Positions 1-54,249 of a stretch of 54,249 nucleotides of DNA are shown here, piece by piece. Position 1 is the stretch's first letter, and every line of letters begins with the position of its first letter. The stretch comes from Catajapyx aquilonaris (Eukaryota). Where the stretch lies: the NCBI GenBank assembly GCA_000934665.2, contig JYFJ02002604.1:1-54249 (forward strand), given 5' to 3'. The translations under genes and the position numbers were made by a program. The notes below the pieces were generated by a model, which saw nothing but the letters and a program-made list of their open reading frames with translations, was not told the origin of the DNA and searched no databases.

Positions 1-29
1 AGAGAGAGAGAGAGAGAGAGAGAGAGAGG
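1..29. repeat. (AG)n microsatellite
   Basis: Direct reading. Confidence 0.95.
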
Positions 30-94
30 CAGATACCCTTGCAAGCATGACTACCGGTGTCAAATAACAATAAGTAATATTGTTACTTTATATT

Positions 95-350
95 GGGCGG
101 CATGGTGGCGGAGTGGTTAGCACCACAGCCTTCCATCTCTTAAGGTCCCGAGTTCAATCCCCGGATCGGACAGAGGATACTTATGTGGATAGAGTTTCGA
201 TGGGTTCTCTCTGTTTTCTCGGGGTTCGCCCATTTCCTCCCACTATTAAAACCCATCACAGCAAAGGCAATGATTAAAGTCGGTTAATTAAAAAGATGAT
301 CCCCTAAAAAGCCCAAGGAGGCTTATCATGGGGTATCCATTATTATTGTT
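95..350 (+). mobile_element. tRNA-derived SINE family A (V-domain-like body)
   Basis: A box TGGCGGAGTGG, B box GAGTTCAATCC, body ending TTTCCTCCCAC, (TTA)n tail; second copy at 26299-26556 (-). Confidence 0.8.
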
Positions 351-879
351 ATTTTATTGTTACTCATTTGTTTTGCTGCGGCAGCGGCTGAGTTTATCAA
401 CGTACTCCATGTTTAAGTGTGAGATACTCCTGTCTGGTACTTGGGGTCTCTGGTCAGGTGGAAAGCAACAGGATTTTAAGTACAATTGGATGAGTGCCAT
501 TTCCTGTTTGTTTGAAAATTTTAAGAGTGATTAGCAAAATGAAATGGCTGGCCTGTTGTCAATGGCATGTAATGGTCAAAATTGCATTTACATACTGCAT
601 CTAGGATTGATCTAAAAGGATATGGCAATTTAGGTCACAGCTTAGAAGTGATTCACTACCAGTGGCAGAGTCGATGCATTCCAATGGCCAATCATCATCA
701 TCATGTGTATATTTATCATGGTCGGCCTGCAGCAACGGCCAATTGGCCGACCAGCAATGCCTTCACATTTCATTTATCTACATTTATGCACACATGCAAA
801 AAATCATATATAGGCCTACCACACAAATACATTAAGTACCGGTAATGACTTCATATCTAGAGAAAAAAAAATGATACAA

Positions 880-2740
880 ATGGCTGATTGCTCTTTCACT
901 ACAAGATAATACTACCCAATATAATACTCAATATAATACATCATTATTCTCTCAGTACCCACCCTCGTTCTCTTCCCAGGGTCTACCCATCACTTTGTAT
1001 CTCCATTTCTTTACCAATGCATGGAGGTACTGGCATAAGCTCTTCTTAACATCAAGTAAAAATAAATACAGCTCTTCTAAACCTGTCGCTTCTTCAACTC
1101 TCTGGACCCATAACAACCTCTCTCTATCCATGGCCCTGCAATCCCTCATTATATGCACCAGACCCTCCTCATCCGCCCCACACAAATAGCATTTTCTTTC
1201 CCCGTCCCCTAGCCGCCACCAATTGCTTCTGGTGAGCGTTCCACATCTCAGCTTTGCTATGACCTTGAGGAATTTAACGTTGTCCCTTTTCAAATAGTCC
1301 TCTTCCCTTGGCTCCTTTTTAAGGCACTTATAGTCTGTCCAGTTCTCTGAGGCATTTATTCTGGCCCACCTTTCCGCAACCGTTCTGTCTTTTAGATCAT
1401 TTAGCAATCCTATCCTCTTTTCCTCCCAAGTCTTCCTCTGCCACTCTTTGTCATCTTCCGCACCCCATTCCGCTTCCTTTCTTAGTCCTTCCACTATAAC
1501 TGATTTCCCTCCCCCTCATCCTCATCATCTCTGTCCATATCCTCCCCAACAGAGTGCCTTGATCCATACTCTCAATTTTGGCCATCCAACGTAATGCCCC
1601 GCCTATTGCCACCACCTGCACCTCTACCATATCCGTTTCAGTCAATACAATATACCCTGGGGTATTTTTGGACATCCGAAGCCATCCTTTTATAAATCCC
1701 TCCTGAACACACTCCAGTGCTGGTCCCACCTTCAATCCCCAAATCTCCGCCCCTTGCAGGAGAATGGTTCAGACCAAGGCATTGAACAAACTCTTGACCA
1801 CGCCTGATTGCTCAAATTTTTTCTCCCTACATATTCTTCTCATATTTTCCAGCCCCATACAAGCTTTCCTCCTCAGATATTTGAGGTGTTCTGGACGACA
1901 CCCCCCCCCCCCNATTTGTAGTGAACCAATACAGATATTTTGATTGACACACCACCTCTATACCCTCCCCCAGCCCCCTGCAACTGCCTCTCTTTTCACA
2001 TGCGCTTAGCAAGTCCCCTACCCCTGGATGTGGAGCCCTGTACCAAATTGCATTCGGGTGGCTGGTGCTGTGGATCTGCAAACTGGCACTGAACGGTTCA
2101 GAAGTCGTTCACCCGAATGCGATTTGGTACAGGGCTCCACATCCGACTATGCGGGACTCCACATCCGGGGATGAGGGACTTGCTAAGCGCAAGACCTTCC
2201 CCATATGGCTAGATAGGAAGTTGCGAGGGGCTGCCCTCCCCTTTCCAGTACCACTCGACCTTCCTAGACATCCTCCCCCATTCCTGAAGACCATGACTTT
2301 TTGTTTTCTTTACATTCAATACTAAGGAATTTATCTCCAAATATTTCTCCACCTGCTTTATCATTCCACTGAGCTGCTCTCTCTCTTCAGCCACCATCAC
2401 CATGCCATCAGCAAACATAAGACCCCACATCTTTTTCCTTCCCAGCCATGCTCCTCCCAAGTTTTCCCTTTCTAGCATTTGTAACCAATCATTTACACGT
2501 ATAGCATGAAGAGAAGAGGGCTCAGGGGACAACCCTGCCTCGCTCCTTTTGTCGTCCAGAATATCCTCCCCTCTTTCCTCACCCTGTTTGTTGTTTCCTG
2601 ATAATGTTGCGAAGAATCTTCCATGTTTTCCCTCTGAATATCCCATAATTTGTCCAACAATTTAATCCTATCTACTGAGTCAAAGGTGGCCTTTAAGTCT
2701 ACATACAATGCATACAGCTTTTCCCTCTTCCTGCTAAACC
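880..2740 (-). mobile_element. Degraded non-LTR retrotransposon (LINE) RT and C-terminal Zn-knuckle fragment
   Basis: YVDLKATFDSVDR, KGARQGCPLSPLLFMLYV, LMFADG, KCYLCGADEEGLVHIMRDC across frameshifted ORFs. Confidence 0.9.
1971..2233. mobile_element. hAT-like MITE inserted in the LINE
   Basis: TIR CAGCCCC(c)TGCAACT / AGTTGCGAGGGGCTG, 8-bp TSD CCCTCCCC, long internal inverted repeat; removal rejoins LINE peptide WKGEG-IEVV. Confidence 0.85.
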
Positions 2741-3199
2741 AATCAAATACTACAATTGGTAATTTTAAAAATAAAAAATAAAAAGTTTTCTGCATGATCA
2801 CTTTTTGATTTGACCTACACAAATAGCATTGCCTGATGGTGCCTATTGATAATTATGTATGATATACACACTCTTTTAACCCTCATAGGATGGGCATATG
2901 GTGTATGATACAGCAGTAGAAAAAAATTATGCTGGGAAGACCCTGATTGTTTTTCTTAATCATGAATGAATTTTTATTTTTATTTTTTTAACACCCTTGA
3001 GGCCTTCTGGCCTATGTAGGGGGGAGATTTTTCCACCATTTTCTGACTCTCCAGTGCTGGGATAGAGGGGGGGACAGTGGTGCAAGTGCAATGTCTCATG
3101 GTGGAGGACGTGTGCAGTCCCTCAGAGGGCTAGGTTGACAAGACGACCCTCTAGATGCGGGTCAGAGACCTCCCACAAAAGCCGCACCTCCTCCAGTAT

Positions 3200-3388
3200 G
3201 GGACAGGGATAGGAAAGGCAGGAAGCGGCTGTGGCCTACTAATTTAGGAAACAACTCCGGTATTCACCTGGGGTGACCGTGGGAAACCACAGAAAACCAC
3301 GGTCAGAGTTGCCGGCCTGGGGATTCGATCCCTGGACCTCCCGATTCGCAGCCGGATACCAAATCCCCTCGGCTACTGCTGCTTCGGT
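3200..3388 (-). mobile_element. tRNA-derived SINE family B
   Basis: Minus-strand tRNA-like head (GGTTCGAATCC-type B box) plus body GGCCACAGCCGCTTCCT; related copy at 26890-27072. Confidence 0.7.
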
Positions 3389-3846
3389 ATCATGAATGAA
3401 ATCATGAAGATCATGAACTATGTTTTGCACAGAACTCTTAAATCACAACACAAAGTTACATTAGCATATTGCTAGGTAGGGTCATATATGGAGATTACCA
3501 GTTTCATAATGGTATAACCTCGCAAACCTCGAGATCTATGCTGGCGGTAGCTTTGTCTGCTGCCATGGTCTCCCAATTCGCCAAGTCGGATAGGTCTTTG
3601 TGGTAGGAGACAGACTTATAGAGAGATACCAGTCTTTCCTCTCCTCTGTTTTCTCTTCATTTCTGTCTCCATCTGTCCCACTATTGTATCTTCTAATAGC
3701 CATATGACTATAATTGCTTTGACTCCTTCCTAATGAAACAAATGAACACAAAATGCTGCTGCAGTAACAAGCAAATTGAGGGCCTAGGGTAGACACCAGA
3801 GGTAACCTGCCCATTGGGTAACTTGTTGTTTACTTCTAACATGTTA

Positions 3847-4942
3847 GGGGAGACCGGGGCACAGTGGACCACTTTTGCACATTTGAATTTTTATATAACT
3901 ACCTGTTATACCTACACACCCCATATTTTCAGGCATGGTGGAGACACTCCTTGGTAATATAAGTCACTACTATATTCACAGGCAGTGCCATCCTTTTGGC
4001 TTAAAAAAAATTTAGATGCGACCCCCTGCAAATGGTCCACTGTACCCCGATAGGTGGGGCACAGTGGTCCGGAAGTGATTGGGACCCCTAATTCACACAA
4101 GAAGTTTATTATCATTGCCTAACATTTTTTTTACAGCTGTTCAATTTGAGGACTGTGTCAACATCACAGTTTTGCCCCTTTTTTCTACCTAATTCACATT
4201 AAAAAAATCATTGTCTCACTTTTTTTTTACAGTTGTTCATTTGGAGGGTGGTTTGTCAAAATCACAGTTTTGCCCTTTTTCTACCTAATTCACATTTTTA
4301 AATAATTGTCTCCAAGTGGGTAATCACTCCGGTACTCCGGTGTACACCTGGGAGTGGTACTCCCCGGTACTCCTCAGGCACCTCACTCTTTATTACTCCG
4401 TGGTACTCCTTAAATGTGGTACTCCAGTGTACACTTTTCAGTCGAGTGATTACCCGCTTGATTGTCTCACTTTTTTTTACAGCTGTTCATTTCGGGACAC
4501 AGTGTGCATTTCGGGGCACAGTGGTACTGTACATGGACCACTGTGCCCTGCCAACGACTGGACCACTGTGCCCCGGACAGTAGCAACTGACATAATGCTA
4601 TGATTGTAACTTCGATTGCAAGTTAGGCTTACCAAACTTGCGGTAATTCATGGGCAAAGGGCGGCACTATTCCACCAGATTTTTATATCAGGCTCATGCC
4701 CAACATCTACGCCTGAAGTGGCATTTAAACTGTGGGTTAGTAATTTACTTCACTTATCTTCAAATCGACTTCGCTGGATATCTATCGATCGATCGATCGC
4801 TATCCGTTGCCAGCCATGTTGGCAGGAGCATGGCAGTGACTTGTTTCACTTGGTACCAGATGAAAAAAATTTGGCGGCTTTTTCGATTTTTAAAATGGAA
4901 AGGTCCACTGTGCCCCGTGGTCCACTGTGCCCCAGTCTCCCC
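3847..4942. mobile_element. pogo/Tc1-like non-autonomous DNA element
   Basis: TIR GGGGAGACCGGGGCACAGTGGACCA, TA flanks, repeated GGGCACAGTGG motifs internally. Confidence 0.85.
4313..4460. mobile_element. 148-bp MITE with CAAG termini and 8-bp TSD
   Basis: TIR CAAG(t/c)GGGTAATCACTC; TSD ATTGTCTC; internal GGTACTCC repeats. Confidence 0.88.
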
Positions 4943-5104
4943 TACATACTTACCACGGTAGTTACCCAGTGGGTAGTTATCTCTGGTATCAAGACTAGGC
5001 CCCATAATGTACAGCAGGGGACAATGAAAATTTGTCTATTGAAAAGTTGGTTATTATGTTGTCATATATGCTGTTGTTTATGATATATTAATATTTGATT
5101 CTAG

Positions 5105-5644
5105 GTTCGTGTCAAGCCAGACAAAAGTGGTGTAGTGACTGATGGCATCAAGCACTCCATGAACCCATTTGATGAGATTGCCATTGAGGAGGCTGTACGC
5201 ATGAAGGAGAAGAAGCTGGTCCAGGAGATTATAGCCTTCTCATGTGGACCAACCCAATGCCAGGAGACAATCCGGACAGCCTTAGCCATGGGTGCGGACA
5301 GGGGTATTCATGTGGAGGTGACGGGGAAGGAGTACGAGTCTTTACAGCCAATACACATATCCAAGATGCTGGCCAAACTGGCCCTAGACGAGAAAGCTGA
5401 CCTGGTCATTGTGGGGAAGCAGGCCATAGATGATGACTGCAACCAAACTGCACAGATGACTGCTGCAGTCTTGGACTGGCCCCAAGCCACATTTGCCTCA
5501 AAAATTGAAAAGGATGGGAACATGTTGACCGTGACCAGGGAAGTGGATGGAGGACTGGAGACCATCAAGGTTAAGCTTCCTGCAGTTGTTAGTGCTGACC
5601 TGCGTCTTAATGAGCCCCGATATGCAACATTACCAAACATAATG
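5105..5644 (+). CDS. ETFB: Electron transfer flavoprotein beta subunit, internal coding exon (first exon not found in window, presumably upstream)
   Basis: ag|GTT at 5105 to ATG|gtgagt at 5644; [30 protein letters not shown]...[12 protein letters not shown]...[16 protein letters not shown] is recognisably ETF-beta. Confidence 0.97.
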
Positions 5645-6640
5645 GTGAGTTAGTGATGCTCTTTTGCTGCATAACTGCAATGGTCAAGTCTTTGCAAATA
5701 CACCCCTTACTTTTATGACCTGTGATTCTATTTCAGAAAGTGTCAAGTAATGTATGTGAACTAACTGTACCAGTTATGCTTACTGTATATTCATGCATCT
5801 CAAGAGAAGTGTTTCTTAACCTTTTGACAGTGTGCAGCCCATTTTGGTCACATTTTTTCATAAGCAGTGTCATTCTTTGGGAGATCCAATGAATGCTTTA
5901 AATTGAGTAGGTTGGTGGAAGATCATATCCCAACAGATATTCAGAACGGAGATGATGTACTTAAAACATTGTAATGCCATCTGTCATCATTATATGGATG
6001 CTTAATGGGGATACTCGAATTTTGCCTAGCACAAAAGAACTGCAAACTAAGGGCTGTATTTTCAATGTCCTGGTAAGCTACGAAGGGGCGGAGCGAAGGG
6101 GAGTGTGACATCAAAGACACCCCCCCACACACACCCCAAAGCTGCAACCAGCTCGGGGGTTGCTACAACTTGCTATCTGGCTCAATATGGCCGATTACGC
6201 TGGATGTGGATGAACTAGTGAAGGCCCATTTTCGTAGGAACCGGATAATGCGGGACAGGCAAGGTGCTTTTAGGGTTGCCCGATGCCTAAAGACACAGTG
6301 TTTTTGTTATGTGAGGAGCTTGGCTAATTGCTGCAGCTGAAAAGCGCATTGCACTTGAGGCACTGGCTGACTTCCCAATTGAAAAAAAAAATAAGCATCA
6401 CGGATAATCTGCACCTGGATAATATATTGGGAGTACATTTTATTATCTTGATTATGCAGTCAAATCCCGATATCTCAAACCACCATGGGACCGAGAAAAA
6501 TATTCGACTTATTGAATATGGTGGGGAAAACAGCACCTGCACAAATTAAACACCTGTAGTATGTCTTTTACTGTATCTGTATAGTGTACAGTATTGTTTA
6601 TTGCTTTTATAGTGCCGAAACCTGTTTTAGGGGTTATAAC

Positions 6641-7372
6641 TAGAGTTCGGATTTTTAGGCAAATGCCTATTTAGTGCCTTAACAGTTGGGATCATTTTGT
6701 GAAGAGATCTATCCGTTTCATAAGTGCATGATGTGGAAAAGGTAGATTTTATAGTGCCTAAAATGGCCTATTTCGTGGTTTTGGGAACTATTTTGCCCAT
6801 TCTGGCGTTTTGCGACTTTTCATGCCTAGTTGGCCTTTTTTGGGATAGTTTTTGAACTTTTTGCAGTAATTTCAGGACTTTTTGAGCCTATTCCCGGCAT
6901 ATTCCTTCATAGGCATGTTTGGTTTTTGGAGGAGTATTTTTTGTGCTCCTGAAAGAACTGAAATCATTCAGAAGTAATACTAATCATGTTTCCGTGACAC
7001 GTATGCCAAATATTTGTCTAAATTTTCCTCTGATTGGGAAAATATTTGGTAACATATTGTGCAAGTCTGGTGCAAATGGAAACTGGCTATAAGCGGTAAG
7101 AGTCCAGAGCAAGTGATTCTTGCTTGCACTTTGTGTCTTTTGCCCAAGTTTTGTGATTTTCTGTCAGTTTATCGTTGTTATTCAATTTTTGCTCTGGTTT
7201 ACGACCTTATATTTATACTTTAGACCCATAAAATTACTCTGGCTTTTTTATTGCATGTACGGTAATTATCCTCCATATCCCCCCAAAAAAGGAACCTTTT
7301 TGTGCCGTTTTGAGGGTTTTTTTCTTGCCTATTTTGGGGTTTTTTTCGTGCCTAAAATAATTCTGGACTCTA
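6641..7372. mobile_element. hAT-like non-autonomous element
   Basis: TAGAGT termini, 8-bp TSD GTTATAAC. Confidence 0.8.
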
Positions 7373-7836
7373 GTTATAACAGCTCTGTGCAGTACGATAC
7401 AATAGTTTACATGTCACCACCACAAAGGAATGCATGAGTCACTACCTACAGGAAAGGGAGCTTAAAACACATGGCTTTCAGAGGGCTTTGTGCATTCTTT
7501 CGCGGCTTATTGAGAATTAATGAGCTGGGGTGGAAATCTCCAAGAATGAATCATACCACATGTTTGCCCAACGCAGGGCGCGCCGCAGCCGATTTTTTTT
7601 TTCTGGTTCAAGGTCACATCTCTTCCTTAACCCATAGAACAGTGCAATTTTGCACTGTTCTAGAGGATTTTTGCGAGTTTTCCACCGTTTTTTTTCTTTT
7701 TTTCAGTTTTTTCCCCCCTCTTTAGTTTTGGAATGGGGGGGGGGGGGGGGGGGGTTNCCCCCAAAACCCCCCCTTATCTACGCCCGTGTGTGCAGTACAG
7801 GGTTAATAGTGAAAGTGCTGTGGAGTTCACAAAATA

Positions 7837-8443
7837 CAGGGTGATCCAACTTTATTGCCCCAACAGTTATTGTAAAAATCACGTAAGCCGCTACTTTTTA
7901 AGCAGCTACTTGCTAAGAGTTACTTTCTTGAGTATCTGGAATAGCACCTGCTGATATTAGGGACAATGCCTATGTCGCCTACGTACCAATTAATGACCTA
8001 TTTATTGACACAACCAGGTCTGTCCTGTTCGACGGATTAGCCCTATGATTGGCAGCTAGTGACCTCATCTGAATCCCTCCAGCAAACACCAAAATGGGCC
8101 CTTTTGAAGGCCAACACATGAATCAGTTTGGAGATGAGGCAATATAAGGGATGATGACAGGCACATGGGCACCTTTCCATTTCAGGGTCGCAACAGTTCG
8201 CATCCGACCTATTGCGATTAACCCATTTGGCCAGTCACAACCCTGGCCGGCGCGGCAGACGACCTGTTTCCCACGGACGACCCTTTTTTCTCTCATTAAT
8301 TGGTACATGGGCATTGGACCTAATATCAGCAGGTGCTATTCCAGATACTTGAGAAAGTAACCCTTAGCAAATAGCTGCTTAAAAAGTAGCAGCTTATGCG
8401 ATTTTTCCAATAACTCTTGGGGCGATAAAGTTGGATGACCCTG
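7837..8443. mobile_element. Tc1/mariner-type MITE (CAGGGT termini, ~125-bp TIRs)
   Basis: TA|CAGGGTGATCCAACTTTAT...ATAAAGTTGGATGACCCTG|TA. Confidence 0.88.
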
Positions 8444-8681
8444 TATATTCGACTCACCTTGTATCGAGAAAAGCAAGTTACACAAATTCAATTTATTGGA
8501 ATTCAATTTGCATTACAGTATATGGAGAATCCGCCAATCCAAGATTTTCTTCGACTTATCGAGAATTTCGAGTTATCCGTATTCGAGTTATCGGGATTTG
8601 ACTACATTATTTGAAGCAGCAGTCAGTAGCCTATGTACAATAGTTCATTAAACACCTCTGAATAGCTCATTTTTAGGTATA

Positions 8682-9148
8682 CATGGTGTCCCTTACTAGT
8701 CGCTCTTCCGTCCGGCAGTGCACTCATTGGCCCAAAACAAGTCGTAAATGTAGGGAGGAGAAATGTCGAGGCAGTAACAGGTAACGAGATAAACACTGAT
8801 CAAGATGAGGTAGCCTCTAAGACAATCGTGGCCACCCACCCACTGCCTTTTGTGCGGGAGGAGCGGCAAACGGTTCGACTCCCTCGTGTAGGGGTTGCCT
8901 AGGGTGCAGGATATGAACCCGACATTGTGCCATGAGCATGAGACGACCTTGCTAAAGCCATTGCCTCTCCTCCCGCACAAAAGCCGATGGGTCGGTGGCC
9001 GCGATTGTCTTGGGGCAACCTCATCTTGATCATCGTTTATCTCGTTACCGGTTACTGCCTCGACATTTTCTCCTCCCTACATTTACGACTTGTTTTGAGC
9101 CAATGAGTGCCCTGCCAGACGGAAGGTCGACTAGTAAGGGACACCCTG
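8682..9148. mobile_element. Tc1/mariner-type MITE (~155-bp TIRs)
   Basis: TA|CATGGTGTCCCTTACTAGTCG...CGACTAGTAAGGGACACCCTG|TA. Confidence 0.87.
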
Positions 9149-10350
9149 TATAGAACCATTTGTGAGTTATCCGTGTTTTGTGGTTTTCTGGGCACACTCG
9201 TGCCCTAAGTAGCACTGATAATCGGGTGTACAGTGTACTACAGAGGAGGGGGATGCGGAGTGCATCGAGGAAACGAAGGGGAGGGGGGACAGAGGAGGAC
9301 TGGGCAACGGACAGAGAGAGACTGAACAAGTGAATGCTGCAGGGATCCCACCTTCTTTCGTGCAGAGTTGGGCCATCTCTGGCTTCGTTTCGGGTGGCAA
9401 TTTCCGATAGACTAAGCCACCCGGGGGAGTTCACAAAATGACCAATTAACGACAGCGCACATGCACTTTGCACATCCCCTCCTAATTACCCTTGGAGCAA
9501 TTAAGATATAAGTATATGTATCGCTCCAAACCACAAATGGTGGTAACCCACCCCCCCTAGAAATGGCCTATCGGCCAGATAACGGGGTACAGGAAAAAAA
9601 AAAAAAAAAAAAATGCTGCAGGGATCATGCAGTGCCTACTAACATGGGGAATTTTGTCTGCACAGCCCCCATTGTCTGGCTCTGGGTGAATCCAAAACAT
9701 CAGAGTTCACATCAGAAACACCGCGCCCGTGGAGGGAGGAGCCTCACCCTTGCTATAGGGTCGTGTGGTGCGAGCGAGATGGTCAAAATCGCATTCCTGC
9801 TACCTCTAGCAGCACAAGTGGCAACTTGGGACCGGAATGTCCACTTTAGCTAAGACGTTGAAAATACGGCCCTAAGCAGTATTTTGTGTTTTTTTGCACT
9901 GTGGTGCAAGATATTCACATTCCAAAGATTGATGCAGCCATAATACTTCAACTTGCTCTCTGATAAGTTGGGCAGGTTTGGATTTGCCCCGGCTTCTACA
10001 GCCACCTACTCAATTTTGGATTAGTATGTGGTTCCTAGTGGGCCATTGATTACAATTTAGCTACCACTGCTCTAGAGTAACACTTAAAAGTTATTAACTG
10101 TTGTATAGTTCTTTCATGTGTGCTACAAAAAATGTTGTAGGAATATTCAGCTATGGAAAGCAGTTGATGCTAAGGGCAGTAAGGTATTGTGGGTAAAAAT
10201 CAGGTAACCTGTCTACGTGGGCACTCATTGGAACGGGGTACCAATTGGGGCCAACCATTCCAGTCTGCTATAACCAAGAATCTGTTATTGTTATATCAGG
10301 AGTCAACTGTATTAGGCTGTATGGAAGCATTCATGCAGGCTTTGAATTGT

Positions 10351-10620
10351 AATGGTTTGGTTTGGTTTATTTGGAAGAAGCCAAAGCAACTATGGCTATC
10401 TGGCTATAGAAGATTCAGGTGGGACAGATGGAGAGAGAAACGAAGAGGAAAAAGAAGAGAGGCAAGACTGGTATCTCTCTTAGTCTGTCTCCTATCCCAA
10501 AGACCTGTCCGGCTTGGGTGGCCCTACCAGTAGACGAAGCTACCGCCGGCATAGCTCTTGGGGTCACGGGAGAAACACAAACCCCACCACTACGATAAGG
10601 TGGAAATACCATCGGGGGAG
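10351..10620 (-). mobile_element. RTE-5'UTR-derived short non-autonomous retroelement (other copies ~3510-3750 +, ~21652-21805 -, ~51915-52110 +)
   Basis: Sense strand contains CCTTATCGTAGTGGTGGGGTTTG..GAGCTATGCCG..AGGGCCACCCAAGCCGGACAGGTC resembling RTE/BovB 5' ends; (AAACC)n tail. Confidence 0.65.
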
Positions 10621-10889
10621 AATTGTAATGAATTTTGGAGACTAAGGCATTGCAAGTGGCCCTTTTTGCTCCCATGGCTACTTGAGGCCAGTGGTTGTAC
10701 CCATTTGCATTAGTTTAAAACAATACATCTATCCCATTTAATACTAGTCACGAATGTTTTTGATAGCCTCTAAAAGTAGCTATTCCACAGTACATGCTTG
10801 AAAATAAGTGCCTTAGTGCCAAAACATCGCCAACCACTACCGTTAATTCAGTTTGAATGTGCTGTTTAGTGAATTAATGTGACCAGATT

Positions 10890-11235
10890 GGGGAAGGTGT
10901 GGTGGCCGAGATGGTAACGTCTCGGCTTGCTGAGTGAAAGGTCCCAGGTTCGATCCCCGCCTGGGAGTTCCCTTTCACCCGCGTTGGGAGGGTCTCTAAC
11001 CTGCACCTTTGGAGCTGTCTGGCAACCTAACCTCCTGGGGGATTGCACATGACCCAACCTTGAGACATTTCACTTGCACCCATGTCCCCTCCTCAAAAAT
11101 CCCTATCCTCTCCCATTGTCCTGTTTCCTTGCACTGGAGATTGAAGAAAAAGTACAAGAAAATTGATGGTGGTGTACCACCCCCCAAAATGGCCTATGTA
11201 GGCCTATCACCGGGTAAAATAAATCAATCAATCAA
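10890..11235 (+). mobile_element. tRNA-derived SINE family C
   Basis: TGGCCGAGATGG A box, GGTTCGATCCC B box; aligns with 27987-28357 and 33347-33677. Confidence 0.85.
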
Positions 11236-11634
11236 AATTGACCAGGTTTGCACTACCAGAACAAATATGGCATTAGGCAGTTTTAATCAGTCTGGTCTGG
11301 GGTAGTTTTGGCACACAAACATGATTTTCGTAGTTTTTTTTACTAATTGTGTGCAAGTAGGATATTTTAAATATATTTATTTAATTTTTTAAAATTTTAT
11401 TACCCCTTGCTCAGGGCTATATTTTAAATATATTCTTCATCTGCAGTAAATATGCTCCAAGACATGAATTATTATTATTTGTGCCAAAAGTCCTGTGTTG
11501 GCTGCCATCTTTCTTTTATTATTTTTAAATTCTTTTACACACTTCCCACCTGCAAAAGGTCACAAGTTTGAATGGAACAACACTGCCATTGGAGTACAAA
11601 ATGCCCCTGCATATTATTTTGTGAATTGACCACT

Positions 11635-13426
11635 GAGCAATTCCACGTAAAAGTAAACATCTGGGACAAAAATTGAAAATGACTTGTTGGCAATGTGTGA
11701 TACGTCGTTGGAATCAGAAAGAACCCAAATTTTGGCTTCTGAAATATATTTTGACATGGAACCTGAACTGGTAAAAGAAATTGCACCTGAATGTGTTACA
11801 TTGTGAATGCGAAGTTGTGCATGAAATCACATGAACTTTGACAGGCTTAAATGGGAACTTAAAATAAAAATAAATCCACTTTTCTTTGCACGGGGCTCAA
11901 GTCGAGGATGAAATGACCGCGTTCCTTGGTGGAGAAGGACAGTCATTCGACATAAATGGTTGATCTTATCATCAAAAGTGGACTCCGCGCGGTGTGTGGG
12001 GTGTAACGAAATAGATAAAAAAGTTTATGACAATGAGTGGGTTTTAGGGCAGTGGTGCTAGTTTTCAATATTCATTGACTAGACACCGTGAGCAATGTCT
12101 CATGTGAATTGGAAGTCATAGAATGCCACCAATTTCTGGCAGCATTGATAAGGAAGTTGTTATGGGGTGTAACGTTACACCCCTCACGTGGCACGGGTAT
12201 GGGGTGCAACATATGCTCTATTCCCGTTTAAATGAAGTAGAGTCGTACATATTGGCACATTATGCTGAAAATTGTCTGATTATCTATACAGTAATATTAT
12301 ACAGGCCTACTGTACGCATGGGTGAGGGAATTCCCCACTCAACACCTTTTACCAATCACCATCCTCTTGCATGACATGACACATTATTCCACCTTCCTCT
12401 TACCCACTCCACTATGCGCGCGCGCACACACACACACACATTATAATGTACTACCCTTGTGAGGATTTTCGAAAAATAAAAATTTAAAACTAACCTAACC
12501 TAACCTAACCTAACCTACAAAAAACACACGAAATTTTGGTGACATATATTTTGACAGTAATATGAGGTATTTTTTCGATATTTCCCTATCCTTGTGAGGA
12601 CTGTGTACCATATGAGGTCCTGAAAAAGTCCTCGTAAGGCAAGAGGTCCTCACAAAGATAGGGAAATATCGAAAAATTCCTCGCAAGGATAGGCAATCTG
12701 ATCACACAAACACACCCAAACACACACTCAGTGAGTGTCCAATCCTAGAGCAGGAAAAACAGGATTAATCCTGCCCTACAGATTTAATCCTCAGTCCAAT
12801 CCTAGAGCAGATGTAATTAGCAGCTCTGAGAGAGGTTCACAGAATTTACGGAGCAAGGTGAGATCTGAGACATGGCAAAAACCAAAGCGAAGTCAGGCGC
12901 CGAAAGATTGAGAGATTGGCGCATGAAAAAGAGACTCGAAGATCCGAAAGTCTACAAGGCGAAGAAGAAGCGGGAGATTTTGTGCGGTTCTCCATTTCCA
13001 AATTCGCACGTTATGGGGTGTAACGTTTTTCATGTTTGGGGTGTAACGACTTCGGATGACTGTTACGTAATGGCCATTGGTCATAAGAGTAAAATATAGT
13101 CATAGAAAGTTAGCCCGAAGCCTATGTGACACGTCTGTGAAAATCACAACTCATTTTACTCACACCAATCACAGGAATTGAAATGAACTCACAGGTCACT
13201 TTTCCTGCTGTACATTTCGCGTTATGGGGTGTAACGGAAGTTTACAGGGCTACAAAACCTTAACAAATTTTTATATTTCATTGAACCTTCACAACTCGAC
13301 AGCTGAACTTGTCTACTAAATGCCCTGTGAAAGTCATGACTTGAAACCCCCGTTTTCCCATTTAAATCTTGCGTCAAAGTTCAAAAATTGTGTGCGATGT
13401 GTGGGGTGTAACATATGGAATTGCTC
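11635..13426. mobile_element. Sola2-like internally deleted DNA transposon
   Basis: GAGCAATTCCA / TGGAATTGCTC TIRs, 4-bp TSD CACT, repeated GGGGTGTAAC motifs, short basic ORF 12872-13099 (AERLRDWR). Confidence 0.7.
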
Positions 13427-13635
13427 CACTGCAAAAATTTCACTCCCTAATTTGACCACACACTCCACATGAAATGTATGTTGATCTTAAAGTGTTATAC
13501 AGTATAGGTTGATGAATTTATTTTTATGGTTTTCTTTTTGAAAGAGAGTTAGCCTATCAAAGGGTTCACAGAGACCAGGCAAGTAAGGGGAGGACGGGTG
13601 TTAGTGTAAGCGTGACAGCCTGTGACATGTTTTAA

Positions 13636-14051
13636 AGGGACACTCCACTCAAAATACAAGTTGGCCCCCAAAAATCGGGCAAAAAATCCTGATTCCGAAT
13701 GTGCAATCGTTTTTTTTCTACGCCCAACGGTAACACGGAAAATCATATATCTACACACGTCGTGTCGCGTCGTCTGCTAAGAAGGGCGATACAACACCAT
13801 CCCGCGGCAAACTGGAGAAGTATAGTGTGCTCAGTAAACACCATGCCGCGCCAGGCGAGCATTGTCTAGTTCCGCCCGGTTCCACTCTGGTGGCGTCGCC
13901 ACCTGCCCCGCGCGCGGTTTTCGAACGACACACTTCCATCTTTCACACTGGCCTTACCGTTCGTCTCTAAGAAAAACTGCTTATACCCTGGGAATCAGGA
14001 TTTTTTGCCCGATTTTTAGAACCCAACTTGTATTTTGAGTGGAGTGTCCCT
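13636..14051. mobile_element. Kolobok-like MITE
   Basis: TTAA|AGGGACACTCCACTCAAAATACAAGTTGG...CCAACTTGTATTTTGAGTGGAGTGTCCCT|TTAA. Confidence 0.82.
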
Positions 14052-14267
14052 TTAAGTATTTTTAAATGTTATGCCTGTTACATGTCAAATGTGGATGCAT
14101 TAGATTTATCATAGTGTAATGTACTCTCTGGACAACCCACAAAGAGTAAAAATATCTGTCAAGTGCTACTAAACCTGGCATTTAAGACTTCTGTGGTGCA
14201 CTTTTGTTATGGTTTTTCTATCCCGCAGTGATGATTGCCATTAAAAATGACTTTCATTATCTCACAG

Positions 14268-14438
14268 AAAGCAAAGAAGAAGCCGATCAAAAAGATAACC
14301 CCTAAGGACCTGGGTATGGATACCACACCTAGAATTGAAATCCTGAGTGTGGAGGACCCCCCAGTGAGAGAAGCTGGGAGCAAAGTTCAAGATGTGGATG
14401 AGCTTATCTCGAAACTCAAAGCAGCAGGACATGTCTAA
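14268..14438 (+). CDS. ETFB: ETFB terminal coding exon
   Basis: cacag|AAA GCA AAG; KAKKKPIKKITPKDLG...VEDPPVREAGSKVQDVDELISKLK, phase 0 matches preceding exon; TAA stop. Confidence 0.95.
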   Translation, partial: KAKKKPIKKITPKDLGMDTTPRIEILSVEDPPVREAGSKVQDVDELISKLKAAGHV

Positions 14439-14954
14439 ATGAATGGGGACAACACAATATTATGGACGTCATGCATTTTTTGTGTGCAGGTCTATCAGCT
14501 AGCTATTCTGAGACTGGGGAAAGAGATATTGTGTAAGCTACTCTGCATACCCAGAGTTGGCGCCATCTTAATTCTGTCCTACATAGTGTACAGAGTTATC
14601 ACTGTGAATCCCAACAAATTATGATGCCCTTTATGTTAATTATCACATAATACAGAAGTATGGTATGTATATCTGCGATTTGCATAAATATATATGTCCA
14701 AATGTAAATCAGATGCTTATAACTAATATAAGTGCCTGGCACTCATGATACCTGCCAAAAACATTTAATACTGGCAGCACAGGGGTCAAGTTTTGGGTAT
14801 GCTGAGTACTGATGAACTACAGGGTAAGATTCTGGGTATGGTTATATTTGCAACAATTTGGGTAGTCAGGCCAGGTATATGACAAGAATAAAAAATTTTG
14901 CAGTTTGATTTCAGTCTTGATACACTCTTGATTTAATCCAAGTTGGAAGTGGGG

Positions 14955-15199
14955 TCAGTTAGGCTTAAGCACGTGCCAGTCAAAACCAGCATTTCCATGG
15001 TTGCTGAAAGTTGGCACAGGTGGTTCAACTAGTTTCCATTCCCTGCCAGATAATTGTTCCTGCATGACAGCCATGCTGCAGTAAGGGATGCGATGCAAAA
15101 TTCGAGTGAGGTCATCGTGGGTGCGTGGAGCATGGCCAGTCATTTGGCGGGTGCAAGTGTCGAGAGTTGCAGCATGTCCAACTACTAGAACGTTTCCAG
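14955..15199 (-). CDS. Histidine phosphatase (Sts/UBASH3/ecdysteroid-phosphate phosphatase-like), terminal exon
   Basis: Minus-strand acceptor ttcccacag|CT; (A)GNVLVVGHAATLDTCTRQMTG...IPYCSMA...WKLVEPPVPTFSNHGN, including the second catalytic His (VGHA). Confidence 0.9.
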
Positions 15200-16139
15200 C
15201 TGTGGGAAATGAGAAAAGGGATCACAATGAACATATTTATTAAATCTAGTGGTATTATAGGGTTGCCTCAAATTTTTTTTTTTCGGAAAGATAGCAAAGA
15301 ATAGTGCACATGATGGAATTGCCAAGGCAAGAAGCAAAGCTGTACTTTTGTAACTGGACAATGACACTGTTGTTAGTAATGCTACTATACACACAAACCT
15401 TTTACAAGTGTGCTGAACTTGCCAAGTAATTCTCCCTTTTCCCAACTTCAGGTTGTGCCAGAAACTCTGGAACTTTCACACTTAAATGCCAAGCTATTTG
15501 CAGATCATGATACTAATGATGTACAGTACCAGGTAGTTCATGCCAAATCATCAGACAGTTCTCTGGTTTTCCCCAAGCCTGAAAATTAGGCCTTCCCCAC
15601 CCCACATTCTCCAGTAAAGCTCCATTGCCACTCTTGGCCACACGGATTATTATAGTACCCCTTTAGAAAGGAAAATGTCTCTTAATAACCATCAAAGACA
15701 GAATATAGTCTGCTTTCAATTAGAGATTGTGGTGATGTCAAAAGCAAAGCTTATTATGTGGAAAGAGTTACCATGGTTTCTCTTCTTGTTCACATGAGCT
15801 TTATTTGGGTTTTCCTATTTCCTCAGTCAAAAAAAGAAAACCAACTTTCTCTCTCCTTACCCATTTCTCACTCCTCCAATAAACCAAATCAGACATACAG
15901 AGCTGTTTCATAGTAAAGTAAGGATAACCTGCTGGGTGGAGGCATTGCTACTCATCTGATGCTTACATAGGGATTTTGTGGTTAAGGTGACACATACACG
16001 TGCATAGAAGTGACTTGCGTAAAATATGAGGGTCATTCAGATGAAAATGAGAGACAGCCATATAGAAAGTTTCTGGACAATATTATGTTTGTCGTGACCT
16101 CTTATACACTAAGTGAAAGCCATACCGGTGTATTATTCT

Positions 16140-16206
16140 ACTTATTGTTATTATTATTGTTATTATTATTATTATTATTGTTATTATTATTATTACTATT
16201 ATTATT
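16140..16206. repeat. (TTA)n microsatellite
   Basis: Direct reading. Confidence 0.9.
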
Positions 16207-16208
16207 AA

Positions 16209-17085
16209 CCCTGTAGCAGGCATTGTTGCCTGAGGGCAACAATTAATTTGAGCAGGCGCCATAAGCTTCAACATTGGTCCTGGAAATCACAGTGTGGCTT
16301 GATATCACAGTTTGTTAGCTTCCGCTAGATGACATGCAATGTCGACAATGATACGATCGGGATACGGTATGAAGCGGAGAGAAGCCAAGGTCGTTGAAAA
16401 TGGCGCGAAATTTGAATTTGCTGAAGCAGCAATTGTTTCTGGAGCTGATTAGATATAGGTGCAGATATTAAATATCCAATTGCATGTGTAACACTGCAAG
16501 AGTAGCTCTCTCGTCGCCATTTGAGGCCATTCTAATTTTGCCAGCACAATTTCATCACAATTTTTTGGCGGCGCAGGCACAATATTGCTTGAGGTTTGAG
16601 TCCTAAGTCATTGTACTATTTTTATTCAAAAACGGAAACATGTACAGATATGACCATTACCACGTTTTAAAGGCCCGGCGATTACAATTTGGACTGGAAT
16701 ATAGATGGCCCCGAGATCTCAAGGGGAGCCGGAAAACGAAAGGGGATCGTGACCCCCCACCCCGAGCTGCATGAGACAGTGGAAGGGTGGGGGTTATGAT
16801 CGCCTTTAGTTTTCTGGTCCCCTTTGCGATATGGATGCCATCTATTTATCAGATGAAATTGTAATCACCGGACCTTCAAAACTTAGCAAAGGTCATCTCT
16901 GTATGTGTTACCATTTTTGAATAAAAAAATACTCTCAATGACTTTTGACTCACCCGGTGTAACTTCAAAGTCATTGGGTCAGAGATGACCAAAACATAAT
17001 AAAAACCATCCTTACGTCGCATATGATGAGAAAAAGGCGTTAGAATTTTTTTCTTCCCACAATCCTAAATGTGTGCAGTACAGGG
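16209..17085 (+). mobile_element. piggyBac-like non-autonomous element, copy 1
   Basis: TTAA|CCCTGTA...TACAGGG|TTAA; highly similar inverted copy at 39096-39960. Confidence 0.9.
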
Positions 17086-17119
17086 TTAATTAATTAATTA
17101 ATTGATTAATTTTATTACC

Positions 17120-17480
17120 CCATTTGAGGGCGGAGCCCTTTTAGGGGGACACAACGACAACAATCAAAAACAAAATGACGTGACATTTAGCACTAAAAAT
17201 GGAAAGAAGAACAGTAACTTACACTGACCAGTGCCCGCTAATAACACTATATTCCTAATCACACATTTCAATCATCTTAATAACATTGTCCAAGAAATTA
17301 CTGAGGTTTAAAGGCCAGATCTTTAGATAAGTCTCCCAAAAGTAAATGAAAGCGGTCTGGTGGATAGGATGGCAGGTTATGCAGAAACAAATATCTCTGA
17401 GTACGAAAGAAAGGGCAGACATAAATTATATGATATGGGGAAAATGGTTCAGTAATGTTACACCACGTACAAGCCTCCAC
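17120..17480 (-). mobile_element. 3' fragment of a LINE (Zn-knuckle remnant)
   Basis: CTWCNITEPFSPYHIIYVCPFF; AT-rich tail. Confidence 0.55.
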
Positions 17481-17514
17481 ATAGTATTAGTATTATTATT
17501 ATTATTATTATTAT

Positions 17515-18227
17515 TATGAAGTTATTGTTCCTTCACTTATGTATGATAGTGAAGCGTGGGTCTCGTCAGATAGGGATAAGAGTAGGGTGTTGGCTACAGA
17601 GATGCGTTATCTCCGTGCTGTTTGTGGGGTTACTAAGTTGGATAGGATTAGGAATGAGGAGATTTTGCAGAGGTGTAATGTTAAGGAGACTGTTAAAGAT
17701 AAGGTGTGTAGGTCTACTCTAAGGTGGTTTGGCCATGTGGAGAGGATGAAGGAGGAGGAGATTGTGAAGAAGGTTTATTTGGGTGGAGTAGTTGGTAAGA
17801 GGGGCAAGGGTAGGCCTAGGAAGATATGGTTGGACCAGGTGGGTCAGTGTCTTAAGGGTGTTGCTAGTGTTAAGCCGAGACGTTCATGCGTCAATAGGAC
17901 CATGGACGTGGCTGAGGCTAGGGTTGTTTGTTTGGATAGGTGTAAATGGCGTAGGTTAATTAACGGGTAAATAGGTCTGAGGATAAGGCTTCCTTTGCTC
18001 CGGCGAGTAGAGGGGATGTCCCTGGCGGGGTCGATGAGGTGCAAGGGTGGTGCCATACACGTCGGCCTGGCCAGGGCATCCAGAGTAGTGGCTGGTGGCG
18101 AGGGGGGGTTGTTTTTAGATTTATTTTCACGAGTTTTAATTATTAGTTCATATGTTGGGTTTAGCTTGCGTCTCCCTTCATCGCTGACTACCCCTCATAG
18201 GGAAATGTCGTGATGATGATGATGATG

Positions 18228-18230
<3 letters not shown>
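17515..18230 (+). mobile_element. 5'-truncated RTE-clade LINE 3' end with microsatellite tail
   Basis: EMRYLRAVCGVTKLDRIRNEEI..LRWFGHVERM..GKRGKGRPRKIWLDQV; (GAT)n tail followed by (AAT)n/(TAG)n; 3'UTR fragment recurs at ~22320-22515. Confidence 0.88.
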
Positions 18231-18296
<66 letters not shown>

Positions 18297-20399
18297 ATTA
18301 TTATTATTATTATATTATTTATATTACCTCTTGCCACCCCTTACAGGGTCTTTGGGGGAATCTGCTCCCAATATACAGATAACACGTCAAAAATACAGTA
18401 CAAAAGTGTACAGCAAACCAGAAACAGAATACAACAGTCAATCAGTGAACATCCATCAATACTGACATAAGTCTTGTATAGAAAGAGCCACCTTGAAAAA
18501 GAAAAAAACATTGACGGCCTGTTCCCTTGTTACACTTGCAAAAGACCATAACAAGCGATCTGGAGGGGAGCATGGAAGTTTAAAATGTGGTGTAGTATTG
18601 TGACACACTGACAGTTGGCCATTCAATCACTCGACACAGTCACAGTGTGCTTTTGTTCAGGACCCCTCCGTGAAAAAGACCCTCCAGTCAGATATGGAAT
18701 CAACGAATGTTGAGAAGCAAGCAGTAATCCATTTTTGAACAGCGGAAAGTGTCATGAGTACATGTATATCTTCCTCACGTGTTAGAGCCTGGAGTAAGCA
18801 GTTTGCTTGCCCTGGCCTCGAATCACCAGTCAACGATGACCGCTTCTCTCTGAATCGCTTACTCCAGGCTCTAACAAGTGAGGAAGACATCCAGTTTTCG
18901 GTTTTGTGTATAAGATGTCATGACAAACCCATCCGGAAATTTGCGATATGGCCATGGCTTGCTTTCATCTGAATGACCCTAATATCTTGTCATGCTTTGG
19001 TGAAACAGGATCCAAGAATTCGGTACTCTAAAACTACAGATTATTATTGCAGTCATAATGAAGGGCACAGGCTACTACAGGACAGGTTGAGATTCTACGC
19101 TTGAGCTCATCCTTTCAGCACTAAGAAATGTCTATGATATGAAGTTACCACACTGTTCTGAAGTTGCAATGTTACTCGTAACATGTGAACTGAGGTTATA
19201 CGTATATGTTAATTAACATTATTTTTCTTTATTTTGCACCACTTCCTGCCTACTAAATCAAACTATAAATTTCTGTTCTGCTGTTGTTAGTTAGCAAGAA
19301 TTTTACTACCAAATTCCCCCCCCCCCCCCCGAAACCTTTTGACAGTGGAGTTTTTGGCAGGATTTTGGGCTGATTTTTTGTTTTCTTTTTTGTACAAAAT
19401 TGGATAATGAATTACAACTTTGCACCAAAATTAATCATTTTAATTCGTGATGGTCCTTTTGAATGTAAAATGCTGGAAGAAATTTATCTACAGGGTGTCC
19501 CAGAAAGATTTTCTTTTTAAATCGTCTGCCTCTCAGGACGTTGATAGGCCTAACAAGTTTGCTCAGTCACTATACACTGTAATTATGGTTACATAATATT
19601 ACCACAATACTATGAGATACTCCCAAGGGTCCAGGCTTTGCCTGTACTGAGGGTGCATGTTTACATAAACAATCGCATGGGAGCAACACGACCTTGGCGT
19701 ATATGACTCAACCTTGTGGCAGCTGGGGGGGGGGGGGGGGNNNNNNNNNGGGGGGGGGGGGAGGGATTCTGGGATTGCTATGGTAGTTGAATCACAATCC
19801 AAGAGACGGCAGGAGCATTTGGAACAGCAAAGTTTGAATTCTCTACGCACATCCTACTGTGCCACATTCAGAAAAGCTCGGGACATATATGATGCATGTA
19901 GGCCTCAAAGGGTTAACCGTGGAACTGTGACATGGGGTCTTTTAGTTTCCCATCCATATTTTAATTTTTATTAATTTTTATATAATACTTCTCAATGTAT
20001 TGACTATATGCAATAATTCTTTGAACAATACCTAAAATGATCGCTAATTCAAAATAAACATGCACTTCCTGTTATATACGTTTTTAAATGGCAAAAGTTC
20101 ATTGTAATTATCATTTTAATGCATTTTAATTCCTTTTGGGTCCTAAAAGACCCCATGTCATGGTTTCAGTGTTAAAGCACATGTTATTAAATTTCTAACT
20201 TTTTTGGGTCAATGATCACCTGCCATTTGAGTTGCAATTTAATTTGGGATTCTCCACACATGTGGGAATATCACAAGCATTCATAAATATTGAACCTCGA
20301 ACATAAGCGTCGATGAGCAGGGATCTCTTTTTTTCCTTACCATTATATCAAACATTATGTGTAATTTAAATGCTCGAAGTTGACCAGAACTTGACTTGC

Positions 20400-20867
20400 C
20401 TCCATTAGCATTAGTGTATTCCGTGACACTGCGAGTGACGTAGAAGCTCCTCATGTAGTACTTCTCAATCTTCTCAACGCGATCAAGAATTTCATGTGGA
20501 GAGAGGAAAGGCTTATGATTTTTCTCTATGTTGAACCCAGCAGTGAGGAGCTCAGCCTCTGTCATCCAAATTGGCATGCCAGTCTGATACCAGTTCAGCC
20601 ACTCAAACAGACCAGGCTCTATCTTTATGGGTGTGTGCAGCTGCCCCAGACCTTTCAGGATGTAGTGGCAGGTCTCAATGCACCTTAGAGCTGGAGAAGA
20701 ATAGGCATGGCTCACAGTCAAACCCCGATGTTTTAGTCCCTCTCCAATGAGGACTGATGTGAAAGTCCCTAGCTGAGTTAGTGGACCATCCATGTAGAAA
20801 GAATGTGGGGAACTCCGACGAGCTGGCAGGGTTGGTGGCATGTTCAAGTCACGTTGGGTGTACGTTC
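20400..20867 (-). CDS. Sts/UBASH3/EPPase-like phosphatase, middle exon
   Basis: cctcag|GA; TYTQRDLNMPPTLPAR...DGPLTQLG...YSSPALRCIET...IKIEPGLFEWL are family motifs; 3' end at AG|GCAAGT (GC donor) gives the required phase 1. Confidence 0.9.
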
Positions 20868-21140
20868 CTGAGGAATAGGTCAGATATTTTTTTGTTTCTG
20901 CTTTTTTGTTTTAATAGATTAACAACTTGCATTATCAAAGAGCAAGAGAGAGACTATACAATTCACAGAAGAGGTGGTTTGGTTTTTTCTTAGGTTTTTC
21001 TGAATCCCTGCTATAGGGATAGTAGAGAAAAAAATTACACTGCTTGGCAATATATTGCTAGAATATTTTGGCATAACTATTGGTGGACACTCCAGGAAAA
21101 GCAATGTAGCCTACCATAAGTAGAGGCACTATGATATCTA

Positions 21141-21563
21141 CAGGGTGATTCCGTTAACTTTGGCAAAAATCACATGGTGGGTAGAGGCCCCATGGGCAAG
21201 TATTTTGAGCTTCGTACCTATGTCCGGAAATGCCCCCATATGGGGGTACGGCCGTTTCCACCTTTGGTCTGTTGCGCCTGGTGGGTAGGGAACCCACTGT
21301 ACTCAAAACTTGCATTCATCAGGTGTGTCGCGTGTGGAGGAGACGAAGGTGAAAACAATTGCGAGCGTCAAGTGCAAAACCTGATAAACGCAACCTTCGA
21401 GTACGATGGGTTGCCTACCCACCAGGCGTAACATACTAAAGGTGGAAACGGTCGTACCCCCATATGGGGGCATTTCCGGACATGGGTACAGAAGCTCAAA
21501 ATACTTGCCTATGGGGCCTCTACCCACCCTGTGATTTTTGCCAAAGTTACCGGAATCACCCTG
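21141..21563. mobile_element. Tc1/mariner-type MITE (~130-bp TIRs)
   Basis: TA|CAGGGTGATTCCG...CGGAATCACCCTG|TA. Confidence 0.88.
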
Positions 21564-22534
21564 TATATTGATACACTTACATCCGGGATTCCTTGCCATG
21601 GAAAGGATCAGGACAGCAAATTATAAGCAGGGTACCTGGAGAGCATCATGGTGTCTTGGTTTAGTTTGGTTTATTAGGAAGGAGCCAAAGCAACTATGGC
21701 TATCTGGGTATAAGCATAAGATGCAAAGGTGGGACAGACATAGACAGAAACAAAGAGGAAAAAGAGAAGACAGACTGATATCTCTCTTAGTCTGTCTCCT
21801 ACCTGAGTCTGAAGCAGTGGTTTCCTCTGTGCAATACATCTTCTGAGAGTGTCCCAGGTATCTTCTGAGGAATTCAAGTCTAGGGAATATACACAGGGCA
21901 TTCCATGCACTCCATATCCTCACTCTCCAGTACGGTACCTAAGCAATTCAAGCAGTCCCATTGGGCAAGTATTGTCAGCCATAAACACAAAGGTCCATTG
22001 CTCCACAGAGAAGACAGGCATGACCCTCCAGAATTTTAATGCAGTACTGTTCTCCCATGACCAACCCTTTTGTGAAGACATGCAGTATAGTGATCCCCCC
22101 CAATACCATGACACCAGAACCATAATTGTCAACTTTCTGTTCTTGGTCACACGTTCCCTGGTGGAGTTGACAATTTATGGTCCTATAGTGTCATAGTATG
22201 GGTGGGTATTTTGATTAACCCTGGAACCATGACGTGCTTGAAAGTTATGTTAACCACGACGTGGGATCTTTTAGGACCCCATCCATATTTTAATTTTTAT
22301 TAATAAATATTAATCAGTCTGGAGTAGTGGCTGGTGGCGAGGGGGGGGGGACACAGGACTTGATTTGGCGAAGTACCGCATTGCATAGTGTAATATTTAA
22401 ATTTAATATTCAGTGTCTGTCGTCTGAGATGGGCAGGGGTGGGGGGTGGGACGGGTTGTTTATAGGTTTATTTTCACAAGTTTTAATTTAGTTCATATAT
22501 GTTGGGTTAGCTTGTATAGGCCTCAAAGGGTTAA

Positions 22535-22815
22535 CCCTGGAACCGTGACGTGCCTGAAAGTTATGGCAACCGTGACATGGGGTCTTTTAGGACCCCATCC
22601 ATATTTTAATTTTTATTAATTATTATATAATACTTTTCAATGTATTGACTATATGCAATAATTCTTTGAGCAATGCCTAAAATGATTGCTAATTCAAAAT
22701 AAACATGCACTTCCTGTTATATCCTTTTTAAATGGCAAAAATTTATTGTAATTATCATTTTAATGCATTTTAATTCCTTTGGGGTCCCAGAAGATCCCAT
22801 GTCATGGTTCCAGGG
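22535..22815. mobile_element. piggyBac-like MITE (other copies ~19917-20171 and partial ~22219-22310)
   Basis: TTAA|CCCTGGAACC...GGTTCCAGGG|TTAA. Confidence 0.85.
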
Positions 22816-23186
22816 TTAATGGAAGAACACCACTGCATATCTCTGTAACTAGGCTGCTGATACCAAATGACACCTCTACATAAAGTATTCTTCTGGCTCG
22901 CTTGGGGTCATCCTAAGAGTTTGTCGACAATATCTTTCTGAACCACCCTGTATATTGTACATTGCTCTTCCTGGATCAGTGTCCACCAATAGTCATGCCA
23001 AATAACATTACTGTTACCTAGCAATTCTCAAGCGGTGTATTTTTTGGTAGGGTTCTGTAAAAGTGCAATGGCCCTTCAGATATCCTATCTGCCATACCTA
23101 GTAGCATTTAAAAATATTTCAACAACCTGAGGTTCCTAGATGCAAGTCAAGATGTGGATAAGTTGTTGTACGCTTAACGCTTATAC

Positions 23187-23322
23187 CTGATTTGTTGAAG
23201 CACTGGGGTATCCAGTCTCCAAAAGCAAAGTCCATCCGCTCCCCATGCCTCACCACAAACACACTTCGCCTGTGATGGCCGTCCAGGTTGTTGTGTACCG
23301 TGGTGCCTCCAGTCGGATGCAT
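23187..23322 (-). CDS. Sts/UBASH3/EPPase-like phosphatase, exon containing the RHGE catalytic motif (5' boundary uncertain; may extend to 23373)
   Basis: RRSVFVVRHGERMDFAFGDWIPQCF; donor TCAG|gtataa, phase 1 matches next exon; CDS from ATG 23322 = 282 aa. Confidence 0.88.
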
Positions 23323-24412
23323 ATTTGTCTCCAGTTGTATATTAGCACAAAAAATTTTGGACTGATTTCCAAACTACCTAGTAAATAATATAGCTCTTCT
23401 GTTGCTGTTACTACACAACAGTATATATCAACAGGTCCAGAATGCCAAAAGGTTATATAGCCTAACTTGTGCACCTGGTTCAGTTAGCACTTCCTTGCAC
23501 TTAACTTCTTGTTTTTAAACAGTTAAATAATAGGCCTACTCTTCAACAGTCACTTTAATTGGCTATCAATATATTTGATTCTATATCAGTTTCAGTATTA
23601 ATTCTGGCCCTGAGCTGAAAAAGAAAGGACATGATTATAGCCTATGGATGCAACCTCGCTCCTGAACCTAGAGAACTCCAAATTTGAGCCAACTCTATTC
23701 TTGCTACTAGTGTACCGTACCAAACAAATAAGCTTTATTCTGTCAAATTTCATCAATCAAAAATATGGAATTTTATGAAGTAAAATTATATATGGTATAA
23801 TAGGAGCTGAGCCATAATGCCATCCCACATGTCTTTCTTTTTATTATGACATTTTGCATAGCATGACCTACTCAGCATGAACTCTGGGATGGGCAGTCAA
23901 AATTTCGGACATTCTTCATTCATACCAATATTTTTGGCAAAATATCATCTGGGTTTTAAAAAAATAGACGGTGTGTTACCATGCGATAGCACAAAGATGA
24001 GCCAGGTTCCTTTTGAAGGCTGTCCCCGGAGCAGGCGCGGGGTCTCCTCCCACAAGGCTTCCTGGCCGTAATTAAGTGTTCATTTTAATACGACGAACCT
24101 CCATCCTCTCCCGGCCTGGGGATAGATGACAAAAGGAGGAAGGAACTTGGTATATGGATGTAAGCGTGACCGTTATACTCGATTTTCCAACCAAGAATAA
24201 CCAATGCAATTTTTAAATTATCGGAGTAATCTCAGCAGAATTTCATAATAATGTTATACTGTCCATTGTTGTCAATGCAAAAAGTCAAGCCCGGATTTTT
24301 TTTATTTTTTAAGAGAGACAAAAACGAATGTAACTAACCAGTGTGCGCACTTGCTGAATGAGGCCTCCGTGATGTCGTTGCACGCTGCCGCTGTTTGCAT
24401 TAAGCGGCATAC

Positions 24413-24526
24413 TTGCTGGGTCCCTTTACTTCTATCGGAGCACGACCGCTGGATTGCAAGATTGCTGGTCCTGTGGCTGGCCACGACCTTCCTGCTCATA
24501 GGCATAGCCGAGACGTCAGGGAGCAT
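24413..24526 (-). CDS. Possible first coding exon of the phosphatase gene
   Basis: ATG at 24526, 38 codons, then CAA|gtatgc (phase 0); can join in frame to tag|TTT at 23373 (337 aa total); no homology support. Confidence 0.35.
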
Positions 24527-24986
24527 ATACTACCAAGAGCTACATGCGCAAGTTCCCGCTGAAAATTACGATTTTCCTAGTCATCAGCACGAAACGGAAA
24601 AGACGAGTGGAAGTATTCTCCCTTTTTTTTAAAAAAATAAATATGCCTAGCACACTTATGGCGTGTTCACAGAACTTCGCACTGTTCGCAAGTACTAGAA
24701 ATACATAGCCTATAAAATTATAAATCCCATGATCACTGGTATGGTATCGACGCGAGCAACTACCAAGTATCATTTTATGAAAGTATCGCCACCGCAACCC
24801 ACCATTATCGGCATTACGAAGCAGACGATACTGATAGTTGAGGAAGGCAAGCCAGGGCAAGCTGCGAAGTGTGGAGGACAGGTTACGTGGGATTGCTGAG
24901 GAGATAGGCCGTTGGCAGTCATAGTGCCTCCGGACGGGGAGATTCCTGTAGACCTGTACAGTCCGTAGAGCAAATACGCAGTGAAA
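24527..24986. promoter_or_regulatory. Probable bidirectional promoter / 5'UTR region between the phosphatase gene (-) and NEMF (+)
   Basis: Divergent gene arrangement; locally CpG-richer, no recognisable TE; DRE-like TATCGA near 24744. Confidence 0.5.
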
Positions 24987-25045
24987 ATGAAGACGAGATT
25001 CAGCACCTTCGACATTGTCAGCATGAATACGGAGTTGAGGGACAA
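24987..25045 (+). CDS. NEMF: NEMF (Rqc2/Caliban, ribosome quality control) exon 1
   Basis: ATG AAG ACG AGA TTC AGC = MKTRFSTFDIVSMNTELRD(K), the canonical NEMF N-terminus; AA|gtaagt donor, phase 2. Confidence 0.93.
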
Positions 25046-26298
25046 GTAAGTCATTGTTGCGATGGCTGCAGCTTTAGTAACGTAAGGGTTATTCACGCAC
25101 ATTTTTTGTGTACTGTACATGGAATTGGAGTACCCCAAACTACCCCCGGACTTATTTTAATGTGTGGATGGATTACCCCCAGTGCAAAACCTATCGTTTT
25201 TAATGATGTAGTTAACATTGCACCACTGCTGTCATGTTGTTGTGCAATCCAGTAGTTATTATGAACTGAAGTGCCACAAAATGGATGAGTCCACACCAAG
25301 TGGTTAGCAATGTCTGAATAGCTGGTGTACAGTGTCAAGAAGTAAATGGCCCGTAGCTGAGCAGTAACCACCAATATAAACAGGTGCATGCCAGGACGTG
25401 AAATTGGTAACTCCTTGCTCCACACATGCTGTCTTAAATAAGGTTTAAATATTTGACCACTCACTGGGATCACTAACCCAGCATCAAAGGGAAAAGAATG
25501 CTATTTAGTTATGGTACAATCCAGTTGTTCACCATGGGTTTAGGAGGTATATGCAGTGCTCAATCTCCCGTCTCCCGTCGTCTCCCCTGAAAAATCCTGC
25601 TTGGAAGAAGACAGTTGTTCCTAACATGCATACGAGATGCTTCAGATTGAGTTCTCATCCATGCATGTAATATATCTTGGGCACTGACTTTCACTCGCTC
25701 CTATTGCTACACCTTAAAATGTGGCAGTGAATTACAAACAGAGTTAGAAAGTCCATTTGATGCCCTTTCCTATAGTAGGTTTTTTTTTGTGATTTTATGG
25801 AAATCATGAAGGTGAGTTTACAGGGGTGAGGTCCACAAATTTCACCAACATAATGATGTTAGCTCAATTAAGACACCTGCAACATAATATGTAGGCTACA
25901 TACCTGCACCCCTCCACCAGTTTCAAACGTGAGGTAAAGTGCTTGGTAGTCGCTGAATTTTTCATGTTTGATTTATGAAAATAGTCAAGTGTACAATCAT
26001 TCTACAGTACTAGATAAAACAGAAGTGAATTTAGATGTGGAGGGGTGTAAATTACATGAATACCATGCGTTTCATAATTAATAATGTGTGTGTATTGGTT
26101 GAACTGTTGCTACTCTTCTGCATCAAGTTAGTATGCCTGAACTAGGGTAATTCCACACGGCAACAGAGACATGTTCCAAAATTGAAGTTGCTTATTGTGG
26201 GGTGGAGATGGCTTATTGAAAGCAGATCATTATGTCTTTATGTCACATAAAGTAGGCATAGCAATGTTCTGCTACCAGGTAGTAGCAGAACACTGGAA

Positions 26299-26556
26299 TA
26301 ATAATAATAATGGATACCCCGGGATAGGCCTCTTAGGGGATCATCTTTTAAATACTCGACTTTAATCATTGCCTGCGCTGTGATGGATTTTGATTGTGGG
26401 AGGAAACGGGAGAACGCCGAGAAAACCCACACGAACATGGAGAGAACCCATCGAAACTCTGTCCACATAAGTATCCTCCGTCAGACCCGGGGACCGAACT
26501 CGGGACCTCAGAGGTGGAAGGCTGTGGCGCTAACCACTCGGTCACCGTGTCGCCCT
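26299..26556 (-). mobile_element. tRNA-derived SINE family A, second copy
   Basis: Reverse complement aligns by eye with 95-350 across its length. Confidence 0.82.
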
Positions 26557-26889
26557 GAACCATGAAATAGTCAAGAGATAATAGTCGTAACTGACGCAAC
26601 TTTGGACTGTTTCTTGCGTCTGTTACGTTAATCCTAATTTCTCCTGAAAACATGAACATGAATAGGTGGGTCTAAAATAATCACAAAACTCCAGTGCAGA
26701 TTGCATATCAGTTGTAACATTACTTCTAAACACATTCAGCGCACAGGGTTTCACGTCACTACAGCACCCCCCAAGAGCTTGTCTTTTTCATGTTGCATCA
26801 GTTACATTACATTAATATTTTACAGAGTCCATTCAAGTTACTTTATAATTGATATTAGGGAGGTTGGCCCCGCATTACCTCTTCAACCT

Positions 26890-27072
26890 CCAAGGGTAGG
26901 GCAGGAAGGAAGCGGCTGTGGCCTATTATACGGAAGCGACCCAGGAATTATCCTAGGAAGACCATGGACAACCACAAAAAACCATGGTCAGGATTGTCAG
27001 CCCCGGGATTCGAACCCAGGACCTCCCAATTAGCAGTCGGATGCCTTATCTACCATGCCAGCCTGCTTCGGC
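26890..27072 (-). mobile_element. tRNA-derived SINE family B, second copy
   Basis: ggaagcggctgtggccta...gggattcgaacccaggacctccc shared with 3200-3388. Confidence 0.7.
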
Positions 27073-27986
27073 CATCCAAGTTACTGTCGCAAAACAATTA
27101 AAATATGGCAATAAGCTACCAGGAGGGAGCCACATGGGAATAATTGTAAATTCCTTTTCCATTAACATTTGCCATTGCAATAAATATGAGTACATAAGCA
27201 TAAATCCTGTCCAGGTGTTGCGTCAGTTATGGTCGAATTGCCCACTACCTAATTTTAGTCAGCCAGAAGAACAAACTGATCGTGCATTACTCCCGTCCAG
27301 GGCACTAAAAGGACTAGTGGTCATATTCAACCTTTCAACCAACACAGCTGTAAGCTTAATTATGAAACACATGGTATATCTGAGTTACCAGGTCTGACCT
27401 CACAAGTTAAAACCCTGTAGCTTCGAAAATCACGTGATTGGAGATAAATGCACCATTGCACTCCTCTTTGCAAGCCACACCTTAAGATACGAAGCTCGTA
27501 ACTGTAGGAGCAACCCTTGCAAAGTTATGGCCAATTTAAATCATACTCTTTCATATACCGTCAAACAGGGGGGAGATTGTGCCACTTTTGGAGGTTTTCC
27601 TTGCAAGCAAACCAGAGTAATTGATATATCAGAACCAATATTTCATACAACATTGCTGCACATCTCACCTTTCAGATCATATGTGAAAGTAATTTTTATA
27701 TACTAAGGGAGGGGAGATATAGATATTCTTTTCCGTGCCACAATTTCACCCCGTCATTTGGGTGAGATTGGGCCACCCTATTTAAATGCTTGAAATAAAT
27801 AGAAAACGAGTCATGGGCATACTGTCCGTACAAATTAGCATCTTTAATATGCGAAGAAAATATTTTTGAAGCATGGTGCAATTAGTTTAAAAAGTGAAGG
27901 TGACGAGGCGAGATTGTGCCACTGTTTTTCCCAGTTTTCCCCCATTATTTTCATGATTTTCATGTGTGATAGTGATGGGAAAGGTT

Positions 27987-28357
27987 TTCTTTTTAATTTT
28001 ATTTTTTTATTTTTTAACGTTACCCCATGATAAGGCGGAGCCTTTTTAGGGGGGTAGCACACCACCATCAGTTTTTTTTTGTATATCATTATACTTTTCT
28101 TCATTCACCGGTGCAAGGAATCAAGGATATTGGGTAAGGATAGGGATTTTCGGGGAGGGAACATGGGTGCAAGGGCAGTGTCTGAAAAGGGGTCATGTGC
28201 TGTTCCCCAGGAGGTTAGGTTGCCAGACACCTCCAAGGTGCAGGTCAGAGACCCTCCCTGACGCAGGTGAAAGGAAAACTCCCCAGGCAGGGATCGAACC
28301 TGGGGCCTTTCACTCAGCAAGCCGAGACGTTACCATCTCGGCCATCTACACCTCCCT
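27987..28357 (-). mobile_element. SINE family C with 17-bp TSD
   Basis: TSD TAGTGATGGGAAAGGTT at 27970-27986 and 28358-28374; A-rich tail. Confidence 0.9.
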
Positions 28358-29247
28358 TAGTGATGGGAAAGGTTGACGTGAAGAAGATCGCTCGGAAGCT
28401 TTGGCAGAAATTATGGCTAACATGCTGCGATGAAAAAAAGAGTAGATAGTTGGATGTGAGCAAAGCGATCAGACGAGGAGTACTGCAGCTAGCGCCACGG
28501 GGACAAAAGAGAACATCGAACATAATCGAATTGGAGCATGAACTGGACAATAAAATCAGATGGTCTATGTCCACAAAAATCAAACTGGGTGGAGGAAGGG
28601 AAAAATTAATATAAATGCATTTTTGCATGATTTTGAGCTCGTGACTCGGACAGATCATGCTGTCAATCTAAACAATGTGTTTTATCAAGATGAATGAATT
28701 CAGGGGTGTCCATGAAGTGCTTTTAAACATCATGTGATTTGTAACTTAGCATTTTTATTGACGGCTTGCCTCATGACGGGGAAGAAACACCTTTGTTCGC
28801 CACAACCCATGTAAAACAGTCCATCACCTTCAGTCTTACCAGTAATACCGTCAAACTGAGTGAGATGGTGCCACATTTTGAGGGGTTTCTTACGAGCAAA
28901 CCATAATAATTGATCTATTGGAACGAAATTTATATGCAACATTATTCCTGCACCAACTGCAATGTCACATAAAACCACCCACACACCACCCATAATACAA
29001 CTGAAAAATAATTGGGCAGAGTAGCCTTCTCATGGTATGTTCCCACGAAATGGCTAAATAACTATGAATGTGATTAGGAATGGACTATATTAAGTGTGTC
29101 GTGGAGAACAAAGACGGTTTCTTCCCCGTCATGAGGCAATTCGTCAATAAAAATGACAAGTTATGAATCCAGTGATGCTTACAAGCACTTCAAGGACACC
29201 TCCATCCCTTCCTTCACCTTCATAAAACACACTGTTTATAGTCACAT

Positions 29248-29372
29248 CAAGGGGTTAGCAACTCCACAAAAAAGTGTACACCAAACCTCCCGGTTCCACC
29301 CGGTTCCAGGCTGGTTCCACCTGGTTCCTTGACCAGTGTGTACACCGGTTCCAGGGAGTTGCTAACCCCTTG
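29248..29372. mobile_element. 125-bp MITE with CAAG termini and 8-bp TSD
   Basis: TIR CAAGGGGTTAGCAACTCC; TSD AGTCACAT; internal GGTTCC repeats. Confidence 0.9.
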
Positions 29373-30440
29373 AGTCACATGACATGCATGATCTGACCAA
29401 GTCACTGGCTCAAAATTATGAAAAAATGCCATTGCATAAATTTTTCCCTTCGAAAGAGGTGGCCGTATGTGGGCCATCAGATTTTTATTTGTCAGTACCT
29501 CTGTCGCAGTCGGTTCGATCAGGTTCGATGTTCTCTTTCGTCGCCACGACTAGTGAAGCTGGTTGCAGTATTATTTTTGTTACATCCAATTATCTACTCT
29601 TTTTTTCATTGCAGAATGTTAGACTTGATTTCCCCCAAAGCCTCCCACCGATCTTCTTCAGGTAAACTCCTCTCATTACTGTCACACATGAAAATCAGTG
29701 AAATAATTGGAAAAAACAGTGACACAATCTCTCCTCGTCACGTCCCCCTTTTTCATTCATTGGGTCATAGCTCAAAAACAAATGCAGATTTAAAAACCAT
29801 CAACTTGTATTTACTACCTTCATTAATGCGGTTATCAAAAGATTAGCTTACCTGGTAACGAGAAGCAACCTACTACTCACGGCAACCAACACTATACCAC
29901 CAAGTGCAAAATCAAAATTTCAGCCATAATTTATTTTACAGTCCTTATAGCAACAAATCGCCAATTCTCTTCAGGATGGAATATGCCTAATTTCGCTAGT
30001 GTATGCCTCCTGTCAGTAGGGTGCGTTGTTGTCCCAAAAAACGCGCTGGCACAATCATTCCCTGCATGGCACAATCTCCCCCCATTTGACGGTATGCTAA
30101 TGGAAACAAAAAACTTCAAACATGAATATCTCGAAATGACAAAAAGCTGAGATACAGGGTTTTGACTTGGGCCATCAGAGGTTGGCGCCCTGATTTAAAT
30201 AGATAGTAGACTGCATATGCTGCACTTGCCATTTGCTCTACTTTTTATAGGAGTGCTGACTTGAGCCTCCTGTGGGTTGAACTTATCTTCAGGTTTGACA
30301 GCTGCTTACTTCTGATATTTGTATTCTTACTACATACCTTTATTGGAACCAAATGACCATGTCAAGTTTTGAGATGCAATTCTACAACTGGTTCTCCAAA
30401 GTATGTGAACTTTTAAGTTCTTTTCTCATTTCTTTTGCAG

Positions 30441-30612
30441 GCTGACTGGGATGAGGGTCTATCAAGTGTATGATATTGACCACAAGACTTACCTCATCCG
30501 GCTCCAGAGGAGTGAGGAAAAGGTTGTGCTCCTTATTGAGTCAGGGGTCAGATACCACACCACAGCTTTTGAGTGGCCAAAAAATCCTGCCCCTTCTGGA
30601 TTCACCATGAAG
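30441..30612 (+). CDS. NEMF: NEMF exon 2
   Basis: ttgcag|[22 protein letters not shown]...[28 protein letters not shown]|gtaatt. Confidence 0.96.
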
Positions 30613-30833
30613 GTAATTATCAGTAATTACAAACACATAAGTGCAACTTCCTAGCATGGCAATTTAAAATACAGGTACGCCTTGTCTTACGACTCTTTGT
30701 TTTATGACTTTTTACATTAACTCAGGTTTCAAATTCACCGTAATTTTTTTTTAATTTGAAAATTTTAACGAATTTGATAATAACATAACAATCTACACAT
30801 ACATATATCACTGCAGCTCGCATCACACAACAC

Positions 30834-32880
30834 CAGTGGTTACCAAACTGTGCTCCACGGAGCCTTTGGCTTTGGGGCTCCGCCAAGCTCCACAAAGCCC
30901 CACAAAGGGCTCCACAGAAGCATTGAAAATAACTGGCCAATTTTTCAAAAAAATTGTTCACTTGCCCACCTGGCCATAAGTTCAATGGCACCTAAATTTG
31001 CAGGTTATTGGACAGATTTTTCACCGCAAATGGCATTTTATGGAACAACTGCATCAATGTATGCACAGCTGGACCGAAGACAAAGACTGGCCAGAGCTCT
31101 CACCTGAATGAAAGAAAAATCAAAGGAGTGCAACAGTAGTCACTGTGCCTTAGCTGTTAAAAAATGCCTTCCTCTTTAAAAAGTTCTGGACGAGGCTGTA
31201 CAAATTGTTATAAATTGCAGAAGAGTCCCAGCCTCTGAAATCCAGGCTGTTCCTCGGGCTGTTCAGAATTTTGTGTGATGATATGGGGAGTCTTCATAAG
31301 TCCTTGCTTCCTGCCTTCCTCACACAGAAGTGGGGTGGCTGTCTTGAGGAAAAGCATTTACACGTTTGATGTGGTTGCAGAATGAAGTAGCCTACAATCA
31401 TTTTAAATGGATCCTTAATTTGGCTGACTTATTGACTGATGAAGAGTGATCCTGCAAGCACTTGTATTTAGCAGATATTTTTGCCAAGATAAATGAAATG
31501 AATTTTTGTCTGCAAGGCTGTACGGCTCTTATGGTTTTTGATGCAAGAGACAGAGTGCGCTCATTTAAAATAAAACTGCAGTTCTCGACCGAAATTCATT
31601 GAGGGTGGCAGCCTTTAGTATTTTCCACTTATGAAAGAGCTACAATAAGAAGAACGTCAGTCGGAGGCACCAGAAGGTGTGTTGGGTGACATTCGCGAGC
31701 ACCTCTACGATGTCTGAGGGATTCCTTTGAGAATTAATCTTTTCCAAGAGCCAGGGAGGTAACACTGAAGGAGCATGGCTGGGTGGGTGATCAGTCCATT
31801 TCCTGTTATTAAAAACCAACCTGCCTGACATCAACTGAATACGAATGCCTCATAGGCATTACTGTAGTCAAGACACCACCTTGAAAATACCAGGGCCATT
31901 CCAAAATGATTTGCAATTTATTAATTTTTTGCCTCAAGTCAGGACCCATGCAGGTCAGCAGAATGATAGTGCCATTATCAATCGAACCCTCCTAGAGCCG
32001 AATCATGCACTGGCATCACAGGTACAGTGTTGGGCATTAATCGCGTCATACTGCTAGCGACATTTTCCGAAGCGGCAGAAGAACGAATCATGCTCGTATC
32101 CATTGCTATCCATTGCTTCGATTTGTTCTTCTACCGCTTCGGAAAATGTCACTAGCAGTATGACGCGATTAATGTCCAACACTGTATGTCAACCTCTCCA
32201 GGCCCTCCAGGAACCACTTTTGGTGGTGCGGCGCACACACACTTGGACAACTGCTTGCAATCAACAACTGTAAACAATGTCCTCCAAATGGCATCAGCGA
32301 GGTTTTTTTTTGTCATGAACACGGTTTTGAGTGCTTTTACACCTGCCGTACTCCCCCGGCTTGGCCCGTGATGTTCACCTGTTTGGAGACATGACAAAAC
32401 TTTGCCGATGCCATTTTGAGGACATTGTTGACTGCACACAGTTGTCCGGGAGTGGATGCAACTCACCACCAAAAAGTGGTTCCTGGAGGCCTGGAGATGT
32501 TGCCACACCCGTGAAACCCATTCCTTTGGCTCAAGGAGGGTTCTATCAATAATGTGTGCCTATGTGCCAACCTGCAAGGGCCCTGTATAAATCAATTGTA
32601 AATCATTTTGGAATGGCCCTCATATATCTCCTTCAATTCCTCGCAATGTAAGTCTTATTCAGAATTTAGGCCCAGTTTAAAAGACGAATTTTAACTACTG
32701 GCGGATTTAAAAAAATTAATTTTCTTTTTGCCACCATTTATTTGTGTGCATCGGGATTTTCTGCCTACGCAGGAGCCGCTTCGACACTGAACATGGAATT
32801 TTTATGCAGCTCTCCGTAAAATTAGACATCGCCAAACTATGCAAAACTAAACAACCCCCTTCACCTCAGTAGGTTGTGTA
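30834..32880 (+). mobile_element. Decayed hAT (Buster/ZBED5-like) transposon with nested MITEs
   Basis: CAGTGGTTACCAAACTGTGCTCC terminus; remnants VLDEAVQIV, LCDDMGSLHKSLL, HTEV.WLS.GK, YLADIFAKINEMN, FATIYLCASGFS. Confidence 0.8.
32025..32184. mobile_element. Hairpin MITE, TA TSD, nested in a mariner-type element (~31890-32621)
   Basis: TA|CAGTGTTGG(g)CATTAATCGCGTCATACTGCTAG...|TA; outer IR AGGGCCATTCCAAAATGATTT. Confidence 0.82.
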
Positions 32881-33346
32881 AAAAAACCGAATTGAAATAT
32901 AAGTTGTGCTTTTTTGTTCTGTATCTGCTGTTTATGACTATTGCGTCATGCAAAAAGATTGATATGATTTTTCATTGAAACCAAATGCAAAATCATATCC
33001 AGCGATATGCACAGTAGGCTACAGTACAATACATGTAGGCTCTACCTAATAACACATAGAAAGTGAAAAATTGTCTGGGGCTCCCTTGTCAAATTCTTTC
33101 TAAAAATGTATCAAAAACATTTCGGATATTAAATTTTTTATTAGCCAAAATGTATCGCTAGTTTTTAAGATTTTTACTTCAAGTCATGGACACCATCACA
33201 ACACATGCATGCACATTTTTAAAGGACATACTTCACGTGTCATTATAGTGATGAAATGGAAAAATGCACAATATTTCGACACCTAACTTCGCGATTTATT
33301 TTCACTACTTTGCTTCGCAATTTTTTGTGAATAAGTAACTCGAATC

Positions 33347-33677
33347 GTGGGAGGTGTGGTGGCCGTGATGGTAACGTCATGGCTTGCTGAGTGAAAGGCC
33401 CAGGTTCGATCCCCGCCTGGGGAACTTTCCTTTCACCTGCATCAGGAGGGTCTCTGACCTGCACCAAGGAGGTGTCTGGCAACCTAACCTCCTGGGGAAC
33501 AGCACATGACCCCTTTACCGACATTGCACTTGCACCAATGTTCCCTCCCCAAAAATCCCTACCCCTACCCTACATCCTTGACTCCTTGCACCGGTGTATG
33601 AAGTTAAACGGAGAGAAAATGGTGGTATCCCACCCCCCCTAAAAAGGCTAAGCCTTATCACGGGGTTAAAAAAAAAA
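33347..33677 (+). mobile_element. SINE family C with 14-bp TSD
   Basis: TSD AAGTAACTCGAATC at 33333-33346 and 33678-33691; poly(A) tail. Confidence 0.9.
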
Positions 33678-33744
33678 AAGTAACTCGAATCCAGGTAGTT
33701 ACAGTGAAGAGCACTCCAAAATTTTTTGTGACGTTACAGGAATA

Positions 33745-34332
33745 CAGGGTGTTTCAGAGTCACGGGTCAAGCGCGCGCGAGGGGGTGGGGAAAAATCGTA
33801 TGTGGCAACTACCCGAGTCTGTTTTATAAAACAATTAGAAATACGGGAGTAATCAATTTATTTATTACGGCCGTATGGCGTGACGTCACATCCTCCTTTC
33901 TGTTCGAACTGAGTGGCGAGGACTGGCAAATGCAAGGTAAATGCATTGGGTTGAACCTGGTTGAACGGGTTTTTAGCCTTGCGGGTTGCACTGAAAAAGG
34001 CGCATTCATGCTACACCGGCAGGGTACTGAACACACCACTGTACAATACACTACTTTGTTCAGTCCCCTTCAGAGCGCCTTTTTCAGTGCAACCCGCAAG
34101 GCTAAAAACCCGTCAACCAGGTTCAACCCAATGCATTTACCTTGCATTTGCCAGTCCTCGCCACTCAGTTCGAACAGAAAGTAGGATGTGACTTCACGCC
34201 GTACGGCCGTAATAAATAAATTGATTACTCCCGTATTTCTAATTGCTTTATAAAACCGACTCCGGTAGTTGCCACCTACAATTTTTCCCCACCCCCTCGC
34301 GCGCGCTTGACCCGTGACTCTGAAACACCCTG
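33745..34332. mobile_element. Tc1/mariner-type MITE with ~260-bp near-perfect TIRs
   Basis: TA|CAGGGTGTTTCAGAGTCACGGG...CCCGTGACTCTGAAACACCCTG|TA; ~70-bp spacer. Confidence 0.92.
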
Positions 34333-34851
34333 TATATTAGCAAGCGCACAATGACATGCAAAATAAAATGTCAACTGATACCACTTCTTATGGCTGCTGC
34401 GGTCTGGGTTTCCTCATAAGCTGCTAATTTTTAAGCAGTGACTTTTAGAATGAATCAACATTAGTAGCTGCCAGTACTGGAGTATATTTGAGGGATGGTT
34501 GCACTGGTTCCGCGCCAGAAAGTGCGAAACAACTAGATACAAGTTGTGAAAATAATTCCCCCACCTCCTTGATGCAACAGATTTTGTACTTTGTGGGTGG
34601 ATTGCAAAGATGTGGCCTGTTTAAGCCTCGATCTAACTGAGCCGTGGCTTAAACTCCGTCTTTGCAATCCACCGTGTGGGGTTTATGTTTCTCTTCTCAT
34701 TGTCATCAATTTCTGCCTAGGCATGTAACATGACAATGCCTGAGGTGGCCAACAAAGTGCAGTTGGATGAACAATATTTTTTGGCTGACGTTTAGGTGAA
34801 GCCAAAATGCAACATGAGCATCTCCTTGCTGTGCTCACAGTTCATTTAGTG

Positions 34852-35017
34852 CAATGGTTCCCAACCTTTTTTGGGTCGCGACCCCATTTTATGTAACCTG
34901 CGAACCATTTTTAACATTTTAAAAACAATTGTAGTATTTTTTTAATTTATAAAAATTACCGTGGCCACCCGCAACCCCCCGGAAAAGGCTTCGCGACCTC
35001 CAGGTTGGGAACCGCTG
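34852..35017. mobile_element. hAT (Charlie/Buster-type) MITE
   Basis: CAATGGTTCCCAACC / GGTTGGGAACCGCTG; 8-bp TSD ATTTAGTG (nnnTAnnn). Confidence 0.88.
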
Positions 35018-35353
35018 ATTTAGTGCATTGAATGTTGAAAATTCAATCTTTAATGTTAGATAATATTAAATTTAAAGTGACAAGACCACATCTTGGATAT
35101 TGTTGGGTTTACTTGAATGAGCCTGCTATTAAATAGCAGGCTCATTCACAATCAAGGTTGCAACCAGTGCAAAATTGGATTTATCCCCTTCGTGCACCAA
35201 GCCCTTCAATTTATTGTGGTTTGGAATGATCACATTTCGATTTGATGCTAAATATCTTCTGTAAGTTTTGAGATTACTGGATCAAATGCCAAGTGGTTTT
35301 AGTATCAGCATTGGCTGAAAATGCCTGTATAACATGCTATTCCTTTTTTTCAG

Positions 35354-36825
35354 CTGAGAAAGCATCTCAAGAATCGCCGCCTAGAGAGTGTTGGCCAGGT
35401 GGGTGTAGACCGTATCCTGGATCTCCAATTTGGTTCTGGGGAGGCAGCTTATCACCTGATTGTGGAACTGTATGATCGGGGAAACATTGCTCTCACTGAC
35501 CACAACTATACAGTGCTAAACATTTTGCGTGCACGAACTGACAAAGAATCAGAAGATGTGAAGTATGCTGTCAGAGAGAAATATCCTTTAGAGCATGCAA
35601 AACAGAGCTTGGAAATCCCATCAGAGGATGCCATGAGGAAGATCCTTCTTGAAGCAAAGGAAGGAGATGGCTTGAAGAAGATTCTTATACCACACCTTGA
35701 GTTTGGCCCAGCTCTTATTGAGCATGTGTTGTTGAAGCAGTTTCCTGCTGGGTGTAAAATTGGGAATGATTTTGACACAGTACGTGATATGGGCCAGCTT
35801 ATGGATGCTCTGAAGGAGGCAGAGTCAGCCATGACTCAAGCATCACAGGTTGTGTCCAAAGGATTTGTGATACAACGATGTGAAAAGCGACCACCACTGG
35901 AAGATTTACTAACCTTTCAAGAGTTTCATCCTATGTTATTCAGGCAGCATGCAACACAGTCACATGTGGAATTTGCCTCATTTGATGAATCAGTTGATGA
36001 GTTCTTTTCGCGTGCTGAGGGTCAAAAGCTAGATTTACGTGTCGTTCAACGTGAGCGAGAAGCTGCCAAAAAGCTGGAAAATGTCAAAAAAGACCACATC
36101 AAACGTCTAGAGGGTTTGCAGAAGACACAACGGGAGGACCGACGCAAGGCTCAGTTGATTGAAACCAATTTGCAGTTGGTTGAAGATGCAGTGTTGGTTG
36201 TACGTAGTGCACTTGCAAACCAGCTGTCTTGGAGGGAGATATGGGAAATGATAATGGAGGCACAACGGGAATCTGATCCTGTTGCAACCCGTATTAAAGC
36301 TCTAAAGCTAGAAATCAACCACATCACAATGGCATTGAGTGTTACAGATGATGATGAATATAGTGGGAGTGATGATGAAGCAATCAATAAGCCAACCTTA
36401 GTAGACATCAACTTAGACCTGTCAGCATATGCAAATGCACGACGTTATTATGACGAGAAGCGCATGGCTGTTCGCAAGGAACAGAAGACATTAGAATCAC
36501 AGGCAAAAGCATATAAATCTGCCGAGAAGAGGACGAGGCAAACTCTAAAAGAAGCTCAAGCCATAGCCACCATATGCAAGGCGAGGAAGGTGCTGTGGTT
36601 TGAGAAATTCTTTTGGTTTGTGAGCTCAGAGAACTATTTGGTTATCGGTGGAAGGGACCAGCAGCAAAATGAGATGATTGTGAAGCGCTACTTACACAAG
36701 GGTGATGTGTACGTGCATGCTGATATTCATGGTGCTAGCAGCATTGTGGTAAAAAATCCCAATGCTAACTCTCCTGTCTCACCGAAGACCCTCAACGAGG
36801 CAGGTGTTATGGCTGTTTGCTACAG
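35354..36825 (+). CDS. NEMF: NEMF exon 3 (NFACT-N, coiled coil, NFACT-R)
   Basis: ttcag|LRKHLKNRRLE..GVDRILDLQFG..HLIVELYDRGN..WFEKFFWFVSSENYLVIGGRDQQQNE..YVHADIHGASS; AG|gtcagc. Confidence 0.97.
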
Positions 36826-37880
36826 GTCAGCTTAACTTGTTGGATTATAAAATAAGTGCTTGTTTTCTAAAAATATTTAGTTATAAGGAGGCTTTGGTTG
36901 TGGGAGGCTGGTTTAACATGTTTAATTGGTCACACCTACTCAGCTTCAAATGAAGAAGCTATTGGATTGGCTTATATTTTCTTGAAGAGCTGTACATCAT
37001 CAATTTTACTGGCAATATTTGTACCTGAAAGTTACAACAGGACGAATTTGTAAATGGTTTATATCCAAGGCTGGACAGCTACTTTAAAGTGTTCCATTAC
37101 ATTCCTCTGCATGTCTTGCCATGCAACTCATGCCATTATTTTATTTCTATCATCAATGGCCTGTTAAAAATGTACTTAAGTGACATTACGTGACATTACT
37201 CACCTTCAAATTGGTAAATGGAATGCCCAATATTTGCACCATGAAAATTTACAAATTGGACAGACACATTTGTGATGGATGGAGATGCTCTAAAATGTAT
37301 AATATGTAACTGACTTAATTTTGGGGTAAGTGGCCATTTCAGTTTAAACAGTGCCAGAAACTCTGGTTAAAGCTACCTTCATTTCATGATGCAAAGACAA
37401 GCCCTGCTTTAGGTTTAAACAGGGTTTGAAATTGGCGCCAGATGGCCATGTGATCCGAATTTCGAATGGAATTATTTGTCTGTAGGTTCAACTACACACA
37501 ATCAGATGCTTCATGCAATGTAGTGAGGGTAAATCTTTTGGAGAGATAGGCCCCAAGCCTTTGTGTAGATGTCGGCATGAAAATTCTTACTGGTGGAGTG
37601 ACATGTATGCTACGTCTGAAACTTAGCCATTTTCAGAGGAGGGATAATTATAATTTAGCTGGCGGAGGGTGGGGACATAGTTTTAGGTGCTAAAAGGATG
37701 CCTGGAGGGATGGGAGGGTAGTGTTATAAAGATATTCTTGTTGGAGGCTAATCCTTCAGTTTGGATGGTTTGCAGGCCAGAAGTTAATTTTCTACCATGG
37801 CATAGGGAATTAGTAAAAATGTGTTACTTGTTAGGTGTTACATTTTTTTGGGAGCTGATTCCTTGTCTCAATATTTGTAG

Positions 37881-38215
37881 TGGTGCATGGGATGCTAAGG
37901 TGATTGTAAACGCTTGGTGGGTAGAGGCCCATCAGGTGTCCAAGAAGGCCCCTGCTGGAGAGTACCTGACAACTGGCGCTTTTATGATTCGAGGAAAGAA
38001 GAATTACCTACCTCCCTGCCACCTCATAGTTGGATTTGGATTCATGTTCCGCTTGGAGGAAGGATCTATACCTAGGCACAAGGATGAGAGGAGGATCAGG
38101 GGCATTGGAGATGATGGGGAGGAAGGAAATGAGGTTACCAGTATTGCTTCTGGAAATAGCATTGCACATGAAGATCTTGAGGTTCCAGATGGTGACAGTG
38201 ATGATGAGCCACCAG
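37881..38215 (+). CDS. NEMF: NEMF exon 4
   Basis: tgtag|T; (S)GAWDAKVIVNAWWV..QVSKKAPAGEYLTTGAFMIRGKKNYLPP; G|gtattt. Confidence 0.95.
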
Positions 38216-38872
38216 GTATTTGTTATATCCAACATATTGTTGACCAAGAAATGTTGTAAACGCATAAATATCAATTTTACAGGAGTGATGTTTGAAAATG
38301 TAGGTCATTCTGCTTTTATAAGCATATTACGTGGGCTGGTGGGCATACAAGTTAGAGTTATTTATACCATTAAGTAGCATTTTAAATGCTCTATCACCTG
38401 GTGAAGTCCATGTAGCCATAAAGATTCATGATGAGCCAGGAAGCCAAGATTTTCTGGATTCACTAGCCTGTACATAAGTGCAAGGCCAAATCTGTGTTTT
38501 TTATTAAGTCAAAACTGGTCTTTTTTGACTTACTGTTAGTGGATTTCACTTGGCATGGATATGTAATGACCAACATAACCTGATGTAATTCGACTTTCCT
38601 TTTCATCAATATCTACTAGAAATTTGGGACCTGGTGGAACTTATGATTTTCGAGAGTCATGCAGTAGCCAGAAAGTGATGAAGTAGTCACATAATCTCAT
38701 ATGGCATTATGTCCCTTGCTGAAATCCAAAAGAAAATGCGCTTTGGCATAGCTGTAGCTTTATTCTTTTTAATTGGGTTTGAGGCATTTTCATTACGATT
38801 GACATTTAATTGAACAATAATTTTATTATGTAATAGATGAAATCATTAAAATACGAACTTGGTGCTTGATAG

Positions 38873-39056
38873 GTTCGGAGAAACCAGAAGATGACACTAA
38901 TGGTCACAGCAAAGAGAAAAAGGACGGTGAGTCAAAGCAGGATGAAGCTGTGGAGGTGCTTGATGAGGAAGAAGATTCAGATGAGAAGAGTCTTAATGAT
39001 GGAGAAGAAAACTTTCCGGACACTGTGATTGAAGTGGAACATGTTGCTGGAGACCA
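38873..39056 (+). CDS. NEMF: NEMF exon 5 (acidic low-complexity region)
   Basis: gatag|GT ... FPDTVIEV motif ... CA|gtgaga; phases 1 and 2 fit neighbours. Confidence 0.85.
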
Positions 39057-39095
39057 GTGAGAATTTTTAAATTTCATTATCTTGTTACATATTAA

Positions 39096-39960
39096 CCCTG
39101 TACTGCAGATATTTAGGATTGTGGGAAGAAAAAAATTCTAACGCCTTTTTCTCATCATATGCGACGTAAGGATGGTTTTTATGATATTTTGGTCATCTCT
39201 GACCCAATGACTTTGAAGTTACACCGGGTGAGTCAAAAGTCATGGTGAGTATTTTTTTATTCAAAAATGGTAACACATACAGAGATGAAGTTTTGAAGGT
39301 CCGGCGATCACAATTTCATCTGATAAATAGATGGCATCCATATCGCAAAGGGGACCAGAAAACTAAAGGCGATCATAACCCCCACCCTTCCACCGTCTCA
39401 TGCAGCTCGGGGTCACGATCCCCTTTCGTTTACCTGCTCCCCTTGAGATCTCGGGGCCATCTATTTATCAGATGAAATTGTAATCGCCGGACCTTAAAAA
39501 CGTAGTAATGGTCATATCTGTAAATGTTTCCGTTTTTGAATAAAAATAGTACAATGACTTGGGACTCAAGCCTCAAGCAATATTGCGCCTGCGCCGCCAA
39601 AAAATTGTGATGAAATTGTGCTGGCAAAATTAGAATGGCCTCAAATGGCGACGAGAGAGCTACTCTTGCAGTGTTACACATGCAATTGGATATTTAATAT
39701 CTGCACCTATATCTAATCAGCTCCAGAAACAATTGCTGCTTCAGCAAATTCAAATTTCGCGCCATTTTTAACGACCTTGGCTCCTCTCCGTTTCATACCT
39801 TATCCCGATCGTAACATTGTCAACATTGCATGTCATCTAGCGGAAGCTAACAAACTAATTGGGACATCAAGCCACACTGTGGTTTCCAGGACCAATGTTG
39901 AAGCTTATGGCGCCTGCGCAAATTAATTGTTGCCCTCAGGCAACAATGCCCGCTACAGGG
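39096..39960 (-). mobile_element. piggyBac-like non-autonomous element, copy 2
   Basis: TTAA TSD; reverse complement of 16209-17085 with scattered substitutions and small indels. Confidence 0.9.
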
Positions 39961-40754
39961 TTAAGCACTTGCATGTTATGAACAAAGGGCATGGCAATGA
40001 TGGAGGGGTGAATAATTTACGAGAAAAAAGTGAGGTTAATGTAAACCTCGATATGACACTCCCGCATATAATGCATTCCTACTTTTAACGGCTCCTTTTT
40101 TCCAGTCCCTTGATCATGTCCACAAGGTAACTTTTCCCGCATATAACTCTATCCCGCTTATAATGCTACTTTTGGGCGGTCCCTTGAAGAGCGTTATATC
40201 GAGGTTTTACTGTATATGTTACGCGGAAATCCTTAAAACGACCATTGAGAGAAAAAACCGAGCATTTCGTGGAATTCTCTTTTCAAAACAGGCAGATCGC
40301 GAAATATTCACTTTAAAATGGGCAGATCGCGAAATGCTTCTTTTCGAACCATCCATTTTGCGAAATGTTCATTTTAAAACCGGCAGACCCCAAAATGCTA
40401 CACAAAAATGGCAGGAAGCGAAATTAGTGTCGTGGCTGGTTCAGAAAAAGCCCAAAAGCGCTGTGGCAGTTTCAGGTTTCCCACTACGCCAAGTAGACGC
40501 TGGAAATAAATCACCCTATTGTTGCCTTTTCGATAGCCTTTACGTGAATTTCGATTTTCAGGCAAATGTCAAGTTCAGAAAGGATAATGTAACATGTGAA
40601 AACCTCAACTTATACCGGCATACCTTGCCTTATACTGGCATGCAGGTATAGCCACCAGATCATGCATTTCTAAAAACTGGTCGACCTCGCCTACACCGGC
40701 GTGCCGCAATATAAGAGGTAATACAGTATAATCATTTCTTCCCATTTTTGCAAG

Positions 40755-41253
40755 GTTCCTTCTGAGACCCCGCTCCACCTCAACTCGAACAACATCAACA
40801 CGATCTGGAAACTCCCTGTCAGAGACAAACGAAACAGATCATACCAGTGTTGTCTACCTTGGTGATGGACAGCCTGTGAAGATTGGTGCAGATCCTGATG
40901 ATAAGGGAAAGGGCAAGTATGGAAGAGACAAGGTGAATAGGCCTAAAAGAGGCAAGCAAGAGGAAGAGGACATTGGTGTGGAGAAGGACACTGATGTGCA
41001 GAAGGACACTGATGTGCAGAAGGACACTGATGTGCAGAAGGACACTGATGTGCAGAAGGACACTGATGTGCAGAAGGACACTGATGTGCAGAAGGACAAC
41101 CAAATGCCACAGGAACATCAAGAGCCGCTGCAACAGAAGCAGCAGGAGCCTCAGCAGAAGAAAAGAGGGCGCCATGGGAAGATGAAGAAGATCAAGGAAA
41201 AATACAAGGATCAGGATGACGAAGAAAGGATGTTGAGGATGCAGATTCTGCAG
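40755..41253 (+). CDS. NEMF: NEMF exon 6
   Basis: tttgcaag|G; ends KRGRHGKMKKIKEKYKDQDDEERMLRMQILQ|gtaaat (conserved NEMF motif); contains QKDTDV tandem repeat. Confidence 0.9.
40975..41098 (+). repeat. 18-bp coding minisatellite (GTGCAGAAGGACACTGAT)x~6-7 encoding QKDTDV repeats in NEMF
   Basis: Direct reading of tandem copies in exon 6. Confidence 0.95.
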
Positions 41254-41509
41254 GTAAATTGGTTTACTTGATGCTAGAAAGGATGACCCTACATTATTTT
41301 GTTTCAGTTAGCTCAGTCAAGTATGTGCCTCATACAATTAACTTGATTTTAAAAACAGAATACTTCACATTGAATCCTATATTTTTCTAGTTGCATGTTA
41401 CATGAAATGTTGGAATTGCCGTGTACTTTTCTGCCTTAACCCTGTGTCTCCCACTTGTTCAAGCTATTGCACACTGGGGAAAAAAGCAGTATCACCTATC
41501 TTAAAGTCA

Positions 41510-43245
41510 GGTAAACCTAAATGACATGCAGAAATATCTGGGCTACTTTGCCATTTACATTTTGTGCTTTTAAGTTTGCGTAAACCTTGAACAGATTATA
41601 AAATGTAACTCACAATCAGTGAAATTTGATACTTTTGATCAATTAATGGACAAAAAAATTATATGGTGGGAATTTCAGCTAGGAAGAAGGGCACATGTTA
41701 TTACCTTGCATATGATTGTTTTGAACACAAAAATTTACTAGGACTACCTTTGCATAGAGTTAAAAAGGGATGCATTAGTCTTCCTCAATTTCCATGTTCC
41801 AATTCAGTTATTTCCTATTATTATGGCATTCCAAAAGTAAATACCGTTTGGCTGTAACATTTAAAAAAAAGTTTTGCAAAAATGATGCTACCTTAGATCT
41901 GTACATGCTATAGGACACAAACACCTTGTCAATTGAAGCATTTTTGAATGGTGGTACCAGATTTTGTAAGTCTGTGCCAAGCACTTTCACCACAATACCT
42001 ATTCCTGTTTTTCTGGGATGCTCCCTGTATTCTCGTCTACGAAAATTTTTCTCATGGTGATGAAACAAGTGAGGCTCTGGACCATTGCCTGAACTGTTTG
42101 AGAAATATGTCTAAAGATCTTGCATTTGAATTGTTGGGGAATTATGCACAACGATGTCTGACTGCATGTGGCAGTTCATTTGTTGTCATTGCTCAAAATT
42201 TTGACCAGTTCAAGTGGTACAGCTTCAAGCACTCACTCTATGGTCCAGACTTTGCACCAGGTGACCATCACTTGTTACACTACCTCCAGAAAATCCTTCG
42301 CAGGAGAGAGCATACCAAGTGATGAAGGAATAGACATGATGGTCAGAGTGCTTGACATTGTCTAACAAGATCTGGTACTACAGTTTAAAAAACCCTTTGA
42401 TCAACCACACGTTTGTGCCTTGGTTACTGCAGATATACAGGGCTTGCTCACTTAATTGTTGGGTAACTTCAGCAAATTGCTGCTGGAGTTGGCCCATTTT
42501 AGCTTCTGTTGGCCGCATCAGCTCGGTCAATTGATCCTCGAATCTGGTCTCGAAGCGCTCGAATCGGTCATCCAATTCCCGTTTCCATTCGGACATCAGG
42601 TCATCCTTAATGTCCTTTTGGAGGCCTGTCAGCTCACGCTTAAGTTCCTGGAGTGTCACGATTTCGTAGTTGGTCGAATGACTCACGAGAACTGGAGCGA
42701 AAGGTCAAGACGTCTTCACCCCAAGGCTGTCGCTAGCAGAGTGTGTGATTTTAATATAACTCAAAGTTCGCTACTTTTGGGATTTTTTGAATGGACCTGA
42801 AAATGAAGCGTGAAATGTGTGCTTCATGTTTCCAAAAAGTCTAGGAGGTTTTTTAGAATGCCACGTGCTAGAGGGCGAAAACACTGCCGGTGCGCACTCT
42901 GGACAGTACGCTGGTCACTTGGGAGGCCTATACAGTATTTCCTCAGTGGACTACATGACAGGTCTGATTTTTGTACCAAAAGATGCAGAATGGCCACATG
43001 ATCACAGAACCACCCATAACTCATTTTCAGCCAAAAGTGGTTTTTCCACCAAACCTTTCAATTGAGACTACTTTTTTAAAGCTGAAATTCCCACCACAAT
43101 TTTTCTTTTTGTCATTAATAGATTGAATATGGTATCAAATTTCATTGTACCACATTTTGCAATCTTTCCTAGATTTACTTAAACATTAAGTACAAAGTGA
43201 ATATGGTAAGTTAGTCAAGACCTTTCTTCATGTGATGGTGACGGC
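41510..43245. mobile_element. Old long-IR element containing a mariner transposase remnant (~42150-42340, +) and a coiled-coil LINE ORF1-like remnant (42378-42686, -)
   Basis: 41520-41682 ~ rc 43079-43240; HSLYGPDFAPGDHHLL resembles mariner HPPYSPDLAPSDYHLF. Confidence 0.6.
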
Positions 43246-43545
43246 ACCATGGAGAAGGCTTTTAAGGCCTATCAAATTACAGATGTCAATTTTTTGAGAT
43301 GCATATTAAAACATACGTATAGGGGTGCATAGCTGGTGGTTTAAATGAACTTTTCAGGCATCTTGTCCTCCACCCAAATTCTTGCATTTTGGGGACTTTA
43401 CCATTTTTATTCGTGAAATTTTTCATGGGTTAGTGCCTTGTTAGACTGACATTAATAGAAAATATAGTGATGTAATACAACACATATACCCTGAGAATTA
43501 TGTGCTAGTTTTTGAATTATTGATGCATATTGTGGATTTGGTGTC

Positions 43546-43905
43546 ATGGGTCTGTCAGACAGCCGTTCCGTTCGCTCGCCCCGAAAATTTCGCTGCGATC
43601 GCTGCGTCCAAAACTTGTCAGACAGACACTCGCAGTTGAGTGCAGCCCACAAGAGGAACAGGCAAATTCCAGTCGGCAGGAAGGGGGCAGTCAGGGCGAG
43701 GGGGGTCGTGAGGTGGAGGAGTGGTTGGGGCGGGAAGAGGTCTCGACCAATCGGCGCCTGGCGTGCCGCAGCAAGGGGGTCCTGCCTCGCTGTGACACCC
43801 CCAATTTCCTCGACCGACGAGGCCCCCAGGGCACAGCGGAGCGCAACGCTCGCCAGTGTGACCCATGCGCGCGAAGCGAACGGAACGCCTGTCTGACAGA
43901 CCCAT
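43546..43905. mobile_element. GC-rich MITE
   Basis: TIR ATGGGTCTGTCAGACAG(c/g)CGTTCCGTTCGCT; TSD not evident. Confidence 0.75.
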
Positions 43906-43969
43906 CAGTATCTCAATCTGAGTCTATGTTACCTCAAGAACTAAGAGACATGATGGTTTCTGTATACAG

Positions 43970-44343
43970 TCTGCAGGTCCACCAAAAGAAGCCAAAGGGA
44001 AGAAAGGGAAAAAGCAGTTGCAAAAGCAGCAGCAGCAGGCCAAAAACAAAGGAAGACAAGCCCAGGGGAAGTGGGGAGCCATGGGTAGTGTCATCAAAGG
44101 AGTAGATTCAGGCGAACTGCAGCCTTTTAGAGGGCTCTCCAGTCTCGAAAATGAAAATCCAGGTGATAAGATGGGTATAACAGAGAGAGAAGAGTCTGAA
44201 GATGAGCTGGAGGAAGAAGAGGATGATGAGAAGGAGGACCATCTTCATTTGCTGGACTCCCTTACAGGCTGTCCTGATCCTGATGATGAGCTGCTTTATG
44301 CCGTGCCTGTTGTGGCTCCCTACAGTACCATGGTCAATTACAA
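43970..44343 (+). CDS. NEMF: NEMF exon 7 (start of NFACT-C)
   Basis: tacag|SAG...[30 protein letters not shown](K)|gtaagt. Confidence 0.93.
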
Positions 44344-45550
44344 GTAAGTGACATTATTTTATAAACTTTCTGTCATTATTTTAACTGTGCACATGGCTCT
44401 TGTTTTACAAAGGAGTGAGTTTTCATACATGGACACAGAATCTGCAATTCCATGTTCATCTTTGAATACACACACTGTATAACCAGGGATTACTTAGCTT
44501 AGGGATACGAAAGTGCACCGTTTTCCCGTAAGGAGGGCCGCAGTTCCGGTTCGCAAGAGCGCTCTGGCGGCCGGATGGATGAACTAGATAAACAACCGAC
44601 GATCGGGCTGATACCGTATTCATATGAATACAGTAGCCTACTGAAATGCCCTATTAATGCTATTATTGACGCAAAATTATGCGCAGATATAATTATTTAT
44701 TGCCAATATTCGACGAAACCGGAGTGATTCATGGGATGACATGGCCTGGTGGATCTGAAATGTGTACATATAGGAAGGATAGACGACACTCCAAATTTGT
44801 TTCAATTAGCCCATGCTTTATTTGCACAATCCATCCATAAGTTGAGAAATGTAACCCTGAAATACATTAAAATATACGGAATATATCTAGGAATATCTAC
44901 CTTGAAAACCGTACCAGAAGAATTTCATGAAATCATCATACTTTGGGAGAATTAAATTGAAGCAGTGAGAATCAGAAATTATTATGTCAATATTTGCCAT
45001 TTTGCCCAGGCTCAAAGGTGGAACTGTAATCATCTGGCCGGGATAAAACATTTTTCTATGAAAATATGCATGATAGAGGTCTAGAATTTACCCTTATCTC
45101 AAAATCGCCAAAAATTGACTCAGCAACTTCTGGTTCTGGACTGCTTCAATTAATACTTACCTGCAGCTTACCTATCAGCACTTCAGATTCCTGAAAATAT
45201 GTTCATGTTCGCGAAGTGCAAGAGTCGGTTTACTTTAGTGTCATCGGTGATGGTCTTTCCTGAACCATGTTTCTCGATTAACACCTGAGAAACATGCCTG
45301 GAAGTGCCTGACCCAGGCATGAGGATCAATTTGATTCACTCATCATGTACATTATTTCTTGTCTGTCACCTGCAAATAAAGAACATAATTCCTATATATA
45401 AGGAGACTTTTGGGACACCCTGCATATTAATCACATAACATAATTGTATTATAACAATTTTTCAAATCAACTGAAACATTAGGACAACATTTACCAGATT
45501 GAAGGTGGGAAACGTTAATTTTCCACACACTTAGATATGAAATATATAAT

Positions 45551-48516
45551 TCACAACAATTTCATCATTTTCCTATTCTTTCTCCCACCATCCTTCATTT
45601 CCCTGTTCTTCTTCCCACCATCCTGCAAGTCTCTGTTTTTGAATCGTACCCACCACAAAACTCTTAACCTGCAGAAAAGGTGCAGTAGTTGTGCCAACGC
45701 ATTTTCAGAACACAATGAAAATGATCCCTGTGTATCCTTCAGCAGATGAGCCTGCAAATTTTCCACAACCCTCACCTTATGGGCTAAATCTGGAATGAGG
45801 ATCAAAAATTTTCCCTCCATACTTGACAGAAATTTGAAAAATTTCTCACTTGCCAGGGTTAAACCTCCGCAAGGCTTATCGCTACAACCTGTCAATGTTT
45901 TTTCTTGGCAAAATATTTGCTGGGGAGCATCACCTTCTTCATCTTTTTTAAGCATGATGTGCTTACACAACAAGCAATCATGAGACCTCAAAAATTTCTT
46001 GCAAATGTATCCAGCGACATAGTATAATGCATTTTGTGCAGGGACATGAAAATCATCAATAGTGATCTTAGGAAACTTTGTTACATTTTCCTCATCCATT
46101 GACCCTACATCCTGAACCATGGCTTCCTTACTCTGCATGACAGAACTAAGTTCAGCTAGAACATCTCGTTCTTCTGTTTCACAATTACCCATGTCAGAGG
46201 GTTTCAGGAAGGACTTGGTGAACACCTGCCTAAATGCAGAAAAAAATTGTGCAGGCGTTGGGTGATCATTACACCCATTTTTCCCCCTGATCACTCCGAA
46301 TGTGCTCTCCAGGCTATCTTGATTGAGATGGCGTGTGCAGAGATACTCAATGTCAGGACGGCCACGAATCTCATTCCACATCATCATAATTGCTCGTATT
46401 GAGAGTTGCCACCCCAACAAGCAGTCTGGCTGCCGAACAGCATCAAACCTACAACTACTCAGTAAAACTAATATCTCCTCCCAAAATGCCAGGTGAATGG
46501 AATTCTCACTAAGTGCACACTTAGCTGGCTTAAGGCCATCCCACCTGCGACTGCTGTTAAAGGTATCAAACAACCTGTCCACCAGTTGCAGCCAATCTGC
46601 AGTATGCCTAGCCTCAGCCGGAATTAACTCCCACCGCACATAACTTTGTACTGCTGCTGCCATTGAATAGCTAAGAACCTGAGATGCAAACTTAACCTTC
46701 ATTTTCTTGAATGGTCCTAATGCAATGTGGCGATGTGTAATTTTTGGTATGAGCCTCAGCGGTTGGTCAAGTTCTTGGCCACAAACACTCTCTATATAGC
46801 TCCACCTAACAAGGTGCCCATCCCACTGTAGATCGTGAGCCTTAATGTTGTTCCGTATGCTTTTAAGTAAGTGGGGGGGATCGTACATGAAGAAAATACG
46901 TTCCCCATCTATGTCTGCATACGGTCTGTCAGGTGTTACCCCTAGTGCAGTATAGGCATTTCGATTGTTGGACCCTTGATCCGCAATGACCATCTTCACT
47001 TTTAGGCCAGTGTCCCTTATAGTTTGCAGCGCACCCTTCATTACATTACGTACTGCAGATCCTGGCATTGGCCCATTGCTCATGTAATAGCCTAACACTT
47101 GCTTCCATTTCTTAAACATCCTCTGTAACAACATGACTGTAGCATGAGTTGCTACCTTTCCTGGCTGAGAACTCTCATGACTGGTGAAGCCAGTTATCGA
47201 GTCACTAGCTGAACTGTACGTTAGCCCTGGGTTCACCTTCATCTCATCAATCATCAAACTACACATCTTGCTCCTTTCATCCATTGACAGGGCTTTCTTT
47301 TTTAAGGCAGTGAGGACAACGGGCAGGATGCCACTCTGAATGTGAATTTTAGATAACCACCCTTGCAAAGACCTGACAGCTGGCAAGGTGCATGTTTGGG
47401 CCAGGTGCCTATATGCAGCTGGACTATGGTAAAATATGTTCAATGCATTCACTTTCTCCTGCTCTGTATACCTGCGACCCTTAGGTTTGCATTTACTCAG
47501 CCTCAGCTGCATAAGCAACAGCTTACCAAACTTGGCAGGAAGGTGCTTCATTGCCAAGCGTTGCAACATTTTCACCTCCAAATCCTCCTTCATGCAGGCC
47601 TTCTCTTTCCACTTGTTAGCTTGCTTAACGAAGGTGTTAGCACGATACAGCTTCCCACGTACTGACTTCAAGTTCTGGCGAAGATGAAAGAGTCTTTTTT
47701 TTGTGCGTGGAGTCGGATTGCTGGGACCCATGATGCCTGGCCTCGTTGGAGGAGTAGAAGGATCATCTGGCTGGTCTAATAAATTGGCATTATCAGAATT
47801 GCATGCTCACATGCTAGCATGTTTCCCACTATGGGTAAATTATGCAAGGCAAATATACTAACCTGTGCTAGGTTGGCCGAATGGTACAGCATGCCAGTGC
47901 TGGGTAGATGATGTTGGTGTTGGTGGACCATGCTGCAGGTCTAATAAATTTGCATTATCAGAATTGCATGCTCACATGCTAGCATGTTTCCCACTATGGG
48001 TAAATTATGCAAGGCAAATGTACTGACCTGTGCTAGGTTGGCCGAATGGTACAGCATGCCAGTGCTGGGTAGATGATGTTGGTGTTGGTGGACCATGCTG
48101 TAGGTCTAATAATAAATTTGCATTATCAGAGGTTTCCCACTATGGGTAAATTATGCAAGGCAAATACTAACCTGTGCTAGGTTGGTCGAATGGTACAGCA
48201 TTCGCTGTTAGCGTCTGGCAGCTATCATTCATAAAGGAGCTTCTAGGAAAATGATCGCTGCACAGACGCTGAACCCGATTCAGATATGTAGCCTCCTTCT
48301 GCAGGAAATCGTCCCGTCCACATGCAACGCACCATTTCTTGCACCTGCATCACCAGACATGCATTTTGAAATATTTTGGCATTTCAATTATATAAATGTG
48401 TACAATATTTACCTTTCGGGCTCTCGAGGAAATCTGAAGAAAGCGAGATCAGGCCTCTTCCTCCTCGCGTTGAAACACCCTTTAGCGGCGCAGACATGCC
48501 CTCCACCACGGGCCAT
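45551..48516 (-). CDS. P-element/THAP9-type transposase, 5 predicted exons (48516-48413, 48344-48172, 48105-48028, 47940-47863, 47775-45551), 885 aa
   Basis: THAP: CAAKGC..FFRFP..W..LCSDHF..AVP; core: IDEM, ADQGSNN, YDPPHLLKSIRNN, KMKVKFASQVLS, FDTFNS, LNQDSLESTFGVIR; all junctions GT-AG and in frame. Confidence 0.9.
47772..48200. repeat. ~165-bp tandem repeat (about 2.6 copies) inside the transposase gene; each unit is one intron plus a 78-nt exon
   Basis: Near-identical units ggtctaataaatt..gcattatcaga..cccactatgggtaaattatgcaaggcaaat..acctgtgctaggttgg. Confidence 0.92.
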
Positions 48517-50189
48517 GTTACTTCATAATGTAATCCTGGGAGTACGGAACAGGAGGGATGGAGGAGGGAAGGGATTACTTACTTTATATTAATATAAAGT
48601 AAGCAATCCCTGAGGAGGGTCCAACTACCAAATACAACTACTACTATAAACCACGGATGGAACGATTTGTGGTACCCGCCCTAGCGACGCCACTGTTCGG
48701 GCCGGTTCGGACTGGTTCGGGCGGGTTCGGGTGAAACTGGAAGATGTCCCTAGTTAGACAGTTACAGCTTTGACATTTGCATCCATCCGGCCACTAGAGG
48801 CGCTCGTAGCGAATCGCGCCAGTAGCGACATCAAGCGACTTGCGCTGAAGCTTGAAGTTTCATATCCCTAAGCTAAGTAATCCCTGGTATAACTTACAAC
48901 TTACGACCCATACATAGTGAAAATTATTGTAGGTTATAAGTTTGTTGGAATAAGAAGTCCCCATGCTTTAGGCAGCTGCATCATTCCATCTGAACTCAGA
49001 CAAAGTTGGTGCCTGACTATCTCGGATTTTGTTGAAAAAACTCCTAGGTGTACACACCCACAACGTAATGAAATTCCAAGTTTGAGCAGCATTGCACAAT
49101 ACATGGAGTAAGAGGCCATGCTAAAAATTGGCCTCCGAGGAAATTCAGCTGAGTTTCACAAATCCGCTTTGGCCTTAAATGATACAAATCTAGTGAACCT
49201 GTATATCAAAAGAATGAAGAAGACTAGAGAAATACAATGGTGCAAATAGTTCCCACATAAAATACGTGAAATACTCATGGTAACAAAAAAATATTTCAAT
49301 GGCTTTGATTTTTTAAATAGCCAAATTGACTACTTCAGTACTAGTAAGTAGTCCAGTAAGTAGTGTAGGAATGTACAGAAGTTCTGTACTTACCTAATCA
49401 ATGCTACTTTTGCACCTGTTTCGAGTCACAACATTTTTGCCCCCCCCCCCCNCCCCCCCCCCCTGGGCCACTCCTTCGCATGCCCCACCGGCTGAGAACT
49501 GCTGATGTAGAGGGAAAACTCTGCCAGGAGGGGACACTTCTTCATTTATTTCCACCACTATACCAACAAATAGCCATATTAGTCAAACAAAATTCTACCT
49601 TACCCAAATCCCATAGTTTACGCGCCCCCAAAAAGTGGAGGGGTGGGGTAGTAAACAAAATGTGACAAAAAATCCCTGTGAAGATTACATGGACTTTAGA
49701 ATTGATAATGATGAAGAGTAACAATGGAGCTAGGATGGCACCAGAGTTAAAGTTAATTTGACAGTTAACAGCTGAAAAATATATGATTACACTTTGGACA
49801 GTGAATTTCGGTGGGGTCTGGTAATAATTGCTGTCACTACATTAATTTGTTACATAGCAGGAGATTTATTTTAATGACGAACCTGAGGGGCCACACTAAC
49901 CCAAAGACTAAATTGAAATTAATTACAAAAAATTTGTCGCTGAATTAAAAATGTCGATATATCGTTTAAGTTTTCAGAATTTGCTACCCCTTTGCTGAAC
50001 TACATTATTAACATTGTTATTTATTAATAAATTAAAACGTGATGACATTGTGTATTTAGACCTCAGTGCAATGTGCTACGATAAAAAAATTTCAATTGAA
50101 TGAATGTGAAATGGCTGCCTATATTATTGTGCCAAGTTGCATTCAGAAAATCCACTGACAACACTTACACTTCCCTTGTAAGTAGCAAG

Positions 50190-50562
50190 CACGGTCATAT
50201 AAGTAAGGTCTGGTCACTCCCACCCACCCCCTGCCGACGTGTTTTGCAGAAGTTGCTCACCTGAGAGCGCCATGAGACATTTCGGAGGCCAGGATAAGTG
50301 GCGACCCTACCGGACTAGGCTGAACTTTATAGGTACGAAAGGGGAGGGCTACATTGGGGGGCCCAACATGGCCGCCGGCGGCCATGTTGGGCCAGCATGT
50401 AGCCCTCCCCTTTCGTACCTATAAAGTTCAGCCTAGTCCGGTAGGGTCGCCACTTATCCTGGCCTCCGAAATGTGGTCTCATGGCGGTCTCAGGTGAGCA
50501 CCCGCTGTAAAATGCCTCGGCAGGTGATAACGCCAGAACGTAGTATAAGTGTCCGGGGGCTG
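50190..50562. mobile_element. Spacerless palindromic hAT-like MITE
   Basis: Palindrome centred at 50376/50377; direct repeat GTAGCAAG at 50182-50189 and 50563-50570. Confidence 0.8.
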
Positions 50563-50825
50563 GTAGCAAGCATGTGAATATGAACACACCATTAATGACT
50601 TGACATTTAAAATAATAGGGTCTATTGACAAATTTTAAAAATTATATCGTACATGTAATTACACCGGCATCAATGCCATGATAACCGATTGTATTTCACG
50701 TGTGAAAAGTTCTGGATGTGTGGTTAAAATGTCATCTTTCAAATTTTGAAAATATGGTTGTTAATGTAACCATGCCCCAAACTTATGTGACAGGAACATC
50801 CTTATGCTGTAGCCACAGTAATATA

Positions 50826-51353
50826 CAGGGTGTTCCCTGTAACCCTGTAAAGACTTGAATGGGTAATAGAGGGGACCAAGATAAGTATTTTTCACATTGG
50901 AATCCATGTCTGGAAACACCATATAGAGGGGGTTCACAGACAAGGAATGGGTGTGCTCAGACGCGTCAGGGGGGAGGCGCTAACGAGCGGACCATTTAGT
51001 TACTAGGTGCACGGATAGTAAACATCATTGCATCGAGCAATAACCTGGCAACAACAGAGCCACCTAGTCACTAAAGCCTGCTTGCTAGGAGGCGCGTGGA
51101 TGGTAATATTAGTAAACAAGGACTCTGTTGTTGCCAGGTTATCGCGAATTGTGCCGTTGTTTACTATCCGCGTGCGCCTTAGCAACTAAATGATCCACTT
51201 GCCTATCGCCTGATGCATCAGAGCGCACTCGTTCCGCATCTATGAACCTCCTCGAGATGACATTTCCGGACACAGGTTCCTATGTGAAAAATACTTATCT
51301 TGGTCCCCTCTATTACCCCTGCAAGTCTTTACAGAGTTACAGGGAATACCCTG
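50826..51353. mobile_element. Tc1/mariner-type MITE
   Basis: TA|CAGGGTGTTCCCTGTAAC...GTTACAGGGAATACCCTG|TA, long diverged arms. Confidence 0.85.
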
Positions 51354-52884
51354 TATAGGATGTTGTTACTCTGCCAAAGTTGACAGTCCACCAAGTGTGG
51401 CACTGTGACAGAGAGATGGAATAGTCACTTCTGGCAATTTGCATTTGAACAGGTGTGCCACTTCCTCGACCTATTTTAAAATTTTTCTGGCATGCACAAC
51501 ACATGCAGGGGGCAATTTTGTTGTTAAAACTATTTACAAATAAGATTCTGCTCCCATCAAACAATATGCAACTGCGCTAAAGATGTATACAGTTCAACTT
51601 GTAAGTCCACCATCTATATTGCAACTGCCTACTAGATGGAACAAAACAAACCCATCTGGTTTCAACTCAGCATTACATTATGCATGGGCTTTATTGTTCT
51701 GGTAGAGAAATATCAGTTGTAAATAGCTCAATGTGAAAAGTGTACGGTCTGTATGGGCATGTGTCATGCAAGCAAGAAAAAAAAATTGAAATCAAGTAAG
51801 GATGATCCACACTGATGTAAACCCTAACTCAGGACACCCATTCAAATGAAGAAATTTTTTGACATTGCTAGGAGTGACTAATCCATTACTGCCATGTTGC
51901 CACACTTGTGGCCCACCGGTGGTATCTCAGCCTTGCTGCGGGGGTGGTGGTGGTGGTGCTTGTGTTGCTTGTGTTTCTCCAACAACCCTGAGAACTATGT
52001 CAGTGTAGCTTCATCTATTGTCAGGGTCATCCAAGCCGGAAGCCTTTTTGGGGTAGGAGACAGACAAAGAGAGCATCAGTCAATTCTTCTTTCTACCTTC
52101 TCATTTGGGTCAATAGTACAAAAGGTGCAATTTCATATCCAAAAAAAATAAATGTAAAATAATGTCCTTTGAAGAAATATTTTTTAAAAATAAAAATAGT
52201 TTTTACGTCTGGTGTTCCCACAAAAATAACGGCCGAGATCGGAGAGGAGATCTGGAGGATTTTATAACAGTCTTTGTTTTTGTCCATGGATGTGACGAGA
52301 AACCTTGGGACAAAATTACTCATGCAATAAAATCGATGCAATTTGGAACTTCAGGACAAATAATGCACTAGCCTTTACCTTCAGTATTCCTTTCTCCATT
52401 ACTCTTAATATAAAAAGTGAAATAACGTCTTATGCCTTGCATAAAACAACTACGAAAACAAAACTACGAAAGTGAAGGTTGGGACAAGCCACGGACGTGA
52501 CATGTCACACTCTGTGACATAAAGAAATATATGAAAGAATTTTCTCATTACATATTTGTTATGTGCCCCGTATTCCGCAAGTTGCAATCTTATTTCTTTG
52601 CATGTTATCTGGTTTTCAGATGTTATATTAAGTCCAGAAATTAGCTGGGACATGAAATTGCAGGTTTTTTTCACTCTCTCTCTCTCTCTCTCTCTCNNNN
52701 NNCCCCCCCCCCCCAATCTGTCTATATTGTAATTGACAGAATGTCTCAGTTACTTAGGCTCCTTCCCAATCAAAACAACAAACAGCTACACCCTGTATAT
52801 TGTGGAGATCTGAAACATGGTTTTGAAAAACTCGCTAAGGCTGGGCTGCATAACTTATTGTAAACTCTAAACAAGTCATTCATG

Positions 52885-53319
52885 CAGGGTGACGGGAAAC
52901 TCGCGGACAATCGCCAGGTAAACTTATAGTACTCACAAAACTAATATAGGGACGAGCAATTAGTTTTGGCCTCTGTTGCATAGTTAATGCGTACGGCGCC
53001 TTTAAAGTGTAGAGGGCAAAATACAAGGTAACGCGACAAAGTGCACGGGTGTTGTACCCGAATTCTTATACTCTGATGGGATTTGATCACCTATTGCACA
53101 TGGACGATGTGTTAGGGTACCAAGGCAAGGGACCGGAGGCCCTCGAGCTGACTTTTGCTCCTTTGAAGCTGGCGGAATGGATGTGACGTCACGAAACTTT
53201 GACAGCGCCATAAGCAATAACTATGCAACGGAGCCCAAAACTAATTGCACATCCCTATATTTGTTTTATGAGTACTATCAGTCTACCTGGTGATTGTCCA
53301 CGAGTTTCCCTTCACCCTG
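52885..53319. mobile_element. Tc1/mariner-type MITE
   Basis: CAGGGTGACGGGAAACTCG / CGAGTTTCCCTTCACCCTG, ~100-bp TIRs. Confidence 0.82.
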
Positions 53320-53448
53320 CATATGAACAATATGGGATCAAACACTTGTTCTGAGTTTACCTCGTTTATGCAACCAACCCTAATTATTAACAAGTGACTT
53401 CGTACTGCATGACTTGCGATGGAATCAGCCCATTCTGTAATTTTTCAG

Positions 53449-53647
53449 ATTCAAGGCAAAGATGATCCCAGGTCCTGGTCGAAGAGGCAAGGCTTCCAAG
53501 GTAGCACTAAATGCTTTCCTTCACGACAAGTCAGCAGTACCTTATGAGAAGGACCTTCTAAAGAGTGTCAAGGATCAGGATCTGGCGAGAAATCTACCTG
53601 GAAGGGTCAAGTTATCCATGCCACAAGCACAGAGACCAAAGAAGTAA
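53449..53647 (+). CDS. NEMF: NEMF exon 8 (terminal)
   Basis: tttcag|A; FKAKMIPGPGRRGKASK..EKDLLKSVKDQDLARNLPGRVKLS; TAA; spliced CDS 3294 nt = 1097 aa; AATAAA near 53704 and 54035. Confidence 0.94.
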
Positions 53648-54249
53648 TGCGGGCGGTACACATGTTTATTTTGTTTCATCTGTGTTGTGAAAGGAACTGC
53701 GATAATAAATACTGGCTTGACCTAAGGGGTCATGCCAAGTGTTTGGTGAAGTTTAGTTATTCTTTTGTAGCAGAATCTCGTGTGCTGTTCTTGTCGCTGC
53801 CAGATTTTTCTTCAGAAACTGCCAGGCTTCGTATGTACTTCTCTTGCAGTTTTATCAGGTCTACTTCAAGAGCCTTTGTCTTGGCCTTAATTTGCTTGAG
53901 CTACCGACAGGTCAAGGAGGAAGGCAATCAAATGTCATGAGGAGAGATCTCATACTATGTCCAGTTGTATAAATTCAAATTAGGGAGGAAATCTCTGATT
54001 CTGTCAAATTATGAATTGTGAATACTTATGGATAATAAACAGAGATTTTTTCCTAAGTTGCTTCCATACAACCAGCAATTTGGTGGCCTAAACTGAAGGA
54101 CCTAAATTGCATTCATTTGACTCTGACTTTTACTTGTCCCTTGAGGCCCGAGGAATACTGAGGGCCGGTTGCACGAACCGTTCCTAGGAGGTGGGAGCGC
54201 TGCTAGGAAGGAATTTCATTGCACCAACCCAGTGGCGGATCTATGGGGG

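Follow-up and report, generated by a model that had tools for sequence, protein, structure and literature searches.

In the Arabidopsis gene TOUCH3 (TCH3), two tandem internal duplications (Knowles & McLysaght 2006; Gao & Lynch 2009; as cited in PMC4974935) are described as having copied a whole intron together with flanking exon sequence, which is intron multiplication and not intron gain (PMC4974935). Tandem exon duplicates are reported from 7–17% of metazoan genes (PMC3342872). In the Rogers model, as set out in PMC3265369 and PMC2891723, exon sequence becomes an intron when an exonic AG/GT proto-splice site is duplicated in tandem, and the protein stays the same. Lineages of the DNA transposons that make up the P superfamily are described as having gained introns independently, with intron duplication named as a favoured source (PMC3698922). 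P elements leave a double-strand gap, and slippage or template switching during its repair is given as the accepted source of rearranged copies (PMC4168063). The literature we searched, which lay mostly outside subscription journals, Repbase Reports and supplements, contained no description of an intron-spanning duplication in a transposase linker.

Here, we analyse a tandem array lying between THAP domain and catalytic core in a P-superfamily transposase gene from Catajapyx aquilonaris (contig JYFJ02002604.1; the whole stretch analysed, 54,249 nucleotides, is called the window). Judged by alignment, the array is a multiplication of an existing intron, a process known from ordinary genes. As in the published account of TCH3, a whole pre-existing intron was copied with its splice sites; it stands in three copies in the window (94/96 and 117/120 identical bases) and once in the closest relative, locus L045. 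Unlike TCH3 as described there, the array lies in a mobile transposase gene where it lengthens a low-complexity spacer, it includes a 45-nt block that matched none of the sources compared, and such duplications recur in unrelated families of one genome. The array shares tandem, frame-symmetric exons and copied splice sites with metazoan exon duplication as reported in PMC3342872, but its exons each combine an exon end with other sequence, and their peptides are identical. Mutually exclusive exons were considered and rejected, given the identical peptides, double inclusion that stays in frame and an 87-nt intron between the two exons. As in the published Rogers model, tandem duplication increases the intron number; unlike in that model, the intron pre-exists and the protein grows. 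De novo intron gain was rejected because introns 3 and 4 duplicate intron 2 and inclusion adds 52 amino acids. The original prediction had spoken of intron and exon gain by tandem duplication; derivation of the units by internal tandem duplication is upheld, but what was multiplied is an intron that already existed.

The host element and its array

The array lies within a transposon whose limits are marked by terminal inverted repeats (TIRs) and target-site duplications (TSDs):

44484..48886, minus strand: P-superfamily DNA transposon, 4,403 bp (TIRs and TSDs, Pfam, PDB match)
48887..48893, no strand: 5'-side TSD, 7 bp, GTATAAC on the plus strand
44477..44483, no strand: 3'-side TSD, 7 bp, GTATAAC on the plus strand
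48858..48886, minus strand: 5' TIR, 29 bp (28/29 complementary), starting CAGGG
44484..44512, plus strand: 3' TIR

The element is a member of the P superfamily. Its transposase has an N-terminal THAP (C2CH) domain (PF05485, 31.7 bits against a cut-off of 23.9, E 2.8e-7), followed by matches above cut-off to PF12017, PF21787, PF21788 and PF21789. A helix-turn-helix (HTH), a split RNase H with a GTP-binding insertion, and the DDE and D(2)H motifs are present, and the catalytic motifs IDE, ADQG, DPPH and DSLE were found in the spliced model. The sole PDB match is the Drosophila P transposase 6P5A (E 2.8e-35). A protein search returned 56 hits among 4,343 candidates, the best of them 33–38% identical to the transposase; at no more than 38% identity, these hits were uninformative for the linker. 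THAP domains are said in PMC7776569 to be confined to animals.

The combination of THAP, P-type core, TIRs and MITE derivatives is shared with Drosophila P, Galileo, 1360 and the D. buzzatii P element with its MITE BuT5, as these are described in PMC3698922, PMC4168063 and PMC7776569. The TSD shares its 7-bp length with that of Galileo and differs in this from the 8-bp TSD given for Drosophila P (PMC3698922, PMC4168063); in sequence, the GTATAAC of the window would fit a GTnnnAC type such as Galileo's GTANTAC. Membership of Galileo was rejected, since the window TIR is 29 bp against Galileo's long TIRs and the gene has four predicted introns against an intronless Galileo (PMC3698922, PMC4168063). 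The introns also set it apart from 1360, which is described as intronless (PMC3698922).

Other repeats were noted in and around the element. At the end of the transposase gene (45565-45637), 30 bp are duplicated in tandem and in frame, which repeats a basic GG(K/R)KNR motif. The 5' region of the element contains a 42-bp perfect-type palindrome holding part of the TIR sequence (48570-48611), at which the MITEs break, and a 10-bp tandem repeat (48695-48731). Elsewhere in the window are nested inverted-repeat structures, probably unrelated MITEs (50230-50524, 50822-51357, 52882-53322 and 43546-43905), and an 18-bp minisatellite of about 7–9 copies, possibly coding (40931-41134).

The gene model on the minus strand, in the order of transcription, is as follows:

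48413..48516, minus: predicted coding exon 1, 104 nt, ATG and first half of THAP (same exon in L045 and L046)
48345..48412, minus: predicted intron 1, 68 nt, phase 2, within THAP (same position in L045 and L046)
48172..48344, minus: predicted coding exon 2, 173 nt, second half of THAP and AVP motif (PF05485)
48106..48171, minus: intron 2, 66 nt, phase 1, copy A1 of the ancestral post-THAP intron
48028..48105, minus: candidate exon M1, 78 nt, phase 1/1, ACC plus X1 (48102-48058) plus a 30-nt copy of the end of exon 2
47941..48027, minus: intron 3, 87 nt, copy A2
47863..47940, minus: candidate exon M2, 78 nt, phase 1/1, one synonymous difference from M1
47776..47862, minus: intron 4, 87 nt, copy A3
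45551..47775, minus: last coding exon, 2,225 nt, remaining linker, HTH, RNase H core with GTP-binding insertion, C-terminus and stop

The array spans 47773-48201 on the minus strand and is the top-scoring of 18 tandem-repeat rows in the window (TRF period 165, 2.2 copies, 96% matches, score 661), with a third, partial copy 144 bp further on. A repeat of about 165 bp had been predicted; TRF gives that period, but the first one measures 144 bp, because intron 2 lacks about 21 nt found in introns 3 and 4. The alignment resolves the array into the order A1-X1-A2-X2-A3, in which block A comprises the final 30 nt of the THAP exon, the entire intron and ACC, and block X is 45 nt long. A1 is identical to A2 and A3 at 94/96 aligned bases, with indels that shorten its intron by 21 nt, and A2 matches A3 at 117/120 bases. 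X1 and X2 differ at one site, and the repeat units at 4/165 sites.

Splice signals were copied along with the introns. The donor of exon 2 at 48172 is ACAG|GTTAGT, those after M1 and M2 are ACAG|GTCAGT and ACAG|GTTAGT, respectively, and M1 and M2 are each preceded by TTTATTAG. GT and AG are intact in all three intron copies, and the acceptors have poor pyrimidine tracts. Every junction in the array is phase 1, and each candidate exon adds the peptide DLQHGPPTPTSSTQHWHAVPFGQPST, so that the AVP motif ending THAP at residue 84 is repeated at residues 110 and 136. The coordinates, splice motifs and peptide given for the micro-exons in the original prediction all hold on re-examination of the sequence. 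So does the claim that each exon can be skipped without a frameshift, as products with none, one or two candidate exons are 833, 859 and 885 amino acids long and all open. Retention of intron 2, 3 or 4 leads to an early stop after THAP. The last frame, of 751 codons, is intact with its catalytic motifs, and 49% of the linker between THAP and core is proline, serine and threonine.

The segment present in introns 3 and 4 and missing from intron 2 (47807-47828 and 47972-47993) contains a 14-bp perfect palindrome and, upstream of the likely branch point, a pair of AG dinucleotides; folding of this insert region was not significant against shuffles (z -1.03). A snap-back origin or a splicing hairpin, suggested by a 9-bp inverted match in M1, was rejected because folding was no better than in shuffles (z -0.46 and +0.99).

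Origin of the units and recurrence in other P families

L045 is 51–66% identical to the window protein, depending on the part. It has the same THAP-internal intron and then a single phase-1 intron of 327 nt with the donor ACAG|GT and no extra exon. This single-intron state implies that the extra units in the window are derived, and the comparison supports their origin by internal tandem duplication. A small element with inverted ends (L045:3747-3868) lies inside intron 1 of L045 and brings its length to 298 nt, against 68 nt in the window. The nearest relatives by DNA, L047 and L048 (89% and 94% identical), match over the core only.

The 3' part of each new exon copies the THAP exon end, AVP included, at 29/30 bases, as had been predicted. 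The remaining block X is harder to place: for 45 of the 78 bases, no source could be identified. Had exon end, intron and next-exon start been copied plainly, X would equal the beginning of the last exon; it does not, and the array is therefore not a clean one-step copy. Apart from ACC, the 5' part shows no more than a non-significant resemblance to the last-exon start (21–22/48 bases, p about 0.23–0.25 against shuffles), and comparison with the upstream part of exon 2 gave p 0.37–0.50. Across 12 tests on the last exon, exon 2 and block A and on their reverse complements, no match reached significance (p 0.23–0.96), nor was there any further match in the genome at 3 mismatches or in loci L005–L054. 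Our preferred reading is that X represents the former start of the last exon, which an in-frame deletion would have removed from the final copy; taking 36 nt out of M yields ACCAGC, the six bases with which the last exon begins. Alternatively, X could be filler DNA from a repair junction. Duplication of a whole unit, as originally proposed, thus agrees with the derived state seen through L045 and through the pair L116/L129 described below, but a single copying step leaves block X unexplained.

To place the array among other P elements of the genome, we took the upstream regions of 60 of 87 PF21787 matches and added 8 earlier loci and the window element, 69 sequences in all. A THAP exon lies upstream of the core in 24 of them (4 weak, E 2e-3 to 7e-3), and the other 45, which are truncated, decayed or THAP-less, were dropped. 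The 24 sequences form 21 clusters, and an intron-spanning tandem duplication between THAP and core is found in four: that of the window and 3 of the 20 others. All four are at phase-1 introns, and their units are unrelated.

In L072:1047-1664 (minus orientation, G000:C6561), the THAP-exon end, intron and next-exon start are duplicated, and the new exon of 162 nt is open; all 5 of its 5 exonic indels relative to its templates are multiples of 3. A decayed copy in the same cluster, L027:878-1229 (G000:C11191), has a new exon of 157 nt that is out of frame. L116:2817-3587 (G000:C8304) contains two 105-nt exons, open and in frame, the second with a weak donor (GTCCAA). Its sister L129 (G000:C14937), 89–96% identical, has exon, one intron and exon, without the duplication. 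The number of units thus differs between copies of that family, and this pair is the cleanest case of an intron-spanning duplication in the genome. The third, L089:2248-3137 (minus orientation, G000:C1559), carries an older 384-bp intron-spanning duplication with 73% identity; its 131-nt new exon breaks the frame, and the copy itself is decayed, with a core spread over three frames. The new exons of L072 and L116 are the expected chimeras of next-exon start and previous-exon end. Only three of the four independent first events are in frame, for which the chance is about 1 in 9 by hand calculation.

Variation in repeat copy number, one of two routes by which the spacer was predicted to vary, was not seen for the window array itself. 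The region from exon 1 to the linker occurs once in the assembly by DNA search, which returned in addition only a 53-bp match of 83%; this proved to be a small THAP-end fragment and was rejected as a second array copy.

Two more clusters, those of L046 and L101, have minisatellites within linker exons. L046:2931-3212, L061 and L101 belong to related P families with proline-rich linker minisatellites of 24–27 nt (L046) or 78 nt (L101), and in L046 the minisatellite forms an extra 282-nt phase-1/1 exon. Upstream of its ATG, L046 has three 96-bp repeats at 148/142 spacing.

None of the 30 core stretches, which total 46,125 bases with some redundancy, contained a direct repeat of at least 60 nt. 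With the window excluded and the strict setting applied, there were 3 events in 21,207 linker bases against 0 in 148,174 background bases (p 0.002). At three looser settings the counts were 4 against 3, 5 against 5 and 5 against 7 (p 0.006, 0.004 and 0.011). The thresholds behind these values were chosen after the cases were known, and the background is mixed flanking DNA and not matched introns. Sequence comparison indicates that intron-spanning linker duplications arose independently in several P families of this genome.

Predicted splicing of the array

With moderate confidence, we favour a duplication of an existing intron in which the two extra exons are mostly included and yield a longer, tolerated spacer. 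The ancestral gene, of the active type, would have had one short phase-1 intron directly after THAP. A tandem duplication inside the gene, covering exon end, whole intron and next-exon start, would have carried working splice sites as a block, and a second duplication would have copied the 165-bp unit again. At 78 nt per new exon the frame is kept, and the exons fall in the spacer rich in proline, serine and threonine between THAP and the dimerisation and HTH part, where the enzyme may tolerate them. In the Drosophila structure, THAP and most of the dimerisation domain are described as unresolved and presumed flexible (PMC7776569), and a flexible insertion has been proposed as a linker in zebrafish THAP9 (PMC10983969). 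Introns under 250 nt are reported to be recognised across the intron (PMC9225289). Since the copied sites resemble their templates, inclusion of both exons would be the likeliest default, with the three near-identical introns each spliced separately and mainly an 885-amino-acid form made, its spacer longer by 52 residues.

The duplications themselves may have arisen by slippage in gap repair after excision. In THAP or core, a duplication would be expected to break the enzyme, and in the linker it would survive if its exonic part is a multiple of three; because the linker is short in exon sequence, a duplication there almost has to include an intron. The recurrence would then follow because, within the gene, such duplications survive only in the linker, which is mostly introns. 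The sequence data show the anatomy, the open frames and the parallel cases, and that the repeat is real and derived; splicing, tolerance and slippage are inferred. Several things disturb the clean picture: block X without its source, the out-of-frame exons of L089 and L027, both decayed, the in-frame count of three in four, the weak second donor of L116 and the poor pyrimidine tracts of the acceptors in the array.

Of the other outcomes, the one that survives best, though we consider it unlikely, is a variable spacer. The equivalent donors and acceptors would compete, and transcripts with none, one or two of the exons would occur in substantial shares, altering the reach of THAP to subterminal sites; in a stronger form, skipping would be regulated, as P elements regulate IVS3. 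Every exon combination is indeed in frame, but complete skipping means a 397-nt intron where the flanking introns are 66–87 nt, and short introns are reported to favour nearest-site pairing (PMC9225289). Tandem exon duplicates are described as often alternatively spliced, in a source concerned with mutually exclusive splicing (PMC3342872); M1 and M2, however, encode the same peptide, so that nothing would be gained by choosing between them. Splicing is known to control P elements, and mobility of THAP has been proposed to fit different end spacings (PMC7776569). The enrichment of duplications in the linker would fit as well, although tolerance alone also explains it. Skipping is thus possible, but would not be the expected default for introns of this length.

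We think it rather less probable that the array is mostly removed as one 397-nt intron (48171-47776), with M1 and M2 as pseudo-exons and a protein of 833 amino acids. L045 has one intron of similar span here (327 nt), the skipped product is open, and new exons that are out of frame do occur, in L089 and L027. The internal sites, however, are near-exact copies of the outer ones and offer no sequence reason to be ignored; each 78-nt exon is in frame without a stop, and the parallel exon of L072 has indels that keep the frame.

Possible activity of the family and integrity of the array

The TIR pattern of the element occurs 11 times in the assembly, with a single full copy of the 4,403 bp, whose transposase gene is open. 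Two complete MITEs, L038:1501-2208 (708 bp) and L043:1501-2230 (730 bp), on contigs G000:C5540 and C8695, are built from the first 315 and last 420 bp of the element and are identical at 704/708 aligned bases. Exact 7-bp TSDs flank both MITEs (2 of 2 with both ends visible). The TSDs seen, GTTATAC/GTATAAC twice and GCTTGAC once, do not suffice to define a consensus.

The stretch is contained in four DNA runs, all from a single sample that may also have been the source of the assembly, and contigs from three of them and from one further run were compared (29 of 281 pieces, short reads only). In run X5, of the same species label, the array region had no coverage. The MITE joint 44901-48584 has high depth in the three stretch-containing runs and appears in X5 as well. 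A contig of run X3 joins 44483 to 48882, with a 5-bp terminus remnant between two TSD copies, which reads as an empty-site allele; in part of the sample, excision may have left this footprint. In run X2 a contig stops at 44484, the expected fork, and depth within the element is 0.73–0.84 of that in the flanks. The MITEs and the empty-site joint in one of the four runs are indirect signs of transposition of the family.

These observations bear on a further reading, in which the short introns, being weak, frequently stay in the transcript. The outcome would be transcript decay or a truncated product with THAP alone, possibly a repressor, so that the copy is damped or has been killed. Retention of intron 2, 3 or 4 would indeed stop translation soon after THAP, truncated THAP-bearing repressors are described for Drosophila P (PMC3698922), and the region is single in the assembly. 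We nevertheless regard impaired expression as very unlikely, as the 751-codon frame and its catalytic motifs are kept, and as MITEs with identical termini and exact TSDs, together with the empty-site allele in one run, suggest recent transposase activity.

The repeat itself is real. Contigs of all three stretch-containing runs end at 47816 and restart at 48137, with zero differing letters. Both positions follow from a 31-mer graph of the assembled sequence, and both one-exon models predict 47850 for the first. The breaks imply that at least two insert-bearing introns with different neighbours are present in the reads, which argues against mis-assembly. By rough back-calculation, depth of the shared stretch relative to unique sequence was 1.8, 1.9 and 2.8 in the three runs; two units are likely, and the ratio of 2.8 makes a third possible. 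That the array is an artefact or has the wrong copy number is extremely improbable: the short-read data from one sample and the ratio of 2.8 leave it some room, and against it stand contig ends that fit the two-exon model and misfit the one-exon models in 3/3 runs, the depth ratios as roughly calculated, and units distinct at 4/165 sites.

If the exons are simply included, the array is an ordinary floppy linker grown by exon duplication. A bolder idea is that duplication of the post-THAP intron acts as a length dial, used repeatedly by P-family transposases, in which exon number, through copy number across elements and skipping inside one, would set the reach between THAP and core and tune activity or the match to subterminal sites in element and MITEs. 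We hold this to be quite doubtful. If it were true, the four independent events would reflect selection and offer a natural series for intron multiplication in transposons. The series of 833, 859 and 885 amino acids lends itself to testing how P transposition depends on the distance from THAP to core. What is new is the recurrence in P linkers of one genome, which is more notable than the single array. With copied sequence still 73–97% identical, four families and one unduplicated sister, the process is directly checkable.
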